64,000 bases of DNA from the sequence record MN871444.1; one strand, 5' to 3'. This document shows, piece by piece, positions 1 to 64,000 of this stretch. The translations under genes were made by a program, and so were the position numbers. Numbering within the stretch: position 1 is the first letter of the stretch; the number at the start of each line of letters is the position of its first letter. The notes beneath the pieces were generated by a model. The model was not told the DNA's origin. It saw nothing but the letters and a program-made list of their open reading frames with translations, and did not search any database.

Positions 1-2
1 TG

Positions 3-833
3 CGCAAATTTCTCACTGGTGATTTGGGTACGAAATATAAAGACGTCGCTAAACAGTTCTCACGTGGTGGGTTCGATTCCCCCTACGCCAAAAAAGTAAG
101 CGGCGTATATGCGTCGGTTATGAATGATCGGCGCCCCACCGAAAACTATCTGGTTTATACCTCAGACGTGCTGGAACGGATGGCGGGCCACACCAAAGTG
201 CTGCGCGAACTGGCTGCAACACATCTGAACAACACCATTCAGAAAGACGGCCTGTCATTCACGGCGTCGTATCTCCTACAGGTTATTACTGTAGCGGACT
301 TCGTTGTTGAATATGCCAGTCGCAATCTGTATGCAACTATGGCGAATTGCGCTTACGAGAATTCTAAAGGTGGCGGCGTTGCGCCGAAATTGGTCCCGGC
401 AGAGATTTCCTGGCTGGACGATAACTGCCGTTCATTCTTTACGGCGCTGAAACTATTCGACGTCGATTCGGCTACGTTTAAACGTAAACTGAATTCGGTA
501 CCCGACATGGTTCCGGATATGGCGGATTTCCAAGCTATCGCCGAGACGGTTGGCGTCTACACACTGGACCCCCTGGGTGTTGGTTTTGTAGAAACCCGCC
601 AAGGCAACCCACTGCTTCAGTTCCGCCTGTGGGTGGCAAACCGCCAGGTAGCTCGCTACCGCGCAATGGAAGCTGAGATGCAGGCCATCGAATTGCGCCT
701 TCTGCAACTCAAGTATCAAACTGCGGGTAAACCTGATCCGGCCGTGGACCAGGAAGTGCAGTATGCAGAAGAACATCTGTCTTCTTTATATTCCAAGAAG
801 GCCAAGCTTGATGAAAAATACGGGCTGGTCTGA
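3..833 (+). CDS. phiKZ-like virion structural (head) protein, 5'-truncated by the window edge
   Basis: The frame is open from base 3 (RKFLTGDL...), so the TTG at 24 is probably not the true start. It lies directly upstream of the internal-head paralogue cluster, as in phiKZ-like genomes, and has a coiled-coil C-terminus. Confidence 0.55.
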   Translation, partial: RKFLTGDLGTKYKDVAKQFSRGGFDSPYAKKVSGVYASVMNDRRPTENYLVYTSDVLERMAGHTKVLRELAATHLNNTIQKDGLSFTASYLLQVITVADFVVEYASRNLYATMANCAYENSKGGGVAPKLVPAEISWLDDNCRSFFTALKLFDVDSATFKRKLNSVPDMVPDMADFQAIAETVGVYTLDPLGVGFVETRQGNPLLQFRLWVANRQVARYRAMEAEMQAIELRLLQLKYQTAGKPDPAVDQEVQYAEEHLSSLYSKKAKLDEKYGLV

Positions 834-848
834 TAAAGGAGCAATATC

Positions 849-1343
849 ATGGCTATGCCGTATACTCGCATTTATTCCATTGGCTATACCCGCGTCACTA
901 CAGATGCGGGTTCCATCATGGAACTCAATTCAGACAGTGAAGCAATTAGTCTGTTTGAGCAGCTGGCCCAGGGTGATGTCGGCCTGAGTAACTGGCCGTA
1001 CACTCGGAACGCCATTTCTTGCGCTAGTCGATTGTTTGGTTCTGATCTTCAGGAATGGTTTAACTCCCAAGCGTCCAACGATAGACTGACTGCAAATGCC
1101 CGTGGGTTGCTTAACGATACCGTGGGTTATATCAACACTGGGGTCCGTAAGGTATCTCTACAATCATGGGCACGTATTTTAATGCGTGAACAAGATATGG
1201 ACTTGCCTAAAGGTCCAGGGAAGATTGAGGTCATCACCGACCTCAGAACAAATGCGCTGACCCAATGGCTACGCCACGACCGGGGGCTTATTGACCTGGT
1301 GACTACCATGAATATTTTATTCGGTAAAGGGGTTAGTCAGTAA
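849..1343 (+). CDS. Conserved jumbo-phage hypothetical/virion protein
   Basis: 164 aa ORF with AAGGAG RBS, in the head-protein operon. Confidence 0.55.
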   Translation: MAMPYTRIYSIGYTRVTTDAGSIMELNSDSEAISLFEQLAQGDVGLSNWPYTRNAISCASRLFGSDLQEWFNSQASNDRLTANARGLLNDTVGYINTGVRKVSLQSWARILMREQDMDLPKGPGKIEVITDLRTNALTQWLRHDRGLIDLVTTMNILFGKGVSQ

Positions 1344-1344
1344 G

Positions 1345-1353
1345 ATAGTATGC
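1345..1353 (+). promoter_or_regulatory. Candidate late promoter ATAGTATGC (TATG core)
   Basis: The same 9-mer occurs at 21197 and 42250, each intergenic and upstream of a structural operon. TATG is the known phiKZ nvRNAP late-promoter core. Confidence 0.55.
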
Positions 1354-1432
1354 TTTTGACGGTCGTTATTTCGGCCGTCTCAATCGACATGTCTATTCGA
1401 GTTATAACGTTAACGTTTAAAGGATAAATACC

Positions 1433-2860
1433 ATGGTAATGAAATTGAAAGGTCGCCGCATTAGCCTGGAAGAACTGGCTGAAGGCAATGTAGACGCAGG
1501 CGCCGCGGATGCAGTTGCAGCAGGCGACATCGAAACCCGTCTGGAAGTGGACACTCGCCCAGATGTAGACCTGGTTATCGCCGAAGGTGATATCGACGAC
1601 GCAGCCACCGATGTTGAAGCGGCTGAAGACAGCGTCGATACTCTGGTCGATACCGGCGAAGAGCTGGCTGTTATCCGCAATCAAATCGCCGACACTCTGG
1701 AAGATGAAGGTCTGGACGAAGTCAGTGCCGGCCTGGCTCGCACTGCCGCAAACATCGCACTGCGCCGCGTCGACAGCGAACTGGTGACTCCGGCCACCGA
1801 AAGCTTCGGCGGTTCCGCTACCGCGCGCATGGACAACACCCGCGTCACGATGGAAGCCATCGACGGTAAACTGCGCCAGATCTGGGAAGCGGTTAAGAAG
1901 GCACTGATCGAAGCCTGGAACGCCTTCAAGGCATTTGTAAAACAGCTGGTCGACGGTAAAGCTCGCGTGAAAGCACAAGCGCAGAAACTGCTCGAAACCA
2001 TCAAAGCGACTGCTGGCAATGCGGCTGGCGGTGAAAAGATCGAAATCAAAGACGCCACCCTGAAAATGATCGCGGTACAGCGTCCACTGGCTGCTGATTG
2101 GGAAACCCCGGTTGAAGCTATTCTGTCAGCTGTAGCTGCTGCCGATAAACTGGCCGAACAGGAAATCGCGTTTAACAACGGTCTGGCCGCGGCACTCCAG
2201 GGCGTCAACCCGGAAGCCGGCCTGGACGAAGCTACCCGTAAAGTACTGGGCTTCCTGTCCAGCTACAAACAAGCGGCTGAAGCGGCTGCGGCTGCATTCA
2301 AAACCATCGGTGGCGAAGCGAAAGCAGATATTGACGCGCCGGAAGGTTTCGAAGTGGTCGTATCCAACGTTCTGCCGGGCGGCTATGCGTTCTACGTTGT
2401 AGCGCCGAAAGAAGGCTCCGATCTGTCTCTGCCGGTTATCCTGGCGAACACCAAGTCCGGTATCACTGAAGTCGAAGTTACCGGTGAGTTCTCAGGCGAC
2501 GTAACCGCTGTATCCGCGGCATCTGCGATCTCGCTGCTGGAATCCGTCATCGCTGCGGTTGACGCGCTGGCCTCCGACAAACTCGAAGAGCTGGTTGCGG
2601 CACAAGACAAAGTGATCAAAGCAGGCGACGCGCTGGCCAATAAAGGCGGCGAAGCTGGCCCGCTGGGTTCACTGCTGCGTTCCCTGCCGCGCGTTGTTCG
2701 TGGCGTTGCCAAAGGTTCTGCCGATTGCGAAAAATACGCAGTCAAACTGTCTTTCGCGGTAGTCGAAGTTGTCCGTGCTTCTGCACGTACCTACGGCAAA
2801 ACCAGTACCGAAGTTGCAGAAGGTAGCGATGCCGCTAAAGGCACTGCTGCTGAAGCCTAA
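1433..2860 (+). CDS. Internal head (inner-body/ejection) protein, phiKZ gp93-family-like
   Basis: Acidic propeptide with ISLEE and VTME|AIDGKL protease-type sites, followed by the amphipathic helix WEAVKKALIEAW. Ala-rich, with strongly biased codons. Confidence 0.75.
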   Translation: MVMKLKGRRISLEELAEGNVDAGAADAVAAGDIETRLEVDTRPDVDLVIAEGDIDDAATDVEAAEDSVDTLVDTGEELAVIRNQIADTLEDEGLDEVSAGLARTAANIALRRVDSELVTPATESFGGSATARMDNTRVTMEAIDGKLRQIWEAVKKALIEAWNAFKAFVKQLVDGKARVKAQAQKLLETIKATAGNAAGGEKIEIKDATLKMIAVQRPLAADWETPVEAILSAVAAADKLAEQEIAFNNGLAAALQGVNPEAGLDEATRKVLGFLSSYKQAAEAAAAAFKTIGGEAKADIDAPEGFEVVVSNVLPGGYAFYVVAPKEGSDLSLPVILANTKSGITEVEVTGEFSGDVTAVSAASAISLLESVIAAVDALASDKLEELVAAQDKVIKAGDALANKGGEAGPLGSLLRSLPRVVRGVAKGSADCEKYAVKLSFAVVEVVRASARTYGKTSTEVAEGSDAAKGTAAEA

Positions 2861-2882
2861 AGCATTGCATTAACACTGCTTA

Positions 2883-2910
2883 GGGCGGAGGGTGACCTCC
2901 GCCCTTTTGT
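2883..2910 (+). terminator. Rho-independent terminator
   Basis: GGGCGGAGG-GTGA-CCTCCGCCC followed by TTTTGT. Confidence 0.8.
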
Positions 2911-2932
2911 GTTATCGATAGAGGAATAAATA

Positions 2933-5110
2933 ATGGCTGGATCAAAATTATTACGTATCCCTACTCACGTTAAGCGCACTAACGTTTCTCTCGAAGAACG
3001 CGAGCCCGCTGCTGAACGTGACCCGGATATTGTTGACCTGTCTCAAACGCCTGATGATGTTAATCCTGATGATGCAGGCACCACTGCGGCTGCTTCTTCA
3101 GAGGCGACATCTCAAAGCAGCGACGTAGCGAGTGATGCTGACGTCACTGAGACCGACACTGACGCGGGTGTTGCGTCTACAGAAGCTACGGGTGATGTTG
3201 CTACCGGGGCAGAACCCGATGCCGCCGCCTCCGCAGATGCGGATGCTGCCAGTGCAGACCAGACCCAAACCGACGAATCTGATGCCGTTGGCGGTGATGA
3301 AGCCACTTCTGCGGCTGCCGATGTTGGTGCAACCACCTCTGCCGAAGCAACACCTCCGGCCGATGATAGTACGGTAGATAGCGGAAATGATGCTGCCAAC
3401 GCTGACCTGGATAACCAGGGTGACATTACTCCCCCTGAAGAAGCTCAATCCACCGACTCGGATCTTGGCGGTGATACCTCAACCGATGTTGGTGCTGCCG
3501 ACCTGGGTGCGGTAGCGGATGGTGATACCTCCGCGGCTACCGACACTGGTACTGGGGAAATGGACTCAAGCACCGATGCAAGCGCGACGGCTGCTACTGA
3601 GCCGTCGACTCCTGTTGAAGAAGCTAACCCGGTTGAAAATCCGGCGGATGATATTCCGGAAGAAGCGCTTACTTCAGCCTGGGTTCAAGGTGTAGCCGTG
3701 GATAACCACGATGACGTCACCGACCTCAAAGATGGCGAAGAAGAACTGGATATTTACCAACACAATGAAAATGAGCTTCATGATGCTGCGACCAGTTTGG
3801 AAGAACTGCGCAACTGTTGTGTTCCGGTCGCCGTTGTTACGCACACTGAAACCGATGACCTCAGTACTCCGGTACAAACCGAAATGGTTTCGGATATTAG
3901 CGACAAAGCAGTAGACCTGCTGACTTCTACGGCGAATCAGACACTTTCTCGCCTGGGTAGTCAATTAGATCTGCCGGCTGCTACTGAGTCGGTCGGTACT
4001 CCAGCTGAACGCCTTCAGATTACGCTGGAAGCCATTGATGGTAAACTCAAACAAATTTGGGAAGCCATCAAGAAAATGGCAATTGCCGCCTGGGAAGCGT
4101 TTGTTAACTTTGTTAAAGGCGTCTTTGACAAGGCACAGCGCATTCGTAATCAGGTGGCTGGTCTGCGTAAATTCGTCGCTCAGTTCAAAGGGGCTACGCC
4201 AGAAAATGCTGAGTTTGAAAATAATTCAGTATGGGCAAGCTGCTGCGTGGAACGGGCTGGCCACAAACCTGAATTTGATGCTGCGGAAGTATCGACCCTA
4301 TTTGAAACCTACGTCAGTGCAGCTAAACCGTACCTGCTGAACGCAAGTAAGGCGCTGGCACCAGGACTCGGTCTGGTGTTTGACCGCGTCGCGGCGATTG
4401 ACCCGGAAAAAGCCGAAACCCGACAGGCTATGTGGGATGCTTTCGCCAACCTGATGGGTCGCTATAGCAAGTCGGTTGTTATGGTGACTAAGATGGTTGG
4501 TGGCGACACTAAATTGGATGATTCCGATCTGGCTGGTTTCGGCCCAACCCCTGGGTTGATGTCGATTTATTCTAACGCGGGCCTTGGTGGCGGATACCTG
4601 GCCGTGGACATCATCGACTCCAGCGTCAAGGTAGATATTGCGGCACCAGCTTTCTGGAACCATGCGGCATCGCGATACGTCCGCGGTCACGTAGTCGTTC
4701 CAGAGAACGCTAAAGTGCCGACCCTGTCTGCTGACCAGATGGAAGCCATGTTGGATCAGATCGATGAGGCGATGGAAACCGTACTGGAATATCGCTCGAC
4801 ATTTAAAACGTTTGAGCAACAGTTGGCGAAAGGGCAGCAAGCCACTACGAAACTGGCCAGCAAAATTCCAGAAAATGCCTCCCGAAATGATGCAAACGTC
4901 GCTATCTTTGCTTCGATGAAACTGGTGCCTAAACTGACTGGGTTCAACCAGGCAGTCATTAATGGCCTGTACGTTCAATCCAGTGCGATGCTCCAATACA
5001 TCGTAGCATCCACCAAACAGTATTCGGCCAATGAAAGCGCTGTCGATTCAACAGCGCAGACAGTAGCCGATGAAGGGGCGGCTAAATTACCGGCTCCTAA
5101 AGCAGCATAA
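2933..5110 (+). CDS. Internal head protein with long acidic N-terminal propeptide (gp93-family-like)
   Basis: About 300 aa D/A/T-rich N-terminus with VSLEE and TSLEE, then ITLE|AIDGKLKQIWEAIKK, nearly identical to the motif in 1433..2860. Confidence 0.75.
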   Translation: MAGSKLLRIPTHVKRTNVSLEEREPAAERDPDIVDLSQTPDDVNPDDAGTTAAASSEATSQSSDVASDADVTETDTDAGVASTEATGDVATGAEPDAAASADADAASADQTQTDESDAVGGDEATSAAADVGATTSAEATPPADDSTVDSGNDAANADLDNQGDITPPEEAQSTDSDLGGDTSTDVGAADLGAVADGDTSAATDTGTGEMDSSTDASATAATEPSTPVEEANPVENPADDIPEEALTSAWVQGVAVDNHDDVTDLKDGEEELDIYQHNENELHDAATSLEELRNCCVPVAVVTHTETDDLSTPVQTEMVSDISDKAVDLLTSTANQTLSRLGSQLDLPAATESVGTPAERLQITLEAIDGKLKQIWEAIKKMAIAAWEAFVNFVKGVFDKAQRIRNQVAGLRKFVAQFKGATPENAEFENNSVWASCCVERAGHKPEFDAAEVSTLFETYVSAAKPYLLNASKALAPGLGLVFDRVAAIDPEKAETRQAMWDAFANLMGRYSKSVVMVTKMVGGDTKLDDSDLAGFGPTPGLMSIYSNAGLGGGYLAVDIIDSSVKVDIAAPAFWNHAASRYVRGHVVVPENAKVPTLSADQMEAMLDQIDEAMETVLEYRSTFKTFEQQLAKGQQATTKLASKIPENASRNDANVAIFASMKLVPKLTGFNQAVINGLYVQSSAMLQYIVASTKQYSANESAVDSTAQTVADEGAAKLPAPKAA

Positions 5111-5113
5111 CTC

Positions 5114-5141
5114 GAGGGGGCAATAGCCCCCTCTTATGCCG
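5114..5141 (+). terminator. Rho-independent terminator
   Basis: GAGGGGGC-AATA-GCCCCCTC followed by TTATGCCG. Confidence 0.7.
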
Positions 5142-5192
5142 ATTCTCATCCTATGACCATTTCTTCATCAAGCAGCATTAGAGGGCGACATT

Positions 5193-6485
5193 ATGACTGG
5201 GTTGGTGAACACCCCACAATCAGATTTACCGGACTCCCCGACGTCGTACGCCGAGGTCCATCAGATGGTGACCGAACTCGCGCACCAGCAAAACGACATC
5301 AGCAAAAAAGACCATCAAGTACAAGAACATACTCAGGTCGTCGATGAACTTCGCAATACCGGGGATATGATAGCAGCATTAGGGGCTATCGTTAAATACA
5401 ATATCGATGGTAAGGCAATGACCCCATTTCAGTCTTCGCTGATGAAAAATGCGTTATGGCATAGTGGGGCTATTAGTCAAGAGGCCAATGATAGCGATAC
5501 CATCATCTCCATGGAGTCTTTACGAAAAATCCTGGCCGATATATGGGTTGCAATTAAAAACAGCTTAAAACGGCTTTTAGAGCGTTTAATTGACTTTTTA
5601 ACGGCCTACTACGGAATGCTGAATACCGTTGAAGATTTGGCATTGAAATTAAAAGCCATCCTCAAAGAAAATAACTGGCAGTCAGTGACAGTGACTTCTT
5701 TCTCTTCCAGTAATGCCCGCAAGCTTGCAGTCGGTGGTAAACTCAAATCAACCTGGGTAGAAGACACAGCTACGGTACTCAAGGAGATGGCTACGTCCGA
5801 CAAAGATGTAATCGATGCCGTGGGTGATTTTAATCTTGAAGCAACCAACCAAGTAATTAAAACTCTGAGAACTGATAAACTTCCTGATTTTAACTGGGGT
5901 GTTTTATCTGGCACGATCGGTACCTTGCGTCGAACTATCACCTCCACCATTTCTCGGTATGGGGTAACAACGTACGCAAAACCCTTCGGCGTAGACACTT
6001 ATTACTGTAGTGGGGTGCTACCCGGTGAATGGCAATTGGGGTGTAAGCAAATCCCAGTTCAGAATGCCGGTAGCCGACATGAAGCGGCTAAGGCAATCAT
6101 TGAAGGTATGGGTGACCAGTACTTCGTTATTTTGTCCCGAGAACAAACCGGGCCAGATGAACTCCCACTACCGTCGTTGAATGTGATTGAATCCGGATGC
6201 GATGATATCCTGAAAATAATCAGTATACTGAAAGAGTCCACTCAGAAACTGGATGTGGAGCTTAATCAGGCACTGAAAAAATCAATTGGCGTCATCGACG
6301 GACTCATGTCGAGGGTGCAGAACAGTGTCGAGGTTAAAGACCGAGATGCCGTGGACTTTGTCATGCGGGCAACGCAAATCTCCAGCAAACTCAGTCGCCC
6401 TTATTTGCAGGTATTGGGGAATATCCTACCAGCGTATACCCGGGCATTATTTCAGTGTGTTGCGGTTTATCGTAACGGAGCATAA
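5193..6485 (+). CDS. Internal head protein paralogue
   Basis: ISME|SLRKILADIWVAIKNSL motif, homologous to the two preceding genes. Confidence 0.65.
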   Translation: MTGLVNTPQSDLPDSPTSYAEVHQMVTELAHQQNDISKKDHQVQEHTQVVDELRNTGDMIAALGAIVKYNIDGKAMTPFQSSLMKNALWHSGAISQEANDSDTIISMESLRKILADIWVAIKNSLKRLLERLIDFLTAYYGMLNTVEDLALKLKAILKENNWQSVTVTSFSSSNARKLAVGGKLKSTWVEDTATVLKEMATSDKDVIDAVGDFNLEATNQVIKTLRTDKLPDFNWGVLSGTIGTLRRTITSTISRYGVTTYAKPFGVDTYYCSGVLPGEWQLGCKQIPVQNAGSRHEAAKAIIEGMGDQYFVILSREQTGPDELPLPSLNVIESGCDDILKIISILKESTQKLDVELNQALKKSIGVIDGLMSRVQNSVEVKDRDAVDFVMRATQISSKLSRPYLQVLGNILPAYTRALFQCVAVYRNGA

Positions 6486-6490
6486 CGTTG

Positions 6491-6517
6491 AGGGAGGCTT
6501 CGGCCTCCCTTTTATGC
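6491..6517 (+). terminator. Rho-independent terminator
   Basis: AGGGAGGC-TTCG-GCCTCCCT followed by TTTATGC. Confidence 0.85.
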
Positions 6518-6579
6518 TTAATATAAAAAAATACTATTCAAGATTACAATTTGAGTACACTTGGGGATGAAACATAAAA

Positions 6580-6775
6580 GACCTAAGGAAACGTTCCGTG
6601 CGAAGCACTCCACGTTACTGTTACTAATAAAAAGATAAGATAAATATATTTAATAGGAAAGAAAAAAGATCTTAGATTTGGGGGTTTGGGGGAGGGGTAG
6701 GAGGAGCAAAGCTCCTCCGTAGGGGAGGACCATAAAAACATAATTGTACGGGGAAGGGTTTATCTCCCTTCCCAA
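6580..6775. other. Structured non-coding region (mini-hairpin, purine-rich tract, four G-runs, two GC hairpins)
   Basis: GTGC-GAA-GCAC at 6598-6608. G-runs at 6680-84, 6688-92, 6694-97 and 6722-25. Hairpins at 6700-6718 and 6751-6773. Confidence 0.6.
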
Positions 6776-6839
6776 ATATGCTGACCAATCGCAATTCAGA
6801 ATTATCGTGTGTTTAACTCCACTAAAAGGTATTACTATT

Positions 6840-7277
6840 ATGAAACATGCTATTGTCCCTACACAAGCACCTAAAATCAGTATGATGGTAGGTTCCCAAT
6901 CTTTGGAGACTGGCGTCAAACTCACTGTAGAGGGTAGTGGTCGTATTGATTTCTCACCCGTAGTATCCCAGGTGCCTACATCGAATAATGGATTGCAATC
7001 GACGGCGTATTGGTCAGAATGCGAACCATCGACCTACTTCCTTAGTTTGGGTCAATACTCATGTACGCCATGTGGGATCATTAAATTCCATGAGGGGAAT
7101 ATTGACGAACCTAACGGCACGACGGTGGAATCCTTACTTCACGTTGTTGAACATCGTCTCGAGCACCATCAAACCGGCGAGTACCCCTGTAAGGAAAATG
7201 CAGCAGCGTTGAGTGCTGTACGGGCCGCTTTAGTCGCATTACATCATCGCAGTGAAAAACAAGGAAAAGTATCATGA
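6840..7277 (+). CDS. tad1: Tad1-like (Acb2/Tad1 hairpin family) anti-defence signal-sponge protein
   Basis: The C-half IKFHEG...NGTTVESLLHVVEHRLEHHQTGEYPCKENAAALSAVRAAL matches the recalled Tad1 pattern IKFQxG...xGxxxxxLLxIVxxRLxxFQxGxFxxRENAxALxxVEEAL. ATG 6840 (AAAAGGT RBS) is preferred over 6744. Confidence 0.65.
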   Translation: MKHAIVPTQAPKISMMVGSQSLETGVKLTVEGSGRIDFSPVVSQVPTSNNGLQSTAYWSECEPSTYFLSLGQYSCTPCGIIKFHEGNIDEPNGTTVESLLHVVEHRLEHHQTGEYPCKENAAALSAVRAALVALHHRSEKQGKVS

Positions 7278-8137
7278 TTCAAGTTGTATCCGCATTTCCT
7301 GGCTGTGGGAAGAGTTGGTTTCATCGGCAATTTACTGATGTTCTGGATAGCGATTCCAGTGGTTTTGATAAATCAGCATTCCCGCAAAACTATATCTGCC
7401 ATATTCGCAATACGATGGTCCAAGATAAATGCATCTTCGTAAGCAGTCATGGGATGGTCAGAGCAGCTATGATTGACTCCGGGATAGAATATATCCTGGT
7501 TTATCCTAGCCATGACATCAAGGACGAATTTCTTGACCGATATCGTAAACGTGGCAGCGAACCCCAATTCATTGAACTGCTGGACAAAAACTGGGATGCG
7601 TGGATTGGCGAATGTCAGGGGCAGCAAGGATGTGTGCATGTCGTACTGCAATCGGGAGAGTACCTCGCAGACGTCATCGAATATGACCCGCTCTACCGCC
7701 GGTTTACCGTTAAAGACGGGGCTACTACGTTTACCCCTCAACCACACAAACACAAAACGGAATACGTTGCTGTAGATTTTGATGGCACCATCGTCACTAA
7801 CGAATGGCCTGAGGTAGGTAAAGATACGGGCGCAATTGCGGTGCTGCGGGAACTACTCAGTGCGGGATGTAAGTTAATCCTACATACGGTCAGGGAAGGG
7901 AAGGAGCTTAATGAGGCGCTGGCGTATTGCGCAAAACATGGAATCGATTTCATTGGTGTCAATGAAAATCGTGAGTTTCCTCCTGGTGGAACCGTCACAG
8001 ATAAACCGTATGCCGACGTATATATCGATGATCGTGCGATGGGTTGCCCGCTTACCCACAACCCACTCATACATAAAGAACCGTATGTAGATTGGCTTGC
8101 GATTAGAAAACAACTGGAGAAACGAGGAGTATTATAA
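7274..8137 (+). CDS. P-loop nucleotide-kinase-like / HAD-phosphatase fusion
   Basis: N-terminal Walker A AFPGCGKS. C-terminal HAD motif I VDFDGT, motif II LHT, and KPYADVYIDDR (motifs III/IV). ATGA overlap with the upstream gene. Confidence 0.75.
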   Translation: MIQVVSAFPGCGKSWFHRQFTDVLDSDSSGFDKSAFPQNYICHIRNTMVQDKCIFVSSHGMVRAAMIDSGIEYILVYPSHDIKDEFLDRYRKRGSEPQFIELLDKNWDAWIGECQGQQGCVHVVLQSGEYLADVIEYDPLYRRFTVKDGATTFTPQPHKHKTEYVAVDFDGTIVTNEWPEVGKDTGAIAVLRELLSAGCKLILHTVREGKELNEALAYCAKHGIDFIGVNENREFPPGGTVTDKPYADVYIDDRAMGCPLTHNPLIHKEPYVDWLAIRKQLEKRGVL

Positions 8138-9681
8138 TGCCGAGTATCGGACTTAACCTCCCTGAGGGGTATGAGTTAATCTCACGCCCTGTTGCTCAGG
8201 GTATTGCCCAGCGGGTAATATCACACTTAGGGATTCAGGATAAAGTCAGCATCCTGTTCCCAGGCGATGCTGAGGTAGCGGCGCAAGCCGGCAGTACATT
8301 GGGAGAACAAAAGGAAGGGGGTCCGAATACACGCTTTGCCAGTACTCAAAGACTTCAGGTCAGTATGAATGAACAGGTTCTGGAGGGAGAGGTATTAGCT
8401 ACCCCTACTTGGCAAATAAACCACCCTCCCATTTTCTCAGACCCTAAATTGGGCATCACTATGAAGCCCATTTACCATCTCGTGGAAGGGGTATTATCTT
8501 TCACTTATCGTGCAGCCGACCAAACAAGTGCCGAACAGTGGAAGAATAGATTGCTGCGGTACATTTCCCAAAACCGCGCAGAAATGTATCACGAGATTAT
8601 TTATGCGTACGCCTTACCGGGACAGTTTATTACTATCTTGGCAGAAATTCACAAGCTGCGTGAAACGGTAGCCCCATATGGGGATACGGTCATTGATTAC
8701 CTGCGCAACCATTTCAGTGGCCGCGTAGATGTTAAAACCAACATGGCTGGGAAGGGTAGTATTTTTGCGGTCGACGAAATCCAAAAAGGGGTTATCGGGT
8801 GGTTTGATTGGACCATCCCACCAACTCCAGAAAAAACCAGCGAAGAAAGTACCTATACCGCGACCTTTGAATTCCATTACCAATATCAGCAGGTTACTGG
8901 GGTTCATCTGAAATATCCGATTATCGTACACCAACAGCTGTTGCCTAGTAATCTGCGGCCGCTGAATTTATCTTACGAACTTAATCGCAGTTTACCCACC
9001 TATATGTCGTTGGCTAAACAAGAGTATCAGGCGGTTAAGAAAGAAACAGACGGTTATTACGCGACCCAGGAAGGGATTCGTTACCCCGACTTTGATGAGT
9101 GGGCACCTGATCATGTAATCGCCAATCAAATCCCAGTGTTGACTGTAATGTTAACAATCTCTGCGGATGACCCGAGATTTCTCTTAAACATTAAAGAATT
9201 GTCTCATTGGAATTTTAACCCTGATATTCTCGAATTTATGTTGGCTGAACCTAAATGGGTTACGCTGACTAAATTTACTCCAGTTTTAATCACGTTGTAT
9301 TGTGATGGCGATAAATGCGATGACCAGATAGTGCAGATGGATTCTTCTGGCGACGTGCGCACAACCATTGATTTGGACTTAAGACGACAATATCATGTTG
9401 TCATCAGCGCAATGTCGGATCTATCACAATTGAACAAAAACAATACCGATCTGTTGCGCCAGTATCCTAAAGCCGCCATGGTAGTGCTATACGCACTGGA
9501 ACCACGTTTGGAATCCTGGGGTAAATTACCCGAAGTACTGGGTGATAAACTGGTATCGCGTGTAGGGTGGTTAGAGGCGATTAATGTTATTAAAACGACC
9601 TCCCCTATTTTCCGCACGGCAAAATACTACGCGCGTTTTACGGTTGGGTCTTATATCCTGGCTACAGCGGAGAAAAAATAA
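8137..9681 (+). CDS. phiKZ-like virion structural protein (tail/baseplate region)
   Basis: 514 aa, first gene of the conserved block leading to the hub-like gene. TAATG coupling. Assignment by synteny. Confidence 0.55.
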   Translation: MPSIGLNLPEGYELISRPVAQGIAQRVISHLGIQDKVSILFPGDAEVAAQAGSTLGEQKEGGPNTRFASTQRLQVSMNEQVLEGEVLATPTWQINHPPIFSDPKLGITMKPIYHLVEGVLSFTYRAADQTSAEQWKNRLLRYISQNRAEMYHEIIYAYALPGQFITILAEIHKLRETVAPYGDTVIDYLRNHFSGRVDVKTNMAGKGSIFAVDEIQKGVIGWFDWTIPPTPEKTSEESTYTATFEFHYQYQQVTGVHLKYPIIVHQQLLPSNLRPLNLSYELNRSLPTYMSLAKQEYQAVKKETDGYYATQEGIRYPDFDEWAPDHVIANQIPVLTVMLTISADDPRFLLNIKELSHWNFNPDILEFMLAEPKWVTLTKFTPVLITLYCDGDKCDDQIVQMDSSGDVRTTIDLDLRRQYHVVISAMSDLSQLNKNNTDLLRQYPKAAMVVLYALEPRLESWGKLPEVLGDKLVSRVGWLEAINVIKTTSPIFRTAKYYARFTVGSYILATAEKK

Positions 9682-11073
9682 ATGGCCATCATTAACCCGA
9701 ATACAGATAACCCAGCAAGCGTCACGGTTAACCCAAACATTAAACCCAATGAATACCGTGGTGTTGTTGAATCTAACCGATATACGCCTGCACGTTCTTT
9801 ATTGACCCACATTAGCGGCTACCCCATGGAAGTGGAGTACTATAGCCAGTATTTGAATGTGGACAATGCCGTATCAGGACAACAAATTAACCGCGTTTCT
9901 CCAGTCCAGCAGTACCTGCGGATCAGAAACATGGAGTTGATGGTATCAACCCCTGTTAATCAGTCCCAGGATCAAACTTCCAGAGAAATGTCAGCGGTAG
10001 GTAATGCGACCACCTACCCTGGGATTATCCCCAATGATGGCGATATGTTTATTGCCGATGGGTTAGATGGTAATCGTTATCTATATCAAATCCGGGGCGT
10101 TGAGCAGAAAACCATTTTAAAGGACACTTGCTACACGTTTGAGTTTTTCATGGTTGAAGTATTATCAACCCAACGTAATAGCGACCTTTTAAATAAAACC
10201 GTCAAAGACACCACGTTTGTTCGAGATTTTGTCTACACCAACCAACGTCCTCTTTTGGTCGATGAAGAATATACCTTTGTGTTAAAGGGCCGTCAGTTCA
10301 TTAAAGATAGTCAGGACAGGTATCTAAAAGATTATCTCAACAAACGGTATCTTACGTTTATCATACCGGGGCAAGAATTGACTTCATACGACCCCTATTT
10401 GAGTAAAGCGGTTTATGCATTGCTTGATGGTCGAGAACATTCGAGAAAAGCGGACATTCGCCTGCAGAACTGTGAAGGGGGGTATGCCTACCCAATCGAA
10501 ACAGTTTGGGATGGTATTTTAAATTGTAACGGTGATAGTCGAGACACTTGGGCAACCAAGATGGGGATGATTTACAGTAGTGATTTGGCTAACCAACCGA
10601 TGTACGGTAGCATCAAGTATTCGGGGATTTTCCAATTCTACTCCCCTTATGGCCACCCGGATACCATCGCCACTTTACCCGATGATTTTTATTTACTGTA
10701 TTATGGCATGGGTGAAATCAGTGAGACTACATTGCGTCCGCCATATCGCCCGCTGACCATCCCTACTCTAGCCCCCGTGACAGACCTCGGTAGTGTCGAC
10801 CAGGTCGGCAATAACGTAGCGACCACCGCACCCGTGTTGGTCCGACCTACGGGTAGCGATGATTATTATGTTTTTAGCGAGAACTTTTACCTCAAGACAA
10901 CCCAACAAACGGTTCTCGAATCACAAGTCAATGCATTACTGGACGGCACCACATTAAATCGTCCCCATTTACTGCAACTGATTAGTGATTCCTATCGTTG
11001 GGGACATCTGGATAGATTCTACTATCTACCAGTATTGTGGGTACTGGTACGCAAAGCCCTATTAGAGGTGTAA
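9682..11073 (+). CDS. phiKZ-like virion structural protein
   Basis: 463 aa, abuts the previous gene. Assignment by synteny. Confidence 0.55.
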   Translation: MAIINPNTDNPASVTVNPNIKPNEYRGVVESNRYTPARSLLTHISGYPMEVEYYSQYLNVDNAVSGQQINRVSPVQQYLRIRNMELMVSTPVNQSQDQTSREMSAVGNATTYPGIIPNDGDMFIADGLDGNRYLYQIRGVEQKTILKDTCYTFEFFMVEVLSTQRNSDLLNKTVKDTTFVRDFVYTNQRPLLVDEEYTFVLKGRQFIKDSQDRYLKDYLNKRYLTFIIPGQELTSYDPYLSKAVYALLDGREHSRKADIRLQNCEGGYAYPIETVWDGILNCNGDSRDTWATKMGMIYSSDLANQPMYGSIKYSGIFQFYSPYGHPDTIATLPDDFYLLYYGMGEISETTLRPPYRPLTIPTLAPVTDLGSVDQVGNNVATTAPVLVRPTGSDDYYVFSENFYLKTTQQTVLESQVNALLDGTTLNRPHLLQLISDSYRWGHLDRFYYLPVLWVLVRKALLEV

Positions 11074-11074
11074 C

Positions 11075-11773
11075 ATGGCACGCATTACTGCTGAGGATTT
11101 GGTTAAGCCTATCCCAAAACACAAAGTAAAAGAATTCCTTAAAAAGCAAATTGACGACATGTCTCCGGTCGATCGTATTTTCCAGCTGAAATTCAAAGTA
11201 AGCATGCCCGCTGCCTATCTGTATACCGATGAGGATTTTGCGAGGGGTGTTCATGTTACCGGTGACCGTGAGCGAGATGCGCGAGCCGCCCAGGAAATGG
11301 AAACCCTGTTTATGCCCATCGTGGCAAACGACAAACCCCGACCGCTTCCCAGCATTCTGTTATACCACAAACAAAATGTCCCAGGTTTTACTCTGGTCCA
11401 TTCTGAGGACGTGCCTCGGGTTTATCAAATCATCGTCGATTATTTGGAATTCCAATCCAGAAATTTGAACGAAAATCTAAACCTTCCGGAAGCAAAAAGG
11501 ATGGAGCTTTACAACGACCTGGAAGATTTAAACAAACTCGCGGCGTTTATCCACCCCAATGCCCATGCTACTGCCCTACCGAAACACCTCAATCCGGACA
11601 GCATCATTTCCAGATTGCGTTTACGTCCGAAGGTGGGTATCGGGGCAACTGAACGCGGTTACGGGCATGCCCCAGTATCCTCAGAACCACAACCAGTCCC
11701 AGAATACAAAGGACTGGATACCATGCTGGGTAGTCAGATACTGGAAAAATCAAAACGCTGGAAACAGGAGTAA
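11075..11773 (+). CDS. Conserved jumbo-phage hypothetical protein
   Basis: 232 aa, GAGGTG RBS, operonic. Confidence 0.55.
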   Translation: MARITAEDLVKPIPKHKVKEFLKKQIDDMSPVDRIFQLKFKVSMPAAYLYTDEDFARGVHVTGDRERDARAAQEMETLFMPIVANDKPRPLPSILLYHKQNVPGFTLVHSEDVPRVYQIIVDYLEFQSRNLNENLNLPEAKRMELYNDLEDLNKLAAFIHPNAHATALPKHLNPDSIISRLRLRPKVGIGATERGYGHAPVSSEPQPVPEYKGLDTMLGSQILEKSKRWKQE

Positions 11774-11779
11774 TCTACC

Positions 11780-13144
11780 ATGGCCTATACCGACACCGCG
11801 CTACAGGCTGATGTACAACGTGTCATCCACAGTAATAGCCAGGTGTATTCCACTTACGCCATTGAGATACATTGCGGCACGTCTACAACGGTGATTACTC
11901 CGCTAAAGCTGTTATCGATAGATACCCTGCATGACTATGAAAAAGGTTTTGCTGAGGAAAAACAGATTGAGGTCATTTTGGTGGAAAATGATTATCAATC
12001 TTACATTTTCCCAAACCGGGATAATTTAAAGATAACCGTTATCAGATCCCCGATTGGGGTGGTTAGTGACAGCAAAAACTACAATGGCGTTAATACCGCC
12101 AAAACCTATAGAGCGACGTTAGTAGACCCATCCCCGGCAAGGACCAACGAGGGTAAGGGGTTTGCATCAGCTCAGGGCGACTATTCAAGCCAGATGATGA
12201 TTTCAGTCAAATTCCAATTAATTGATTTGGCTGTGGAACAAATGATGTTAACTACCACGGGCGGTATTTTTAGAAATTCCACCCCAGGAAATACCCTGAA
12301 AGCATTGTTAACAACATTATCTCAAAGCTTGAAGTTGGACGATGCCGATGCAGTAAAAGGAGTCAATATGATCGATGCGGATAACCTTAAACAAAGGACG
12401 CATCTGTTGGTTGACCAGGGAACTAAACTGTATGATTTAGCCGATCATATCCATCAGAACTGTGGCGGTATTTACAACACGGGTGTAAGCTGTTATTACC
12501 ATGCGAATTACTGGCATGTATTTCCACCCTACGACGTCACTAGGATTAATAAGTCAACCAAGACCATGACGCTGATGTTAGTGCGTACTCCAGAGTTGCC
12601 TGATTCAGATAGTACTTATTTGCAGGATGGTAATACCTTATATGTAGTATCGAATGGTACTACATTGCATATTGACCAGGTTGACCATCAGGCGGTTAAT
12701 GCAGGTAACGGCGTTCGGTATGCCAGGGCCACGGACTTGTTTGATAATTTTATTGATACCACCAAGCAGGCGATGACGGCGTCCACGTCTAACGTAATGA
12801 ATGCCTTCATTACGAATAAAAGGGATAGCGGTTTAAGTAACGCACCATTTTCTAAGAATAGAGTCACCGATAATGATTGTTTGGAATTATCAAAATTATC
12901 CCAAAGGCAAGGACAGCAAATCCAAGTCCAATGGGATAAGGCAGATCCGTCGTTGATTATTCCAGGAATGCCCGTTAAAGTGCTCTATGAGTCGGAACGA
13001 TTAGTTTATCAATTAGTAGGTACTATCCTCAACGTACAAAGTCAAGTACGTATGAATCAACCGGGTATGACGACTACCCGGTACGTCACTGGGGTCAGCA
13101 TGACTTTATTCGTCACGGTAGACAAAACCAGTACTGCCGCATAA
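11780..13144 (+). CDS. Putative baseplate hub-like structural protein
   Basis: 454 aa. The C-terminal WDKADPSLIIPGMPVKV beta-rich segment resembles hub proteins. Position matches the phiKZ structural block. Confidence 0.5.
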   Translation: MAYTDTALQADVQRVIHSNSQVYSTYAIEIHCGTSTTVITPLKLLSIDTLHDYEKGFAEEKQIEVILVENDYQSYIFPNRDNLKITVIRSPIGVVSDSKNYNGVNTAKTYRATLVDPSPARTNEGKGFASAQGDYSSQMMISVKFQLIDLAVEQMMLTTTGGIFRNSTPGNTLKALLTTLSQSLKLDDADAVKGVNMIDADNLKQRTHLLVDQGTKLYDLADHIHQNCGGIYNTGVSCYYHANYWHVFPPYDVTRINKSTKTMTLMLVRTPELPDSDSTYLQDGNTLYVVSNGTTLHIDQVDHQAVNAGNGVRYARATDLFDNFIDTTKQAMTASTSNVMNAFITNKRDSGLSNAPFSKNRVTDNDCLELSKLSQRQGQQIQVQWDKADPSLIIPGMPVKVLYESERLVYQLVGTILNVQSQVRMNQPGMTTTRYVTGVSMTLFVTVDKTSTAA

Positions 13145-13146
13145 TC

Positions 13147-13174
13147 GGGAGGGCGAAAGCCCTCCCTTTATGTC
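13147..13174 (+). terminator. Rho-independent terminator
   Basis: GGGAGGGC-GAAA-GCCCTCCC followed by TTTATGTC. Confidence 0.85.
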
Positions 13175-13211
13175 ATTTTTATAAAACCATCAAATAAAAT
13201 AATTATAAACC

Positions 13212-13219
13212 TATATAAC
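13212..13219 (+). promoter_or_regulatory. Variant early promoter TATATAAC
   Basis: One mismatch to TATATTAC, with the same upstream A-tract/TTA context as the other copies. Confidence 0.45.
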
Positions 13220-13289
13220 TTGGGTGAGTGGTACCTGATATGTTTCTTGAGTGGTAACAATGAAACATGAAACAAAAACCTTATGCACG

Positions 13290-13297
13290 TATATTAC
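13290..13297 (+). promoter_or_regulatory. phiKZ-type early (virion RNAP) promoter TATATTAC
   Basis: Exact match to the phiKZ early consensus, intergenic, upstream of the accessory small-ORF cassette. Confidence 0.7.
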
Positions 13298-13358
13298 TTA
13301 CTTAGGGTTTAAATGTACCACATAAATGTTCTTTTTTTAAATCTAAGAGGAATTCATT

Positions 13359-13760
13359 ATGAAAGCTCAAGCTGTCCGCAATTCAGAAATCAAATCTCGT
13401 CGCGCTACCTGGTTGGCCATCCTGGCTATCGCATTATTTGCAATCATTACATCTACCGGTTATGCTAAAGAAGCCACCATTAAGCCGGCTTTCTCCAGCC
13501 TGAAAGCATTCCAGTTAAAAGCCGATGACCAAAAACTGACCGGCGCCCGTTTCGGTTGGTGCTTCCCAACCCCGAAAGATGGGGTGCAGTGCCAGACTGT
13601 TAATGGCACTGCAGTAACTGACCTTGGCCCTGGCGAGGATGATGCCCAAGCAAACAGTAACGAATTAGGTGACGGCTCTACCGTGTTTTCGGTAACCCTG
13701 CTTCCCGAAACTACGGTTAAAGAGATGAAATCAATCTACGATTATACCTGGAGTCACTAA
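13359..13760 (+). CDS. Exported hypothetical protein (signal peptide)
   Basis: Basic n-region with SRR, hydrophobic h-region WLAILAIALFAII, cleavage-like GYA|K. GAGGA RBS. One Cys pair. Confidence 0.65.
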   Translation: MKAQAVRNSEIKSRRATWLAILAIALFAIITSTGYAKEATIKPAFSSLKAFQLKADDQKLTGARFGWCFPTPKDGVQCQTVNGTAVTDLGPGEDDAQANSNELGDGSTVFSVTLLPETTVKEMKSIYDYTWSH

Positions 13761-14143
13761 TGTTAAAATTCCCGTTAGAGTTAATGGATTTACGTACTGT
13801 ACGTAATACCGACGTGTTTGCATATGCTGATTTTATTTTTGTTTCATTACTGGACAAATGCCATTCACTCTACGGGACCAATATCGAAGACCAAAACAAA
13901 AAAGATTTCAGTTACGTGGTGCGGACTGTAAAATTACTGTTCCGCGATTATCGAGTTGTGTGGGTAGATAAGAAAGACTCCCCACACACAAAAATAGCGA
14001 CACTCCCCGAAACCACTAAAGCGGGGTATTCCTTGGAATACTTACTGACTAGTCACGGGGATGTTAGCTGGACGGTTAGATTAATTGATTCCCAAAAAAT
14101 CATTTGTTCTGGGATATTTCCGCCATGGGAGAAATCATGTTAG
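13760..14143 (+). CDS. Hypothetical protein, LPExxxAGY paralogue 1
   Basis: 127 aa, motif LPETTKAGY. TAATG coupling. Confidence 0.6.
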   Translation: MLKFPLELMDLRTVRNTDVFAYADFIFVSLLDKCHSLYGTNIEDQNKKDFSYVVRTVKLLFRDYRVVWVDKKDSPHTKIATLPETTKAGYSLEYLLTSHGDVSWTVRLIDSQKIICSGIFPPWEKSC

Positions 14144-14535
14144 ATTTTAAATTGGCACTCAAATCACTACAAGAATTAAAAACAACTAGCGTTATTACTT
14201 ACATTGACCATTACTTGATTTATGCCGCCGATTACCTGGGTGATGTTACTCGCAAACCCAACGCCCAAGACGGGTTGGCTGGTCACATTAAAGATACCAT
14301 TTCAAGCATGATAAAAATCATGTGCTACGACCAGACTATCGTGAAGGTGCACAGTCATCGTTATTACCCTGACGGTAAATCAATCAACCTACCCGAGTTG
14401 GCATTGGCTGGATATGAAATACACTGGGTGGAATCGGGAATTTCCGTTAATGGACTTACGTCAGGTTTTCAATGGAAAATCGTTAGAAAGGATTCAATGA
14501 AGGTGATTTGTGCAGGGAGTAGTCAACTTCGTTAG
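14137..14535 (+). CDS. Hypothetical protein, LPExxxAGY paralogue 2
   Basis: Motif LPELALAGY. ATG 14137 (GGGAGA RBS) is preferred over TTG 14104. Confidence 0.6.
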   Translation: MLDFKLALKSLQELKTTSVITYIDHYLIYAADYLGDVTRKPNAQDGLAGHIKDTISSMIKIMCYDQTIVKVHSHRYYPDGKSINLPELALAGYEIHWVESGISVNGLTSGFQWKIVRKDSMKVICAGSSQLR

Positions 14536-14556
14536 TTGGGTCTACGGACCCAACTA
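14533..14556. terminator. Perfect 10-bp hairpin (possible terminator or processing site)
   Basis: TAGTTGGGTC-TACG-GACCCAACTA. The T-rich tract begins a few bases downstream. Confidence 0.45.
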
Positions 14557-14589
14557 GCAATACCTTTATTTTTATTTTGAGGTGGTATC

Positions 14590-14979
14590 ATGAGCATTAA
14601 TTTTCTTCCCGATAACATCAATGAACTCATGGGAGTTACTGCACAGCAAGAAATCGAATTGCTGGTACTACTCGATAAAAGTACAGGGTTAAATAGTCTA
14701 TTTGAGGCGTCTACGGATGACCTGTTGCGTATTTATACCAAAGCCACAGATTTATTATCATCAGACCAAGTCTACTATAGGCCGAATATGGCAAAAGTGG
14801 TTGACGGTTTGATGGTACTGCCCGTTGTACTACCTGAGCTTGAACACGCTGGGTATGTTGTTGAAATAAGCAGCAGGGATTTTAATCAGTATCCTTGTTG
14901 CGTAATGGCCAGGATAATCGCACCTCAACCATCGGGGTGTGAGTTCTCCTGGGAATTTGAAATAAACCGTACGGAGTAA
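14590..14979 (+). CDS. Hypothetical protein, LPExxxAGY paralogue 3
   Basis: Motif LPELEHAGY. GAGGTGG RBS. Confidence 0.6.
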   Translation: MSINFLPDNINELMGVTAQQEIELLVLLDKSTGLNSLFEASTDDLLRIYTKATDLLSSDQVYYRPNMAKVVDGLMVLPVVLPELEHAGYVVEISSRDFNQYPCCVMARIIAPQPSGCEFSWEFEINRTE

Positions 14980-14988
14980 TTTACATAG

Positions 14989-15375
14989 ATGCGCTGGTTA
15001 TTTTTAATTATATCAGTAATTATTTGTTCCAATGCCCCGGCCGAAGAAGTACGCGTCACAGACATCGTACTTTTTCCCGGTGCTCAAACCGCTATGATGC
15101 CAACTGTTTTCGATCTAAGACAAGATTTGGTATTAGACCCAGAAGACAGTCAAGGATACTGTCTGGGTATGCGAACGGGACATATGGGGTGTTTTACGGT
15201 CCGAGGCCGTTATCTCGGAGATAAAAAGGTCAGTGCATACTACAATGGTGACGACCATCACGTGTATGCGTTTGACCAGGTGCCGGTGCATTTGCGTCCG
15301 GTAGTTCAAAATGCATTCTTACGAGAGTGGGCGGTCGACCCCACTAAAGGATGGCTTGAAACTCAATCGCAGTAG
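14989..15375 (+). CDS. Exported hypothetical protein (Sec signal peptide)
   Basis: MRWLFLIISVIICSNAPA|EEV fits an A-x-A signal peptidase site. Confidence 0.6.
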   Translation: MRWLFLIISVIICSNAPAEEVRVTDIVLFPGAQTAMMPTVFDLRQDLVLDPEDSQGYCLGMRTGHMGCFTVRGRYLGDKKVSAYYNGDDHHVYAFDQVPVHLRPVVQNAFLREWAVDPTKGWLETQSQ

Positions 15376-15431
15376 TAATGCGAACCTACCATGCCACGAT
15401 AGTCACGTGTGCATTCGAGGAGAAAATTTAA

Positions 15432-16226
15432 ATGACTACACACACGACATTCAAAACGATCGTAGTGTTAGCGATCGCGATGATTATTGCAGGCATTTTT
15501 AGTTTATATGCCCCCAATACCAGCGCTTCGCTTTCCACCGCGGTACCTACTTATAATGCCGTAAAAATGCAGCCCGTACAGGCTAAACATAAACTACCTT
15601 TAGAAACTGCAACGGTTTCAAAGACAGTGACTTTACGTTACACTACGCTTCCCAGGCCTAAGGTAAACGGTTTAGAGTCACACAAAAACCTGATTGAATT
15701 AGTCGCAAAATACACCGGGGTACAATCTTCACTTCTAGCATCAACCGCAGGGATTGAATCGAGGTATATTAGTCACGCAAAAAACAAAGGCGGTTCCTCC
15801 GCTCAGGGACTCTGTCAATTCACCAAGTCAACCTGGCATGCTACAGCAAAGAAATACGGCAAACAGTATGGGATAACTCCGGGCACCTCCCGGTTAGACC
15901 CCCGAGCTAATCTGCTGCTCTGTGCTGAACATATCAAGGAAAATGATGTTTATCTGACAAAGGTACTTAAACGCCCAGCCAAGCCATCTGAAATTTACAT
16001 GGCTCACTTCTTAGGAAGTGGTGGTGCAGTGGCATTGTTGAAAGCTAAACCAGGGTCCCGCGCAGATCACGCAACCCCGTCAGCCGCTCGTAATAATCCG
16101 CGTATGTTTTATGGTAAGAAAGGTAACGCGTATACCGTGGCTGATTTCAAACGCACCATTAAAATCAAGGTGCAACGGGAGCAAAGTAATTTCGCCGCGC
16201 TCGTCAATATGACGCCAAGCGCATAA
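15432..16226 (+). CDS. Lytic transglycosylase (SLT, phiKZ gp144-like catalytic domain) with N-terminal signal/anchor
   Basis: Catalytic GIES, SSAQGLCQFTKSTW, RLDPRAN and YMAHFLGSGGA motifs. Hydrophobic N-terminus IVVLAIAMIIAGIFSL. Confidence 0.8.
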   Translation: MTTHTTFKTIVVLAIAMIIAGIFSLYAPNTSASLSTAVPTYNAVKMQPVQAKHKLPLETATVSKTVTLRYTTLPRPKVNGLESHKNLIELVAKYTGVQSSLLASTAGIESRYISHAKNKGGSSAQGLCQFTKSTWHATAKKYGKQYGITPGTSRLDPRANLLLCAEHIKENDVYLTKVLKRPAKPSEIYMAHFLGSGGAVALLKAKPGSRADHATPSAARNNPRMFYGKKGNAYTVADFKRTIKIKVQREQSNFAALVNMTPSA

Positions 16227-16232
16227 ACCCAC

Positions 16233-16265
16233 AGGGGAGAGCTGCAGCTCTCCCCTTTTATGCCG
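16233..16265 (+). terminator. Rho-independent terminator
   Basis: AGGGGAGAGC-TGCA-GCTCTCCCCT followed by TTTATGCCG. Confidence 0.85.
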
Positions 16266-16288
16266 TTGATAAACCACAAGGTGATATC

Positions 16289-17020
16289 ATGACTGACCGT
16301 ATTAAGTACAATGAAACAACTGGGAAAGTGGAAGTGGATGCAGATGTTTGGGATATGATTGTTGATCAAATGCCGGGTAGTTGTATCGTTGACGAAGTAA
16401 AAATGAAAAAGCTGGCGAAAACCCATCACACAGAAATGGCTAAACTGCTGGGCATATCGCCGAATCAGCCTTATAAATTTCGCGTATTTTCAGGAGTCAA
16501 GAATAAACTAGCTTTATCATCCACATACCCGGAGACCATCATTGCTCTAGTGTCAGTAAACGAATCTAAACATGAATTCAATATATCTAATTTGAAATCA
16601 ATACTCAAATTAGAATTAAAGGAAATGTTGAACCATAGCACAAAACCGGGATTGGCAATGACCTTAGCCAACCTTATCGCAGGACGAGCAAAAAATCCTG
16701 CCCCAGCCACTGTATTCGAACTATCAAAGATATCTGGTTTCCCAACCCAAAAATTTATCATTACCCACTTACCCACCGATACTCCGACTACGATGACTAA
16801 TATAAAACAAATGGCCGTTACTGAGAGGTCTACTATTTTGGCGGTAGTTTTACGTGAACTTCAGTTATCGCCTTCCAATTTGGCAAAAGTGACTGGAATA
16901 GATAATGGTAATATTTCTAAATGGGTGCGCCACGGAAGAGTACCGCGTTTAGATGCATACGTAGCACTTTGCAAGTATTTCAATGTGCCGTTTGACTATT
17001 TTAGCGACTGGCTGGAATAA
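16289..17020 (+). CDS. XRE/Cro-C1-type HTH transcriptional regulator (C-terminal HTH)
   Basis: LRELQLSPSNLAKVTGIDNGNISKWVRHGRVPRLDAYVALCKYFNVPFDYF is a canonical HTH_3 pattern. Confidence 0.75.
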   Translation: MTDRIKYNETTGKVEVDADVWDMIVDQMPGSCIVDEVKMKKLAKTHHTEMAKLLGISPNQPYKFRVFSGVKNKLALSSTYPETIIALVSVNESKHEFNISNLKSILKLELKEMLNHSTKPGLAMTLANLIAGRAKNPAPATVFELSKISGFPTQKFIITHLPTDTPTTMTNIKQMAVTERSTILAVVLRELQLSPSNLAKVTGIDNGNISKWVRHGRVPRLDAYVALCKYFNVPFDYFSDWLE

Positions 17021-17083
17021 TAAAAAAATAGGTGATGAGTAATCGTCTGGGTCGATGTTTAACATACAACAAGAAGGTGTACT

Positions 17084-17419
17084 ATGTCAGATGCTTCTCA
17101 GACTAACTCATTACTGGAATCCAACAAAATAACCGCAGTGTGTTTCTATTCAAACCTGCATGGAAAAGTACAACTAACCCATACTTCAGTACCCCTAAAA
17201 CAAGCCATGGAGGCAGTGGACGCCTCTGTCAATAACATTTATTGGTTGACCGTGTTAGGTGAGCGTACGATGCGCCCCTTTTACTACGGCACATTAAAAG
17301 GTAACTTGGTACTTATGGAAACAGCGCTTAAAAACACCGATTTCTTTTCAAAGTTCGTTGAAGACGAACCCCGCACGGCTTCCTGGCGCAAATCTGTCAG
17401 GGAGTCATTGATATGCTAG
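17084..17419 (+). CDS. Hypothetical protein
   Basis: 111 aa, GAAGGT RBS. Confidence 0.55.
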   Translation: MSDASQTNSLLESNKITAVCFYSNLHGKVQLTHTSVPLKQAMEAVDASVNNIYWLTVLGERTMRPFYYGTLKGNLVLMETALKNTDFFSKFVEDEPRTASWRKSVRESLIC

Positions 17420-17760
17420 ACTTCGACCTCATACTCAAAACACCAACCAAATCAGAAATTTTGGCACACACTTTGGTCATCCAATTAGATGCGCTCCTTT
17501 CAGCGTATCGTTTTCCGTTGTGCCCCAAAGACTGCATGCCCGCTCTTTTCTTTCCTGAATCGGCATCCGCCACGTTATCAAACATAAAAACCACCATGTT
17601 GGACATGTTAGAAACTGGCGAACCCATCCCTACCGAGTTTCTAGGTAGTTGTGGGTATCGATTCGATTTAATGAAAACAAATAGCGACAATCAATGTTTT
17701 CCATCTATTGATGTTTGGGTGTACACCCCTAGAGGGCGTGTAACCTTAGAAATTATGTAA
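17413..17760 (+). CDS. Hypothetical protein
   Basis: 115 aa, overlaps the upstream stop, GGGAG RBS. Confidence 0.55.
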   Translation: MLDFDLILKTPTKSEILAHTLVIQLDALLSAYRFPLCPKDCMPALFFPESASATLSNIKTTMLDMLETGEPIPTEFLGSCGYRFDLMKTNSDNQCFPSIDVWVYTPRGRVTLEIM

Positions 17761-17782
17761 ATATTCGAACTGGAGTACAGCG

Positions 17783-18076
17783 ATGAACCCATCATTGGCA
17801 TCAAACCTTAAGAAACTTCTGGCGTCTTTTTTGGAGGGTAAACCAATCTCTGCCCGCCGGACCTGGGTAGTGGTGAATGACCTAAGGTTGATTTATCTGA
17901 ACCCCAAAAAAGCGCGGATGGCAATGAAAGAATGTACGGGTCTTGATGAACCGCAATTTCTTTCATTCTGCTCTGACTTAGTACAAGTCATGGTCAATAA
18001 CCCCGGTCAAACTGGTTCACAGACTGCTGAAGTTAAAAAATCAGATTTGGCTTTCTTTTGTAGGATGAGTCAATGA
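17783..18076 (+). CDS. Hypothetical protein
   Basis: 97 aa, GGAG RBS. Confidence 0.55.
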   Translation: MNPSLASNLKKLLASFLEGKPISARRTWVVVNDLRLIYLNPKKARMAMKECTGLDEPQFLSFCSDLVQVMVNNPGQTGSQTAEVKKSDLAFFCRMSQ

Positions 18077-18432
18077 TACCGTTAGTCAGAGAGGGGCAAT
18101 TGTTGCATGCCATCCAACTGTTTTTGGTAAGCAACGAATATCATCGATTGCCGGCTACGCCAATCACCGATTATGACGGATTGAAAAATGAATTACCAAA
18201 CCACGATGTCCTTCAGCCGATATGGTCTGGGCGTACGTGCAGTGCCAAGTATCTTCTGGATACCGTAGAGCAGTATATCTGCGACGAACGCCCATTACCC
18301 GGCCCTGGGTTGGTAATAAACCATGATTCGGGAGTTTATCGACTAACGGTTGTTGGTAATCATCGCTTTAATACCGATGTTAATATCACGACACCTAAGG
18401 GTATTATCCCCCTGACGGTGGAGCGGTGTTAA
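18073..18432 (+). CDS. Hypothetical protein
   Basis: 119 aa, ATGA overlap. Confidence 0.55.
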   Translation: MIPLVREGQLLHAIQLFLVSNEYHRLPATPITDYDGLKNELPNHDVLQPIWSGRTCSAKYLLDTVEQYICDERPLPGPGLVINHDSGVYRLTVVGNHRFNTDVNITTPKGIIPLTVERC

Positions 18433-18440
18433 TTTAATAC

Positions 18441-18480
18441 TGGGAGGCTTCGGCCTCCCAGAGCCTCTTTCTTTTTTTTA
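18441..18480 (+). terminator. Rho-independent terminator
   Basis: TGGGAGGC-TTCG-GCCTCCCA followed by a long T-rich run. Confidence 0.7.
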
Positions 18481-18506
18481 TTTTTTGTTTTCTCGGAGGA
18501 CCTACC

Positions 18507-19013
18507 ATGGTCGAAGTAAAACTTCAAGTGACTTATGAATCAGAATTACTTCCCCCGGTCTATGTCACGGACCATTTGTATCTGGGGGAATCCGGCGCAT
18601 GCATTATTTACATGTTGGGCGAAGAAATTAATGGCATGTTTATTCGCTATGCCACTGCAGATGCGCCTCAAACGCTCGAGAACATTATTAAATTAGGTGC
18701 GGCGACTAATTCCCTGGTTAAAGCATATGCGGGTAATACAGCGCAGCCTGTGATTGTTATTACGGGTACTTTAACTGCCGATGTCTTTGCGTCGAAAGAA
18801 ATGAAATTAACCTCGGTGGCTTTGCGCATGGGCGCGATCATTTTTGCTAAGGCCGACTACCTTGGCACTTACCCACCCAGTAAAACGGAAACTCCATCTC
18901 AACAGTACCTCTGCTTTGATACTTCCATGTCCAGTGACTATGTTACTGCGGCGGTGGAACAAGTAGTGGCCGCCAATCTTAAGAAAGCAATCATCGCTAA
19001 ATTTTATAGTTGA
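18507..19013 (+). CDS. Hypothetical protein
   Basis: 168 aa, GGAGGA RBS. Confidence 0.6.
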   Translation: MVEVKLQVTYESELLPPVYVTDHLYLGESGACIIYMLGEEINGMFIRYATADAPQTLENIIKLGAATNSLVKAYAGNTAQPVIVITGTLTADVFASKEMKLTSVALRMGAIIFAKADYLGTYPPSKTETPSQQYLCFDTSMSSDYVTAAVEQVVAANLKKAIIAKFYS

Positions 19014-19014
19014 T

Positions 19015-19052
19015 GGCATAAAAGGGAGGGCTTTCGCCCTCCCAATATGTTG
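19015..19052. terminator. Bidirectional terminator between convergent genes
   Basis: GGCATAAAA-GGGAGGGC-TTTC-GCCCTCCC-AATATG. This is the reverse complement of the 23499 element. Confidence 0.8.
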
Positions 19053-19054
19053 TC

Positions 19055-20596
19055 TTACATCCATTCCGGTGTATGGTCAGGTGCGTCAGAACCAAATTTC
19101 TTCTGAGACCTGTCCGCACCATTAATGTCATCTGGGATACACCCAAACTCAGCAAATGGCAGAACACAGTAATGATCTTCCGGTGGGGTCGGAAGTGGTT
19201 TACGGTGTTTGCCCCGGTGGATAGTCAGATATGATTTTCCATACAGCACTTCGATATGCAGCAGTATCTCTAAATCAACTTCTTGCTGCAGTACTTTACA
19301 GCTGTCCCAATACCCTTTCTTCGCAATTTGTTTCACGAAGTCATCGGTATTCATACGCAGTAGGTTATACGCCTCAGATGAAATCTGGTGTGGCGTGATA
19401 AAGGCGATACCTTTCGGGTTGGTGTATGAACGAATGATTCGGAACAATTCGCGCACATCACCACCGATGGTGCTGGCATGACACCCTTGCTTAGAACACA
19501 TATTCAGATAATCGAATACGATGGCATGAATCTCATAACCCTGGGATTCATAAAACTTAATGATCTGAAATATTTTGTCGTAAGTGGTTGTCGGCCCATT
19601 TAGTCGAATAAACTCAACGTTATATCCGGTACGGGTTAATTTATCCATAACGTAATCAGCAATTTCCTGATAACGTTGCGGGTTAGTTTTTGCTTCCTCT
19701 TTTAATACATCGACATCTACCCGAGTTTGGAATTCATCTTCATACAAGTGACAATACATGATGATCATGTTGTCTTCTTGTGAGTTCTCAGTAGAGATGT
19801 GGAGCATCAGCGGTTTCTTCGTCGAGTCTAGCATGTACGGCACATTGTGCATGCACATTTGTCTGAACATCGATAAAGTAAAACCGGTTTTAAAGTTGTT
19901 AGTCAACGCACCAACAACTACCATGTCGCCGCGACGGATGCCTTTAAGTTCACCCATCATGCGATTAACACCTTGCCACCCTAAAGTCAATACGCCTTCA
20001 GGTGAACTTTGCTCTACTGCTTTTTGTACCGCATCCGCTACCGCACCTCGGTTATTAGAACCGAAAGAAGTTACTGCTTCAAATGCGGCTTTTATGGTGG
20101 TGGGTTTGATGGCATCTAGTTTATTCTGTAGTTCAGAGAAATACGCCGTCACGTCCATGTTATCAAAGTTAAATAAGCAATCCCGTTGAGCTTGCTTAAT
20201 AACAGAAGCGAATCTTGTCTTTTGTTGATAACTTTCCAGTTCGGTGCGTATCTCACTAATCTTAGCTTCTAGCTCTTCTTGAGTCTCTGGTTCAGTTAAG
20301 CCTAATCTGAAACTGTCCCAAAGCGAGTCATCTCCCTTGATGTTTATACGTATCCTTTGAAGAAGCCCCGTATGGTCATAAGTATGTTCCAACGGCTGGT
20401 CCACCATCCACAATACGGTCTTACGTAGCTCATTCTGTGAAAGTTTGTTGTCATCCAGGTCGTAAGCATTTTCGGATAACTTGATACCGTTAACAATCTC
20501 CCTCACCAACACCGCTGAGTTATCATATTGAGATAGGCGTCTTGATTCCAAATAAAGCAACGTTATGCTGCGAACCAGTAAAAGTTTGGCGTCCAC
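19055..20596 (-). CDS. dnaB: Replicative DnaB-like helicase (phiKZ gp118-like)
   Basis: LGWQGVNRMMG...GIRRGDMVVVGALTNNFKT (Walker A variant), IVFDYL Walker B, FITPHQIS motif. Divergent from the capsid gene, as in phiKZ. Confidence 0.85.
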   Translation of the reverse strand: MDAKLLLVRSITLLYLESRRLSQYDNSAVLVREIVNGIKLSENAYDLDDNKLSQNELRKTVLWMVDQPLEHTYDHTGLLQRIRINIKGDDSLWDSFRLGLTEPETQEELEAKISEIRTELESYQQKTRFASVIKQAQRDCLFNFDNMDVTAYFSELQNKLDAIKPTTIKAAFEAVTSFGSNNRGAVADAVQKAVEQSSPEGVLTLGWQGVNRMMGELKGIRRGDMVVVGALTNNFKTGFTLSMFRQMCMHNVPYMLDSTKKPLMLHISTENSQEDNMIIMYCHLYEDEFQTRVDVDVLKEEAKTNPQRYQEIADYVMDKLTRTGYNVEFIRLNGPTTTYDKIFQIIKFYESQGYEIHAIVFDYLNMCSKQGCHASTIGGDVRELFRIIRSYTNPKGIAFITPHQISSEAYNLLRMNTDDFVKQIAKKGYWDSCKVLQQEVDLEILLHIEVLYGKSYLTIHRGKHRKPLPTPPEDHYCVLPFAEFGCIPDDINGADRSQKKFGSDAPDHTPEWM

Positions 20597-20629
20597 TATT
20601 ACGCTCCGTATTTTTTGAGGGGTTAGAAC

Positions 20630-21178
20630 ATGAATGTTATTCCCACGTCCAGTCGGATTGGCATCGCACTTATCCCGCCGCGTCTGTCTGATGGGTTATT
20701 AAATGAGTCTGATATCCAATGCCTGGATATGTTTTCGGATCTAAACGAACTATCAGGTATACTATCGGATGAAGATGTAGCTTATTACTTGTGGTACAAT
20801 TCCCGCATCGGCGACTTCATGCCGGGATTCTCCGCTTCTGATTTTGTGTGTGTGATTAACGACCCGCGTATTTCTTCGTGGGTTCTCGAACACCAAACGG
20901 TCTATGACCGTGTAGCCAAGGAATCTGAGGCTAAATATAGTATAGCTGCAGGTGGCAGTAGACGCGCACTCGCAGTTGACTATGGCGGTGGGTGTTATTA
21001 CGCTCCCATTCTGTCATCAGGTGTGCTGTATCTGGTCGGTACGGAATCCGACCCTTATGAAGGCAATGCTAGTCATTTCTATGATGCGGTATTAGCGCAA
21101 CTTTCTAAAGTTGTACGTGTATCGGATTTGGCTCAGTATGATGTTTTTGACAAGTTTGTCATGGCAGAGCAGGCATAA
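20630..21178 (+). CDS. Conserved hypothetical protein between dnaB and the capsid gene
   Basis: 182 aa, GAGGG RBS, syntenic position. Confidence 0.55.
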   Translation: MNVIPTSSRIGIALIPPRLSDGLLNESDIQCLDMFSDLNELSGILSDEDVAYYLWYNSRIGDFMPGFSASDFVCVINDPRISSWVLEHQTVYDRVAKESEAKYSIAAGGSRRALAVDYGGGCYYAPILSSGVLYLVGTESDPYEGNASHFYDAVLAQLSKVVRVSDLAQYDVFDKFVMAEQA

Positions 21179-21196
21179 AGGTGTAACTGACCTGAA

Positions 21197-21205
21197 ATAG
21201 TATGC
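21197..21205 (+). promoter_or_regulatory. Candidate late promoter ATAGTATGC upstream of the major capsid gene
   Basis: Identical to the 1345 and 42250 copies. Confidence 0.6.
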
Positions 21206-21277
21206 GCTGATATCGCACGTATGTGCATGTGTTTTTTCAATACGTATTGAAAACCCTTATGTATAAAGGATGAAAAA

Positions 21278-23473
21278 ATGTCCCGACTCTCGAATAACAC
21301 CGACTTCACCGCCAACTCTGACCTGGTCAAAGCAATCGGCGGTACCCTGTCTGCACAGGGAAGCCAGCTGGTACCAAATCAACTGACCCAAGCGGTCATT
21401 TCTATGGAAGGCTTCGCGGACGAGTCCGTGCGTAACAACGTACAGATGTCTGCGGCAACTCTGCGTAACACCATCAAACAGTGTTTCGACACTGTCGGTA
21501 AAACTCGCGGCCTGAACTATCAGCTGTCCGAACAGCAGCTCGAAGCGGCATCCATCGTCGCCGCGGCCCGTCCGCGCGCTAAAGATTTTGCCCTGGCGTC
21601 CCGTTCCGGCCAGATTTCCCTGGAAGGCATCGACATGCCGTCGTCCGGCACCGCATTCGGTTCTCTGAACTTCCGCGCACCGAGCGAAGCCCTGGTGTCC
21701 ATGGAAGCGTTCGATAACTCCGAGCTGCAGAAAGGCATCGACGTATCCGTCGTGTTCAACGCCCTGGCCGTTGGCCAGTCTCCGTTCAACGAAGAATGGT
21801 TCCCGCCGGTTGTGGGTACTCCGGATGAAATCGTATTCCGCATCAACGTACCGCGTATCCTGGTGCAGAACGAATATATTCCGCCGAACCTGTCCGGTGA
21901 CCCGGCTGACTTCAAAAAGAAAAACCTGATCCGCGCAGCGCTGGATTACACCATCCTGATGAACAACTCTACTGAGATTGTTCCGATCTATCGCACTGGT
22001 GTTAACACCGATAAATTCGTCAACCTGGCGCTGATCGGCGGCCAACCGCTGAAAGCTATGGTTGGTGCCGTTGAAGTCGATACCGCTCCGCTGAAACCGG
22101 GCGTTAAAGTATCTCTGCTGAACCTGGCGTCCAACGAAGCCCTGAAACTGGCCGGCGTTGTGAGCGAAACCGATGCGGTTGAACCGAAAGTGTCTCTGAA
22201 AAACCTGTACGTCCTGGTGACTGACAGTTCTTCGAGCGCTGGCGCTTCCTCTGTCATCAAATTCAAAGTCAAAGACTATCCGCGCGCCGGTTTCTTCAAA
22301 CCGATGCAGGGTAACATCCGTGAGATGGACCTGGCCTTCCGTTCCGACGTGCTGACCATCAAACCGGATACCAAAGACATCGCCGGCGCTGCTCCGTCTG
22401 CCCTGGCTGCTCTGATCTCTGCAGGCTACACCCTGCGCCTGGACGCGTCCCTGAACGGCGACCTGAACATGGAAACCAGCAACCTGACTACTCAGGCTGG
22501 CGCGGTAACTGCCGCATCCATGCTGGATGAAGATGGTAAAGCTCTGTCGCTGGATAGCACCGAAGCTACCGCTATCCTGGATAACCTGACTTTCGCGGTC
22601 CTGGGCTACGACCTGGACGCTCGCCGTACCAACAGTAACCTGCGCACCAAAGGCCTGATCCTGAACCCGGATATGGAACAGCGTCCGTACTACGTTCCGC
22701 TGAACGCTCCGCTGGTTTCTCAGACTCCGATCGGCCAGGAACAACTGGGCCTCGACCTGAACGCACTGGTTCAGGGTGTGCATATCCAGATCGAAAACAA
22801 CGCAGTTACCACACTGCTGAGCTACGCTGAAAGCCTGAACGATCGTTTCATTTCTTCCGAAGTGATCGACCTGTATCCGTCTTTCGAAGCGGTCGGTGAA
22901 CTGCTGGTTGCACCGTACTACAAAGAAATCACCGTCGACATGGTGCTGGCGCTGAACTCAGTATCTTCTGCGAATCGTGTCAACGATATCCAGGGCGTAC
23001 TGAACGCAGTTATTCGCCAGGAAATGGCGCATGTTCTGCGTGAAACTGGTTACACCGTTGCACTGCGCGCCAACAACGGCGGCGCTATCGAAAACCCGCA
23101 CGTTATCGCGGTAACCGACCTGCTCCTGGAACGTTATCTGATGACCAACGGCGACGATCGCTACCTGGGCACCAACGCAACCTTCAGCGTAACCGCTGTG
23201 AGCGACCTGCGTATGCGCGACACCATCTTCCTGAGCTTCGGTCGTAAAGCCACCGGCAAACACGACCCGCTGACCTTCGGTAACATGCTGTATATTCCGG
23301 AGCTGTCGGTTTCTGCACAGGTCAACCGTAACGGCGCAACCATCTCTGAGCGTCAAGTTCAGCCGCGTTTCCGCCACGTAGTTAACCTGCCGATCCTGGT
23401 GAAAATCAACGTCACCCGTCTGGCAGAAGCATCTCAGGATGCTGCTATCATTTACAACAAACCGCAGGCTTAA
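21278..23473 (+). CDS. Major capsid protein (phiKZ gp120-like)
   Basis: 731 aa with propeptide sites ISMEG, ISLEG and VSME|AFD. C-terminal PRFRHVVNLPILVKINV. Extreme codon bias, and dnaB-X-MCP-X-RNAP synteny. Confidence 0.9.
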   Translation: MSRLSNNTDFTANSDLVKAIGGTLSAQGSQLVPNQLTQAVISMEGFADESVRNNVQMSAATLRNTIKQCFDTVGKTRGLNYQLSEQQLEAASIVAAARPRAKDFALASRSGQISLEGIDMPSSGTAFGSLNFRAPSEALVSMEAFDNSELQKGIDVSVVFNALAVGQSPFNEEWFPPVVGTPDEIVFRINVPRILVQNEYIPPNLSGDPADFKKKNLIRAALDYTILMNNSTEIVPIYRTGVNTDKFVNLALIGGQPLKAMVGAVEVDTAPLKPGVKVSLLNLASNEALKLAGVVSETDAVEPKVSLKNLYVLVTDSSSSAGASSVIKFKVKDYPRAGFFKPMQGNIREMDLAFRSDVLTIKPDTKDIAGAAPSALAALISAGYTLRLDASLNGDLNMETSNLTTQAGAVTAASMLDEDGKALSLDSTEATAILDNLTFAVLGYDLDARRTNSNLRTKGLILNPDMEQRPYYVPLNAPLVSQTPIGQEQLGLDLNALVQGVHIQIENNAVTTLLSYAESLNDRFISSEVIDLYPSFEAVGELLVAPYYKEITVDMVLALNSVSSANRVNDIQGVLNAVIRQEMAHVLRETGYTVALRANNGGAIENPHVIAVTDLLLERYLMTNGDDRYLGTNATFSVTAVSDLRMRDTIFLSFGRKATGKHDPLTFGNMLYIPELSVSAQVNRNGATISERQVQPRFRHVVNLPILVKINVTRLAEASQDAAIIYNKPQA

Positions 23474-23498
23474 TCGTCTCGGTAGTTGCATAGACCTG

Positions 23499-23528
23499 GG
23501 GAGGGCGAAAGCCCTCCCTTTTATGCCG
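23499..23528 (+). terminator. Rho-independent terminator
   Basis: GGGAGGGC-GAAA-GCCCTCCC followed by TTTTATGCCG. Confidence 0.85.
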
Positions 23529-23555
23529 TCACCTCAATGAAAATCTTTATAGACC

Positions 23556-23563
23556 TATATTAC
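23556..23563 (+). promoter_or_regulatory. Early promoter TATATTAC
   Basis: Exact phiKZ early consensus, upstream of the nvRNAP subunit operon. Confidence 0.7.
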
Positions 23564-23661
23564 TAAACCGACCTAGTAATAAAGAGATTGACTTAGCATC
23601 AACTTGTTGTTCAGCCCATACAGGTATAGGAGACAAAATAATTCATTCGGAGGTATAATGA

Positions 23662-24735
23662 ATGTCTAATGGGTGGTACATGTCCATCCCTGAGTATCAT
23701 GTCATGGAATCCGCCCAGGTCTCCACAGATACTCAGGTCGTAAGGAACAATACCGAAGGGTATAAAAAAACAGTTAAGTATTATAACTATACTGGAGCTA
23801 AGTTATACGTTGTCGACCGTGCTGGTTTTGCTACCGAATTACCTCCAGCTTTAGATTATCTTCCAGATACCGAATCTCGTGGGTTAATCGTGGTAGCGAC
23901 GTATGAGCTAGGGTTGGGTAGTAGATCCATTCCTAGACCCATGTTGCTGCAAGACAATAAAGTCGGAATGGTTATTAGTAAAATAACTGGGCAATTGCAA
24001 GAGAAAAATCATTATGCCAATGGGAGGCGAACGGCGGATGTAAAGTATGTTATTCCAGGAAATGAAATACATACTCGGGCGACGGTGTATCTACGAGATT
24101 TAGATATCTTGGTGACCACCATCACGCCACAACCGGGATATGGGCATCCGTACGAATATGCACAATCCCAATTCGATAGTTTATACCGCGACGATGATAC
24201 CAATGAAGTTCACACCTTCAGCCTTAAGATGAAAATAGTCAGTGCAAATGGCGTACCGACTAAATACTATTTGAACATTAACGGTAGGGTGTATTGTGTC
24301 AGGTCTTGTCGAGATTTAAAATTGGCTGATGGTATTTATGTGGAGGATTCTCAACGAGTTTTGGAGGGGAGTTTGACGGTACCCACCATCGTACATTACA
24401 ACACATTGGCGGATTATAATAAAGCATGTAAGGAAGATCAAACATTGCTTCCGTTGTATGCTAATTACGAAACAGCACTAACCTATGGCGACCTTGAGGC
24501 TAGAAGGAAGGAAGAAGAAAACCGACTAAAACATGAACAAACATTGGCTGAGCAGAAATTAAAACATGAACAGGCCATGAACGAACTGAAGGCCAAGCAA
24601 GAGCAGGCTACGCTAAATAACAAAATAAAGGAACGTGAATATTTAAACGATAACCTAAATCTCTATGTCAAGGTAATACTGGCTACCGTTGGATTAGTTG
24701 CTAGTATTGTTAAATTATCACAACCATCAAAATAA
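23662..24735 (+). CDS. Conserved phiKZ-like hypothetical protein with C-terminal coiled coil and hydrophobic anchor
   Basis: 357 aa. KHEQ repeats, then the hydrophobic LYVKVILATVGLVASIV. Syntenic. Confidence 0.6.
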   Translation: MSNGWYMSIPEYHVMESAQVSTDTQVVRNNTEGYKKTVKYYNYTGAKLYVVDRAGFATELPPALDYLPDTESRGLIVVATYELGLGSRSIPRPMLLQDNKVGMVISKITGQLQEKNHYANGRRTADVKYVIPGNEIHTRATVYLRDLDILVTTITPQPGYGHPYEYAQSQFDSLYRDDDTNEVHTFSLKMKIVSANGVPTKYYLNINGRVYCVRSCRDLKLADGIYVEDSQRVLEGSLTVPTIVHYNTLADYNKACKEDQTLLPLYANYETALTYGDLEARRKEEENRLKHEQTLAEQKLKHEQAMNELKAKQEQATLNNKIKEREYLNDNLNLYVKVILATVGLVASIVKLSQPSK

Positions 24736-24746
24736 GGGGATTGTGA

Positions 24747-26372
24747 ATGGACCCGAAATTACAAGGTATCATTCAACAAGACGTTAAACCATTTAATCGT
24801 GTTATCGTAGATGGTTTCGCCGTCCGTGAAGCTGAGAAGGTGGAGGCGTATATTGATTCCATCTGGCGTAGTGCGGAAAAGCGATTCCCCGAAAAACTGA
24901 AGTATAAAGGTTATACTCGCTGCACCCCCCTCGAAGAGTATCATGAAGTTACTCGCAAAAGACAAAAACAAACTTTCGAGTTGTCTCAGTCTGATGTCTA
25001 TATGGTCCGGTACCATTTAGAGTGGGATGGTAAACCTTTACCCAGTAAATGCATGTATCTGCCGTATGTTCGCCAGGCAGGAACCATGCGTGTCTATGGT
25101 TCAACATATACCGTCAGTCCCGTGTTAGCCGATGTGGTATTTTCGGTAGTTAAAGACACCGTATTTATTCCACTACCCTGCGCAAAACTGACGTTTGAAC
25201 GCATTAGTCATTCGTACTTCGCTAACGAAATGGTACAAACCAATTACGTTCCCTGCTCCGGGATTCATAACCAATATGGAAAAGGTGCGGTAAGAAATGG
25301 CGGCACGGGCCCTGGGACTAACATCGACGGTGTGACTTCCCTGGTGCACTATTTCTTCTGTAAATATGGATTTACCCAGACCTTTGAACGTTTCATTGGT
25401 GTAGTACCTATTCTGAACGACGGTCCGTTTGATTCCAAAGATTTTCCAATGGAAGAATGGGTTATCTGTCGCAGCATCGGCGGCATGAAACCAAAGGGAT
25501 TGAAGGTTAGCCCCAAGACTTACGTACCATCGAATATCCACCTGGCAATCCGTAAGGAAGATTTCACCCCCATCGTCAGAGAGTTTATTGCCAGTTTCTT
25601 CTATATCCTGGATTATTTCCCGGATCGTATTTTACCGGAACGAGAATACGTTGATGAAACTCGATTGTGGCGTATCCTGCTGGCTAAGTTTATCTGGAAC
25701 GGTAATTCCAACGAAGGTAAGTTATCCGACGAAATAGATAGTCACATTCGGTCACTCGATGATTATATCGATCCGGAAGCTCAACAAATCCTGGCGGACG
25801 GCAATATCTTTGTTGAAGACTTCTATGAGTTTTGTTTCAAAGTTATGTTGCTCATGGGTGATTTGATTCGACATACCGATACTTCCGACATGTACGACAA
25901 ACGACTGACGGTGCTGCGGTATCTGATGTTCGATATTGTCACGGCAATATTTAAATTTAGTTGGGTGTTTAACAACGCCAAAAAGGAGTTCACTGAGAAG
26001 GACATCATTAACGCAATGAATGCCCACCTCAAACCTGATCTGATACTGAATATTCGAAAAGACCACGGTGAATGTAGTAACATCACCACACCCGGCGATA
26101 ATTACTTCTTCCGCATGACGAGCAATTTGGTTCTTCAAGCCGATGCTACGCCTAAGGGAAGACGTAATTCAAAATCCTCTGTCTCCGATCCATCAAAATT
26201 ATTAAGCGCATCAATCGTTGAAGTCGGCAGTTTTAGAAACTTGCCTAAAGCTGAACCCACTGGACGGACCCGCGCAAATCCGCGCGTGCAAATTGCTTCT
26301 GATGGGACCATTGTTCGGGATGAGTCGCGTAGAGAGCTACTGGACGGAATCCAGAAAAAGATCCAACGGTAA
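24747..26372 (+). CDS. Non-virion RNA polymerase beta subunit, N-terminal part (phiKZ gp123-like)
   Basis: 541 aa, which fits the recalled gp123 size and position after the capsid gene. Motifs YLPYV...YGSTYTVSPVLAD and PKAEPTGRTRANP. Confidence 0.8.
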   Translation: MDPKLQGIIQQDVKPFNRVIVDGFAVREAEKVEAYIDSIWRSAEKRFPEKLKYKGYTRCTPLEEYHEVTRKRQKQTFELSQSDVYMVRYHLEWDGKPLPSKCMYLPYVRQAGTMRVYGSTYTVSPVLADVVFSVVKDTVFIPLPCAKLTFERISHSYFANEMVQTNYVPCSGIHNQYGKGAVRNGGTGPGTNIDGVTSLVHYFFCKYGFTQTFERFIGVVPILNDGPFDSKDFPMEEWVICRSIGGMKPKGLKVSPKTYVPSNIHLAIRKEDFTPIVREFIASFFYILDYFPDRILPEREYVDETRLWRILLAKFIWNGNSNEGKLSDEIDSHIRSLDDYIDPEAQQILADGNIFVEDFYEFCFKVMLLMGDLIRHTDTSDMYDKRLTVLRYLMFDIVTAIFKFSWVFNNAKKEFTEKDIINAMNAHLKPDLILNIRKDHGECSNITTPGDNYFFRMTSNLVLQADATPKGRRNSKSSVSDPSKLLSASIVEVGSFRNLPKAEPTGRTRANPRVQIASDGTIVRDESRRELLDGIQKKIQR

Positions 26373-26433
26373 TGCTCCTTTCGTAGGGGGGTATTACTAA
26401 ATCCCCCCACAACCACGTTTACGGGATAAAATT

Positions 26434-28821
26434 ATGAACCTCCAACATATCGCGGACATTGCATGGCAGTATCTTGGTACACAGCAGCTTAATGAACATC
26501 AGGCCGCGTATGGTATTTTGGCAGAAAATGGATTTAATAATCCGGCAGCGTATGCCTTGGTAGATACCTGGAATGAGCTGTATAACTTCTGGCGGGTGAC
26601 TCGTTCTCACGAGTTCATGAACAACGATGGCGCACTGCAAGAAAACGTTAACACCACTGTGATGATGTGTTTCTTGGCTCACCAGGTAGCGAAGTATGCT
26701 AATCTTCAGCAGACACTCAGCCAACAGGCCGCTGATACTTACAATCAATGGTTGGAATTATCCCGGCAGTTAGAAGCCGAGATGGATTCTTTCTATCGGC
26801 CTTCACAAGTTCGGAATTATCCGCCGCAGCCGGGTCAGTATCAGTACCAGCAGGCACCGCAGCAGAACTATGTTGATCCTCGTTTCCAGCGTAGTATGTC
26901 TCCGAGTCAGTTTGCCAATCGTCAGCAACCGGGTTATCAACAACCCATGTATGCGCAGCAACCCAACACATACCAGCAGGCGTATCAGCAACCGCATCAG
27001 CAGCCACCGGTGCAGCAAGCACCAGCATATCAGCGCCCGGTGTCCCAACCTGCGCAACAACAACCGTACGCGACCAATAACGGTAGATCGCACCATCGTT
27101 ACGGGTCGCCACAACAACCGGCACCACAACAGACCCATCAGCCACAACCCACTGGCCAGGCTACGGTGAGTCGTAAGTATGAATCAAAAACAGCTCAACC
27201 CGCACCGCAGAACCCACAGTACCCACAGTACCAACGTCCTCTGACCCCGCAGCAACAGCAAAATGCACAGCAGGCGCATGATAGCTGGCAGCTGGAAGTC
27301 TCTAGCGCCCCGACTGCCACGATGAAGGGTCGTGATTTGGCCGAAGCTCGGTATGGTGATGTGGCTGCGGGTAGTTGGGAAGACTCCCCGATCTCTGGGG
27401 ACCATTCGTTCGATGCCATGGCACCATTGTTCGAAGAACGCATCAGTTCTTCAAACGGCGGCGCCCGGCTGACCTACGTGGACGCCAAAGGTAAACCATT
27501 TACGATTGATGACTGGCGGAAAAAACCCGATCCGGATTTCCCATATGAACTCGGGTATGCGCCCCGCACCCATCGTCGGGTGATTGCCTGGGACCACAAA
27601 AAAGAATGTTATATTCAACTTGTAGAGGAGCACGGTCAAGTGGACTATGATGCACACAAACAACTCGAAGGCAGTGCTGTCGTACGTAAACGTACTCCGG
27701 CTGAACGCGAACGCAACCCGTTCGACCCGGCTGGAAGCAAAGTGACGACGCTCGGTGACGCCATCGAAAGACGCCAAGAAATTATCGACCGCAGAGTCGC
27801 CGCGGCTAAAGATGCCTGGGCAAAACAAGAAGCGGAAGCGGCTGCAGCAGCTGAGAACGGCAACGCTTACGTTGCTCCCGAACTGATCCCGGCAGCTGAA
27901 ATTGTCGAATCCACACCGCTCCCGGAAGAAACTCAGGAAGAGATTGATGTAGGTAGCGGCAGACTGACTGAAGGTGTATTGGATGCAGGCATTCTGAAAA
28001 ATGCATACATCAGCATCGAGCACGCCCTGTATGGTCTGCGCGCGGGTAATGTCCTGGCTGACCTCGACGATAACCAGGTAGCATCGACCGAATTTGTTTT
28101 TCATGAAGTGACGCCATTCATTCTGGACTGCGGTGACTATGATTTCGTCCGCAATCAATTGACTGAGCTGACTCCGGAGAGCAAAATCACCTCGCTGCTG
28201 GATATCGCCACCCACCTCAAAAAGATCGCCAAACTCGTCCCGCAGGAGCTGTGGACTAAATACAACGATCAGGCTACACGTTATATCAACAGCATTTTGG
28301 CCAACGAGCTGAATCTGGAAGGTGTCGACATCGATAACTTTGCTGAGGACCTGGCGGATCTTCCTGGGTATTTGAAATCTAAATATCCGGAAGCGCTGAC
28401 TGCACTGACCAATAACGGCGGTAAACTGTACCGTAACCTGATGTGCATTCTGCCGGCTACCACCATGGAGTCCTATGAGAAGATCTCTCGTAACCTCTAT
28501 GGCGATCAAACCGAACAGCTGAATGACCGTTCTGTATTCCTGAGCCGCAAAATTGCCGTGGCTAAGGTAAAAGCATCTACAGAACAGTTGGGCCTGTACA
28601 GTGAAAGCCGTTCCTGTGCGGTGACTGAAGAATCACATCCGGAACTGTGGTGGATGTTGAGTTGCATCCTGAAACGTAATGCAGCTCGCATCGAACGGGA
28701 TGAATTCGACGGTGCTGCTCAATATCTGGTAACTTCGGATAACGCCGTATTTACCATCCACGAAAACTGGCTCAACAAAGATGATACAACCATCATCATT
28801 CGCCGCCAGCATGTTCTTTAA
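26434..28821 (+). CDS. Conserved jumbo-phage protein with a Q/P/Y-rich low-complexity region
   Basis: 795 aa. Residues ~120-290 are dominated by Q, P and Y. Confidence 0.65.
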   Translation: MNLQHIADIAWQYLGTQQLNEHQAAYGILAENGFNNPAAYALVDTWNELYNFWRVTRSHEFMNNDGALQENVNTTVMMCFLAHQVAKYANLQQTLSQQAADTYNQWLELSRQLEAEMDSFYRPSQVRNYPPQPGQYQYQQAPQQNYVDPRFQRSMSPSQFANRQQPGYQQPMYAQQPNTYQQAYQQPHQQPPVQQAPAYQRPVSQPAQQQPYATNNGRSHHRYGSPQQPAPQQTHQPQPTGQATVSRKYESKTAQPAPQNPQYPQYQRPLTPQQQQNAQQAHDSWQLEVSSAPTATMKGRDLAEARYGDVAAGSWEDSPISGDHSFDAMAPLFEERISSSNGGARLTYVDAKGKPFTIDDWRKKPDPDFPYELGYAPRTHRRVIAWDHKKECYIQLVEEHGQVDYDAHKQLEGSAVVRKRTPAERERNPFDPAGSKVTTLGDAIERRQEIIDRRVAAAKDAWAKQEAEAAAAAENGNAYVAPELIPAAEIVESTPLPEETQEEIDVGSGRLTEGVLDAGILKNAYISIEHALYGLRAGNVLADLDDNQVASTEFVFHEVTPFILDCGDYDFVRNQLTELTPESKITSLLDIATHLKKIAKLVPQELWTKYNDQATRYINSILANELNLEGVDIDNFAEDLADLPGYLKSKYPEALTALTNNGGKLYRNLMCILPATTMESYEKISRNLYGDQTEQLNDRSVFLSRKIAVAKVKASTEQLGLYSESRSCAVTEESHPELWWMLSCILKRNAARIERDEFDGAAQYLVTSDNAVFTIHENWLNKDDTTIIIRRQHVL

Positions 28822-28826
28822 TCTAA

Positions 28827-28870
28827 CGGCATAAAGGGAGAGGCTTCGGCCTCTCCCTGTTTATGTTGCC
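28827..28870. terminator. Bidirectional terminator
   Basis: CGGCATAAA-GGGAGAGGC-TTCG-GCCTCTCCC-TGTTTATG, between convergent genes. Confidence 0.85.
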
Positions 28871-28884
28871 TTTTATTTTTTTCT

Positions 28885-31452
28885 TTATTCTCCCGGGAAG
28901 TTGAACCCACCCAAATCGTCGTCACCTTCGTTTGATTCAGAATCAGATCCAGGCTCTGTGTTATCATCGCCAAAGCTACCGAAATCAGAAGCACCGGTTT
29001 CTGGTGGGGTCTCGGGTTCCCCGCCGTGTTTGTCAGCGAGTTGTTTCATAACTTGCTGAACTACTGAAGAAATATTAGTCACTTTCTCCAGACGAGCAGC
29101 CATGAAATTGTAACCCGGGTTATCATCGTCATTTCCGATATTAACCAACTTATACAGTTCCGGCATGATGTTATTCTGAATCATCCAATCTACTGCATAG
29201 TTATTTCTGAATGCCTGATAAATAGCCGTCGCCTGCATTCCGGCTTCAGAACCCAGCGTTTCAGTGATAACCTGTTCGTTAATATACAGTGGCAAGGTGA
29301 CATCGAGCAATGCCAGGAAATCATTGACATCCTGCAATTGCGTTGCCAGACGAGCAGTATCCATGGTAGGTAGGGTAAGTTTCAGCGCACTAAGGTAACG
29401 TTCCATGATTTCGCTATAACGAACCACATCACCTTCACGATAATAATCTTTCAACTTATCCTTGTGGTTATCAACCACTTTCTTCATGCTCTCCAGCAAG
29501 AACCCATTTGATACCGTATAGATCTGTACCAGGTATTTCATTTGTTTCAGAAGTATTGCTTGCTTCTGAGCCGATCTCTTAGCCAGCAGCAAGTTACTTG
29601 AGAAAATGGTTGCCGCAAATTCAACACCTTGGGTCGCGTCAATAATCTCCGGCGGGATACCAATACCCATAAACATCATATTTTTGATATTCGTGGATAA
29701 CTCGTTATCCGGGCGAGCCAACGACGATGTTGTTTCTGTGGTCGTTAATTTCGTATTCGGATATTGAGGATGTCCTGAAATACTCCAGGTGATACCTGCT
29801 TTTTGCAACATATCCAACTGGGTTCTTGGATCTGTCACACCCAGCGGGAATGCAGAGTTTTGAGTTTTAGCAAACTCATGTTGGATGGTCTCAACGGTTT
29901 TCCACGGGTCTGGGTCTTGCTCATCAAGCAGGATTTCGTTTTCACGGCGTGGAATGCTGTTACGAATAGCACCCTGGACGTCGGCGAATAACAATAATGA
30001 CCGTAAAGCCCCGACTATTTTAGCATCCGATAATACGCTTTTACCCAATCCAGCATTAGTATAATCGAACGCAAAATACGCACATTGCTCTACCGGGATA
30101 TACACGATGTTGGTTCGCATATTTGCCAGCGAACGAGACAACATGATGGCATAAGCAGAACGTTCAACATCAGCCAACTCCACGTTCTCACCGTGCAGAC
30201 CGCGTTTCAAACGAACTAATAGTTCTTTCTTCATGAGCTGCCCGTATGCATGCAGCAGCTGAAGGCTGTCGTATTTATTCGCTTTTTCGTTTGGCCCGAA
30301 ATAGGTCTTTACGTTTTCCAGAATAGTGCCAGCTTGATTATTATAATTATCCATCGGACTTTGCATGTTCGAGGTTAATTGATTATAATAATCCTGGGAC
30401 GACACCCGAGTAACTGGATTTCCGTACTCATCAATTAATCCAAAATAACCCAAATGATCAGTGGGTGCCCCTGGACGATGAATCGGGATTAGTGATTCTG
30501 AGGGCCAACGGATTACCAGTGGATTTCCCTTACTTTCCCTTCCACCACCCCGTGAAGAAATGTTCACTACTGGAGTGGTGACCGACCCACGGCGTGCAAA
30601 CAGGGCGGAATCAAGCGCTTCCAGTTCTTTATCTCGTTGGGCGTCTTCAACCGAAATTTTACCATAAAGGCGGGTTTTTCGTAAGGCATCAGCCCGACGC
30701 TTATCGTGAAGTTTGGGAAGTTTGAGGTTGTCGAGGTTATCTAGAACCTGCAGGTGGTCATCAAACCAAACTCTAGCAGGTGCGTTATTTGATTCTGGAA
30801 TAAGGGAATAGGATTCTAGCGAGATTTTTGTAGATGCTGTATTCTTTTGCGCCTCTTCCGCATTAGTATAACCCGGGCCCAAAATACCTACTGATTTCAC
30901 GGTCATATCTGGGTTCAACACCGTTTGATATGATTCTAATGAAATGTCTGTTTTTTGGTTGATAATGCTATCCAGGCTAGATTCTGGAATAACAACCAAC
31001 GGGTAACTGCCGGTTTCAAATAACGCTTGCTCGCAGATAGGCAACAGCAAATCGTTAATTTTATAGTCCTGTGTGAAATGTTCCTTCATTACGTTGGTCA
31101 GTTCGCCAACGAGTTCTGGAGGAAGTTCGCACTTATCTGAGGCCCATCCTAATTCGAATGTGGTTAAATCCTTAGGAGCCACAATTAGGGACGTCATAAT
31201 TTCTTTTGCCAAACCTAGGTCAGGCAAAATTTGCATCAGGTTATTGGTATCGTCAATATCAGACGCTTGTAATTTACTGATACGTTCCAAACTACCATGA
31301 TCCGGGGCAATATCGGAACCTTGACTGGTTTGATTGGTTGAACCGTTACGCACCAAAGACGGGACCATTTTTGTTGCGATGGCCTGAGCCAGTTTATTTT
31401 CCCTAAAGAAAGGAATTCTGGCAAATTGGCTCGTCAATGTACTATTAGACAT
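28885..31452 (-). CDS. Portal protein (phiKZ gp129-like)
   Basis: 855 aa with two ISLES protease-type sites and an acidic C-tail. Size and divergent position next to the wedge gene match phiKZ-like portals. Confidence 0.7.
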   Translation of the reverse strand: MSNSTLTSQFARIPFFRENKLAQAIATKMVPSLVRNGSTNQTSQGSDIAPDHGSLERISKLQASDIDDTNNLMQILPDLGLAKEIMTSLIVAPKDLTTFELGWASDKCELPPELVGELTNVMKEHFTQDYKINDLLLPICEQALFETGSYPLVVIPESSLDSIINQKTDISLESYQTVLNPDMTVKSVGILGPGYTNAEEAQKNTASTKISLESYSLIPESNNAPARVWFDDHLQVLDNLDNLKLPKLHDKRRADALRKTRLYGKISVEDAQRDKELEALDSALFARRGSVTTPVVNISSRGGGRESKGNPLVIRWPSESLIPIHRPGAPTDHLGYFGLIDEYGNPVTRVSSQDYYNQLTSNMQSPMDNYNNQAGTILENVKTYFGPNEKANKYDSLQLLHAYGQLMKKELLVRLKRGLHGENVELADVERSAYAIMLSRSLANMRTNIVYIPVEQCAYFAFDYTNAGLGKSVLSDAKIVGALRSLLLFADVQGAIRNSIPRRENEILLDEQDPDPWKTVETIQHEFAKTQNSAFPLGVTDPRTQLDMLQKAGITWSISGHPQYPNTKLTTTETTSSLARPDNELSTNIKNMMFMGIGIPPEIIDATQGVEFAATIFSSNLLLAKRSAQKQAILLKQMKYLVQIYTVSNGFLLESMKKVVDNHKDKLKDYYREGDVVRYSEIMERYLSALKLTLPTMDTARLATQLQDVNDFLALLDVTLPLYINEQVITETLGSEAGMQATAIYQAFRNNYAVDWMIQNNIMPELYKLVNIGNDDDNPGYNFMAARLEKVTNISSVVQQVMKQLADKHGGEPETPPETGASDFGSFGDDNTEPGSDSESNEGDDDLGGFNFPGE

Positions 31453-31490
31453 AAGACAATAGCTCCTAAGGGTAATCGGAGGAATAACAC

Positions 31491-34169
31491 GTGTCCAGCA
31501 CTTATCAGGAACTCTATCGCCAAGACATTTTCACTCTGGTGAGAACCATGGTAGTGAAAAGCGTTGCTACGGCGGAGGCCATAAACTCTGAGTTAAGTGG
31601 AATGGGGTATGCGGTATCGTCAGATGAAACGACCTGGAAATACTACAAAAATATATCCGGGCAGTATCATTCTACAGACACCCTAATGCAAGTAACTTCT
31701 CTCGACAGTTTAGAGACCATTGATTTTACGGTAGAAAATTTAGCCATTAATGTGGCGACCAAAGAAGCCTACGCGTATGGGTCCAGTTATTATACTAACC
31801 TGGTTTCTCAATACCCTCTGCAAGAACAGTTAATACTGGGTATTCTTAATCCTGTCGACATTAATACAGCGATTGCTGCTGACGATAATGAAATTTTGTA
31901 TTACGACACCAATTTGGTTGAGTCCAATGAAACCAACCTAATTCCTACATTGCAGGCTTGGACAAAAGCATTCTTTCTGCGGTGGGCGCATCCGGTTTAT
32001 GAATTGGTCGATGACTTATATCGTCCGGGAGTGTTGGCGCTTTATTGGTCTAAACTACCCATACTGATTGAACTCATACGTTTGCGTAACTGTAAGACCA
32101 GATATGCCCATAGTTTTCATGTGTGGACGTATTTGGAATCTAACGGTCACCTGCGGGCATACAAAGATTACCTCACCACCAAGCAAGCGCTATGGTTGTA
32201 TCGCAATATTAATTACCTGCAGTTGAATGCGGGCAAGAAAGAAATTCAGTCGACCTTAATAGAACACATCATGACTGAACGAAATCTGCCAGTGGCGTCA
32301 TATGACCTGGCCCACGATATTACCGATTTTGAAGAACTGGAAGATTTACTGCCTGCGGTCACCATGCTGCGCTCGAGCAGAAATACCATAGATTCTACCA
32401 CGAACTCAAATGCCGGACAGACAGTCCAAGCTATTTTAAATAAGGAAATTAAATTAGCCAGAGATAATGGCAATACCCTCACGGATGATGAGGGGACTAT
32501 CACATCGGATATGCAAACCTCGGTCACAAGTCGTTTATCGACAAAGGTCCTGGAATCAAATATGCTCGTATCCGATGCGGGCGATGTTTATCCCTACGCT
32601 TCTGTCTTGTGGAACGAATGGCTACATAAAGGGGTGACTGGATACTACACAGCAAACATTCAAGTAAACAATCCGTCGACCGGCGACATTATGTCAATGA
32701 CCCCGGTAGACGCGTTTATCGTTTATTTGTATTGCTTCAATCGCAGTGTCGGTATTACGATGGATACCATTCCGGATGTTCCGGCATGGCGTGTCAGAAA
32801 AATACCTCTGCCGACGTTATCTGATTTACGTAAAGTGGTCGATAGTGATTATGTCGACGATGATAAACTACAATGGATATTAGATTCCAATGTGGTTATC
32901 ACCACCATGCCGTCACGTCAAAGCTTTTTCGATACGATGCTTGCGGTACATGATGCCCAGACAAACCAGTACTTCTATTATTCTGAGCATGAACATAAAA
33001 CAGTGTACGGTCAACTTGAATGCGCACTTAATGCGTGTTACGATACCGTGCTGTGTGTACTGGACCCCCAACACCGTACTTTCGAAGAATATTTTACGTT
33101 GAAAGGTTGGGCGTTAGATAATCTTAGTATTGATTATTACACAACCATCGCTGCCGATGTGTTGAAATACGCGACTGCTCAGGATTTAACCAACGCCAAA
33201 TCCGTTAAAGACATTCAAACCGCGATGCTGTCTTTGATGACCAAAATGTCGTCTTACTCTACGCAATGGCTGCAATCCATCAACGGCGATACCTTGAAGC
33301 TGTCGGATGGCGCTAACCATCGTTTTGGAGATGATGCCACCAGGTTATTCAGCCATACTTATTTAAAAGGCAGCATTCCTGAAATTATTGGCCTGAAAAC
33401 GGTGATTTATGACCGGGAAGAATTGGATATATTTGCCGATTCGAATATGGAGGATACTGCCTGGTTACAAATAAAGGACTATGCTGAGATAGACCCAGCC
33501 CCAGACATCACCTATGTTAGTCAGGGTTACGATTACAGCGCAGTTAGAAACCCAACACCTTATGCGAAATTACGTATACAGGACCTGGTGGAAAAGTTAC
33601 TTATTACCGATCTGCCCGGTTTAACGGTGACTCAATTGGAACCTATTGACCCAGATAATCCTGAAAACATCGATATTAACGATCTTATTCCGGTATCTGA
33701 TTTACCAGGGTTGGTTTACCCGTTAGCGTATCTCAACCCAGTTGATGAATTGTCAGGTCTGGTTATCCCGCTGTCAAGCATGATAACAAATACTGTTCTT
33801 GATGGTTTGGGTGTCTCGTTAAGCACCAGAATCACTGAGGTAGATCTCAACGGCCTTTCCGTGGCACTTAATTTGGAATTGCCGAACACGGTTCTCGATG
33901 GGTTGGGTTTAACCTTGGGTAGTCAAATCACCAAAACCGATTTGGATGGGTTGGACCTAGGCATCGCGTATTCCTTGGGCAACACTGTTTTGAATGGGTT
34001 AGGCATCTCCTTAGCCCAAGAACTGGCCACCACGGAACTCAATGGGTTAGGTATTTCTGTAGCAGCATCAATCACCGATGTCAACCTGGATGGCTTGGTG
34101 TTCCCAACGAATTACGGGGTGGGTAATGGACTTATTAATACAGTACTCAATGGTATCTTCATTCAATAA
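31491..34169 (+). CDS. Baseplate wedge-like virion protein with C-terminal 16/32-aa repeats
   Basis: GTG start with GGAGGA RBS. Conserved N-terminus WKYYKNISGQYH..DTLM.V.SLD. C-terminal xxxL[DN]GL repeats. Confidence 0.6.
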   Translation: MSSTYQELYRQDIFTLVRTMVVKSVATAEAINSELSGMGYAVSSDETTWKYYKNISGQYHSTDTLMQVTSLDSLETIDFTVENLAINVATKEAYAYGSSYYTNLVSQYPLQEQLILGILNPVDINTAIAADDNEILYYDTNLVESNETNLIPTLQAWTKAFFLRWAHPVYELVDDLYRPGVLALYWSKLPILIELIRLRNCKTRYAHSFHVWTYLESNGHLRAYKDYLTTKQALWLYRNINYLQLNAGKKEIQSTLIEHIMTERNLPVASYDLAHDITDFEELEDLLPAVTMLRSSRNTIDSTTNSNAGQTVQAILNKEIKLARDNGNTLTDDEGTITSDMQTSVTSRLSTKVLESNMLVSDAGDVYPYASVLWNEWLHKGVTGYYTANIQVNNPSTGDIMSMTPVDAFIVYLYCFNRSVGITMDTIPDVPAWRVRKIPLPTLSDLRKVVDSDYVDDDKLQWILDSNVVITTMPSRQSFFDTMLAVHDAQTNQYFYYSEHEHKTVYGQLECALNACYDTVLCVLDPQHRTFEEYFTLKGWALDNLSIDYYTTIAADVLKYATAQDLTNAKSVKDIQTAMLSLMTKMSSYSTQWLQSINGDTLKLSDGANHRFGDDATRLFSHTYLKGSIPEIIGLKTVIYDREELDIFADSNMEDTAWLQIKDYAEIDPAPDITYVSQGYDYSAVRNPTPYAKLRIQDLVEKLLITDLPGLTVTQLEPIDPDNPENIDINDLIPVSDLPGLVYPLAYLNPVDELSGLVIPLSSMITNTVLDGLGVSLSTRITEVDLNGLSVALNLELPNTVLDGLGLTLGSQITKTDLDGLDLGIAYSLGNTVLNGLGISLAQELATTELNGLGISVAASITDVNLDGLVFPTNYGVGNGLINTVLNGIFIQ

Positions 34170-34186
34170 CTTTGGAGGGCGAAGCC

Positions 34187-35119
34187 GTGGCTAATCCATA
34201 CGCATACCCCTCTAGGGTATTGGTGTATAGTCTAATCAATAACACCAACGGCACTCGTTATAACCCCACGGATGTAGTCATCACGAACATCCGTGAGGAC
34301 ACAACTACTACTGATTTCAGGGATACGAAAGCAGATGTCGTTGGGGTAACTGAAGAAGGGTTTTCAGGAACAATAACGGTGCGATATGCTCGTCTTGATG
34401 TGGCCGAAGTATTTGGGTTAGTCACTAATTTGGCGGTACGTTGGGAAGGTCAGACAAGCACGTTAGAGTTAATGGAATATATTAACTCGTTATACGGAAC
34501 TAAATTCAACGAAGAAGATGTCGTCATTGAGTATTTTAACCCGAATACTTTACCGACGACGGTTGTGGTAACGATGTCCCCCACATCACCCGCATGGAAA
34601 GGTACCCTGACCATTCAAGTGGTTCCTTTTAGTCAATCACTGGCCGCGGGGGTTGTCAACAGGACCGTGCAGCCATGGACTTATCCAACGGGGCAGGTCG
34701 TCAAGACCCAAGGACCATTATATCTTCGTCCGTATGATTTTGATTCCTATTGGGCTTTATTGCGCCCGCTTCAGGTTGGTGCACAAACGAACGCACTGTC
34801 TGAATCCATAGCGACGGTCATTAACGGGTTTGTTCCAGCGACACACGCATGGACTGTGTCCATGTTAGCTACATCACACAACCTGACTAGTGACGTGGAC
34901 GTCAATGGTTTGCCCGCTATTTACATCGTGTATGCTGGAGCCCCTATAGCTACATACACCCATAGACTGGGCGTTGACCGGATTATTGTGATACGCTTAT
35001 CAAATACTCTATGCACTGATGTGGCCGGGTATTTGGTTATGCATTTCAGTGAACAATCCGTTGATTTAGATACGGTATTCTCAGTCAAATCAATAGGTCA
35101 ACTTGAGGTGGGGTCATGA
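34187..35119 (+). CDS. Tail/baseplate adaptor protein (YxRxD module)
   Basis: VRYARLDV...INSLYGTKFNEEDV module. GTG 34187 (GGAGGG RBS) is preferred over 34172. Confidence 0.55.
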   Translation: MANPYAYPSRVLVYSLINNTNGTRYNPTDVVITNIREDTTTTDFRDTKADVVGVTEEGFSGTITVRYARLDVAEVFGLVTNLAVRWEGQTSTLELMEYINSLYGTKFNEEDVVIEYFNPNTLPTTVVVTMSPTSPAWKGTLTIQVVPFSQSLAAGVVNRTVQPWTYPTGQVVKTQGPLYLRPYDFDSYWALLRPLQVGAQTNALSESIATVINGFVPATHAWTVSMLATSHNLTSDVDVNGLPAIYIVYAGAPIATYTHRLGVDRIIVIRLSNTLCTDVAGYLVMHFSEQSVDLDTVFSVKSIGQLEVGS

Positions 35120-35562
35120 GTGGATACTCAGATATCATCGCAGCATTAAACGTAAAAAATGCAGCCACGCTGGCCCAACCCTTAACGACGACGAATGTTG
35201 CACTGGGGACGATGGAATCCATCAATACCGCGGTCAGTAGTTATAACACTCGAGCCCCGTTAACCCCTACGGTTGATGGTGGTTTTACTGGGGGTGGGGC
35301 ATACATAGCCTGGCGAAGGATTGACTTTGGTACGTTATTCAAAGGAATCCCAATCACCATTAAAGATAGTGTCAGCACGACAGTAGCTGGACTAATACCC
35401 AAATTGAATGAGATGTACGGGTACACCATCGGCACCGATGATGTGGTTAACAATCTATTGCCCTCCCCTACCGCGGGACAATCTGCGGTAGTAACCATTA
35501 CTGCATCCAGTACATCAAACAAATTTGTGGGTAGCTTCACCATCACCTACCGTAAAAGTTAA
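35116..35562 (+). CDS. Tail/baseplate adaptor protein (single module)
   Basis: AWRRIDF...LNEMYGYTIGTDDV...KFVGSF, the same module as 34187. Confidence 0.55.
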   Translation: MSGYSDIIAALNVKNAATLAQPLTTTNVALGTMESINTAVSSYNTRAPLTPTVDGGFTGGGAYIAWRRIDFGTLFKGIPITIKDSVSTTVAGLIPKLNEMYGYTIGTDDVVNNLLPSPTAGQSAVVTITASSTSNKFVGSFTITYRKS

Positions 35563-35566
35563 CGTG

Positions 35567-35593
35567 GGGATGATATCATTTAGATATCATCCC
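35567..35593. other. Perfect 11-bp inverted repeat
   Basis: GGGATGATATC-ATTTA-GATATCATCCC, just upstream of an RBS. Confidence 0.5.
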
Positions 35594-35619
35594 TAATTAA
35601 TAAAGGATTGGCAAATATC

Positions 35620-36480
35620 ATGGCTAAAGCAATTCAGCGTACGGTACTGGCAGCATCACTGTCTACCGCCAAAATTCTGGGCTTAGCGTACCCACTGGTA
35701 CCTAATACCACCCTAAACGAAAAGTTATCCATTCAGTCAGGGATAACCAGTTCCGATAGTACAGTCACACCCACTTTAAAATACTGGGTTATCGGTGATG
35801 GTGGCCACAACATCACCTCTAACGGCTCGAGCCAACCGTACGTTACACCGGTTCAACATCGCCCTTCTGATTTCGGTTTATTTAATCAGGTTCCATTTGT
35901 GTTACGGCTACCGGCGGATGACTTGACCGCGGCGCAGCAAGCTAACTATGGGTTACGTCGACTCGAAACCCACAGCGGTACCCAATACGTCGCCTATTAC
36001 GCTAAACGTCTGGATACTAGCACCACTGCAGTAACTTTACATAAAACGGTTATTGTTGATGGGGTATCCACCACTACGACGTTCGTCCCGGATGAATCGA
36101 ATCTCAATCCAACAAAACCGGTAGTGACCAGCACCACGACCACCACAGCGAACGGTACTTATCTGTCGGCATCAGCACCTCTGACCATCACGTTCAGTGA
36201 GTTTGATGCGACCGAATTCCTGAATGTCGCCAAGATTCTTTACGGCGATGAAAACACAGCGGCGATTTCTGAGATTGCGCTGGTGACTGGTATTGACCTG
36301 TCGGTACCGCTGACCAACTCCAGTTCCACAGCCAGCACCTTCAACGAAATCATCATGGCGCAAATCTATACGCACTTCAGCGCATACTACGCCGTTGCAT
36401 TTGCCGAGCAAGGTTTTGAATTCACGGTTGATGTCGGCCATACTGAACCACTTGCAGCTGAGGGTAATGTGAGTGCCTAA
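35620..36480 (+). CDS. Conserved phiKZ-like virion (baseplate) protein
   Basis: NTTLNEKLSI...LKYWVIGDGGH...PFVLR...YVAYYAKRLD. ATG 35620 is preferred over TTG 35608. Confidence 0.55.
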   Translation: MAKAIQRTVLAASLSTAKILGLAYPLVPNTTLNEKLSIQSGITSSDSTVTPTLKYWVIGDGGHNITSNGSSQPYVTPVQHRPSDFGLFNQVPFVLRLPADDLTAAQQANYGLRRLETHSGTQYVAYYAKRLDTSTTAVTLHKTVIVDGVSTTTTFVPDESNLNPTKPVVTSTTTTTANGTYLSASAPLTITFSEFDATEFLNVAKILYGDENTAAISEIALVTGIDLSVPLTNSSSTASTFNEIIMAQIYTHFSAYYAVAFAEQGFEFTVDVGHTEPLAAEGNVSA

Positions 36481-37078
36481 CTATATTCCTTATCACGTCA
36501 TTGTGAATGAGGAATGGGCGTCCACATACCGCATCGCGGCGATTGACCCAGGGAGTGATACCCTGGGTTTTACTATTATTGATATTGACCTTCGTACCGG
36601 GAAAATCATCGTAGTTTATTCTGATACGTATGAGGCCTCTCGACAGTTACGTTACCTTAACCCACAGTACGTTGAGGCCGTGGGTAATATGCGCGCCCGG
36701 TTTGAGTGCCACGAACGTACACTGGTCAATCTCTTCAATCAGTTTAAACCGCATAGCGTTATTGCAGAATCCGCATTCCTAAAAAAGCGATTTCCGCATA
36801 GCTTTGAATCCTTGACCATCGGTCTTGAGATGATACGTCGTGCACTTTATCAATACAACCCAACGCTTAAATTAAAGACTGTAGAACCTACCGCAGCAAA
36901 AAAAGTCGTTATATTAAAAGGCGATCCTTTTAATGATAAAGAATCTGTACGTCGCGGCGTTTTAGCTTATCCTGAACTCCAATGGGAAATAGACTCGGCC
37001 CAGTTAGATGAGCACGCTTTTGACTCCGTTGCAATTGGTATTTATGAGGCGTTGTCCATCATCGGGGAGTTTGTATGA
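36473..37078 (+). CDS. ruvC: RuvC-like Holliday junction resolvase
   Basis: IAAIDPGSDTLG, VIAES and DEHAFDSVAIG catalytic motifs. Confidence 0.8.
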   Translation: MPNYIPYHVIVNEEWASTYRIAAIDPGSDTLGFTIIDIDLRTGKIIVVYSDTYEASRQLRYLNPQYVEAVGNMRARFECHERTLVNLFNQFKPHSVIAESAFLKKRFPHSFESLTIGLEMIRRALYQYNPTLKLKTVEPTAAKKVVILKGDPFNDKESVRRGVLAYPELQWEIDSAQLDEHAFDSVAIGIYEALSIIGEFV

Positions 37079-37677
37079 AGGGTAAGTATTACGTTATTGA
37101 AGGTTTAGATGGCACCGGAAAAAGTACGCTGATTAACAAACTTAAAGAGGCGCACCCCGAGTGGATTTTTGTGGCTGAACCTGGGGGTACCCCCATAGGG
37201 CAAACGCTAAGGGCTTTAGTAAAAGAAGGTTTGGGGGAAGAAACAATCACCCCTATCTCTGAACTTCTGATGTTTTCCGCAGCACGCACTCAACTGCTAT
37301 CACAAATCATCGCGCCGGCATTAGCCGAAGGTAAAACCGTCATCAGTGATCGTAACTGGGTATCCACGTTAATGTATCAAGGTCATGGGTTCGGTACCTC
37401 GGCGATTAATACCGTACTTGAATTACACAAGCTTATCTTAAAAGACCTGCCAGTACCGACTGGGTATTTATATCTGTCCCTGTCCATGGAACAGCGGGCT
37501 TTAAGATTACGCCATCGCGGGGAAGAGCCAGACCGCCTAGAATCACGAAATAGTGATTATTATGTGCGGGTACATGCGGGGTACGAAGCTTGGGCTAAGG
37601 CCAACCCTAATGTATTTAAATTGGATGCGTCAAAATCTTCTGACGATGTATTCACGACCGCACTGACATTTATTTAG
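37075..37677 (+). CDS. tmk: Thymidylate kinase
   Basis: IEGLDGTGKST, AEPGGT, LMFSAAR and VISDRNWVSTLMYQG. Confidence 0.95.
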   Translation: MKGKYYVIEGLDGTGKSTLINKLKEAHPEWIFVAEPGGTPIGQTLRALVKEGLGEETITPISELLMFSAARTQLLSQIIAPALAEGKTVISDRNWVSTLMYQGHGFGTSAINTVLELHKLILKDLPVPTGYLYLSLSMEQRALRLRHRGEEPDRLESRNSDYYVRVHAGYEAWAKANPNVFKLDASKSSDDVFTTALTFI

Positions 37678-37703
37678 AGGGCTTTGGCCCTCTTCTTTTT
37701 TTG
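37676..37703 (+). terminator. Rho-independent terminator
   Basis: AGAGGGC-TTTG-GCCCTCT followed by TCTTTTTTT. Confidence 0.7.
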
Positions 37704-37722
37704 ATCATCTAAGGAATCTTCC

Positions 37723-39849
37723 ATGCACACCGATCGCATACAGAAAGTGCTGGACCTGGTCGCCGCTGCAGAGCCCTCACTTCCCATCCCTATAGCCACC
37801 GGAAATATTAGCATCTCTAATATCACCCCAGTGACTGGAAAGGATTATAATACCGACGCAACTTTTGGCGCGATAGACCAAGACATCCCCGTGCAATACC
37901 GGGGCTCTACGGTATTGAATTATGGGCGGATTGATATCAGTCATTACTTCCCTAATAACGTGGTATACGAATCCCCCAATCTATCGACCTATGCCGATTT
38001 ATTGGCTGAATTAAATGCACGACATCAGCTCGATGTTTATGCCGATGAAATTCACGGTAGCGATACTGCCCTACCCCAAGACGGACAAGTCACAATTGCA
38101 ATTAATGACGCCAATTCCCCTGCGTATTGTGGAACCATCTCCCTATTGTTCAGTAAAGACACGGGGTTATTATATCAACGGGGTATTGAGTATACGTTTG
38201 TTACTCAAGCGGCTTTACCTATTCTCGGTTATGTTGAAACCCAGGTTTCTGGACTACAATACTCGATTAATGGCTCGGTGTGGAGTAATGAACTCACCCT
38301 CACCAAAACAAACAACGGCCGGTATGCAGTACGACCAACAACGTCAGTGGCAATCAACGCGCTAACAACAGTCCGTTTGCGTGGTGCTGATATTTACCTG
38401 CAAGATGTGGGTAATGTCGATGCCATTCAAATTACGGGGCTATTGAAGTATCGCAGTACGACTAATGGCCGTAATTTCTGCTCAGGCATCGCCACACTCA
38501 CCTACATTGCTGACGACTGTTTTATTTATGCCGCCGACCTGACCTCGGCGGATAATTTCTTTTATGGGTGCGTGGGTTTGACAACAATCCCCAGTAAAGT
38601 ATTTGGTTACTGCGAATCTTTAATTACGGCGAAAGGATGTTTTAGCGGTACGGGACTTACATCCGTTCCAGCTCAACCCTTTGGTGGGGCGACCAATCTA
38701 AAATATTTAGATAACGTGTACGCAAATTGCACCTCCCTTGCCAGTGTGTCAGCAGATGCCTTTTTGGGGCTCTATAACGTTCTTTCTGCGTCGCGAGCGT
38801 TTGCCGGGTGTACTTCACTTACCAGCATTCCCAACTCAATATTGACACCGCTGACTGCGATTCAGGACGTTAGCTATTTCATCGCGTCTACCGGAATCAC
38901 TGCGGTAGATAAAACATTTTTTAATCAATCCACAACCATTCAGGATATTTCCGGTATCTTTTATCGCCTGGGCATAACAAGTTTGCCTCAGACATTGCTG
39001 ACTGGTATGACTGCATTAAACCGCATGGATTATTTTTGCTATGGGTGTTCTGGAATTACTGTTCTTCCATATGCTTTTTTGGATGGACTCAGTCAACTTG
39101 AATATGCGGATTATGCTTTTTCTAAAACAGGAATCATCCAACTCCCAAATAACTTCTTCACTAATTGTCGTCGACTTTTAAGTATTGATTATTTATTTGA
39201 TGGGTGTAGTGCTTTGCTGAGCATCCCTACTGGATTCCTGTCTCCCCTTCAGCGGTTGGTTTCAACGGTGGGCATTTGGCGCAACTGCACGTCACTGACA
39301 TCGTTGCCAGCCGATATATTGACCGGTAACCCTAATCTGGTTACGGTACAGTGGTTGTTCTACAATACCAATATCACCAGTATTCCGACAGGTGCATTGA
39401 GTGGGTTGACTGGAGCTAAAGATATTACCGGACTATTTGCAGGCACTCGCATTTCTTCTGTACCTGATGGATTGTTGTCAGCAGCAACGAATCTAGAAGT
39501 AGCTGCGCAGCTGTTCTGGAAATGTTCTTTACTCACCACGATACCAGCCACCACATTCTCGACGAACACCGCACTTATTTCAGCATATGGAGTATTCGCG
39601 GGTTGTAGTTTACTTACTGGGGTAATTACCTCTTGGTTTGGTAATAACGCTTCACTTAAACAAGTTTCGGGTATGCTGCAAGGATGTACTACTATTACTG
39701 GAAGCTTAACTGCTCTTCGCACGCAGTTAACATCAGTGGATTGGTTGGATAATGATTACGTCGAAGGGGTGATTGCGCTGGATACGCAATTAACGGATTA
39801 TGCCTCGGTAGGTATTGCGTATAAAACCACGATTGCTGATTTACTTTGA
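37723..39849 (+). CDS. Putative tail appendage: adaptor module plus about 16 leucine-rich (BspA-like) repeats
   Basis: N-terminal NYGRIDI module. Repeats of 26-27 aa with the pattern FxxCxxLTxIPxxxF at 38476-39720. Confidence 0.7.
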   Translation: MHTDRIQKVLDLVAAAEPSLPIPIATGNISISNITPVTGKDYNTDATFGAIDQDIPVQYRGSTVLNYGRIDISHYFPNNVVYESPNLSTYADLLAELNARHQLDVYADEIHGSDTALPQDGQVTIAINDANSPAYCGTISLLFSKDTGLLYQRGIEYTFVTQAALPILGYVETQVSGLQYSINGSVWSNELTLTKTNNGRYAVRPTTSVAINALTTVRLRGADIYLQDVGNVDAIQITGLLKYRSTTNGRNFCSGIATLTYIADDCFIYAADLTSADNFFYGCVGLTTIPSKVFGYCESLITAKGCFSGTGLTSVPAQPFGGATNLKYLDNVYANCTSLASVSADAFLGLYNVLSASRAFAGCTSLTSIPNSILTPLTAIQDVSYFIASTGITAVDKTFFNQSTTIQDISGIFYRLGITSLPQTLLTGMTALNRMDYFCYGCSGITVLPYAFLDGLSQLEYADYAFSKTGIIQLPNNFFTNCRRLLSIDYLFDGCSALLSIPTGFLSPLQRLVSTVGIWRNCTSLTSLPADILTGNPNLVTVQWLFYNTNITSIPTGALSGLTGAKDITGLFAGTRISSVPDGLLSAATNLEVAAQLFWKCSLLTTIPATTFSTNTALISAYGVFAGCSLLTGVITSWFGNNASLKQVSGMLQGCTTITGSLTALRTQLTSVDWLDNDYVEGVIALDTQLTDYASVGIAYKTTIADLL

Positions 39850-39863
39850 TATCGGAGGTCCAC

Positions 39864-40313
39864 GTGGCAGTAACAACCATACTAACAAAACAAACCGCAA
39901 CGTTAATTTATGATTTAATTAACGATGCAAATGAGATTGATATTGATGCATCTATTCTTTCCCTCAGTGCCCCGACGGTACTGAGTGGGGATGCTTCAGG
40001 TAAGAATACGTCGGTTATTGGAACTCCCTTATCTGGCTCGGGCTATAAGAATACCGTGAGGTTGACTTATGACCGATTAGACATGACGGTACTATTACAA
40101 AAATTAGTTAAACAGGTTGTCGTTCCCAACCTCACTCAAACCACGGATGTCTTGAGTGCGTTTAATGAAAAATATGGGTTTCTCTTGGTGGCCGGTGATA
40201 TCGTTAATGAATCAATCACATCTACCGGCGGCACGCAATCCATTACCGTAACAATGGCAGATTCATGCCCTGCATTTATTGGTACCTTTGAACTCACAGT
40301 TTCTCCTTCTTAA
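39864..40313 (+). CDS. Tail/baseplate adaptor protein (single module)
   Basis: TYDRLDM...FNEKYGFLLVAGDIV...FIGTF. GTG 39864 with GGAGGT RBS. Confidence 0.55.
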   Translation: MAVTTILTKQTATLIYDLINDANEIDIDASILSLSAPTVLSGDASGKNTSVIGTPLSGSGYKNTVRLTYDRLDMTVLLQKLVKQVVVPNLTQTTDVLSAFNEKYGFLLVAGDIVNESITSTGGTQSITVTMADSCPAFIGTFELTVSPS

Positions 40314-40325
40314 CAGAGGTGTGGT

Positions 40326-40940
40326 ATGATTACGGTAGATATTCTTAAACTGATCGGCTCAGCTCAAGTAGCTGCAGCCCATCCGCAAGGAAGCTTATTT
40401 ATTGAAACATTTAACGGCATTACGGGAACCACGACATTGCCAGCAACTGTGTCGGGTACCGAAGCACTTGCAGCATTTGAAAAACTGGATGTAACGAATC
40501 AGGTTAAAGCCAATGTTATTTTCGACCAATATCGCAAAGTGATTACGGGTTGCGGTGCAACGACGGTATTTGCTAATGGCGTACATCGTCAACGTAATTA
40601 CCGTAGTTTCATGGCGTTAATGATGGCGGTTGCATTAACAATCATGGCGGTTACTATCGTCGCTATTGAGTGTTATATCGGCATCATGACTAAGACCCAG
40701 CTGGAAAGCGGACAGTTTACTGTTCCTCTGATGTGTCTTGCATTGGTGGTGTGGAGTTACAACGGACTTCTGACCAAAGAAAATCGGGAAGCCATCGCTG
40801 CCGGATTGGCACGTGCACCGAGCGGGTTTGTTAACAGTTTCTTGGATTCTATTCGAGGACGCAATCAATATCAAACCACGATGCAACAACAACAACCGTC
40901 ACCACCGCCCGATGACCCACAAAACCCAAGACCGCAATAA
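40326..40940 (+). CDS. Membrane protein (two predicted TM helices; holin candidate)
   Basis: FMALMMAVALTIMAVTIVAI and FTVPLMCLALVVWSY, with a Q/P tail. Confidence 0.45.
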   Translation: MITVDILKLIGSAQVAAAHPQGSLFIETFNGITGTTTLPATVSGTEALAAFEKLDVTNQVKANVIFDQYRKVITGCGATTVFANGVHRQRNYRSFMALMMAVALTIMAVTIVAIECYIGIMTKTQLESGQFTVPLMCLALVVWSYNGLLTKENREAIAAGLARAPSGFVNSFLDSIRGRNQYQTTMQQQQPSPPPDDPQNPRPQ

Positions 40941-40980
40941 CGGCATAGGAGGAGGCTTACGCCTCCTCCATTTATGCAGT
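40941..40980. terminator. Bidirectional terminator
   Basis: CGGCATA-GGAGGAGGC-TTAC-GCCTCCTCC-ATTTATGC. Confidence 0.75.
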
Positions 40981-42222
40981 CACTAATTCAATTCTTTTAA
41001 TATCCATTCTTCTTACTTCCGCATAAGTCCTTGGTTGCGGACCGACCAAACTGTTGTTGGTAACTCCAGAGGTGCTATTAGTCGCCGTGTGTCTTGTTGA
41101 TTGATCAACGAGATATCCATCAATCACAACGACATAGTCATCAATCTCTTTCTCCGCCACGTATTCCGGCAACCTACCTAGATTAACCCGCATCGGTTCG
41201 GTAGGCGCGGTATCAGACTGGATATACACTCCGGGCAGTCCGGTAGACTGCATTGCGGCGTACTCCACGATAACGTTTGTTGCGTCCACCACAATTAAAA
41301 AAGTTTGAGGCGCATTCAACATTTTTGTAATCGTATCGTCGGATAAGAAAATATCGAGATTAACGCGATCTGGGTTATGGTCTGACTCATACGGCACATA
41401 AACATCAGACCAATCAATATACTTTCTAGAGTCAAAATACCGTGAGACCAGATCCATATTCCTGGTATTGATTTTTAACATCCGGTTTCCGACTACATCG
41501 TAGTTATTGTCCAGGGCGAATAAATAACCCATCCACGACAACAGTACGGTTTTCCCGAACAAATCAACGTTTGTTTTGACGTATACTGATTCGTAACTGG
41601 GTACGTCAGGTTCTGGGTCAATTACCATATCTGAGCTAATGTCGATCTGAGTAATTGAGCCAATCCCAGAAAAATCAAGAAAACCCACCAATGGTTTTTT
41701 TGCTTTACGTGCCGAAACCGCCCCATCAAGGACATAGACACCATTTGAGGTACTGGAAACACGATGACAAAAACCATTGACTGTCGCAATACAGTTTTGT
41801 TCTATATTGCTATAGTTTACCCCGGTTTTAGACAGTAGGATATCCACTTGTTGGTCGTAATCCAAAACTGAATCTGGGGATTTGGTGTGGTCGCTTGGTT
41901 TTGATTTAAATCCCCAATAAAATGCATCTACGTGACGGACTGTCGTCGTACCCTCAACCATGGCACTATAAGTCACTGGAAGTGAAGTATTGCCAATTTG
42001 TCCCAACCACGTGACAAAGGTAATCGTCAATACTCTGAGGTAATCCGGTAAGTCATCGAAGTCTACTGTCGCCGCGGAGCTATACGCCGGATTCGTAACA
42101 GTTGCTTTTATTTCTGAGTAAGTATTGTACACTTGATACAGGGGAATGGTGGATAAATCGATGGACTTCCATTCGACACCACCCCCCTTAACACGGGCGA
42201 TAGCGCTAACGTATGTATACAT
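40972..42222 (-). CDS. Conserved phiKZ-like virion structural protein
   Basis: 416 aa, MYTYVSAIAR...ATVNGFCH. Syntenic position divergent from the tail fibres. Confidence 0.55.
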   Translation of the reverse strand: MYTYVSAIARVKGGGVEWKSIDLSTIPLYQVYNTYSEIKATVTNPAYSSAATVDFDDLPDYLRVLTITFVTWLGQIGNTSLPVTYSAMVEGTTTVRHVDAFYWGFKSKPSDHTKSPDSVLDYDQQVDILLSKTGVNYSNIEQNCIATVNGFCHRVSSTSNGVYVLDGAVSARKAKKPLVGFLDFSGIGSITQIDISSDMVIDPEPDVPSYESVYVKTNVDLFGKTVLLSWMGYLFALDNNYDVVGNRMLKINTRNMDLVSRYFDSRKYIDWSDVYVPYESDHNPDRVNLDIFLSDDTITKMLNAPQTFLIVVDATNVIVEYAAMQSTGLPGVYIQSDTAPTEPMRVNLGRLPEYVAEKEIDDYVVVIDGYLVDQSTRHTATNSTSGVTNNSLVGPQPRTYAEVRRMDIKRIELVTA

Positions 42223-42249
42223 GGGGTTCTTCCTGTATTTTATTTAAAA

Positions 42250-42258
42250 ATAGTATGC
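42250..42258 (+). promoter_or_regulatory. Candidate late promoter ATAGTATGC upstream of the tail-fibre/lysis operon
   Basis: Third identical copy. Confidence 0.55.
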
Positions 42259-42305
42259 ATGCCACCCTTTCATTGGGGGGGTAACTCCAACGAGGATTAG
42301 CAAAT

Positions 42306-43730
42306 ATGGCAACGACCTATGCTTACCCCTACAACCCAAATGCAAATTTATCAGCTGCATTTATCACCGGGGAAACGCACACAATTACGACGGACCCATC
42401 CAGAACTTATAATTGGTTTGTTCCGTTTGCAGCCCCATTTTTCTCAAAGGGCTTGGTATTAACTCACGTTACTTCCGGGCGAGTTCTTACTCCCGGGGTC
42501 GATTTTAATTTTGGTCTGGAATATCATATTTTCAATAGCACGGTAGCCTTTTATCCGGTCTATGGCGCTATTGTTATTATGGACAGTACGTTAATCGGTA
42601 CTTTTTCCATCAGCTACTATACCCTGGGTGACCGCTATGCAATCAACCAGGCTAAAGCCCTGGCTTTGGTTGCAAACACGGCTATCGACCCAAGACAAAC
42701 TTATTGGGAATCCGTTACTGACATCCCCTCTCAGTTTCCGGCATCAGATCATCAGCACGACGTATCTGATTTAACCGGTATGTCGGATGTGGTTGCCTCG
42801 ATTAACGCGCTGACCACATCACTGACCAATGAAGGTGGGAAATGGTGGCAGGCGCTTAATGAGCATTTGACTGATTATAATGACCCTCACCATGTATTGG
42901 ATATGATTCCTAGCGGTGGGACGTCTATCGCCAAAGCAACACAGCAGCAGGCCGAAGAAGGTACGGATAATACTGCATATGCCACGTCACTACGCGTTGC
43001 GCAGTATGCTGCCGCAAATATCCTTCCTACGCTGAACAATCACGTCAATGCCACAGGTAACGTACACAACCTCACTGCTGCGGAACTGAACCTCGGTAAT
43101 GTACCGAACTATGCTGCAGCGACTCAGACGGACGTGGATAACAACGTTACCCCGGACAGTTTGATTACCACGGTGAGTGTTGTCCAGTACATCGTGAGCA
43201 CTGCGCTTCAGAACGCATCACTTGACCAGTACCAGACCAGTACAGATGTGACAAATGCCATTCAGTCGGCGATGACTTCCATTTCCAACTATCCAGTGGC
43301 CACAGATGAACTGGCCACCCAAGGTACTGATGCCGCCAGCCTGATGACCCCGCGTGCAACTACGCTGACCATCGATGGCTATCAGATGAATACCACTTTG
43401 GGGGTGTGCGTACTGGCTACAGAGGTTACCGCGTATCTGGCACAAGGTAGTATTACTGATACCTGCTTAGATATGGTTAATAGCCTGGTGTATACTTACA
43501 ACACAAATACCTCGGCGTGGGAACTCAATAGTGGCGTGCTTCCAACAGCTTACCTGAACAATGGAAGAACTTACTATAACCGGGTTTCTGGAAAAGGCTT
43601 CTTGTATCGTAATAGCGCGCTGGTTAACGTTACTGGAAATGCGGTTAATAACGTCACGGTATCAACCAGTGCCCCGCCGACTTCCACCACGGGATATGCC
43701 GATGGGTATGTTTGGTATCAAGTGGTATAA
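42306..43730 (+). CDS. Tail fibre protein (proximal; phiKZ gp145/146-like N-terminus)
   Basis: GETHT, PFAAPFF, WESVTDIPSQFPASDHQHDVSDLTGM, and NVHNLTAAELNLGNVPNY fibre repeats. Confidence 0.7.
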   Translation: MATTYAYPYNPNANLSAAFITGETHTITTDPSRTYNWFVPFAAPFFSKGLVLTHVTSGRVLTPGVDFNFGLEYHIFNSTVAFYPVYGAIVIMDSTLIGTFSISYYTLGDRYAINQAKALALVANTAIDPRQTYWESVTDIPSQFPASDHQHDVSDLTGMSDVVASINALTTSLTNEGGKWWQALNEHLTDYNDPHHVLDMIPSGGTSIAKATQQQAEEGTDNTAYATSLRVAQYAAANILPTLNNHVNATGNVHNLTAAELNLGNVPNYAAATQTDVDNNVTPDSLITTVSVVQYIVSTALQNASLDQYQTSTDVTNAIQSAMTSISNYPVATDELATQGTDAASLMTPRATTLTIDGYQMNTTLGVCVLATEVTAYLAQGSITDTCLDMVNSLVYTYNTNTSAWELNSGVLPTAYLNNGRTYYNRVSGKGFLYRNSALVNVTGNAVNNVTVSTSAPPTSTTGYADGYVWYQVV

Positions 43731-43743
43731 TTGAGGAAGAATC

Positions 43744-45165
43744 ATGTCAACGATTACCTGGACGTACCCTGAAGACTTAACGGGGGAAGCTTCCTCTAAT
43801 TTAGTCTCCAATGAAGTACATACGGTTCCCTATGAGAACACGTACGCCTTTGTAATGAACTACGGACCCTTTTACGGGGATTCCGTAGTAATCACTAAAT
43901 CTTCTGATGGTAGTATACTGACAAAAGGTATCGACTATAAGTGTCTTTACCTGTATCCTGAGGCAGTAGCTAAATCAGGTATGCCGGTATATTCTGTTAT
44001 CCAGATTCTGGATAGAACCATCGCAGAAGACCTGAATGTAACCTATCAAGTGGTTGGGGGTATCTTTTCATCCTACGCGTATGCCCTGGATGAAATTATT
44101 GCGCTGCTGCAGATTGACAACCGCAGCATCTCTTGGGAAAATATTCTCAATAAACCCACCACGTTTCCACCGGCCCCGCACACCCACGATGCTAGCGACC
44201 TGTACGGATTGCAGTCATTAAACGATGCCATCAATGATCTGAAGCAAGCCATTCTTTATGGTGATGTGTCGAGCCACGACCAGATTTATGACCGCATTGC
44301 CACAGTCAAAACTCAGGTCACTACCGGGTATACTGATGCCGATACGGCGCTACAAACGCAAATCACTCAGAATACAACCGATATTGCTACCTTAAACACC
44401 AATTTATCTGCCCAATTGACTGCTCTGTCGCAAACGCTGACAGCGCATACGACAAATCACAATAACCCACACAGCACCACATATGCCCAAGTAGGCGCCC
44501 CATCGATTACTTGGACCATTAACGGTGTAACGTTTAACCAGAGCATCACTTTAACGCCGGCCAACATCGGGGCACTGTCTACGTCTACAGGCGGTACGGT
44601 CGCTGGTGCGACAACATTTAATGCAGCGCTGACTGTTGCTGGTCAGGGTAGCTGGTTGACTAAAACGGGAGTATACCAGCCTTCCGGCACCTCCGATTAT
44701 AAGGTCGACGGGATTCGTTTCCAAGCCAACAGTAACCAGTATACCGACATATTCTGGTACAATACTACTGGCGGTCCACACACCGCATTTTACGTCAAAG
44801 ATGGGTCTACTGTATCTATCTTTAGAATGTGGGCGACTGGCGGGATGACCATCCCTGGGAACATGGGTGTTGGTTCTGCTATTTATCAAACCGATGGTAA
44901 CCTTACAGGGACCGCCTGGGGTGGCTACTTATCCGATTACCTAAATAATCGGTTTGATACGGCATCCAACAGCTCGGCCAGTACTTATGTCAGAGGTATT
45001 CGGTTTGGCGCCCAGCAATCATTCCATAAACGTGACGGTACGGAATATGTAGCTGGCGGGGTGATGACTGCATGGGCTGACTTCGGTAACTCGGATTATT
45101 GGGTATACTTACGTCCGCTGCAATACAACATCAATGGTACCTGGACTACCGCACCGTACACTTAA
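43744..45165 (+). CDS. Tail fibre with a P2/lambdoid-type receptor-binding tip
   Basis: WENILNKPTTFPPAPHTHDASDLYG, NPHSTTYAQVGA, and C-terminal AWGGYLSDYL...VRGIRFG...RPLQYNINGTW. Confidence 0.8.
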   Translation: MSTITWTYPEDLTGEASSNLVSNEVHTVPYENTYAFVMNYGPFYGDSVVITKSSDGSILTKGIDYKCLYLYPEAVAKSGMPVYSVIQILDRTIAEDLNVTYQVVGGIFSSYAYALDEIIALLQIDNRSISWENILNKPTTFPPAPHTHDASDLYGLQSLNDAINDLKQAILYGDVSSHDQIYDRIATVKTQVTTGYTDADTALQTQITQNTTDIATLNTNLSAQLTALSQTLTAHTTNHNNPHSTTYAQVGAPSITWTINGVTFNQSITLTPANIGALSTSTGGTVAGATTFNAALTVAGQGSWLTKTGVYQPSGTSDYKVDGIRFQANSNQYTDIFWYNTTGGPHTAFYVKDGSTVSIFRMWATGGMTIPGNMGVGSAIYQTDGNLTGTAWGGYLSDYLNNRFDTASNSSASTYVRGIRFGAQQSFHKRDGTEYVAGGVMTAWADFGNSDYWVYLRPLQYNINGTWTTAPYT

Positions 45166-45183
45166 TTAAGTCAGGATGTTCCC

Positions 45184-45714
45184 ATGATTAAACTCAAAAA
45201 CCTGTCCATCAAACACCATGCTATAATTAATTTAGGTACTGATATAAAAAAAGTACCGATATTTCAGGATGATGCTGGTCGGCTAGTGACGGATATGTTT
45301 AAGCGCATGTCTCCCATTACGCTTAAACTACTGGTGGTGGAAGATGGTTTTATTCGGGGGTGGGACCAGGATGTCACCATGTTAACCTTATATGAAAAAT
45401 GCAGTATCATTGAGGTTGACCCAAAAACCCTACCTCCCGGATTTTTTAATGAGTCTAATCGACCTTATTGGATGTGGACTGAGGAACAGGGCGTGAGTCG
45501 ACGCCCATTAACTCATGAAGAAATTATTCACAACAATACAGCAGAAAAGAAAAAACGACTAACTGATGCCCTGTTACGCTACCAGACGTTACAGATAGTA
45601 TCAACCGTACGTGCATTATCTCAGGATGAGAGACAAGAACTGGATGACGTTAAAAACAAAATTGTTATTTTGAATGATCTTGATTTGACGTCAGAAATCA
45701 CTGATTGGCCTTAG
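45184..45714 (+). CDS. Tail fibre assembly chaperone (Tfa-like)
   Basis: Follows the fibre. IRGWDQDVTML...IIEVD..LPPGF and the C-terminal helical ...LNDLDL...WP end. Confidence 0.65.
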   Translation: MIKLKNLSIKHHAIINLGTDIKKVPIFQDDAGRLVTDMFKRMSPITLKLLVVEDGFIRGWDQDVTMLTLYEKCSIIEVDPKTLPPGFFNESNRPYWMWTEEQGVSRRPLTHEEIIHNNTAEKKKRLTDALLRYQTLQIVSTVRALSQDERQELDDVKNKIVILNDLDLTSEITDWP

Positions 45715-45722
45715 GAGGTATC

Positions 45723-46361
45723 ATGGCACTTGATTTAACCAAACTCACCACCGACAGTTTTACTCAACAGTTCATCATCACTAACCGGGTAAATGTTGAA
45801 GCCGGGTATGTCAATAACCCAGATGACTTGGGTGGTGAGACCAATCACGGTATTACTAAGGCGACCGCTCTGGAATGGAAATCCCTGTGGGCAAAATACA
45901 ATTGGAATGGCGATATGAAAACCATGCCCTATGCGTTAGCTTACGACATTTATGTCCAGGGGTGGTGGAATAAAATGCTGCTCGATCAGGTGAGCGCGGT
46001 ACACCCAGTACTGGCTGACCGTCTGTTCGACTGGGGCATTAACTCTGGCCGTCAAAAAGGCGTGCTCGCGCTGCAACGTATTTTGAATGTCTGCAATCGC
46101 AACGGCAAAGATTACGCTGACATCACTGCAGATGGCGCAATGGGTCCGGGAACCATGACTGCATTGAAAGCATTCATGGGTGTACGCGGTAAAGCAGGCC
46201 TGCGTTATCTCATTACGACACATAGTGGGATGCAGGCTTCTTACTACGTAGATATCTCAGAACAACGCGCTGCGAACGAAACGTTCACCAACGGTTGGCT
46301 CAGTCGCGGGTATTTTAATGATTCAATGTACGCCGCATTGATCATGAACGGTACACTTTAA
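45723..46361 (+). CDS. Endolysin, glycoside hydrolase family 108 with PG-binding domain
   Basis: EAGYVNNPDDLGGETNHGIT, FDWGINSG, LQRILN and ADGAMGPGT. ATG 45723 with GGAGGT RBS. Confidence 0.85.
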   Translation: MALDLTKLTTDSFTQQFIITNRVNVEAGYVNNPDDLGGETNHGITKATALEWKSLWAKYNWNGDMKTMPYALAYDIYVQGWWNKMLLDQVSAVHPVLADRLFDWGINSGRQKGVLALQRILNVCNRNGKDYADITADGAMGPGTMTALKAFMGVRGKAGLRYLITTHSGMQASYYVDISEQRAANETFTNGWLSRGYFNDSMYAALIMNGTL

Positions 46362-46440
46362 CATAACAGGGATATAGTTGGTGATTGGAGGGGTTATCCT
46401 TCGGTCACCAACTATGTTTTATGTCGCCTCAGGAGGCGCT

Positions 46441-46851
46441 ATGTCAGCTTTAGAGTCAACACTTAACACCTACGGAGTTTGGATTAAAGGGATTTTGTGG
46501 GTTGCCAGTATCGCTCTGGCGGGATGGCTTGGCCACCACATGACTGCACTGAGCTATGAGTTGGACCAGACCAAGTCTCAGTTATCTACGGTGTCTGGGA
46601 GTTACACCGAATATCAGCGGATGGTAAAAGAACGTGATGACTTGAAAGATAAGTACATCAATGCCAAAGCCGATTTAGACAAACTACAGCAGGATAAACA
46701 AAATGACCTCACTAATAAAACTCAGCAGCTTCTTGATACTTTGCGCAGCCCTAACAGCGTGTACGCAAAAGCAGATTGTGGAGAAGCCGGTAGTTATCCA
46801 ACAGTCTTTGGAACCAGTTTCGGCGCAACTGATGCAGCCCCATCAAAATAA
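46441..46851 (+). CDS. Inner-membrane spanin (Rz-like)
   Basis: N-terminal TM helix WIKGILWVASIALAGWLG followed by a periplasmic coiled coil. Follows the endolysin. Confidence 0.75.
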   Translation: MSALESTLNTYGVWIKGILWVASIALAGWLGHHMTALSYELDQTKSQLSTVSGSYTEYQRMVKERDDLKDKYINAKADLDKLQQDKQNDLTNKTQQLLDTLRSPNSVYAKADCGEAGSYPTVFGTSFGATDAAPSK

Positions 46852-47029
46852 CTTCAATGACCGGATGCAAATCTTTTTGCGTAATAAAGACGGGCAAATT
46901 CGGTTCTCTGAAAAAGACGCTACCTGGCTGACCCTCTTTGCCGGGGAAGCCGATAGCGTAACGCAACAAATGTCGGGTTTGCAACAGCAGACCACATTAG
47001 ATCGTAATTTGATTAATGAAAAAAAATAA
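46703..47029 (+). CDS. Outer-membrane spanin lipoprotein (Rz1-like), overlapping the i-spanin
   Basis: Lipobox LTA-C in MTSLIKLSSFLILCAALTAC. Starts 149 nt inside the i-spanin in another frame. Confidence 0.75.
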   Translation: MTSLIKLSSFLILCAALTACTQKQIVEKPVVIQQSLEPVSAQLMQPHQNNFNDRMQIFLRNKDGQIRFSEKDATWLTLFAGEADSVTQQMSGLQQQTTLDRNLINEKK

Positions 47030-47070
47030 CGGCATAAATGGAGGAGGCTTGCGCCTCCTCCTATGCTGCG
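47030..47070. terminator. Bidirectional terminator
   Basis: CGGCATAAAT-GGAGGAGGC-TTGC-GCCTCCTCC-TATGC. Confidence 0.75.
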
Positions 47071-47156
47071 TGTAATCTATTTTAAGAAGACCAAAAATAC
47101 TTTGGTGTAACCGCCCGACTTTAGTATAATAATGGCGTATAATTGACCTAAGGCGC

Positions 47157-48104
47157 TTATACGTTAGGTGCATCGATGTTTGTTTGAGACACCACTTTAT
47201 TTGCAGTAAGGGTCTTCGTAACGGTAACGTCTTGTTCCATAGTAACATCCCGTTTCATGGTAACTTCACCATCGATAACCGCTTTACCGTCATAACCATT
47301 TTCGGTGGTTGTTGACAGTGAACCCACTTTTACCAATCCGGTAAATTCACTCAGTGGGCATTCGACTTTCATGGTGTCTGCTTTAACCTTAAAGTTTTTG
47401 CAGGTGAAGTCAATGACCTTAGCTTCTACTGATAACGTATCCGGTGCCACCATGGCTACGTTATTTTTATTCAGTTCCACTTTAGTGCCAGTACTTAACT
47501 GAGCGAGCAGGGCTAGAGATACGGCATCTAAACTGAATTCTTGACCGTTATCGGTAACGACATTCAACACCCCTTCTTTGGTATTAACCTGGATGGTCCA
47601 GGCTACCGGCTCACCATTATTCTTATTCGTGCCCACGGTGATTTGCCCGGTGTGTGTAGACACTTCGGTGTAATACGAGTTTTCTGGGGATGGTGCTGGA
47701 TTGTCCCCATCGGGATTCGGGTTGTTGTTGTAAACATGCGTTACAGTTTCTTGCCTACGCAAGTTATTATCCAGACCCGATTCACGCCAATAATACTTAT
47801 CTTGGTTAGCAAACTGATAAAGCTTTACTCGTTCACCCCGACGCACATCTGGCGCGGTTGTACGATTACCTGTTTCTGGATACCAGGTTGCAGTAAGAGT
47901 AATGTCAGTCATGGTGGAGACTTCATAATTCTTACCTTCTTGGTCTGTACCTTTAGCCTGAATAATGGATGGGTTGGATCTAAACTCACCATCCATGTGA
48001 GGTACCCACTCTATCGGAGTAACCAGGATATCGTTAGAACCAATCGCTTTATGTTGGGTTACCCGACCTATTCCGATTTCACGTAAACCACCTTCATACG
48101 CCAT
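47157..48104 (-). CDS. Baseplate central spike / gpV-like protein (phiKZ gp164-like)
   Basis: OB-fold-like N-terminus with TAPDVRRGERV, followed by a beta-helix-like C-terminus (VTMEQDVTVTKTLTA). Divergent from sbcC. Confidence 0.7.
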   Translation of the reverse strand: MAYEGGLREIGIGRVTQHKAIGSNDILVTPIEWVPHMDGEFRSNPSIIQAKGTDQEGKNYEVSTMTDITLTATWYPETGNRTTAPDVRRGERVKLYQFANQDKYYWRESGLDNNLRRQETVTHVYNNNPNPDGDNPAPSPENSYYTEVSTHTGQITVGTNKNNGEPVAWTIQVNTKEGVLNVVTDNGQEFSLDAVSLALLAQLSTGTKVELNKNNVAMVAPDTLSVEAKVIDFTCKNFKVKADTMKVECPLSEFTGLVKVGSLSTTTENGYDGKAVIDGEVTMKRDVTMEQDVTVTKTLTANKVVSQTNIDAPNV

Positions 48105-48224
48105 GGTAATACCTCGTTTACTGGGGTTGGACTATAGATGAATAGAAATAATGTAAAAAAATACTGGCTTGACTAATTCAATGCCCTATTATTTAGGTTT
48201 GGACCTTGCTGCCACGTAGTGGCG

Positions 48225-48320
48225 TTTATGATCTTAATATAAAAGAGAGAGATCATAAAGAGAGAATATATTAAGATCAGATCATGGGATATACCTGACT
48301 ATGGGTATATCCCCTATATG
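48225..48320. repeat. GATC-rich overlapping inverted repeats plus a GC hairpin
   Basis: TTTATGATCT/AGATCATAAA, TGATCTTAATATA/TATATTAAGATCA and GGGATATACC/GGTATATCCC. Confidence 0.6.
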
Positions 48321-48422
48321 CCGTCTAAGCCTAAAAGGTAGGGTACTATCAGATTATGCCCAAGCTAAATTTATACCGATGAGAAGCATATTTTAGTAAC
48401 CCATTACGTTGAGTAGCCGATT

Positions 48423-50873
48423 ATGGAATTAGAGTCTCTTTTATTGGAAGGGTATAGGCCTTTTTTATTAAACAACATCACTCAATTGCTGTATACCCCG
48501 CAGAGTGCCTATCAGATCATCTTAGGGATGAACGGATGTGGTAAATCTTCACTGATGCGTGAATTAAGTCCCTTGCCAGCAACCCCTGGTGATTTCATTG
48601 ATGGTGGGGTGAAAAAATGGACTGGGCGTCATGACGGGAATCACTACGAACTGACGAGCGAAATAGGTAAACGTAATGCTAAACATTCTTTTATTTGTAA
48701 TGGCGAAGAAATGAATCCGGGTGGTACCGGTGCCGTGCAGAAAGAATTGGTTCAACAGCATTTCAAATTAACTACCGAAATCCATCAGGTGCTGCTCGGC
48801 AAAACCCGGGTTAAATTTACCAACATGGCTCCCGCTAAACGCCAGGAATGGTTTCAATTAATAGCCCCAGTAGATATCACCATTGCAAGAAAACAATATC
48901 AATATTTTCTCAGTAAGGGTCGTTCTCTTACTGAAGTTGAAAAACACCAAAAACAGGAACTGGTGGAAGCCAGTAAACGATTAGGTGACGGGGTTGCCGT
49001 TAAGTTACTTGAAGATGAAATCCAAAAGTTAAGAGAACAGGCACAGGCTTACATGGAAGCCAAAGTCCCCGTGACTACTATGCAGCCGATGAGTCTGACT
49101 GAGCTGGAGAATGCCAGTCGTGCCGTACTTACTTTTGTCCCGGATATCGATTATCCAACGACAGATAGTGTCATGCTGGGCATTGCGTCGATTGAACAAA
49201 AGATAGATGGTTTGGAACGCCGTTATAAAGAACATGTCGATGCCTGTGTTAGGATTGAAAAACAAATTGGGGAAATTGGTGATATAGGGCATTTAGACAT
49301 TTCATTATTAATGGAACAGCTCAATCAACTGGCCGCAGAATTAGCAGCCTGCACCGTGAAAGAACACGTGGTGCCGGAACAACAAGTTAATTCGGTTATC
49401 GATATGTTGTCTGCCAGAATGTCTGAGATTATCCAGGTTCTCGGGTCTATGCCGGTTAAACGGGATGACTTCACTAAAGAACAGAGAATGTCGCGGGGTG
49501 ATATCCTAAACCGATTAACAGAAACTATTCAGACAGACGAATACAAGTTAACCAATCTACAAAACCAACTACATCAGGTAGAGTCAGCACAATCAATTCA
49601 CTGCCCGGCATGCGACCATCAATTTAAACCAGGTATTGAACATAATGCTGCCGACCACATTAAATCGCTGATAGAGAGCACCAATCTAAGCATCCTAACC
49701 AATAAGACTCAAGCAGCTAAGCAAAGAGAATATTTGGAAGAATTTGATATGTGGTATGTTCCCGCCAAACAACTTGCAAGTCTGTTAAGTGGGGACAGCA
49801 TGTATTATGTTAAAGAGATGCTGTATGGGTTGGATGATTTATGGACTGCTCCTCGAAACGCTATTCCCGAACTGATGTCTTGGTTAAATACACTGAAGGA
49901 GTATCAGCGCTATTTATCTTTGCGCGACTCTCACGCAACAACCCAGAAAACGTATAGCATGGCGGTAGACGCTACTGCGAAGGCTAAACGTCAGCAAGTA
50001 GAGGCTTATAGACAACAATACGCGGATGAAGAACTTGCATTATCTAAAGTGCAGGCAAACCTGATGGGCTGTCGAGAAACATTAACGCGTTTAATCCAAA
50101 TTAAACGTAGGTATGTGGAATTTGAACAAAATCAAACCGTATTGTTACAGCAGTACAACAAAGCCATTGATGGAGAAATCGCGTACGCAAATCGTGGGTT
50201 TAATGCCATACTGGATAATTACATCGGTGAAATACATAGTCGGTTGGGTTTATTGGAAAATCAGCGAATCTCTTTAATTCAGGCTGCAAGTCATGTGGAC
50301 AGATTGAATGATTCCTTGAAAGTGTTAGCCCAGGACATAGAAGCATGCCAGGTGCTGACAACAATCCTTTCACCTAAAGACGGATTTATTGCTGAGCAAT
50401 TATCAACGTCGGTAAATGCGCTATGCGATGCCATGAATGCCGTTATCCGAAACGTATGGACTTATGACTTAGAAATATTACCTTGTGGAGTGGACTCAGG
50501 GGAGCTTAATTATAAATTCCCTTTACGTGTCTACGGCAATGATGAATTGCCTCTCGATGATATTTGTGAGGGGAGTGAGTCCCAATGCGAAATGGTTAAT
50601 TTGGCTTTCAGATTAATTGTGATGGCATATCTCTCACTCGCAGGTTATCCGCTGTATCTGGACGAGCTTGGAAGGGAATTTGATGAAACACACGGTAGTC
50701 GGGTAATGCAATATTTGAAACTATTGGTTGATTCCCAACAGGTAAGTCAAGTGTTTCTTATTTCACATAACCCGGCATTACATAGCGTGTTTACGTTAGC
50801 TGATGTAAACATCATCAACACAACCAACATTACTCTTCCAGCGGAATACAACACCTGTATGACAATACAGTAA
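48423..50873 (+). CDS. sbcC: SbcC/Rad50-like ATPase (phiKZ gp165-like)
   Basis: Walker A GMNGCGKSS, long coiled coils with a central CPAC zinc hook, Walker B YLDE, and ISH H-loop. Confidence 0.85.
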   Translation: MELESLLLEGYRPFLLNNITQLLYTPQSAYQIILGMNGCGKSSLMRELSPLPATPGDFIDGGVKKWTGRHDGNHYELTSEIGKRNAKHSFICNGEEMNPGGTGAVQKELVQQHFKLTTEIHQVLLGKTRVKFTNMAPAKRQEWFQLIAPVDITIARKQYQYFLSKGRSLTEVEKHQKQELVEASKRLGDGVAVKLLEDEIQKLREQAQAYMEAKVPVTTMQPMSLTELENASRAVLTFVPDIDYPTTDSVMLGIASIEQKIDGLERRYKEHVDACVRIEKQIGEIGDIGHLDISLLMEQLNQLAAELAACTVKEHVVPEQQVNSVIDMLSARMSEIIQVLGSMPVKRDDFTKEQRMSRGDILNRLTETIQTDEYKLTNLQNQLHQVESAQSIHCPACDHQFKPGIEHNAADHIKSLIESTNLSILTNKTQAAKQREYLEEFDMWYVPAKQLASLLSGDSMYYVKEMLYGLDDLWTAPRNAIPELMSWLNTLKEYQRYLSLRDSHATTQKTYSMAVDATAKAKRQQVEAYRQQYADEELALSKVQANLMGCRETLTRLIQIKRRYVEFEQNQTVLLQQYNKAIDGEIAYANRGFNAILDNYIGEIHSRLGLLENQRISLIQAASHVDRLNDSLKVLAQDIEACQVLTTILSPKDGFIAEQLSTSVNALCDAMNAVIRNVWTYDLEILPCGVDSGELNYKFPLRVYGNDELPLDDICEGSESQCEMVNLAFRLIVMAYLSLAGYPLYLDELGREFDETHGSRVMQYLKLLVDSQQVSQVFLISHNPALHSVFTLADVNIINTTNITLPAEYNTCMTIQ

Positions 50874-50914
50874 TCATATGGCTACGCTATCCTTACTTTA
50901 TTTTGATTAGATTA

Positions 50915-50952
50915 ACAACATATCGGGAGGGCTTTCGCCCTCCCATTTTTTT
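50915..50952. terminator. Bidirectional terminator
   Basis: GGGAGGGC-TTTC-GCCCTCCC followed by ATTTTTTT. Confidence 0.8.
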
Positions 50953-50953
50953 G

Positions 50954-51580
50954 TCAAGTTAATAAACCGTGGTCTTTAAGGATCTGTGCCATTCTGGCAT
51001 TGGTTGCCTTCGAGGCCGCCAGTTGATTCTCCAAGTCAACGATTCTACTGGATAGCGTCGTGTTGTTTGTGATCGCTGCTTGTCTGTTTGCTTCAGCTAT
51101 CTCATGCTGTTCAGCGGTTACGGTAGTCACTAACGTTGCTGTATTAACAGTAACCGGTGCAACCACACCCAACACACTCACCGCAAGCTCACCCACCTGC
51201 TCGACAAAATTCGATAAATCCACGCCAGAATACAATGCCCCCAAATTAACACCCACTACAGTGTATTTATATTCAACCGTAGATTGGTTAGGATATTGCG
51301 CAATGTACGTGCTTGGTACATACATCGTGGCGACGCCAGTATTTGCACCGGCAAGAGTCACCAACATAGCCCCGGCATTTAAATCATCTAAATAATTTTG
51401 TTGAGTTAAACTCTTTGGTGAGTAGTATTCGCTATATACGTCCACCCCAGCAGTCGCCAGATCTTCGAAGCGACGGACGGCAATGCAAGTATACTCATGT
51501 GTCAGGTCGGACACCCACGGCGTCCTCAAGGTATAAATACCCTTTGCATTGAGTGGTGGGACGATGCTGATATTTGCCAT
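50954..51580 (-). CDS. Conserved phiKZ-like virion protein
   Basis: 208 aa, PPLNAKGIYTLRTPW...IAQYP motif pattern, coiled-coil tail. Confidence 0.55.
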   Translation of the reverse strand: MANISIVPPLNAKGIYTLRTPWVSDLTHEYTCIAVRRFEDLATAGVDVYSEYYSPKSLTQQNYLDDLNAGAMLVTLAGANTGVATMYVPSTYIAQYPNQSTVEYKYTVVGVNLGALYSGVDLSNFVEQVGELAVSVLGVVAPVTVNTATLVTTVTAEQHEIAEANRQAAITNNTTLSSRIVDLENQLAASKATNARMAQILKDHGLLT

Positions 51581-51592
51581 GGGTTGGTCCTA

Positions 51593-52921
51593 TTACGAAT
51601 TAAAGAAAGCTTTGGTCAATACCAAATAGTCAGCATCGTTATAGGTCGCCGACACATAGGTATTCCCTCCACGAACAACACGCAACATCCCCTGAGGTAC
51701 GTCGCTAGTAGACGTCATACTCTCAGCCGCATACAGAAGGCTATTTAACAGGATGCAAAACCCTTGCGTGTTTGTTGACATCCGGTCAAAATCCGCAGAA
51801 GTGGTGGACACCGCCAGGTAGTCTGGGTACTGCGCAGTTAGTGTGGTTTCAGCCAGTCTGTTTTCTTGACTACCGATGGCTAAAAACATAACTGACTTAT
51901 ACGGGCTCGCATGAATCGAACAGCCCTGAGATATCCAGGTAGAGCTATAACCATACATCGCAGATTGTGCGGTGGTTAATAGTCCAGGAATTTGGACACC
52001 CGATCCATAAACCCCACTTAATACCGTTTGGAATTCTATTGCAATGTTATTCCATAGTGGTACAATGTAGAATTCAGTGGGAATAAAAAGGTCTGGAAAG
52101 TGCACCCTCCAGATGCTTTCACTATAACTGGTATTTGATAGAATATAGTTTTTAATCGCATCGCGGATGGCATCATCGTTATTCCCTGCTTCACCCCAAA
52201 TGGTGATTAGGAACGTTACTTTGGTGTGTTGAGTGCTGTCCGTGCTATCATACCAAATATAGTCGCGCGCGACGAGATGAGTGTACGCAGTACCGCCGTA
52301 AGCCTGGTTTGCCTTGTTAACCATATCCATGGTATCAATGCTGGCAATCAGCGGGACAAACACCTCAGCGCTTTGATGCATTAAATCGACACTATCAGTC
52401 GGGATGGTAATGCCAATTTCAAAGAAACTATATTGGTTCTCAAAAGCGCTATTGGCGAACCACATTTTAACAGTACTACCATCAGTATCAGATACCAACG
52501 ATAGCGTGATGTATTGCGGCAAATAACGCCCTTGGGCGTCGACCACCATGGAGCCGATATCTTCGATATTGAAGATAGAAGAAAATTCAGAATTAAACAC
52601 CTGCGCGCAGGCAGTAGCATCACTGGTAAATACCAGATTGATGCATTGGGTATAAAACCATTGTGCCGCGTGGAGTAGTGGAGTTTGATATCCGATCGGC
52701 ATCACGATGTTATTGGTGACGGTCGAACCCGAAGATTCTGTAATCGTTTCCACAGAACGAAAACACATTAAAATAGCATCGGGATAAGTATCGCTACCAT
52801 AAATTCCCATATCACGGGAATAGGTTTTAGACTTACGGGACAGCTCGCCTAGCGTGGCAACTGCGCCGTAAGTATTATCGATCAGTCCCTTCATGCCGAC
52901 GAAACAATGAGCACTGTACAT
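51593..52921 (-). CDS. Conserved phiKZ-like virion structural protein
   Basis: 442 aa, FVGMKGLIDNTYGAVATLGELS and FPDLFIPTEFYIVPLW. Confidence 0.55.
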   Translation of the reverse strand: MYSAHCFVGMKGLIDNTYGAVATLGELSRKSKTYSRDMGIYGSDTYPDAILMCFRSVETITESSGSTVTNNIVMPIGYQTPLLHAAQWFYTQCINLVFTSDATACAQVFNSEFSSIFNIEDIGSMVVDAQGRYLPQYITLSLVSDTDGSTVKMWFANSAFENQYSFFEIGITIPTDSVDLMHQSAEVFVPLIASIDTMDMVNKANQAYGGTAYTHLVARDYIWYDSTDSTQHTKVTFLITIWGEAGNNDDAIRDAIKNYILSNTSYSESIWRVHFPDLFIPTEFYIVPLWNNIAIEFQTVLSGVYGSGVQIPGLLTTAQSAMYGYSSTWISQGCSIHASPYKSVMFLAIGSQENRLAETTLTAQYPDYLAVSTTSADFDRMSTNTQGFCILLNSLLYAAESMTSTSDVPQGMLRVVRGGNTYVSATYNDADYLVLTKAFFNS

Positions 52922-53004
52922 TTGCTGCCCCTTGGGTTATGATTTGGCAATAATAAGATGATAAAATGACACTTAACTGGGTCATATCTTAACGGAGAAA
53001 ACCT

Positions 53005-53556
53005 ATGTTCTCAACTTTTTTTAAAATTTTACCGGCATTGTGGCCGTTTTTCGTCGAAATTCTTACCGGGGGTAAGAAAGACGATTTTTACGATACACCC
53101 AGCAAATTAAAATCACTCTTTATTATTTTCGCGGTGCTGGTTGCACTGCTTGGTTACGGGTCATATCAGTTATATAGCGCTTGGGTTGAAATCCAAGAAA
53201 GCCGGCAGACCATTAATCAATTACAATCAAAGTTAGGTGCCTTGACTCCGCAATTGGACGAAAAGAGGTCTCAGATTGTAGAATTGAAACGAGAACTCGC
53301 GGAAAGTAAGTCGGAAGCTCAAGGCTTGCGAAACAACACGGAAGAGTGGCGTTCAAAATACGAAGAAGCGCACCATGAAGCTCAACTTTATGAATTTGAA
53401 TCGACCCAGTTGAGGCTACTATTAAACCAATGTTTGGTGTTGACCCCCACGTTACAAAAATTCAAGGAAAGTAAACACACGCCTGAAAAACTGCTTGAGC
53501 ATAATCGCGCAGTTGATAAATTAAATGGAATGAAACATCAGGTACTACCCAAGTGA
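53005..53556 (+). CDS. Membrane-anchored coiled-coil protein
   Basis: TM helix LFIIFAVLVALLGYGSY followed by a coiled coil of about 70 aa. Confidence 0.55.
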   Translation: MFSTFFKILPALWPFFVEILTGGKKDDFYDTPSKLKSLFIIFAVLVALLGYGSYQLYSAWVEIQESRQTINQLQSKLGALTPQLDEKRSQIVELKRELAESKSEAQGLRNNTEEWRSKYEEAHHEAQLYEFESTQLRLLLNQCLVLTPTLQKFKESKHTPEKLLEHNRAVDKLNGMKHQVLPK

Positions 53557-53617
53557 AAAGTTACGTGGGGGGATAATAACATGATAAAAATTGGACGATT
53601 AATTTAAGGGTATCGTA

Positions 53618-55177
53618 ATGAACAAACTTGAAATGGTCATTTATACGGATGGTGGTTGTAACCCAAATCCGGGAGGTCCGTGTGGGTGGGGGTTCCATGG
53701 ATACGTTTATTCTAGCGATGCGCTAGTAGACACCATACCAAAAAAGATTGATACACCCACGAACTTAGGTTATCTGAACGGTAATAACCTAAAGGAAGCA
53801 CGGGATGCGATTTCTTCCTCAACACATGCCTCAAAAGTACCAGAAATCATGGCATGTAAACCTGAGACCGCAGTGGATGGTTGGGGTGCCATTTATGCAG
53901 ACACCTTGGGCGTAGATAAGACGACAAATAACATCGCTGAACTGATGGCCGCTATACGTGGGGTTCAATTAGCTATTAAGAAAGAAGTTTCCCGGGTACA
54001 CCTCATCCTGGATTCTGAATATACCCTGGGCATCACCAAAGCGGCTCAAGCCTGGAAGCGTAATGGCTGGTTGCGTTCTGACATGACCCCACCCAAAAAC
54101 CTGGAGTTGTGGAAAACATTAGATGCCGTAGTGGAAGAAGCAAAATCCAGAGGGATTCAGGTATCGTGGCAATGGACTAAAGGTCACTCAGATAACATCG
54201 GTAATATCCGTGCGGACCTGAATGCGACCCGTGGAATTAAGCTCTACAAACTCGACAGGATGACCGAAGTATTTGAAGAGTTTCCGTTTAACAAATACGT
54301 TAGTGGAGATTCCAGACCGAGCCGTTTCTTTGGCCACGGGTCTTGGTATTTCTATACCCATCTTGGCGAAGTACCAAAAACAGAAGATGATAGATTCATT
54401 TACTTCTGCGGCGTCCACGATAAACAGTCCACAAAACAGGGCACTCCTAAAGTAACTGCGAGCCGTCGTAAGAACGAACTGTTCGGCAAAGCTTCTGGGG
54501 ATTCTCGTTATTCAATATTGTTTACCAAGGAAAGCGATCCGGTATTGGAAGTTATTCGACAGCATCAGGATGTGGTTTGTGAAAACCCATATAGCAACGT
54601 GGTTGTGGCTGATTTAGACGCCATCTTTAAAGCGCAAAATTACGCAGATATTAGCCGTCATGGCCCGGATTATCTCAATCTGATTTATCCGAACAATGAT
54701 CTATGGACATTATCTGACGACATGCTGACCTTTGAAGCCAATCCACCACGTCTTGCTTTAAGTGCGATGGAAGACCTGGAATTCTTGTGTCGGGTTCTGA
54801 AATCGCATGTTGGGTTGGAATCGTCAGTATCGTTGACAAAGACCGATGTGACTTCGGCATTTTTCGATGTCGAAGAGAAGAAAGGCAAGTCTGTGAAGAA
54901 AATCAAAGCCCATCTCAAACCCGGGGTTAAATCTATCGACCTCGAGGTGAAATACAATTTGGGGGGTGATACCAGGACAATGCCTACCACACTTGCTTTT
55001 GGGATACATTGTCCAGACCGCAATGTGCTTTCTTCACAGGCTGAACGGGATGCCTCGGTTTATTTGGTAACCTGGCCTGAATCGGTATTATCATTTCGGT
55101 ACGCCTTTGTCTTTGAAGCAGGTGGTGACAGCAGCTTGTATTGTGCTGTAGATGCCAACCACGTATTCACGAAATAA
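53618..55177 (+). CDS. rnhA: Ribonuclease H with a large C-terminal extension (phiKZ gp155-like)
   Basis: YTDGGCNPNPG, TNNIAELMAA, LDSEY, NLELWK, WTKGHSDNIGNIRAD. Confidence 0.9.
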   Translation: MNKLEMVIYTDGGCNPNPGGPCGWGFHGYVYSSDALVDTIPKKIDTPTNLGYLNGNNLKEARDAISSSTHASKVPEIMACKPETAVDGWGAIYADTLGVDKTTNNIAELMAAIRGVQLAIKKEVSRVHLILDSEYTLGITKAAQAWKRNGWLRSDMTPPKNLELWKTLDAVVEEAKSRGIQVSWQWTKGHSDNIGNIRADLNATRGIKLYKLDRMTEVFEEFPFNKYVSGDSRPSRFFGHGSWYFYTHLGEVPKTEDDRFIYFCGVHDKQSTKQGTPKVTASRRKNELFGKASGDSRYSILFTKESDPVLEVIRQHQDVVCENPYSNVVVADLDAIFKAQNYADISRHGPDYLNLIYPNNDLWTLSDDMLTFEANPPRLALSAMEDLEFLCRVLKSHVGLESSVSLTKTDVTSAFFDVEEKKGKSVKKIKAHLKPGVKSIDLEVKYNLGGDTRTMPTTLAFGIHCPDRNVLSSQAERDASVYLVTWPESVLSFRYAFVFEAGGDSSLYCAVDANHVFTK

Positions 55178-55189
55178 AGGAGAAACCGC

Positions 55190-55597
55190 ATGTGGTTACG
55201 AAAACTCTTCATCCGGTTACTGCCGGCCCGTATTAAGCGGGCTTTTGTACTGACCGCGTTATATTCAATCTTGACGAAACAGTCTCAAATCAACCCTGAG
55301 GTACTGGCGTCATTAAATGAAAGTTTGCGGTTAGTATCCAACCCCAATAGTTTACAGTTTCCAGCAATGTCGGCATATTGGTTAGACCTACCCGGACTGT
55401 CTGGTTTAGACAACCCAGTTCAGTTAATTGAAGAAGTCACCAATAAGCTTCCTACGTATTGGAAATACGGGATTGAGTTGGATTTTAAACATGATTTGCA
55501 AGAATTGGTGAAATACATTAGACCAGGTACCTACTTTTCGAATACGGCGGTACAGCCTAACGTAATCCCCCATTCGGCATCATGGCATCGGACTTAA
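55190..55597 (+). CDS. Conserved hypothetical protein
   Basis: 135 aa, AAGGAG RBS, amphipathic N-terminus. Confidence 0.55.
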   Translation: MWLRKLFIRLLPARIKRAFVLTALYSILTKQSQINPEVLASLNESLRLVSNPNSLQFPAMSAYWLDLPGLSGLDNPVQLIEEVTNKLPTYWKYGIELDFKHDLQELVKYIRPGTYFSNTAVQPNVIPHSASWHRT

Positions 55598-55609
55598 GGC
55601 ATCATAAGC

Positions 55610-55638
55610 GGGAGGGCTTTCGCCCTCCCTTTATGCCG
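55610..55638. terminator. Bidirectional terminator
   Basis: GGGAGGGC-TTTC-GCCCTCCC followed by TTTATGCCG. Confidence 0.85.
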
Positions 55639-56514
55639 TTAGTGTTTGCTAACGTATTTTCGACCGGCTTCTTCTACTGCGACGGCCAATGCTTCAGCTG
55701 AAGCACACACCATCCCGTAGAATTCCAACATCTTGGCTAAGTTGGCTACATGTCGTGCCAGCGCATCAATGTTCCGCGGCGCCGCGATGTAGGTTTTATC
55801 TGGGTCTACCAGACCGTCGATAAGTTCACCCAGCATGGTGTCCAGATTGCGAACGGTCTCACTCACAGCCTGCGGAGAATGTTCACCTGACATTTTACTG
55901 AGAAGCTCATTGAGCTTGGTTTCCAACAGTTCCCAGTCGCTATTACGCTTAATGACCTGACGATATTTTACCTCAACGGCATGACCTTTAAATGATTTCG
56001 CATGCAGGTCAATAAACTGAGTTGGGTCAAATGTTTTCAGGTGGTTCCCTGGGGCAATAGTGGAAATTTTCTCAGGGTTGTTCAACACCGACCCCACCCA
56101 GGTTTTAAACGGAATCAAGCCAGAATCGTAGAACTCATCCACGGCGTCAGCCATACCAATCAGGAGTTCCACGTACTCCAAATAGGAAGACTGTAGACCT
56201 TCTGGTACTGGCATCTTTAATTCGACGTCATTCAGATACGGGCTGTTTTGAGCCGCTCGAATGGTATCGCCGAGGGTCACCGATCCTCGGAGTTGTTTTG
56301 GGGCATTATCAAACAGAGTAGAAATATACTCAGTAGTAGTGCCCCATAGTTTTTTCAGCTGCTCAGCCAGTTTTTTGTGTACGAAATTGACTTTCAGAGC
56401 CTCTGTAGAAACTGTACGGCCTACCGTGGGAAGCTGGACATAGGCATTGCTGCCAATCACCTTAGATTCCCGGATGATGTCTGAAAGAGTGTAACGAAAT
56501 TGATAAGCCATCAC
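55639..56514 (-). CDS. Virion head protein (phiKZ-like)
   Basis: 291 aa. VSTE|AL site followed by an amphipathic helix. Syntenic next to RNase H and UvsX. Confidence 0.5.
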   Translation of the reverse strand: MMAYQFRYTLSDIIRESKVIGSNAYVQLPTVGRTVSTEALKVNFVHKKLAEQLKKLWGTTTEYISTLFDNAPKQLRGSVTLGDTIRAAQNSPYLNDVELKMPVPEGLQSSYLEYVELLIGMADAVDEFYDSGLIPFKTWVGSVLNNPEKISTIAPGNHLKTFDPTQFIDLHAKSFKGHAVEVKYRQVIKRNSDWELLETKLNELLSKMSGEHSPQAVSETVRNLDTMLGELIDGLVDPDKTYIAAPRNIDALARHVANLAKMLEFYGMVCASAEALAVAVEEAGRKYVSKH

Positions 56515-56522
56515 TGACCCCT

Positions 56523-58202
56523 TTATTTTGCAGCCTGCGGCTTCAGGGCCACTTTAGCTGACATGCTGAGATAATCGATAAGTGTTGGAACAAACTTAGA
56601 CATGTACTGTGCGGTGGTCTGTCCCGAGTTAGTGGCGTATACCGGCATCCAGATTGCGTATTCTTTTAGGGCACGCAGGATATACAGTAAGGCCGCATTA
56701 GGATCTTCTACGTTAATCCCTTTAGGATCTTTGATGAATTTAGCTAACAGCCCACCAATCGCCATCCCACCAATCATGGCTGGAAGCATCCAAACATTAC
56801 TCACTTTGCCGGCCGCATTAATAAACACCAATCCTTTAACCCCGGAAGGTAACCCCAGCAATTTAAGGTCATTCAGCACCATCAGTCCCTTACCGATTGA
56901 CGCAAGTTGGACTACTTTAATGGCGGCATTTTTTCCTTTAATGATCCCATCAAGGGTAGACATTTTGCCTGGGTCCAATTCAGCAGAACGAATTTCACTG
57001 AAAGAGTCCGCAATTTTTTCGAAAGTATGGAGCGTGTCATCAAAGGAATCACCTACCTTGCGATAGGCACTAACCAGCGCATGGTAATTGGTGGTAGCCT
57101 CAATGGCCGCATCGAGTATTGCTAGGGCCTGCTCTTTTGTCGCCGCAGGAATTCCGGTCGGGATTTTACCCATTTTACTTGCTTTGGTTAAATCCAGAGT
57201 ACAGTCGCCCAGAGATGCAATGATAGCGCCCCCGATTTCAGCATCGTCTTTACTACCACTCAAGTCTAGTCGAGTAGATTCCAGCTGCGCCCCGCCTGGC
57301 AGAATTCCCGAGGTTTCCACGATGTATTCGTCGTAATGGGTTCCACTGGTTGGCTGGCCATAGCCCAGGCGTAACAGAACTTCACGACGTTTGGTTTCTT
57401 CATTCATCCACTGGACCACATCTTCCGGGGTGATTGTTGGAACGCCATCTTTGACTGTGCTGAATGCTTTCAGGCGAGCTTCCAATTCTTTTACGCCGGT
57501 GGTACTGTACGTGCGTGCAAAATTACCCAACGCTTTTAGTGTACTGACGTACAGTTGGTCGGCACGCGAGAAGTTTGGGTCGCCATAATACAGGCCAAAA
57601 ACAACGGAGGGTACGCCAGACAAGGTCTGAGGCTCACCCTCTGTCTCGATAGCCAGCCACTGAGCCCGCAGTTTTTTCAGTTTGTCCAACATCTTCTCTT
57701 GAACTTTTTCTGAGTTAGAGAAGAAGTCACGCAGATGCCGCCCCATCTTACTGACTGCATTGGATACTCCGACTTCAATTTTCTTCAGAGACTCTTGCAG
57801 GTTTTCCAGTGAGACACAGGTCTTTTCTAAATCAGTGACTGTATTGTCTTCAAGGGATGGACACAGTACCAAGTCCATCGATGCACGACTGAGTTGATCT
57901 TGGACCCCGTACTCGATAGCCATCAGGGTTTGGGCATTAAGGCCAGTACCTGCTTCCAGGCTTTCCATAATCAACATACCAGTGCGTTCTAACGACGTAC
58001 CGATATTGGTTAGGTCAGCCACGTCACTTTGAGCCTGACCCACGCCTACGACTTCGTCGTTGGCCTGGTCAATCAGTGTACTTAAATCATGGTCGATCCC
58101 GACTTCAAGAGTCCCCGCATCCACGTGCTCAACGGGTAAAATAAGTTCGGCTGGTTCTTTTGGGGCGATGTAATCGCTTGCGCGACGCTGTGCGGTAGAC
58201 AT
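56523..58202 (-). CDS. Internal head protein paralogue (detached copy)
   Basis: Acidic propeptide with DLTNIGTSLE, PSLED and VSLE|NL, then an amphipathic helix and an LPGG segment, as in the 1.4-6.5 kb cluster. Confidence 0.6.
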   Translation of the reverse strand: MSTAQRRASDYIAPKEPAELILPVEHVDAGTLEVGIDHDLSTLIDQANDEVVGVGQAQSDVADLTNIGTSLERTGMLIMESLEAGTGLNAQTLMAIEYGVQDQLSRASMDLVLCPSLEDNTVTDLEKTCVSLENLQESLKKIEVGVSNAVSKMGRHLRDFFSNSEKVQEKMLDKLKKLRAQWLAIETEGEPQTLSGVPSVVFGLYYGDPNFSRADQLYVSTLKALGNFARTYSTTGVKELEARLKAFSTVKDGVPTITPEDVVQWMNEETKRREVLLRLGYGQPTSGTHYDEYIVETSGILPGGAQLESTRLDLSGSKDDAEIGGAIIASLGDCTLDLTKASKMGKIPTGIPAATKEQALAILDAAIEATTNYHALVSAYRKVGDSFDDTLHTFEKIADSFSEIRSAELDPGKMSTLDGIIKGKNAAIKVVQLASIGKGLMVLNDLKLLGLPSGVKGLVFINAAGKVSNVWMLPAMIGGMAIGGLLAKFIKDPKGINVEDPNAALLYILRALKEYAIWMPVYATNSGQTTAQYMSKFVPTLIDYLSMSAKVALKPQAAK

Positions 58203-58314
58203 AATCGTGTCCTTTATGGGTTGCGGGATTATAGGAGTAAGAAATAATGAGTGTCATATTTTACGGATGCTAGGCATTACATGTACAAAAGACATCTTTT
58301 ATTGAGGAAGCCTC

Positions 58315-59754
58315 ATGCGCGCGAATTTGGTAAACATGAATAATTATTTTCAAAAAAGTGAAGAGGTTAGACCTATTTGGAACCTGGGGTATCCGTTTGA
58401 TTGCATGTCCGGGGAATATACCCAGGGCAAACACGGCGAATCTATTTCTCTCGGTGGATTGTGGCCGACGGTAGGTATTGGTGGCCCAGGTAACACCAAT
58501 AAATCGACATTATCGCATCACTTTGTTTTAACCGTGATGGCTCGCTATATGGCTCAGGCCTTGAATTACGATACTGAGGCCAGCGCATCCCGTAATCGCT
58601 GGTATGGCCTGGCCCAGCGTTTCCCTGAACTGTGTGGCGTAGACCTCATCGAAGAAAATCAACTGATGCTGACAGACTCAACGATGATGTACGGCAATGA
58701 ATTCTTCGAGATGTATAAGAAGATGTCGGACGATAAAATAGCAGCTAAGAAAGATCTGCTATTGACAACGCCTATCGTGGACAGTAAAGGCAAACAAATT
58801 ACAATCGCGGCACCTACCGCCGTAGAGATTGATTCCCTATCGATGTTCGGGGTGAAATCAGTTGAAGAGATGGCTGATAAATCCGAACTGGGTGATTCCG
58901 GTCGCAACACCATGGCTATGCGTTCCGCCGGGGTTAAAGCACAGATGCTTCAAGAAATACCGGTTATTGTTAACCGGGCATCCATGCCGACTATCTTTAC
59001 CGCACATATCGGTAAAGAGATAAAAATCGATCCTTACGCACCGTCAGCTAAAAACCTGACGTACCTGAAAAATGGGATGAAATTTAAACACATCCCAGAA
59101 AACTTTACTTTCGTGGTTAATACCTGCTGGTATATTTTTGCGGTCGATATCCTTAAACATAAGGATGGCGGTCCAGAATACCCATCTGACAGTAAAGACA
59201 AATTTAAAGGCGATACTGACCTACAAGAGATCTTTGTTACCACTCTGCGCAACAAAGGCATGATTTCCGGCATTCCTTTCAGTGTGGTGATTTCACAACG
59301 CGAAGGTGTACTGCCTGAATTGACCGCACTGGTTGCATTAAAAGCCGGTGGTCGATTCGGTCTTTGTAGTGATACTAAAAAGCTGGATTTGGATTTATAT
59401 CCAGAAGTATCTTTGGACCGCACGACTGTCCGTAGCAAAATTGACGCGGATCATCGTCTACGCCGTGCTTTTGAAATCACTGGCGAAATGCAACAGATTT
59501 TCAACTTCCACGATAAGCTGAATTCCAAATATCGTTGCACCCCAAAACAACTGCGCAAAGAGCTGGAAGAAAAAGGATACGACTGGCAGCGTTTACTGAA
59601 CACTCGCGGGTATTGGATTCCCGATGAACATACGAGTGAATATGAATTCTTATCGACCATGGATCTACTCAAAATGCGAGTAGGTGAATATCATCCGTGG
59701 TGGTATGGCGACTTAAACAAAAAGACAGAATCAGAACCTACTCTGAAAGTCTAG
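58315..59754 (+). CDS. uvsX: UvsX/RecA-like recombinase (phiKZ gp152-like)
   Basis: GGPGNTNKST P-loop, YDTE, IDSLS, IFTAHIG, KFKHIP. Syntenic. Confidence 0.8.
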   Translation: MRANLVNMNNYFQKSEEVRPIWNLGYPFDCMSGEYTQGKHGESISLGGLWPTVGIGGPGNTNKSTLSHHFVLTVMARYMAQALNYDTEASASRNRWYGLAQRFPELCGVDLIEENQLMLTDSTMMYGNEFFEMYKKMSDDKIAAKKDLLLTTPIVDSKGKQITIAAPTAVEIDSLSMFGVKSVEEMADKSELGDSGRNTMAMRSAGVKAQMLQEIPVIVNRASMPTIFTAHIGKEIKIDPYAPSAKNLTYLKNGMKFKHIPENFTFVVNTCWYIFAVDILKHKDGGPEYPSDSKDKFKGDTDLQEIFVTTLRNKGMISGIPFSVVISQREGVLPELTALVALKAGGRFGLCSDTKKLDLDLYPEVSLDRTTVRSKIDADHRLRRAFEITGEMQQIFNFHDKLNSKYRCTPKQLRKELEEKGYDWQRLLNTRGYWIPDEHTSEYEFLSTMDLLKMRVGEYHPWWYGDLNKKTESEPTLKV

Positions 59755-59771
59755 ATTAAGGTATAATCATA

Positions 59772-60170
59772 ATGTCGAATACATTGGTCCCAGAAAGTTT
59801 AAGCCAGTACTTTATTAAGGCCACCCCCACTTCGTGGGGGGCATTACCCCTCAATCAAACGTACTATTTCGTATCTTCCAGTTTGGATGCTTATTTGACG
59901 GAGTTGGAGTTAATGGCGACTGAGCCAAATAACCATCCGACGACGCATGCGTCCATGGTGGTATTGAAAGACTGGATAGGTGACGTAACTCTGAGCGAAT
60001 TACAAAATCGCCTTACTACACTGGAAACTAACTATGCTGAACTTCAGGTTACCCGTCCTGAAGCAGCTATCCGTCAAACGGTCGCAACCAGTATGCGACT
60101 GGCAGACTTGCAAAATCTCGGAGTGCGCCTTTATGGAAGCGGAACTGAATTGGGACTGTATTTGTCCTAA
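59772..60170 (+). CDS. Hypothetical protein
   Basis: 132 aa, AAGGT RBS. Confidence 0.55.
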   Translation: MSNTLVPESLSQYFIKATPTSWGALPLNQTYYFVSSSLDAYLTELELMATEPNNHPTTHASMVVLKDWIGDVTLSELQNRLTTLETNYAELQVTRPEAAIRQTVATSMRLADLQNLGVRLYGSGTELGLYLS

Positions 60171-60174
60171 ACCC

Positions 60175-60456
60175 ATGGGTCAGCCATCAAGCGCAGATTT
60201 GGTGGCTACTGCCCTGTTCGACGTTAATCCAGGCCTGGCTTATCAGTGGGTGCGTGAATACCCAAAAACAACAGCGGTAGGCTCCCTGTCTAGTTTGGCT
60301 CGATTGACGACTTATTGGAAGCACGTATTGGATTCAGCCGGCGAATCTCTAGCTAGCGAATCTTTGCGCTCAGACATGAAAGATGAAGAATGGCTATCGT
60401 CATTTCACAACCACGTCATCCCGGTTTTGAAAAACAACCATCGGATTGTTCTGTAA
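60175..60456 (+). CDS. Hypothetical protein
   Basis: ATG 60175, just after the upstream stop, is preferred over 60034. Confidence 0.5.
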   Translation: MGQPSSADLVATALFDVNPGLAYQWVREYPKTTAVGSLSSLARLTTYWKHVLDSAGESLASESLRSDMKDEEWLSSFHNHVIPVLKNNHRIVL

Positions 60457-60511
60457 TGGTTTGCTAGTGGCGATTCGCTGGGGTCGCCGCATCACCCATT
60501 GCGAGGTTATC

Positions 60512-61177
60512 ATGTCAAACAGAAAAGCAGCAGAAACTCTCATCCTCGATACGTTGGCCAAAATAGATGATAATGGCCCTAATAGGGGCATCTGGGCCAA
60601 AAAATTTTCAACTATGTCGGATGAAGCATTTGAAGAGTTTATTAATGCATTAGATTCCGGTGAACAAACATTACACATGTTTGTGCCAAACCAATCACAG
60701 CACGGCGTCGATGCTTTGCGCAATATTAAAATAGCTAAGGAATTAGGGCACGACTTCTTTGAGCGGCTGTGGTTAACTGATGAACGCACCGGCAAAACGT
60801 TTTTGACCCCAAAGAAATACCTGGTCATCGACATGATTGTCCGTCGTCAAGAACAAACATTAGAAAAGAAAATCAGCATCCCTGACCATAACCGCACCAT
60901 CGATGACATGACTGGCCAGCCGACTGGTGATTCTAAGGGTAGTGCGATCTCATTTCCAGAGTTTCAAATTTTAACTTCGAAAGATTTGGATAGATCAATT
61001 GAAGAGTTGTTTAAAGTTCGCGGCGGTGATGAAAAAGCATTCCGAGAACAAAACCGACTCATTCTCCAGACTGGTGAGGGGTCACTGGATACTTTGAAAC
61101 AAACCCCTACCCGAGTACGGTCTACTGAATCACTTAAATGCATTTTATTGGCCATGCATATGGGTAACTCATTATGA
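60512..61177 (+). CDS. Virion RNA polymerase beta subunit, C-terminal part (phiKZ gp149-like)
   Basis: FFERLWLTDERTG and TGQPTGDSKGSAISFPEFQIL...EELFKVRGGD resemble the RpoB C-terminus. ATG 60512 with GAGGT RBS. Confidence 0.8.
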   Translation: MSNRKAAETLILDTLAKIDDNGPNRGIWAKKFSTMSDEAFEEFINALDSGEQTLHMFVPNQSQHGVDALRNIKIAKELGHDFFERLWLTDERTGKTFLTPKKYLVIDMIVRRQEQTLEKKISIPDHNRTIDDMTGQPTGDSKGSAISFPEFQILTSKDLDRSIEELFKVRGGDEKAFREQNRLILQTGEGSLDTLKQTPTRVRSTESLKCILLAMHMGNSL

Positions 61178-61704
61178 TAACCGATTCACTGACTTCTGAA
61201 CAGACCCGTTTAATGAGCGAAGCAATTGGTATTGCCACGCAATATTTTCATGAGGCCTTATCGCAGGAATTGTTGGGTGAGTACACGGCCGAGCAAAAAC
61301 AAAAAATTATAAGTGATTGCCTCGGTTTGGTGACTAACCCCACCTGGTTTCAAGCACTAAACGAAAACAACCTCAAATCACTCTGGGTTGCTTTGCGCAA
61401 TAATCCCCATACTGAAGCCGTGGTGCTGTCCACCGCTCAAAGAGTCAGGGTGTTCTATGACGAGTCTACCTGGCAGGAAATTATATCTCGACTGGCCTCT
61501 TCGGCAAAAATCTTTACCCCACTAAATAAAAAGTATAGTGTTTTTAGTGAGGAAGAATTGGGTCGTATGGGGTGTGCTAATGCACTGGACTATTTGACCA
61601 ATAATATCTGGGTGGTCCCACTCATGCTATTAAATCAAATAGAATACAGTGCACTGCTGTCTGACAAAACGCGGGTGATTTATAATAAATCCGTTAAGGG
61701 GTAA
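61174..61704 (+). CDS. Conserved hypothetical protein
   Basis: 176 aa, overlaps the upstream stop. Confidence 0.55.
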   Translation: MITDSLTSEQTRLMSEAIGIATQYFHEALSQELLGEYTAEQKQKIISDCLGLVTNPTWFQALNENNLKSLWVALRNNPHTEAVVLSTAQRVRVFYDESTWQEIISRLASSAKIFTPLNKKYSVFSEEELGRMGCANALDYLTNNIWVVPLMLLNQIEYSALLSDKTRVIYNKSVKG

Positions 61705-62454
61705 ATGATGGCCGGAGATCGTTTGCTGGTCGATTTGGATTCCATATTGGATTTTAGATTGTCCACTATGGCTATCCTCAACGATGAATACGCCAGTACC
61801 TTAATAGGAAATCCCAAATATATCGATAGAACTCGTGATGATGAGTTTTATTTAGCTGGAGGGATTTCTCACGCAGAGTACCTCATGACTTATGCTAATC
61901 GAGGGATTGATTTCAAACACCATGTAGCTAAACCGACCGGCATTTTCATGCTGCTGGGTAAAATTATTTCTGAAAGATTAGTTCGTTCTGAAGCGCCCTT
62001 ATCGGAGCGAAAATTTTATATTGAGATAAACGTCTATCCTTTCAGACTCAGTGAAGATGCATGCAGGTCAATTGCAAATGCAGTGGCCATTTATTTGGAT
62101 ACTCAACTTTACATCGAAACGGTATCGTATTCCCCGACCCAACTCACCCCCAGTTTGGTTCGCGATACTTATAGTGACGTGGTGCTCTATGATTTCAATG
62201 AGTGGTATGTCGCAAACCACTTAACTATCCCGGGTATTTTTATGCCGGAGGTTAGATTTTATACTCCCGCAATCGCCAGGGGTAAACGGGTTAGTGAGAT
62301 GGACCAAGATATTCTGAGGGAAGTGGTTGATGTCACGGGGTCGTTAAATCCATTTGAAGTGGCCATGTATGAGTTATCCGATAACTTATCCCTGAGATAC
62401 GAAGATACTCGTTTCTTTACAATAGAAACGGCGTCCAAGCCAGTTGGGGCATAA
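61705..62454 (+). CDS. Conserved phiKZ-like hypothetical protein (N-terminal DxDxxxD, HAD-like start)
   Basis: LLVDLDSILDFRL, INVYPF and YDFNEW. Confidence 0.55.
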   Translation: MMAGDRLLVDLDSILDFRLSTMAILNDEYASTLIGNPKYIDRTRDDEFYLAGGISHAEYLMTYANRGIDFKHHVAKPTGIFMLLGKIISERLVRSEAPLSERKFYIEINVYPFRLSEDACRSIANAVAIYLDTQLYIETVSYSPTQLTPSLVRDTYSDVVLYDFNEWYVANHLTIPGIFMPEVRFYTPAIARGKRVSEMDQDILREVVDVTGSLNPFEVAMYELSDNLSLRYEDTRFFTIETASKPVGA

Positions 62455-62478
62455 GAGAGGGCAATTGCCCTCTCTATT
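62448..62478. terminator. Bidirectional terminator
   Basis: GGCATAA-GAGAGGGC-AATT-GCCCTCTC-TATT. Confidence 0.7.
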
Positions 62479-62884
62479 AGGAACGCGGGGTAAGATCCAT
62501 TTCACCTTCCGGAATATCGAGGTTTGGAAGTTGAGTTAAATCTGGGGTAGGTGCTTTCTCTGGATTAGGTGCTGCAGATTTGTCTTCGAATGGGTTACCA
62601 CCACCCAGCCCAGCAGCGAACTTGGCAATTTCTCGAGCCAACTGTTCATTTGCACTGACGCCTTGCTTATCGATATCGAGCCGCATTTTGGTCAGTTCTT
62701 GTTTGCTCATATCACCAAGTAGTTTGATAAGCAATGCCTGCTCTTTTGTGTCGGTAGGCATCTTGCCAGAAAACAGATAACTGGTGATTAATTGCCGCTG
62801 AATATTCTCAGCAAAAGCCAATGTATTGGTGGTTTCTGGGAGGGTTATAGTCATGCTTGGGTGGACAGATTCTTGTTCGGCCAT
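62477..62884 (-). CDS. Hypothetical protein
   Basis: ATG 62884 with AAGGAG RBS is preferred over 62953. Confidence 0.55.
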   Translation of the reverse strand: MAEQESVHPSMTITLPETTNTLAFAENIQRQLITSYLFSGKMPTDTKEQALLIKLLGDMSKQELTKMRLDIDKQGVSANEQLAREIAKFAAGLGGGNPFEDKSAAPNPEKAPTPDLTQLPNLDIPEGEMDLTPRS

Positions 62885-62954
62885 AATGGAGGAACTCCTT
62901 ATAGAAAATAGGGTCTCTACACTATTACCCGTACATACTAAAATAATTAACATC

Positions 62955-62962
62955 TATATTAC
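62955..62962 (+). promoter_or_regulatory. Early promoter TATATTAC
   Basis: Exact consensus with an upstream AAAATAATTAA tract. Confidence 0.7.
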
Positions 62963-62998
62963 TATTTGGATTGATTCATAGCGTATTGGGACAACATC

Positions 62999-63514
62999 AT
63001 GTTACGTTGGATATGCCGATATAAACTGCGGAACATTCGTAATAAACATCAACGATTGGAAGCCCTAGAAAGAACCTGGGCTATCGCAGAAGATTACGAC
63101 CGCTGGATAAAAATGCCTAATATTATCCAGGCATTTCCAAAAGGCACCATTGTACGTAATGAATTCATTACGGCATTTAAAAATGCGGTGCATTATCATG
63201 ATGCATTACTTCGTTGCCTGGACCGCATAAGTGCACGCGATTATATTGATATCGATGACAAGGTTTCAAAAACAAACAAGTATATTTTTGATGATTGGGT
63301 CGTGGATAATCGGGGTTACGATGTGGATGTTGAACAATTCATCCGCATTATTTTCCCTGCCATCCATGAGGTCATTATAAACATAGAAGCTTGTAGGTTG
63401 TCTAGACAAGATCTCTATGACTACTATCGAAACCAGCTCCGGTCTTATCTAGAGACCTATATTCACCTTGTCGATTTGGGGATGGAGTTGTATCTTACTG
63501 GAGTACAGCGATGA
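62999..63514 (+). CDS. Hypothetical protein
   Basis: 171 aa, downstream of the early promoter. Confidence 0.6.
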   Translation: MLRWICRYKLRNIRNKHQRLEALERTWAIAEDYDRWIKMPNIIQAFPKGTIVRNEFITAFKNAVHYHDALLRCLDRISARDYIDIDDKVSKTNKYIFDDWVVDNRGYDVDVEQFIRIIFPAIHEVIINIEACRLSRQDLYDYYRNQLRSYLETYIHLVDLGMELYLTGVQR

Positions 63515-64000
63515 CTCAGAATAAAAAATCTTCTGATGCAGAAATACAAAATGTGTTGAATACCGTTAATAGCGGGTTTGAAACCAGCGGCAAACAAGTT
63601 GGTGTGCTGGCCGGATTATTTCGGCAACTGTGCAACGTCATGTCTGTCAGGGCATTTGCTTGGGCCTCCTTGATGGAGATGTATCTCAGTAACCCAGCTA
63701 ATGGCATCCCCCAAAACTCGAAAGACCGAGCTACCGCTCGCGGCAATCTGACCAAAGAACTTTTGCGGGAACACATGAGTTGGAAAGTGTTTCTAAAGGC
63801 GGTCAGGTTTTTGGGTGCGATCAGGGCTGAGTTCACCATTAAGATTTGGGTCACGCCGACCAAGGTGCATGAAGCCACGGTAACCATTGTGGAACGTATG
63901 CCGCGGGAACGCATTAAGCAACATGAAGAAGCCCAGCGTAACATCGAAGAAAACCATTCTGGGTTGAATGTCCCGTTGTTCGACGACAATCAACGTAGAG
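63511..64000 (+). CDS. Conserved phiKZ-like hypothetical protein, 3'-truncated (absent from the ORF track)
   Basis: Manual translation MTQNKKSS...GVLAGLFR...KDRATARGNLTKEL..HMSWKVFLKAVRFL is open to the window end. ATGA overlap and GGAG RBS. Confidence 0.7.
   Translation, partial: MTQNKKSSDAEIQNVLNTVNSGFETSGKQVGVLAGLFRQLCNVMSVRAFAWASLMEMYLSNPANGIPQNSKDRATARGNLTKELLREHMSWKVFLKAVRFLGAIRAEFTIKIWVTPTKVHEATVTIVERMPRERIKQHEEAQRNIEENHSGLNVPLFDDNQRR

What the first reader, a model, noticed from the sequence alone, without database searches (positions are those of the whole stretch)
6840..7277. Divergent Tad1-like signal sponge in a phiKZ-like jumbo phage
Seen: the C-terminal ~70 aa follow the Tad1 hairpin pattern (IKF-x-x-G, LL-x-x-V-x-x-RL, Q-x-G, KEN-A-x-AL). 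Compared with Tad1 as I recall it, the aromatic before Q is replaced by H, the MW pair is absent, the Arg-rich C-terminal tail is cut to SEKQGKVS, and there is an unrelated ~70 aa N-terminus. Established: Tad1 sequesters Thoeris gcADPR and some CBASS cyclic nucleotides, and nucleus-forming phages evade DNA-targeting systems but not signal-based abortive infection. Inference: this is an anti-defence sponge, possibly with new ligand specificity.
Basis: partly seen in the sequence, partly recalled or inferred. Interest (0 to 1): 0.8.

Follow-up and report, generated by a model that had tools for sequence, protein, structure and literature searches.

The report
Tad1-family sponge gene in jumbo phage
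The 145-residue gene is a real, selected, previously unlabelled member of the Tad1 family of phage proteins that soak up bacterial immune signals, in a nucleus-forming Klebsiella/Serratia jumbo phage; phiKZ is already known to carry a Tad1, so this is a useful annotation rather than a surprise.

Summary
The window is Serratia phage KpGz_1 (Eowynvirus group, Chimalliviridae). ORF 6840-7277 (+, 145 aa) is a real gene (dN/dS about 0.1). It belongs to the Tad1 family. It matches Tad1 crystal structures and phiKZ gp184 (the phiKZ Tad1) directly by sequence. A profile of the lineage finds 1085 relatives. A profile-profile comparison with those relatives gives 99.9% probability. The 20 best PDB matches of the AlphaFold model are all Tad1.

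Only residues 1-37 are extra and predicted disordered; residues 38-83 form the Tad1 beta-sheet.

Two of the four mutated pocket residues of CbTad1 are kept (N120, R137). The aromatic residue is His (6% of relatives). The second Arg is Gln, and the C-terminal lid is missing.

The gene follows three phiKZ-type internal-head-protein genes. It sits behind its own terminator and a conserved 350-nt leader, and its stop overlaps the start of a P-loop/HAD-like gene.

Most likely it is a nucleotide-signal sponge. Ligand, oligomer and virion packaging are untested. Novelty: new member of a known kind. Interest is modest.

The parts
6840..7277 (+). Tad1-family ORF, 145 aa plus stop; the stop overlaps the ATG of the next gene (ATGA)
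   Evidence: ORF; homology; fold; dN/dS 0.09-0.11
6840..6950 (+). Codons 1-37: lineage-specific N-terminal extension, predicted disordered but conserved within the lineage (G34-P40 invariant); candidate capsid-targeting segment or propeptide (inferred)
   Evidence: pLDDT <50 for residues 1-37; invariant columns; dN/dS 0.15-0.18; no similarity to the phiKZ gp184 N-terminus
6951..7088 (+). Codons 38-83: four predicted beta-strands, the counterpart of the Tad1 N-terminal antiparallel sheet; contains the lineage-specific C75-x-x-C78
7125..7262 (+). Codons 96-141: two-helix hairpin (Acb2/Tad1 hairpin domain) carrying H110, K118, N120, S125, R137 and Q141
6486..6839 (+). Conserved non-coding leader: terminator-like hairpin 6490-6511 closing the upstream gene, invariant 32-nt block 6585-6616, G-rich run plus hairpin 6680-6718, second hairpin 6750-6773, conserved stretch before the ribosome-binding site
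7274..8137 (+). Translationally coupled downstream gene, 287 aa: P-loop N-domain plus HAD-like C-domain; found together with the Tad1-like gene in all relatives examined
5193..6485 (+). Upstream neighbour: phiKZ-type internal head protein (PF12699), third of three tandem paralogs (1433-2860, 2933-5110, 5193-6485)
8137..9681 (+). Conserved Chimalliviridae gene (514 aa, function unknown) that bounds the variable slot on the downstream side

Best explanation
The ORF encodes a Tad1-family sponge. The proposed mechanism is that the beta-sheet plus helical-hairpin core oligomerises and traps host nucleotide immune signals, so the defence effector is never switched on. The signals would be type I Thoeris gcADPR/3'cADPR and/or CBASS cyclic oligonucleotides. 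The pockets would be lined by H110, N120 and R137.

Shown: family membership, predicted fold, purifying selection, and conservation of two of the four mutated pocket residues.

Inferred: oligomerisation, ligand binding and ligand identity.

A further inferred step, which I put at about 0.35: as with phiKZ gp184/Tad1, the protein is loaded into the capsid through its 37-residue N-terminal extension and enters the cell with the DNA.
For: Sequence:
- phmmer hits phiKZ gp184 (E 6.6e-5) and all Tad1 crystal entries (E about 4e-4).
- The protein matches the same three PHROGs as gp184.
- Close homologs carry a precomputed PF24729 hit, the Acb2/Tad1 hairpin domain.
- The lineage profile finds 1085 relatives.
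- A profile of those relatives hits Tad1 structures at E 1e-28 and gp184 at 2.5e-22, with no Acb2 hit.
- hhalign gives 99.9% probability.

Fold:
- The AlphaFold model has four strands and two helices. The top 20 PDB matches are all Cm/CbTad1, probability 1.0, target-normalised TM-score (TMt) 0.60-0.69, and the next hit has E 0.9.
- The best matches among predicted viral structures (BFVD) are Tad1-type proteins.

Pocket: N120 (Asn in 97% of relatives) and R137 (Arg in 99%) are kept. His at the F82 position occurs in 6% of relatives. The residue roles come from the mutagenesis reported.

Selection: dN/dS is 0.09-0.11.

Precedent: phiKZ Tad1 is reported to block Thoeris and CBASS and to be virion-borne. 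Inhibition of Thoeris and CBASS is widespread among tested Tad1 homologs.

Context: the gene lies next to internal-head-protein genes. A gp175-type head protease is present in the sibling phage KpHz_2.
Against: - The counterpart of CbTad1 R113 is Gln141, while this column is Arg in 92% of relatives.
- The C-terminal lid that covers the ligand in CbTad1 is absent. Only 4 of 148 relatives have a tail this short.
- The beta4-alpha1 loop is shorter than in most relatives.
- Residues at the published hexamer interface differ, although these columns vary across the whole family.
- 19 of 84 tested sponge homologs inhibited none of seven systems.
- No binding, oligomer or expression data exist for this lineage.
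- Against packaging: the N-terminus has no similarity to that of gp184. The gene has its own terminator and leader and is coupled to an enzyme-like gene. 'Structural protein' in the Eowyn record is an unsupported label.
Confidence: 0.62

Rival explanations
1. It is a sponge whose pocket has been retuned. With His for the stacking Phe, Gln for the second Arg, no lid, and lineage-specific Cys/His residues, it would bind a signal outside the published Tad1 spectrum rather than gcADPR or 2',3'-type cGAMP. Candidates include His-ADPR, N7-cADPR and cyclic mononucleotides.
For: - The pocket differences are fixed in all lineage members.
- C75, C78, H101 and H136 are rare or absent at these columns in relatives.
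- Related sponge families have been shown to switch specificity through small pocket changes.
Against: - In the 84-protein survey, Tad1 homologs inhibited only CBASS and type I Thoeris. The new specificities were found in Tad2 and Acb2.
- His at the F82 position and short tails both occur elsewhere in the family.
- Nothing here identifies a ligand.
Confidence: 0.2
2. It is a Tad1-fold protein that no longer binds signals and serves only as a minor capsid or internal-head component of the virion. This would parallel phiKZ gp184, which occupies a place in the vertex-binding complex.
For: - Loss of the R113 counterpart and of the lid.
- The gene lies between internal-head-protein and head-tail-joining genes, and a PhiKZ_gp91-like vertex-complex gene lies 5.5 kb upstream.
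- The Eowyn ortholog is labelled 'structural protein'.
Against: - The near-invariant family residues, including N120, R137, Q111 and G113, are all kept under strong purifying selection. A mere filler protein would not be expected to keep them.
- Goslar and PCH45 do without any counterpart at this position.
- gp184 is dispensable in phiKZ.
- The slot is variable between genera.
Confidence: 0.13
3. It is an Acb2-type protein, or the match is a chance match to a helical hairpin, and the protein is not Tad1.
For: - The Pfam domain is shared by Acb2 and Tad1.
- A direct Pfam scan of the window protein gave no hit.
Against: - No Acb2 structure appears in either PDB search, while every Tad1 entry does.
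- The predicted beta-sheet plus hairpin matches Tad1 over 110-123 columns.
- hhalign gives E 3.8e-32.
Confidence: 0.02

Closest known systems
phiKZ gp184 (Tad1 of Pseudomonas phage phiKZ; PDB 8Y6V chain I)
   Same: It is the best direct PDB sequence hit (E 6.6e-5; 37% identity over 46 residues by BLASTP). It matches the same three PHROG families. Both are Tad1 domains at the C-terminus of a protein with an N-terminal extension, in a Chimalliviridae jumbo phage.
   Different: - gp184 is 230 aa with an extension of about 110 residues. The window protein has 37 extra residues with no detectable similarity to it.
- gp184 keeps the second Arg and the Gly/Glu-rich tail; the window protein does not.
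- The genomic positions are not syntenic: gp184 follows the tail lysin region, while this gene follows the internal-head-protein cluster.
- tblastn with gp184 does not find the Eowynvirus genes at E<=1e-3.
CbTad1 and CmTad1 (Clostridium prophage Tad1; PDB 7UAV/7UAW/8SMD, 8KBB-8KBH)
   Same: The fold (antiparallel sheet plus two-helix hairpin) and the hairpin sequence pattern are shared. The pocket Asn and first Arg are conserved. Lys and Ser sit at the positions of the Arg/Thr pair that binds cyclic trinucleotide phosphates.
   Different: His replaces F82, Gln replaces R113, the lid (residues 116-122) is absent, the beta4-alpha1 loop is shorter, the hexamer-interface residues differ, and there are 37 extra N-terminal residues.
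Acb2 (anti-CBASS 2)
   Same: It shares the helical hairpin domain that Pfam PF24729 defines jointly for Acb2 and Tad1, and it works by the same sponge principle.
   Different: No Acb2 structure is hit by the protein or by its family profile. The window protein has the Tad1 beta-sheet in front of the hairpin.

Membership tests
Tad1 (Thoeris anti-defence 1) family | Significant sequence/profile homology to Tad1 proteins (Acb2/Tad1 hairpin domain, PF24729) | tested here: met
   - phmmer against Tad1 PDB chains gives E about 4e-4, and against gp184 6.6e-5.
- There are 1085 relatives.
- Their profile hits Tad1 structures at E 1e-28.
- hhalign gives 99.9% probability.
- Homologs of 69-97% identity carry a precomputed PF24729 hit, though a weak one.
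- The direct Pfam scan of the window protein was negative.
Tad1 (Thoeris anti-defence 1) family | Fold: N-terminal antiparallel beta-sheet followed by two C-terminal helices | tested here: met
   The AlphaFold2 model has strands 39-43, 54-58, 65-70 and 76-83 and helices 96-112 and 118-141. pLDDT is 85-95 in the helices and 50-75 in the sheet. The top 20 Foldseek PDB hits are all Tad1. Caveat: this is a prediction, built from an alignment made mostly of Tad1 relatives.
Tad1 (Thoeris anti-defence 1) family | gcADPR / cyclic-dinucleotide pocket residues (CbTad1 F82, N92, R109, R113) | tested here: inconclusive
   N120 and R137 are kept. H110 replaces F82 (His in 6% of relatives). Q141 replaces R113 (Arg in 92% of relatives).
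Tad1 (Thoeris anti-defence 1) family | C-terminal lid that orders over the ligand (CbTad1 116-122). This is a feature of the characterised members and not part of the Pfam definition. | tested here: not met
   The protein ends 8 residues after R137. 118 of 148 relatives have 12-20 residues there, and 4 have 8 or fewer. I do not treat this as a defining feature, because short-tailed relatives exist in the family.
Tad1 (Thoeris anti-defence 1) family | Cyclic-trinucleotide site (CbTad1 R90/T97) and hexamer (trimer of dimers) | tested here: inconclusive
   K118 and S125 are conservative replacements, but both columns vary widely across relatives, as do the interface columns. No multimer prediction was available, so the oligomeric state could not be tested.
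Tad1 (Thoeris anti-defence 1) family | Sequestration of immune signalling nucleotides | not testable with these tools
   No biochemical data exist for this lineage. Public names for its members are 'hypothetical protein' or 'structural protein'.
phiKZ gp184-type virion-packaged Tad1 | N-terminal capsid-bound region homologous to that of gp184 | tested here: not met
   BLASTP aligns only the hairpin. In the alignment, the first 110 or so residues of gp184 have no counterpart.
phiKZ gp184-type virion-packaged Tad1 | Presence in virions and processing by the head maturation protease | not testable with these tools
   The support is indirect only:
- The neighbours are head-module genes.
- A gp175-type protease is present in the sibling phage KpHz_2 (E 1e-31).
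- Ser/Thr-x-Glu motifs occur in residues 21-31, but about 0.4 such motifs are expected by chance in 37 residues (my estimate).
Acb2 | Homology to Acb2 structures and an all-helical fold | tested here: not met
   No Acb2 chain appears among the PDB hits of the protein or of its family profile. A beta-sheet is predicted.

The most novel reading that the evidence does not exclude
The lineage-fixed changes could give this jumbo-phage Tad1 a ligand that no Tad1 is known to bind. Those changes are His for the stacking Phe, Gln for the second pocket Arg, no lid, and a C-x-x-C plus extra His residues found almost nowhere else in the family. The conserved leader and the coupled P-loop/HAD-like gene would then form a dedicated two-gene counter-defence cassette.
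Probability: 0.2. Interest if true: 0.65.

Novelty: new member of a known kind. Interest (0 to 1): 0.35.

Why it matters
A 2026 review calls Tad1 of phiKZ the only anti-defence protein described in jumbo phages. This result shows that a second genus of Chimalliviridae, infecting enterobacteria, carries its own very divergent Tad1. Public records label it only 'hypothetical' or 'structural' protein.

Three uses follow:
- It gives a natural variant of the Tad1 pocket, without a lid and without one Arg, for studies of how specificity is set.
- It offers a short 37-residue N-terminal extension for asking how such proteins might be loaded into giant capsids.
- It fixes an annotation for Klebsiella jumbo phages, a group being characterised for phage therapy.

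Tried and rejected
Searches that gave nothing or were unavailable:
- Direct Pfam, PADLOC and NCBIfam scans of the window protein gave no usable hit. Family placement therefore rests on phmmer, PHROGs, profiles and fold.
- tblastn against 50,697 phage records finds only the three Eowynvirus-group phages, even at E<=10.
- The published Nature version of the Tad1/Tad2 paper is not held, and the preprint does not mention phiKZ. The phiKZ Tad1 facts therefore come from secondary papers.
- Local scripts could not read loci L003 and L007. The protease and leader comparisons were done with the hosted tools instead.

Ideas rejected:
- The longer TTG start at 6744, used by one JGI gene call of 177 aa, is rejected. 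One-base indels between 6744 and 6840 in relatives break that frame.
- A 23-codon ORF in the leader (my own reading) is rejected, because its ATG is absent from the divergent relative.
- Rfam has no family for the leader. The sroE hit is sub-threshold and is just the terminator. Folding gives z = -1.84, which is not decisive.
- The large hits P0005 and P0029 in the profile search are repeat or composition artefacts.
- BLASTP cannot relate the internal-head-protein paralogs to those of PCH45; Pfam does.
- Acb2 membership is rejected.

Full report
**What is there.**
- The window matches Serratia phage KpGz_1 (MN871444.1, 269 kb, host recorded as Klebsiella pneumoniae) at 100% identity, with the same coordinates.
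- Its relatives are KpHz_2 and Klebsiella phage vB_KvM-Eowyn, at 83-84% nucleotide identity. Eowynvirus is classified in Chimalliviridae.
- A further member of the genus is reported to encode a nuclear shell protein, PhuZ and multisubunit RNA polymerases.
- So the 'phiKZ-like jumbo phage' context is right.
- The ORF at 6840-7277 (+) starts with ATG, encodes 145 aa, and its TGA overlaps the ATG of the next gene.

**It is a real gene.**
- Against Eowyn and KpHz_2, dN/dS is 0.09-0.11 over the whole ORF. It is 0.15-0.18 for codons 1-37 and 0.08-0.10 for codons 38-145.
- About 25 sequence variants of 69-97% identity occur in metagenome assemblies. All are 145-146 aa, apart from one 177-aa JGI gene call.
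- That longer TTG start at 6744 is not supported. Relatives carry one-base indels between 6744 and 6840.

**It belongs to the Tad1 family.**
- phmmer against all PDB sequences returns phiKZ gp184 from the capsid structure 8Y6V (E 6.6e-5). It then returns every Tad1 crystal entry (7UAV/7UAW/8SMD, 8KBB-8KBH; E about 4e-4) and nothing else credible.
- gp184 is the Tad1 of phiKZ. The window protein and gp184 hit the same three PHROG families.
- A direct Pfam scan is negative. Close homologs, however, carry a precomputed weak hit to PF24729, which a paper identifies as the Acb2/Tad1 hairpin domain.
- A profile of the five lineage sequences, searched against 1.84 billion representatives, finds 1085 proteins at E<=1e-3. 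Nearly all align to residues 75-141, and some align from residue 40-48.
- A profile dominated by those relatives hits all Tad1 structures at E about 1e-28 over their full length. It hits gp184 residues 112-226 at E 2.5e-22 and hits no Acb2.
- hhalign of the lineage alone against the relatives alone gives 99.9% probability, E 3.8e-32, for residues 58-140.

**Fold.**
- The AlphaFold2 model was built on the 53-sequence alignment. Residues 1-37 are disordered (pLDDT <50).
- Strands fall at 39-43, 54-58, 65-70 and 76-83, and helices at 96-112 and 118-141 (pLDDT 85-95).
- Foldseek against the PDB gives CmTad1 and CbTad1 as the top 20 hits: probability 1.0, 110-123 aligned columns, target-normalised TM-score (TMt) 0.60-0.69. 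The next hit has E 0.9.
- Against predicted viral structures, the matches after the Eowyn ortholog are proteins labelled 'Acb2/Tad1 hairpin domain-containing', or 'ABC transporter ATPase', the label that PDB entry 7UAV (CbTad1) also carries.
Tyr66 is Tyr in 93% of relatives.

**Functional residues.** These were mapped through the CbTad1 alignment printed and the mutagenesis described. The last column gives shares among 149 distant relatives.

| CbTad1 residue | Window residue | Role in CbTad1 | Shares among relatives |
|---|---|---|---|
| F82 | H110 | gcADPR / cyclic-dinucleotide pocket | Phe 87%, His 6% |
| N92 | N120 | pocket | Asn 97% |
| R109 | R137 | pocket | Arg 99% |
| R113 | Q141 | pocket | Arg 92%, Gln never seen |
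| R90 / T97 | K118 / S125 | cyclic-trinucleotide phosphates | both columns variable |
| M104 / W105 | V132 / A133 | hexamer interface (counterparts of CmTad1 M102/W103) | Trp only 17% |

- The protein ends 8 residues after R137. 118 of 148 relatives have 12-20 residues there and only 4 have 8 or fewer.
- The lid that orders over the ligand in CbTad1 (residues 116-122) is therefore missing. phiKZ gp184 keeps both the second Arg and the tail.
- Cys75, Cys78, His101 and His136 are lineage-specific or rare in the family. I could not inspect the model coordinates to see whether they cluster.

**Context.**
- Upstream lie a PhiKZ_gp91-like gene (849-1343) and three tandem phiKZ-type internal-head-protein genes (PF12699; 1433-2860, 2933-5110, 5193-6485).
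- Downstream lie a 287-aa P-loop plus HAD-like gene (7274-8137), a 514-aa gene conserved across Chimalliviridae (8137-9681), and a head-tail joining protein.
- The same order holds in two metagenome contigs whose Tad1-like protein is 78% identical.
- In Serratia phage PCH45, the slot between the internal-head-protein genes and the 514-aa gene holds an unrelated 340-aa gene. In Erwinia phage RAY the synteny breaks at that point.
- The Tad1-like gene and its partner therefore occupy a variable slot inside a conserved virion module.
- The gene is preceded by a strong terminator-like hairpin (6490-6511) and a non-coding leader of about 330 nt. Parts of this leader are more conserved than the flanking genes.

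**How it most likely works.** I commit to a nucleotide-signal sponge with confidence 0.62.
- The hairpin and sheet would build an oligomer. Its inter-subunit pockets would sequester Thoeris and/or CBASS signals.
- This follows from family membership, the retained near-invariant residues under purifying selection, the phiKZ precedent, and the finding that inhibition of Thoeris and CBASS is widespread among tested Tad1 homologs.
- Ligand identity is open, because of Q141, H110 and the missing lid.
- Virion packaging, as for gp184 (a cleaved minor capsid protein reported to be injected), is possible at about 0.35.
  - For packaging: the head-module neighbourhood, a conserved and disordered N-terminal extension, and a gp175-type protease in the sibling phage.
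  - For packaging, weakly: related proteases cleave after A-x-E, or S/A/G-x-E for phiKZ (my own knowledge). The S/T-x-E motifs at residues 21-31 are a lead only, since about 0.4 are expected by chance.
  - Against packaging: no similarity to the gp184 N-terminus, and a separate transcription unit.

**Rivals.**
- A retuned ligand specificity: 0.2.
- A purely structural Tad1-fold virion protein: 0.13.
- Acb2 or a chance match: 0.02, effectively excluded.

**Novelty.** This is a new, unlabelled member of a known kind. The family has 1,587 catalogued non-redundant homologs, and a jumbo-phage Tad1 is already published. The lid-less pocket and the short extension are the points worth following.

Noticed in passing
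window 6486-6839: The non-coding leader upstream of the Tad1-like gene is 90% identical to Eowyn overall and 94% over 6520-6740, against 64-87% for the neighbouring coding sequences. In a relative whose Tad1-like protein is only 78% identical, a 32-nt block (6585-6616) and a G-rich run plus hairpin (6680-6718, loop variable) remain invariant. A second hairpin (6750-6773) keeps its stem through a change on both sides. The leader matches no Rfam family, is unique in the window, and occurs only in Eowynvirus-group phages. It could be a promoter, a 5' UTR or a small RNA; this is undecided. Other short intergenic regions here are also highly conserved (94-96%).
   Followed up: partly
window 7274-8137 (+): This 287-aa gene has a start that overlaps the stop of the Tad1-like gene. 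It has an N-terminal P-loop domain (phrog_4182) and a C-terminal HAD-like domain (phrog_1238; PDB 2OBB, E 4e-13; DxDxT-type motif). In Eowyn it is annotated 'phosphoheptose isomerase', which looks like a misnomer. The kinase-plus-phosphatase layout recalls polynucleotide kinase-phosphatases; that is my own knowledge and was not tested. It co-occurs with the Tad1-like gene in every relative seen.
   Followed up: partly
window 6840-7277, residues C75, C78, H101, H110, H136: The lineage has an invariant C-x-x-C and extra histidines at columns where other Tad1 relatives rarely or never have them. A metal site or a disulfide is conceivable.
   Followed up: partly
window 1433-6485: There are three tandem paralogs of phiKZ-type internal head proteins (PF12699). 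The 725-aa middle one is much the most divergent between KpGz_1 and Eowyn (64% nucleotide identity).
   Followed up: partly
window 849-1343 (+): This 164-aa gene matches phrog_8047 (virion structural protein), and its ortholog on contig L007 is marked PF25618 PhiKZ_gp91. gp91 belongs to the same capsid vertex-binding complex as gp184/Tad1 in phiKZ.
   Followed up: no
L006 (Serratia phage PCH45) 4898-5920: PCH45 has an unrelated 340-aa gene with no Pfam hit in the slot that holds the Tad1-like gene and the 287-aa gene in KpGz_1. The slot between the internal-head-protein cluster and the conserved 514-aa gene looks like a variable accessory position.
   Followed up: partly
GenBank records MN871444.1 / MN871445.1: Both records are named 'Serratia phage' but list Klebsiella pneumoniae as host. 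They carry no annotation, and KpHz_2 is flagged UNVERIFIED_ORG. Public names for the lineage's protein are only 'hypothetical protein' or 'structural protein'.
   Followed up: no
profile search, proteins P0005 (1301 aa) and P0029 (756 aa): These two long repeat-rich proteins scored well against residues 61-107 of the profile in 8-12 stretches. They also hit many unrelated Pfam families with no single significant stretch, so they are treated as composition or repeat artefacts.
   Followed up: yes

Follow-up and report, generated by a model that had tools for sequence, protein, structure and literature searches.

A Tad1-family gene overlapping a kinase-HAD fusion gene at the head of a virion gene block in Eowynvirus jumbo phages

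What could join a gene for an immune-signal sponge to a gene for a kinase-phosphatase among the virion genes of a jumbo phage? Two overlapping genes raised this question in a 64,000-nucleotide stretch of record MN871444.1 (the window), which is the start of the genome of the Serratia/Klebsiella phage KpGz_1, a phiKZ-like nucleus-forming jumbo phage of the genus Eowynvirus. A sequence-only reading had taken the pair for a two-part module against immune signaling. The reading that we favor, at a probability of about 0.55, is that they are two separate accessory genes heading a late structural operon, one for a packaged sponge and one for a Pnkp-like enzyme, with no single mechanism.

Position of the two genes

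The first gene (gene A, 145 amino acids [aa], 6840..7277) and the second (gene B, 287 aa, 7274..8137) lie on the plus strand, as do all the features described here. Gene A has a GAGG-type ribosome site 9 to 11 nt upstream of its start. The stop codon of gene A and the ATG that starts gene B share an ATGA at 7274-7277, as had been reported. The overlap had been taken to couple the two genes, but the 46 same-strand junctions of the window include five ATGA overlaps, two overlaps of 1 nt, and a further eight that overlap or abut within 10 nt, so about one-third of them are equally tight. The stop codon of gene B also overlaps the start of the next gene of the operon by 1 nt (TAATG at 8134-8138), and the coupling therefore extends downstream. 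This next gene (8137..9681) encodes a homologue of phiKZ gp98 (phrog_3289, E value of 5e-115). Its homologues were found in 242 jumbo-phage records, and the one in Moabite is annotated as a match to phiKZ gp98, a virion protein according to mass spectrometry.

The pair had been placed between the head and baseplate blocks. The actual flanks are phiKZ-type internal head protein genes on one side and the phiKZ gp98-gp101 block on the other, in which the gp99 homologue has head-tail joining Pfam domains. The internal-head-protein gene is closed by an intrinsic terminator (6490..6511) with a GC-rich 9-bp stem, a tetraloop, and a T-run. Among relatives, the stem varies on both of its sides, indicating that the pairing has been retained. 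Judging from its sequence, this terminator probably marks the beginning of a new transcription unit. It is followed by three overlap-coupled genes, which run on to gp98 and gp99, both of them virion genes. Since the pair lies just downstream of a strong terminator, it heads the operon of the gp98 block. Both genes have a G+C content typical of the genome and are under purifying selection.

The region upstream of gene A (6512..6825) is a strongly conserved, non-coding leader of about 310 nt. Its identity to three relatives was 91, 78, and 76%, compared with 46 to 73% at the third codon positions of the flanking genes. Six invariant runs of 12 to 32 nt are common to all four genomes, and one hairpin shows compensatory changes. 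The leader sequence occurs once in the window; an Rfam search gave no family match, and neither did exact-pattern scans of IMG/VR with the conserved blocks. Candidate roles for this stretch are those of a promoter region, a structured 5' leader, and a small RNA.

Gene A encodes a Tad1-family protein

The description of gene A as Tad1-like was borne out by its sequence and by its predicted fold. A profile of five sequences matched five Tad1 sequences in the PDB, with E values from 1.5e-6 to 3.2e-5. The match to phiKZ gp184 had an E value of 6.6e-5 with the single sequence and 4.3e-5 with the profile, and that to phrog_2428 had an E value of 5e-13. In a representative library, 1,085 relatives were found at an E value of ≤0.001, all of which matched residues ~66 to 141. 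When an AlphaFold model of the monomer was compared with the PDB, all of the top 20 matches were Tad1 (E values of 3e-5 to 8e-4; target TM of 0.59 to 0.72), followed by a gap to the next match, at an E value of 0.39. Therefore, the likeness to Tad1 is far beyond chance. The model has strands at residues 54 to 83 and helices at residues 96 to 112 and 118 to 140 (pLDDT of 86 to 95 in the helices), in keeping with the Tad1 fold, an N-terminal beta-sheet with two long helices C-terminal to it; its residues 1 to 36 have a pLDDT below 50. Gene A itself had no significant Pfam family and no NCBIfam match, and its close relatives gave weak matches to the Pfam family Acb2_Tad1_hairpin. A tblastn search of phage records, up to an E value of 5, returned only the four Eowynvirus records, with no match between gene A and phiKZ gp184 even at that value. 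The dN/dS ratio of gene A was 0.09 to 0.17. We conclude that gene A encodes a member of the Tad1 family, which, from its sequence and model, is predicted to be a sponge for immune signals of the gcADPR/cyclic-oligonucleotide type.

The characterized proteins CbTad1 and CmTad1 (PDB 7uav, 7uaw, 8smd, and 8kbb-8kbh) have the same fold as gene A over 111 to 119 aligned columns, at the TM scores given above, but gene A has an N-terminal extension of ~32 residues and a C-terminal lid shorter by ~7 residues. Tad1 sponges are characterized by a hexamer that takes up and sequesters immune nucleotides. Of the CbTad1 residues in the pocket for gcADPR and cyclic dinucleotides (F82, N92, R109, and R113), N92 and R109 are retained as N120 and R137; at the cyclic-trinucleotide contacts R90 and T97, gene A has the conservative substitutions K118 and S125. 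The position of F82 is occupied by H110; among 114 family representatives, 102 have F and 7 have H at this position. The position of R113 is occupied by Q141, where 111 of the 114 have R. The tail downstream of R137 has 8 residues, compared with a family median of 15, and its counterpart in CbTad1 is the lid over the ligand. The pocket of gene A thus differs from that of characterized Tad1 proteins, and its ligand range may differ accordingly.

The Tad1 of phiKZ, gp184, is a minor capsid protein. Its N terminus sits wedged within the capsid, and the head protease releases the C-terminal part, which is then injected (bioRxiv 10.1101/2025.11.23.690004; PMC11297242; PMC13282480). Tad1 has been reported as the sole described anti-defence protein of jumbo phages (PMC13282480). 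Like gene A, gp184 (PDB 8y6v chain I) has a C-terminal Tad1-type domain preceded by extra N-terminal residues, and it is encoded among the virion genes of a phiKZ-like nucleus-forming phage. However, gp184 is longer, at 230 aa, and its long N-terminal part has been seen in the capsid, whereas gene A has 145 aa with only ~32 extra residues; gene A also lies by gp98, while the phiKZ-type phage PA7 has its gp184-type gene elsewhere. A sponge gene among head genes could thus be understood more simply, because the phiKZ Tad1 is itself packaged in the capsid, cleaved, and injected.

The extension of gene A (residues 1 to 31, 6840-6932), which is not found in canonical Tad1, precedes the Tad1 core (residues 32 to 145, 6933-7274). 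It is about 31 to 32 residues long and ends in a protease-type site. The giant-phage prohead protease has been characterized in SPN3US, where it cleaves behind A-X-E and takes off N-terminal propeptides that can have as few as 20 to 24 residues (PMC10052503). In gene A, E31 is invariant in five relatives, with T-V, T-L, or S-V before it and G after it; at the site in the window, P3 is T and not A, S, or G. There are 65 residues ahead of the conserved Y66, compared with a family median of 33, and 34 of them would remain if the cut fell after E31. Eowyn has a gene for a head maturation protease, and its homologue of gene A is labeled "structural protein." By analogy with gp184, for which packaging has been shown, the gene A product would be synthesized late and would enter the prohead by means of its extra N-terminal ~31 residues. 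The prohead protease would then trim it after E31, and the trimmed sponge would be delivered together with the DNA. Delivered in this way, the sponge would be in place ahead of any phage gene expression.

The kinase-HAD fusion encoded by gene B

Gene B was confirmed to encode an N-terminal P-loop kinase-like domain (residues 1 to 140, 7274-7693) and a C-terminal, capless HAD phosphatase domain of the BT0820 type (residues 164 to 287, 7763-8134), separated by a linker (residues 141 to 163, 7694-7762), with the catalytic motifs intact. The protein matched phrog_4182 (E value of 5e-55) and phrog_1238 (E value of 3e-32). The kinase domain has a Walker A motif, G10-C-G-K13-S14, and all of the 34 sequences compared have G12, K13, D25, D27, R63, R89, and R93. 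The domain thus belongs to the P-loop nucleotide/polynucleotide kinase fold class, which is marked by a Walker A loop, a parallel sheet of five strands, lid arginines, and an acidic residue after strand 2. The model has a pLDDT above 86 over residues 1 to 150; its HAD half, over which three sequences were aligned, is of low confidence, and the evidence taken from the model concerns the kinase half.

In the HAD domain, motifs I (D168-F-D170-G-T172), II (T205), III (K244), and IV (D252-D253) are invariant or nearly so among 20 stand-alone relatives. Residues 165 to 257 matched PDB 2obb with an E value of 3.9e-13, or 2.9e-60 with the family profile. This structure is BT0820 of Bacteroides thetaiotaomicron (NF046079), which has all four motifs in common with gene B but is a stand-alone protein of ~140 aa, whereas the HAD domain of gene B is fused behind a kinase. 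Its score against NF046079 was 86 bits (E value of 2.9e-24), under the cut-off of 165, which makes this domain a relative of the BT0820 family and not an equivalog. A literature search on BT0820 found nothing. Gene B had no significant Pfam family, and its dN/dS ratio was 0.02 to 0.03. Its homologue in Eowyn is labeled "phosphoheptose isomerase." The kinase-HAD evidence gives this label no support.

T4 Pnkp (pseT) is well established as a P-loop kinase followed by a DxDxT HAD phosphatase in one chain, and gene B has the same layout at a similar size (~290 to 300 aa). The architecture had accordingly been called PseT-type, which holds for the order of the domains; homology to Pnkp was not detected by sequence or profile. 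No Pnkp chain in the PDB was matched at an E value of ≤10 by the gene B protein or by profiles of either domain, and T4 Pnkp was not returned by sequence, profile, or fold searches with gene B. None of the Pfam PNKP models matched gene B, HAD_PNKP being absent even below the threshold; the relatives of the HAD domain did give sub-threshold matches to this model, in 5 of 21 cases. The fold matches of the kinase domain were to generic P-loop kinases, with E values of 4e-4 and weaker, and included mammalian PNKP and the Pnkp kinase of Clostridium thermocellum; GMP kinase, Fap7, and shikimate kinase were matched just as well as the PNKP kinases, all with Foldseek probabilities of 0.99 to 1.0. The building blocks also differ from those of T4 Pnkp, the HAD domain of gene B belonging to the BT0820 family and its kinase domain to phrog_4182. 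Because the Pnkp domain order is present without detectable homology, we read gene B as a convergent fusion, and the sequences suggest a layout that is at best convergent with that of Pnkp.

The relatives of each domain were then compared. The phrog_4182 kinase domain is usually found alone, without a phosphatase. Stand-alone proteins (such as the "nucleotide kinase" of T5-like Epseptimavirus and g133 of phiR1-37) are 40 to 54% identical to residues 2 to 138 of gene B and share the Walker A lysine, D25/D27, H59, R63, R89, and R93, but they have no HAD domain. Other members have a TIR or a KTSC domain as the partner, or further domains in the case of PaBG, N1M2, and FLC9. The stand-alone homologue in Yersinia phage phiR1-37 carries a structural-protein annotation. 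In FLC9, the closest outgroup, the kinase domain has a non-HAD tail and is encoded at another locus. A BFVD model of a Salmonella phage SA001 protein matched the kinase domain of gene B with a target TM of 0.94. The HAD family, for its part, is also fused to another, DNMK-like P-loop kinase (P0062-P0066). When the kinase-HAD family was compared with these fusions by hhalign, only the HAD halves aligned, indicating that the two fusions arose independently. We propose that gene B arose by convergence, its kinase coming from phrog_4182, a family widespread in phages, and its phosphatase from a HAD of the BT0820 type. Its chemistry may be Pnkp-like, with a 5' phosphate added and a 3' phosphate removed on nucleic-acid ends or on nucleotides.

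The pairing and its possible meanings

The two genes and their ATGA overlap are retained in every relative found, namely, in Eowyn, KpHz_2, two contigs from metagenomes, and the end of a contig with 69% identity. To look for the pair elsewhere, viral contigs were searched with profile HMMs built from family alignments, and Tad1 was also searched for with a degenerate 41-nt pattern from near-invariant columns of the family. A Tad1 gene or a BT0820-type HAD gene was found within 6 kb of the kinase domain in 0 of 80 loci, and a kinase or HAD domain was found near the Tad1 gene in 0 of 131. The adjacency on which the idea of a two-part module was based therefore stands in all relatives but is confined to one genus, Eowynvirus, and the neighborhood survey that had been suggested gave no co-occurrence outside it. 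We found no description of the pairing in the literature, in agreement with its presentation as undescribed. In Goslar, Moabite, and PA7, unrelated genes occupy this position; gp052 of Goslar, in the same slot, was considered as a Tad1 counterpart and rejected, as it is not Tad1-like. Strict retention of the pair with its overlap is compatible with functional coupling, but the relatives are all close, and a joint function of genes A and B would be hypothetical. The adjacency may instead reflect a slot of variable content that separates the internal-head-protein genes from the gp98 block, and the tight overlap would be ordinary operon packing.

Other meanings of the pair have to be weighed against this one. 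If gene B is unrelated to immunity, it could be a nucleotide-pool enzyme, a (deoxy)nucleoside monophosphate (NMP) kinase joined to a nucleotidase that, for example, converts 3'-nucleotides from degraded host nucleic acid to 5'-nucleotides. Guanylate kinase was the top PDB fold match of the kinase domain, the BFVD matches are named "nucleotide kinase" and "guanylate kinase," and the HAD family is joined elsewhere to the DNMK-like kinase. The genome also has a thymidine kinase, a thymidylate synthase, and a thymidylate kinase, the last of which lies within a structural block in Eowyn. However, Pfam NMP-kinase models were significant on none of 34 members of the kinase family, the stretch available for NMP binding is very short, and a kinase and a phosphatase with the same nucleotides as substrates would cancel each other's effect unless they were position specific. 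We regard this possibility as unlikely. A slightly more doubtful one is an anti-defence islet without shared chemistry, in which both genes counter immunity and are selected together: gene A soaks up signals, and gene B repairs RNAs or tRNAs at the ends where immune nucleases have cut them, much as T4 Pnkp heals ends against PrrC. The order and size of the domains, the PNKP-type kinases among the fold matches, and the clustering common among anti-defence genes speak for it, and capless HADs usually have macromolecular substrates. Against it, gene B lacks homology to Pnkp, no tRNA was found in the window by ARAGORN, and none is annotated in Eowyn. There is no RNA ligase among the 336 annotated features of Eowyn, a weak argument given that the majority of Eowyn genes are "hypothetical." With a dN/dS ratio of 0.02, gene B is also constrained like a structural gene, while counter-defence genes typically evolve fast.

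A shared chemistry would require more of the pair. The sponge might capture a signal made by a TIR protein or a CD-NTase, and the kinase-phosphatase might inactivate this signal or recycle its ADP-ribose or nucleotide parts. Such a role would agree with the constant adjacency and overlap among relatives, and the altered pocket of gene A could suit a handover. A single metagenomic protein in which the kinase family is fused to a TIR domain (P0011) ties this family loosely to NAD/ADPR chemistry, but it is known from one 1.35-kb contig; similarly, the PaBG homologue lies two genes from an annotated RNA 2'-phosphotransferase, but this annotation has no Pfam confirmation. Moreover, gcADPR and cyclic oligonucleotides have no phosphomonoester for a HAD phosphatase, and the known enzymes that destroy such signals are, to our knowledge, phosphodiesterases and not kinase/HAD pairs. 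The absence of the partner at all of the 80 and 131 loci outside the genus and the unequal evolutionary rates of the two genes (dN/dS of 0.09 to 0.17 for gene A versus 0.02 to 0.03 for gene B) also argue against it, and we consider it very improbable. We give the least credence to a relay in which a remodeled, lid-less Tad1 hands ADP-ribose-derived or 3'-phosphorylated signals to an inactivating kinase-phosphatase, with the leader tuning both genes and the cassette either delivered by the phage or made from one late transcript. If true, it would be the first sponge-plus-enzyme relay against nucleotide immune signaling.

As one of two separate accessory genes, which is the reading that we prefer, gene A would represent a second, compact form of the jumbo-phage sponge, in a Klebsiella-infecting nucleus-forming group and with two family-typical ligand contacts changed. 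Provided that it still binds signals, it extends the range of sequences known for Tad1 pockets. In gene B, a Pnkp-like kinase-then-HAD layout would have arisen anew from unrelated building blocks, and this gene may offer a first clue to the function of phrog_4182, whose kinase-like members occur in ~250 large-phage records.

A Tad1-family gene among phage head genes

The source record (MN871444.1, Serratia phage KpGz_1) is 269 kb long, with Klebsiella pneumoniae as its listed host, and positions 6500-8500 of the window were 87% identical to Klebsiella phage vB_KvM-Eowyn (Eowyn), the type of the genus Eowynvirus, and to KpHz_2. Eowyn encodes a nuclear shell protein, the tubulin PhuZ, split RNA polymerase subunits and a head maturation protease. 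This gene set marks the window phage as a phiKZ-like jumbo phage that forms a nucleus. Gene A (6840-7277, plus strand, 145 aa) is preceded by two genes for internal head proteins of the phiKZ type, with matches to Pfam phiKZ_IP at E 4e-21 and 2e-13. Gene B (7274-8137, plus strand, 287 aa) is followed by homologues of phiKZ gp98 and gp99, the latter with Pfam head-tail joining domains. The G+C content of genes A and B is 0.46-0.47, compared with 0.46 for the genome. The product of the first internal head protein gene (2933-5110, 725 aa) begins with about 250 residues that are nearly all D, A, T, S, E or G, followed by the phiKZ_IP domain.

Gene A had been described as Tad1-like from its sequence, and matches at the levels of sequence, profile and modeled fold bore this out. 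Searched as a single sequence against the PDB, it matched phiKZ gp184 at E 6.6e-5 (8y6v chain I) and, at E about 4e-4, several crystal structures of Tad1; with a profile of five close relatives, the Tad1 matches improved to E 1.5e-6. When this gene's profile was run against 1.84 billion representative proteins, 1085 relatives were recovered at E<=0.001, all over residues ~66-141. In the AlphaFold model, the two C-terminal helices had pLDDT values of 86-95 and residues 1-36 were modeled poorly. The best 20 PDB matches to this model were all Tad1 (target TM 0.59-0.72 over 111-119 aligned columns), and the 21st had an E-value of 0.39. Gene A is under purifying selection (dN/dS 0.09-0.17), and its protein evolves five to eight times faster than that of gene B or gp98. 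In about one-fifth of the Tad1-family representatives (P0148, P0127, P0090, P0128 and others), the N terminus is longer by 60-150 residues, which in P0148 hold a crAss001_48-related domain; mounting sponge domains on varied N-terminal segments may be a design that recurs. Two long proteins, P0068 (1301 aa) and P0092 (756 aa), gave 12 and 8 separate matches, respectively, to the beta-strand part (~61-107) of the gene A profile, and may be repeat proteins of that element or a compositional artefact.

The ligand pocket was examined by placing the contact residues of CbTad1 on gene A through a HMMER profile alignment, with residue shares counted among 114 family representatives. In CbTad1, F82, N92, R109 and R113 contact gcADPR and cGAMP, and R90 and T97 contact cyclic trinucleotides (Li et al. 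preprint). N92 and R109 are kept in gene A as N120 and R137, and the changes of R90 to K118 and of T97 to S125 are conservative. F82 is replaced by H110 (F in 102/114 representatives, H in 7/114), and R113, an arginine in 111/114, by Q141. The tail past R137 has 8 residues versus a family median of 15; the equivalent tail of CbTad1 covers the ligand as a lid. At the N terminus, the near-invariant Y66 is preceded by 65 residues, compared with a family median of 33.

The long N terminus may be a propeptide. In phiKZ, the Tad1 protein gp184 is a minor capsid protein on the inner capsid surface with prohead-protease cleavage sites; it is described as having its N terminus wedged in the capsid, with the C-terminal part freed by the protease and injected at the next infection (10.1101/2025.11.23.690004, PMC11297242, PMC13282480). 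The protease of SPN3US, a related giant phage, cleaves after A-X-E, and the N-terminal propeptides it removes can be only 20-24 residues long (PMC10052503). In gene A, E31 is invariant in five relatives, where it follows T-V, T-L or S-V and has a glycine after it; a second S-L-E at residues 21-23 is not conserved. A predicted cut after E31 would leave 34 residues ahead of Y66, the canonical Tad1 length. From the two precedents, the conserved E31 and this length, we infer that the gene A product would be packaged and then trimmed by the protease, as a sponge of the gp184 kind. The Eowyn homologue is annotated as a structural protein. Since the phiKZ Tad1 is itself borne in the capsid, the biology of jumbo-phage Tad1 explains why a sponge gene sits among head genes.

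A kinase-HAD fusion with Pnkp-like layout

The P-loop and the HAD domain that the sequence-only reading had placed at the two ends of gene B were both confirmed. The kinase-like half (residues 1-140) has its Walker A motif at residues 10-14, and residues 2-137 matched phrog_4182 (E 5e-55), a PHROG with no assigned function. Across 34 homologues, the Walker A glycine and lysine, D25, D27, H59, R63, R89 and R93 were invariant, D25 and D27 lying just past strand 2 and R89 and R93 in a helix-loop. The domain had no significant match to a Pfam kinase model or to a PDB sequence. Residues 1-150 were modeled with pLDDT above 86, and this model matched guanylate kinase, the mammalian PNKP kinase domain, Fap7/hCINAP, shikimate kinase and the Clostridium thermocellum Pnkp kinase in the PDB, with probabilities of 0.99-1.0 and E-values of only 4e-4 and weaker. 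Among predicted viral structures, a 'nucleotide kinase' of a Salmonella phage gave a near-exact superposition (target TM 0.94). Taken with the invariant motif residues, the confident kinase-fold model assigns the N-terminal half to the P-loop phosphotransferases, in the nucleotide/polynucleotide kinase fold class.

The phrog_4182 domain was found in 254 phage records, mainly of large phages and usually alone. It is otherwise fused to TIR (P0011), KTSC (P0037) and unknown domains in PaBG, N1M2 and FLC9. P0011 (395 aa), from a metagenome contig of 1353 bp, has TIR_2 at 88-175 (E 1e-10) followed by the kinase-like domain at 226-365 with 45% identity; this single short contig hints at a possible tie of the family to TIR/NAD chemistry. 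The stand-alone homologue g133 of Yersinia phage phiR1-37 (L223:2468-2932, 42% identity) is annotated as a phage structural protein, and its gene lies among consecutive structural genes, a setting which suggests that members of the family can travel in the virion. At the locus of gp151 and gp149 in Pseudomonas phage PaBG (L222:2057-2935 and 3384-3749), the domain occupies the C-terminal half of a protein of 292 aa whose gene adjoins a PD-(D/E)XK nuclease and lies two genes from one whose product is annotated as a putative RNA 2'-phosphotransferase, an annotation that Pfam did not confirm.

The HAD half (164-287, after a linker at 141-163) carries the HAD motif residues D168/D170/T172, T205, K244 and D252/D253. 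In 20 stand-alone HAD relatives, the motif I residues were invariant, and the motif III lysine and the first aspartate of motif IV were each present in 19. Residues 165-257 matched Bacteroides BT0820 (PDB 2obb) at E 3.9e-13, and the family profile matched that structure at E 2.9e-60. Against the NCBIfam 'BT0820 family HAD-type phosphatase', the gene B domain scored under the equivalog cut-off. It is a small HAD that lacks a cap, a form that in this superfamily accompanies either large substrates or caps contributed through oligomerization. The PHROGs label of this HAD family, 'phosphoheptose isomerase', had no support here; the gene B homologue of Eowyn, gp124 (L001:8772-9635), probably took its name from that label. 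Both halves of gene B and the linker are under strong constraint (dN/dS 0.01-0.04), equal to that of the structural gene gp98.

Gene B had also been likened to the RNA end-healing enzymes of the T4 PseT type. The kinase-HAD layout is indeed the same, but homology to Pnkp was found neither by PDB sequence and profile searches nor in Pfam, where HAD_PNKP appeared below threshold in 5 of 21 HAD relatives, gene B not among them. None of the 336 features annotated in Eowyn, most of them 'hypothetical', was an RNA ligase, and the window had no tRNA genes. We therefore did not place gene B in the Pnkp family. The same layout was reached from another kinase in P0062-P0066 (284-293 aa), where a different, DNMK-like P-loop kinase with weak Pfam DNMK and guanylate-kinase matches precedes the same BT0820-type HAD. 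In hhalign, the gene B family and these proteins aligned over the HAD halves only; thus, the fusion of a kinase to a BT0820-type HAD arose at least twice, independently. For gene B, the likeliest predicted activity is Pnkp-like chemistry, with a 5' kinase and a 3' phosphatase acting on nucleic-acid ends or nucleotides, and a role in the nucleotide pool is a serious rival.

Adjacency of the two genes and their shared slot

The overlap of genes A and B at 7274-7277, where ATGA is common to both, was verified, and a one-base overlap joins the gene B stop to the start of the gp98 homologue. Each start is served by its own purine-rich ribosome site within the preceding gene. Such a junction is ordinary for the window: by a simple gene call, ATGA occurred at 5 of 46 same-strand junctions and a one-base overlap at 2, and another 8 overlapped or abutted within 10 nt.

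It had been proposed that the two genes form a two-part anti-signalling module, and their adjacency is compatible with functional coupling. The pair, with the identical overlap, is always present in the genus (Eowyn, KpHz_2 and metagenome contigs). In two of these contigs the gene A product is 78% identical, and a contig end with a 69%-identical product still shows the overlap and the kinase start. However, the Eowynvirus-group genomes are collinear across the region, so the conservation of the pair there says little. We therefore looked for co-occurrence outside the genus, using profile HMMs on six-frame ORFs in both directions. None of 80 IMG/VR contigs with the kinase domain had a Tad1 gene or a BT0820-type HAD within 6 kb on either side, and none of 131 contigs with a Tad1 gene (median flank 8.4 kb) had either gene B domain. 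Among these contigs, the pair was thus not seen outside the Eowynvirus group, and the module had no support from distribution; functional coupling has none beyond adjacency. FLC9, the best-scoring non-Eowynvirus record for the gp98 protein, carries the kinase domain at an unrelated locus, where it is 37% identical with the linker included and is joined to a tail that is not a HAD. Between the internal head protein genes and gp98, the slot holds unrelated genes of 127 aa in Goslar (gp052, L004:5625-6008) and 358 aa in Moabite (gp299, L003:4836-5912), each with a terminator ahead, and a large virion protein in PA7. In chimalliviruses, this position appears to be accessory and variable in content. 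Eowyn also has a thymidylate kinase, gp153 (L227:21250-21852), within a block of virion structural genes, so metabolic enzymes in structural operons are not unusual in that genome. The simplest reading is that a variable slot would head the late operon and, in Eowynvirus, would carry genes A and B as two unrelated passengers.

A conserved leader 5' of gene A

A strong terminator at 6490-6511, whose stem is altered on both sides among relatives, closes the internal head protein gene. It is followed by a conserved leader of 314 nt (6512-6825) that ends 15 nt short of the gene A start and is non-coding, with alignment indels that are not multiples of three. Identity to three relatives was 91, 78 and 76%, compared with 46-73% at third-codon positions of the flanking genes, and runs of 32, 29, 21, 18, 15 and 12 nt were invariant in four of four genomes. 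The leader contains a G-tract block (6679-6707) and two hairpins, one whose loop varies on an invariant stem and one that shows compensatory changes; its fold z-score was modest (-2.0), and it matched no Rfam family. Its blocks were unique within the window, absent from IMG/VR by exact pattern, and confined to Eowynvirus records within the phage collection. It may be a late promoter with a structured leader, or a small RNA.

What is new here is of modest novelty: the Tad1 variant of this Klebsiella chimallivirus, which is compact and has an altered pocket; a conserved leader 5' of its gene; and a Pnkp-like fusion, convergent in origin, that draws on a kinase family with no known function.

Follow-up and report, generated by a model that had tools for sequence, protein, structure and literature searches.

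A candidate early-promoter operon for a membrane-tethered lytic transglycosylase and two small exported proteins in the chimallin-encoding jumbo phage KpGz_1

The locus described here raises the question of what a lytic transglycosylase that carries its own predicted export signal does behind early-type promoters in a jumbo phage. It lies within a window of 64,000 nucleotides, bases 1-64000 of the 269-kb genome of KpGz_1 (Eowynvirus; a Serratia/Klebsiella phage; MN871444.1), which encodes a chimallin shell protein (phrog_4795, E 2e-87) and is, judged by this gene, a nucleus-forming jumbo phage. Among public reads, the stretch is found only in metagenomes and metatranscriptomes of wastewater or surface origin. 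From the RNA libraries, eight short contigs map within the cassette and none to its flanks; this distribution is not significant (p ~0.17 under uniform coverage), and DNA carry-over may contribute to it.

The earlier note on this DNA had described three exported proteins in one cassette behind tandem promoters. This arrangement is confirmed, and the cassette can now be delimited as a single unit that opens with a terminator, continues with two tandem promoter motifs (13212 and 13290) and six genes, and closes with another terminator. Its boundaries and promoters are as follows:

13147..13166, plus strand: terminator hairpin at the end of the upstream virion-gene operon (8-bp GC stem followed by a T-run; -21.6 kcal/mol, z -6.1)
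13182..13225, plus strand: early-type promoter P1, core TATATAAC at 13212-13219 (PWM score 32.3)
13260..13303, plus strand: early-type promoter P2, core TATATTAC at 13290-13297 (PWM score 43.0)
16233..16267, plus strand: terminator hairpin with the conserved tail TTTTATGCCGT (terminator scan and folding)

The upstream terminator is also kept in Eowyn and in the distant relative L008, and the lytic transglycosylase (SLT) genes of L008 and of a second distant relative, L016, likewise end in an equivalent terminator. Two lineages with SLTs of only ~40% identity have the same succession of terminator, promoter, small genes, 14989-type gene, SLT gene and terminator, and all six cassette genes are under purifying selection (dN/dS 0.024-0.10). 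As a whole, the cassette forms a single conserved operon in a chimallin-encoding jumbo phage.

The promoter motifs were scored with a weight matrix trained on 17 intergenic exact TATATTAC sites and scanned over the whole genome. The scan returned 24 sites, every one of them intergenic and on the plus strand; 23 lie 12-213 nt ahead of the next plus-strand gene call, and one precedes a 1.2-kb stretch without a called gene. P2, the core of which is exact, scores among the best of these sites, and both P2 and P1, the core of which is off by one base, fall inside the range of the training sites. Conserved AT-rich blocks are present in the matrix ~6-9 and 12-20 bases 5' of the core. A tandem pair of the same motif precedes the chimallin gene, and another site precedes an RNAP beta-subunit gene. 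The phiKZ early promoter core is TATATTAC (PMC7058600 Table 2), and the early core of phiKZ and 201phi2-1 matches that of the KpGz_1 motif (PMC7058600 Table 2; PMC11512511). Additionally, the entire P1 motif is found at the same place in L008 (TATATAAC at 5399) and L016 (CATATTAC); P2 is present in Eowyn and absent in L008. The early-type assignment made previously for the tandem promoters is thus upheld by matrix score, strand bias, intergenic placement and the phiKZ core match. Judged by these motifs, the cassette is read from the promoter class used by the virion-carried RNA polymerase at the start of infection, and its expression is predicted to be early.

Between these promoters and the SLT gene lies a further structural element, which had been noticed at 14533 and proves to be real:

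14531..14558, plus strand: strong internal hairpin (12-bp stem) over the stop codon of gene 14137

The surrounding 61 nt (14525-14585) fold at -25.8 kcal/mol (z -5.8) and include a second helix of 6 bp; the stem is kept in Eowyn with an altered loop. The hairpin failed the terminator scan, its T-run beginning 6 nt past the stem, and it is possibly an attenuator or a partial terminator. Early transcripts could thus be halted ahead of the SLT gene, for which no second promoter is recognisable in the cassette sequence.

The last gene of the operon encodes the enzyme itself:

15432..16226, plus strand: predicted lytic transglycosylase of 264 aa, with anchor, tether and SLT domain (dN/dS 0.024)

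Its layout comprises an N-in membrane anchor (residues 9-27), a tether of ~45 residues and an SLT catalytic domain (~70-250). Pfam SLT (PF01464) matches residues 92-171 with 29.4 bits against a cut-off of 21.3 and is the only Pfam domain found; scanning the genome with this model likewise gives a match at 15705-15944. The protein aligns to the catalytic domain of phiKZ gp144 (KZ144; 3BKH/9XPS) with E 2e-25 and ~37% identity, E109, E170 and Y189 aligning with gp144 E115, E178 and Y197. Within this alignment, E109-S110 corresponds to the catalytic E-S motif E115-S116 of gp144, and E109 is invariant among 12 aligned sequences. By its sequence, 15432 is a catalytically intact family-1 lytic transglycosylase (GH23). 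Cys128 and Cys164 were considered as a periplasmic disulfide and rejected, being kept in P0002-P0006 (the L008-type group) and absent in L016 and the sister clade.

The description of 15432 as a gp144-like SLT without a peptidoglycan-binding domain holds for the homologous catalytic domain and for the missing module (Pfam finds no PG_binding_1 domain, and the N-terminus is instead a hydrophobic anchor with tether), but not for its phylogenetic placement. In a domain tree, the exported SLTs split from gp144 and the virion gp181-type domains with 99/98 support, which places 15432 not as an orthologue of gp144 but in a separate clade of exported small SLTs from enterobacterial and Vibrio jumbo phages. 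This bears on whether 15432 is a virion component. gp144 is a structural protein of phiKZ that forms a wedge in the virion neck (PMC13250141), and chain S of PDB 9xps is the top match of 15432. Packaging of 15432 in the same manner is nevertheless very improbable, as the protein is not a gp144 orthologue, lacks the gp144 N-terminal domain, is preceded by an early-type promoter instead of lying in a late operon, and has an N-terminal membrane anchor predicted to send it to the inner membrane.

The anchor run TIVVLAIAMIIAGIFSLYA has a KD value of 2.48 and a Gly/Ala/Ser/Thr share of 0.37, and 82 residues separate it from the catalytic Glu. From these features, 15432 is predicted to be fixed in the inner membrane by a hydrophobic anchor that is cleaved poorly or not at all, with the enzyme on a flexible tether. 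Since the enzyme carries its own predicted export signal, no holin would be needed for its export, in support of the holin-independent export proposed before.

Among phages, exported muralytic enzymes form an established class (P1 Lyz, R21, Lys44). The SAR endolysins (P1 Lyz, phage 21 R21, phiKMV gp45) resemble 15432 in being muralytic enzymes that insert into the inner membrane by their N-terminus independently of a holin. A SAR domain is weakly hydrophobic, Gly/Ala-rich and abuts the catalytic domain. One alternative, which we consider rather unlikely, is that 15432 is an auxiliary Sec-delivered endolysin, which would gather in the periplasm or on the membrane, restrained like SAR or signal-peptide endolysins, and help to destroy the wall only once a holin collapses the membrane potential. 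The existence of this class and the intact catalytic residues of 15432 are in its favor. However, the anchor is strongly hydrophobic (KD 2.5), too much so for a SAR domain; a tether of 45-100 residues separates it from the catalytic domain; there is no adjacent pinholin; and the promoter is of the early class. Additionally, the same genome has a soluble endolysin adjoining spanins:

45723..46361, plus strand: GH108-type endolysin, the canonical lysis enzyme (tblastn: 500 phage records, many of them with the annotation endolysin or GH108)
46378..47029, plus strand: overlapping i-spanin (46378-46851) and o-spanin lipoprotein (46703-47029), with an N-terminal TMD and an LTAC lipobox in the translations

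The GH108-type gene matches the NCBIfam holin-associated muramidase model with E 2e-16, below the curated cut-off. Of the lysis genes placed earlier about 30 kb from the SLT, the GH108 gene and the spanin pair are indeed found 30 kb downstream of it, but the supposed holin candidate, the ORF upstream of GH108, is ruled out as tail-fibre-assembly-like. gp144-type endolysins are positioned in a holin/regulator/spanin lysis cassette (PMC12894885), whereas 15432 lies outside the lysis cassette. KpGz_1 also has a virion protein of 2158 aa that bears an SLT domain 47% identical to that of the cassette SLT. Because a complete endolysin/spanin set and a virion-borne SLT are also encoded, 15432 is probably not the main lysis enzyme. 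The relatives show the same pattern: six other genomes with an exported SLT were examined, of which five also have a second endolysin-type gene or domain match, and four of the six, like KpGz_1, encode a large SLT-bearing virion protein. FBKp24 gave no second lysin with four family models, a result that favors the auxiliary endolysin. In sum, the earlier claim that 15432 is not a lysis enzyme is supported in the narrower form that it is not the main one, and with separate enzymes for entry and lysis in the phage the cassette represents a third cell-wall module.

The SLTs of Moabite (gp016), FBKp24 (gp104), SPLA10, PhiEaH1 and pVa-21 form the sister group of 15432 within the same clade; like 15432, all five have their own export signal and are encoded apart from spanins. 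The N1M2 SLT, which the tree did not include, matches the SLT alignment with E 9e-35 and likewise starts with a signal peptide. An early-type motif (motif: PMC7058600) precedes the exported SLT gene by ~50-60 nt in N1M2 and pVa-21 and is absent directly upstream of the exported SLT in Moabite, SPLA10 and PhiEaH1. The sister SLTs and that of N1M2 have short cleavable AXA signal peptides without a long tether, unlike the anchor and tether of 15432. No characterisation of the SLTs of these exported relatives was found in the literature; the Moabite protein was named an endolysin by its annotators (PMC6639629), which again speaks for an auxiliary lysin.

The remaining genes of the operon encode two small exported proteins and three cytoplasmic ones:

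13359..13760, plus strand: 133-aa protein, predicted exported (signal peptide, predicted cut after A36; dN/dS 0.07)
13760..14143, plus strand: 127-aa cytoplasmic protein of the 'LPEL..AGY' paralogue family (dN/dS 0.05)
14137..14535, plus strand: 132-aa cytoplasmic paralogue (dN/dS 0.07)
14590..14979, plus strand: 129-aa cytoplasmic protein, third AGY-motif member (common LPEL..AGY motif in alignments; dN/dS 0.10)
14989..15375, plus strand: 128-aa protein, predicted exported (signal peptide, cut between APA and EE; dN/dS 0.04)

Strongly hydrophobic N-termini occur in 17 of 300 called genes, 13359, 14989 and 15432 included, and are kept in all orthologues of these three, so that the signal or anchor N-termini assigned to them by the earlier note stand; all three are read as export signals of the Sec type. 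The N-terminal hydrophobic run of 13359 (KD 2.64) is followed by an orphan alpha/beta domain containing a C-x9-C pair. An AF2 model of this protein has a pLDDT of ~90 over residues 41-133, and its fold has no match to a solved protein (Foldseek E > 1 against PDB; VIA Z <= 3.0). The L008 orthologue of 13359 is 39% identical, and orthologues of 14989 lie directly 5' of the SLT gene in L008 (44% identity) and L016 (36%). 14989 is a distant paralogue of 13359, their alignment sharing an invariant F, two C, two G and a W; the mature parts of both are, as predicted from sequence, paralogous periplasmic proteins of ~100 residues with a conserved Cys pair. The SRRATWL stretch of 13359 was ruled out as a Tat signal, since the L008 orthologue lacks the RR, and a lipobox was ruled out in 14989, where Ile at position -1 is unsuitable. 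The signal region of 13359 also gave a sub-cut-off match to Pfam Herpes_TK_C (E 0.026), probably by chance.

The other three genes, cytoplasmic paralogues, add to the earlier account of the cassette. 13760 and 14137 are paralogues with E 4e-7, and the AF2 model of 14137 is too poor for a fold search (pLDDT 61.5). None of the five small cassette proteins has a significant match in Pfam, PHROGs, NCBIfam or PADLOC, the protein Atlas gave sub-threshold leads only (best 0.78), and a word search for the small exported proteins returned close relatives only.

The gene content of the operon raises the possibility that it is no single module at all and consists of a run of unrelated small early genes, the exported proteins acting independently, for example on different envelope targets. 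This would fit the variable content between promoter and SLT gene (L016 lacks a 13359 orthologue, and both L008 and L016 have an extra membrane protein of 74-77 aa), the cytoplasmic nature of half of the six genes, and the SLTs of N1M2 and the five sister-group phages, which, unlike that of KpGz_1, have no adjoining 13359/14989-type genes. It is at odds with the 14989-type gene adjoining the SLT gene in all three lineages examined. Likewise, the 13359/14989 family comprises only 8 representatives among 1.84 billion in a full HMM search, and members whose loci were read all sit in these cassettes. We consider an assembly of independent genes unlikely.

A different role for 13359 and 14989 would be superinfection exclusion, in which they block the tail SLT of an incoming sibling phage, as T4 Spackle does against gp5. 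T4 Spackle, Ivy and MliC/PliC are small Sec-exported binders of muramidases or transglycosylases and offer a possible analogy for both proteins, which are small, predicted periplasmic and encoded behind an early-type promoter. As the virion SLT domain is so similar to the cassette SLT, a protein that binds one might also bind the other. However, 13359 and 14989 show no sequence or structural similarity to Spackle, Ivy or MliC/PliC, nor any sequence or fold similarity to other solved proteins (best VIA Z 3.0), and exclusion would leave the co-encoded active SLT unexplained. Superinfection exclusion as the function of the pair thus appears quite improbable.

Our preferred reading, held tentatively, is that of an early-promoter operon whose tethered SLT cuts the wall before lysis, with the small periplasmic proteins as partners or restrainers. 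The enzyme would reach the sacculus from the membrane side, no holin being needed, and would cut glycan strands locally during infection, loosening or conditioning the wall ahead of lysis; the 13359 and 14989 products would either assist it or keep it in check within the periplasm. Bacterial MltG and VirB1/EtgA-type enzymes are Sec-exported or membrane-anchored lytic transglycosylases that cut glycan locally without lysis. Their working mode is similar to that proposed for 15432, the homology being compared only as the SLT/GH23 fold; MltG differs in having a YceG domain instead of an SLT domain.

A broader proposal, to which we assign a minor probability, is that a clade of self-exporting SLTs common to enterobacterial and Vibrio chimalliviruses, made from the first minutes of infection, re-tailors the sacculus during nucleus growth, the Eowynvirus form being tethered and accompanied by two orphan-fold proteins that either restrain the SLT or, Spackle-like, block an incoming tail SLT. 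A connection with the bulging of hosts by some nucleus-forming phages, as suggested earlier, is weakened: Goslar reportedly bulges its host, and no SLT homologue was found in Goslar. Because this phage is without any SLT, the module is not a feature of nucleus-forming phages in general.

Peptidoglycan-cutting phage enzymes are usually assigned to entry (virion lysins) or to exit (endolysins). KpGz_1 has both and, in addition, a third enzyme that is conserved, predicted to be self-exported and linked to an early-type promoter, and the clade of which spans several jumbo-phage genera. Exported SLTs receive the label 'endolysin' by default, which calls for caution in annotation. If the third enzyme does act before lysis, the tethered transglycosylase and its two orphan-fold periplasmic companions would be candidate murein-enzyme modulators. 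Such action would add a third stage, alongside entry and exit, at which a phage works on the wall, and would bear on how nucleus-forming phages manage the envelope over a long latent period.

The 3.5 kb around the cassette are identical to the record of Serratia/Klebsiella phage KpGz_1 (MN871444.1; 269,351 bp; host K. pneumoniae) and share about 90% identity with Klebsiella phage vB_KvM-Eowyn (genus Eowynvirus). KpGz_1 has genes for a chimallin (nuclear-shell) protein (phrog_4795, E 2e-87) and for a beta subunit of a phage multisubunit RNA polymerase, and its gene order agrees with the phiKZ numbering used in the Eowyn annotation; by gene content it is therefore classed as a phiKZ-like, nucleus-forming jumbo phage. 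The cassette and its borders comprise the following features:

13147-13166, + strand: terminator hairpin closing the preceding virion-gene operon
13212 and 13290, + strand: promoter motif cores, between that terminator and gene 13359
13359-13760, + strand: small exported protein 13359; positively charged n-region, 16-residue h-region, predicted cut GYA↓K
13760-14143, 14137-14535 and 14590-14979, + strand: second, third and fourth genes
14531-14558, + strand: strong hairpin spanning the stop codon of the third gene (12-bp stem, z -5.8)
14989-15375, + strand: small exported protein 14989; classical 18-residue signal peptide, predicted cut APA↓E
15432-16226, + strand: exported SLT transglycosylase 15432
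16233-16256, + strand: terminator ending the unit

Each of the six genes shows purifying selection (dN/dS 0.02 to 0.10, KpGz_1 versus Eowyn), the lowest value (0.024) being that of 15432, and Eowyn keeps the stem of hairpin 14531-14558 with a different loop. Throughout the KpGz_1 genome, a fixed tail, TTTTATGCCGT(C/T), comes after GC-rich terminator hairpins (window positions 16258, 23521, 28834(-), 47037(-) and 55631); its 26 exact sites lie on both strands, 17 of them intergenic, and include two palindromic pairs set back to back (genome 103378/103397 and 211639/211658). Hairpins of two distant relatives, L008 and L016, carry the same tail, which is probably a terminator signature peculiar to this clade. 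Next after the cassette comes a Cro/C1-type HTH gene (16289-17020; distant paralogue at genome 188870-189601), within which nucleotide homology to Eowyn ends at about 16377; Eowyn has a non-homologous gene of equal length there.

The KpGz_1 genome contains 19 exact copies of TATATTAC, all on the + strand and 17 of them in intergenic DNA, which makes up 8.6% of the sequence. A weight matrix trained on these 17 sites returned 24 genome sites, all + strand and intergenic, located 12-213 nt upstream of the next called + gene except for 88652, which precedes a 1.2-kb stretch without a called gene. The cassette sites score 32.3 (13212) and 43.0 (13290), inside the range of the training sites; tandem copies also precede the chimallin gene, and one more site lies upstream of an RNA polymerase beta-subunit gene. 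TATATTAC is listed as the early promoter core of phiKZ and 201phi2-1 (PMC7058600, Table 2), and with conserved A-rich and TTAT blocks upstream of the core, the KpGz_1 promoter agrees with the three-block layout described for both phages (PMC11512511; PMC8244752). Assignment of the cassette promoters to the early class is thus well supported by motif, and we infer from it that the cassette may be transcribed early; eight short RNA-library contigs within the cassette are uninformative on expression.

The same unit was found in two lineages with an SLT just 39-48% identical to that of KpGz_1, namely L008 (a 94-kb Logan contig) and L016 (a complete 278.5-kb IMG/VR genome). Both share the order 454-aa virion gene, terminator, early-type motif (TATATAAC or CATATTAC), several small genes, 14989-type exported protein, anchored SLT and terminator; a 13359 orthologue is present in L008 and missing from L016. 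Further afield, the exported SLT of N1M2 (signal STAYA↓S) lies 60 nt downstream of a promoter classed as early by its authors, who list a transglycosylase among the genes behind it (PMC7058600). A strand-specific motif of pVa-21 (nine forward sites, none in reverse, none in the control) has one site about 50-60 nt upstream of the SLT gene, and in FBKp24 an annotated promoter with core TATATCAC leads a three-gene run ending in the SLT. Upstream of the exported SLT of Moabite, SPLA10 and PhiEaH1, only a hairpin was seen.

Strongly hydrophobic N-terminal segments occur in 17 of 300 called KpGz_1 genes, three of them in the cassette; signal-peptide assignments were rule-based. Proteins 13359 and 14989 are distant paralogues with an invariant Phe, two Cys (C-x9-C), two Gly and a C-terminal Trp, and when 1.84 billion representatives were searched with a profile, only eight family members came up, all with an N-terminal hydrophobic segment. 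The AlphaFold model of the mature domain (pLDDT about 90) had no PDB fold match with Foldseek (E > 1) or with VIA-align against 48,161 chains (best Z 3.0), and a BFVD search returned only the Eowyn orthologue. An LPEL..AGY motif is common to cytoplasmic paralogues of about 130 aa (window 13760-14979; L008 5767-6180 and 7046-7441; L016 2833-3192). These are interleaved with the exported genes in each of the three lineages, match no family and gave a poor AF2 model. A further cluster of putative membrane-protein genes lies at genome 207246-212685: six small genes whose products have hydrophobic stretches at the N-terminus or internally, with an early-type motif (208168) ahead of one of them.

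In 15432 Pfam recognises a single domain, SLT, which scores above the curated cut-off. The protein matches the catalytic domain of phiKZ gp144 (E 2e-25), placing E109, E170 and Y189 opposite E115, E178 and Y197; we take the last two to be significant residues of gp144. E109 is invariant across the SLT family alignment, and the active site, as judged by alignment, is intact. The N-terminus bears a 19-residue uncharged run (mean hydropathy 2.5), followed by about 45 low-complexity residues before the fold. The SLTs of L016 and of five L008-type relatives (P0002-P0006; about 40% identity) share this layout but have a longer tether: the catalytic Glu stands 97-102 residues from the anchor, against 82 in KpGz_1. 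No AXA site adjoins the anchor in these relatives; KpGz_1 has a possible TSA↓S site, cleavage at which is uncertain.

The earlier description of 15432 as gp144-like holds for this catalytic alignment and not for descent. The maximum-likelihood tree built from 30 SLT domains has a 99/98 split: the small SLTs, six anchored and six with a signal peptide, fall on one side, the gp144-type protein of phikzvirus SL2 and seventeen virion domains of the gp181 type on the other; on this topology, 15432 is not a gp144 orthologue and belongs to a distinct exported-SLT clade. Anchored (97/89) and signal-peptide (88/93) proteins form separate groups, and the clade includes Moabite gp016, FBKp24 gp104, SPLA10 gp182, PhiEaH1, pVa-21 gp134 and, assigned on sequence grounds, the N1M2 enzyme. 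A literature search found no study of these exported SLTs, which is not proof of absence. The SL2 protein clusters (99/97) with gp181-type domains of two contigs, suggesting that gp144 arose from a virion lysin domain within its lineage. Since gp144 is packaged in the phiKZ neck (PMC13250141), 15432 might likewise be a virion component, but it is anchored and of another clade, making packaging unlikely.

Other murein enzymes bear on a role in lysis. In KpGz_1, a 2158-aa minus-strand protein (genome 67400-73876; L003 3400-9876), whose SLT domain is 47% identical to 15432, is by domain content a gp181-type entry lysin. The second endolysin-type genes are:

KpGz_1, 45723-46361: GH108-type endolysin, immediately followed by an overlapping i-/o-spanin pair
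L016 phage and pVa-21: GH108
SPLA10: GH19 'endolysin', adjoining the tail-sheath gene
Moabite: a gene annotated 'tail lysozyme' beside the baseplate and sheath genes, its PG_binding_1 match falling below the cut-off (20.5 bits versus 23)
PhiEaH1: 241-aa ORF with a sub-cut-off PG_binding_1 match (20.7 bits versus 23)

Four family models found none in FBKp24. The ORF immediately upstream of the GH108 gene (45184-45714), formerly listed as a holin candidate, lacks a transmembrane segment, matches tail fibre assembly (phrog_136, E 7e-17) and was rejected. The annotators of Moabite called its exported SLT the endolysin (PMC6639629); its spanins are isolated, far from that gene (our analysis; PMC6639629). 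Judged by gene content, these phages regularly carry the exported SLT as a third murein enzyme, which argues against its being the principal endolysin and bears out, as regards the main lysin, the earlier note's view that 15432 is not a lysis enzyme. A release switch of the SAR type would not suit the anchor, whose hydrophobicity is too high and whose distance from the catalytic domain is too great. The main rival is a Sec-delivered auxiliary lysin.

Building on the promoter class, export signals, intact active site, anchor-plus-tether layout, unit conservation and separate entry and exit enzymes that the sequences document, we propose a role during infection. Superinfection exclusion, with the small exported proteins acting Spackle-like against the related virion SLT, is possible and unsupported. 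The suggested link to host bulging is weakened, because Goslar, reported to bulge its host, has no SLT homologue. In the role we propose, 15432 would be inserted N-in by Sec, its tether would let it reach the sacculus without a holin and it would cut glycan strands locally in the course of infection, with the paralogous periplasmic proteins 13359 and 14989 acting on it or beside it.
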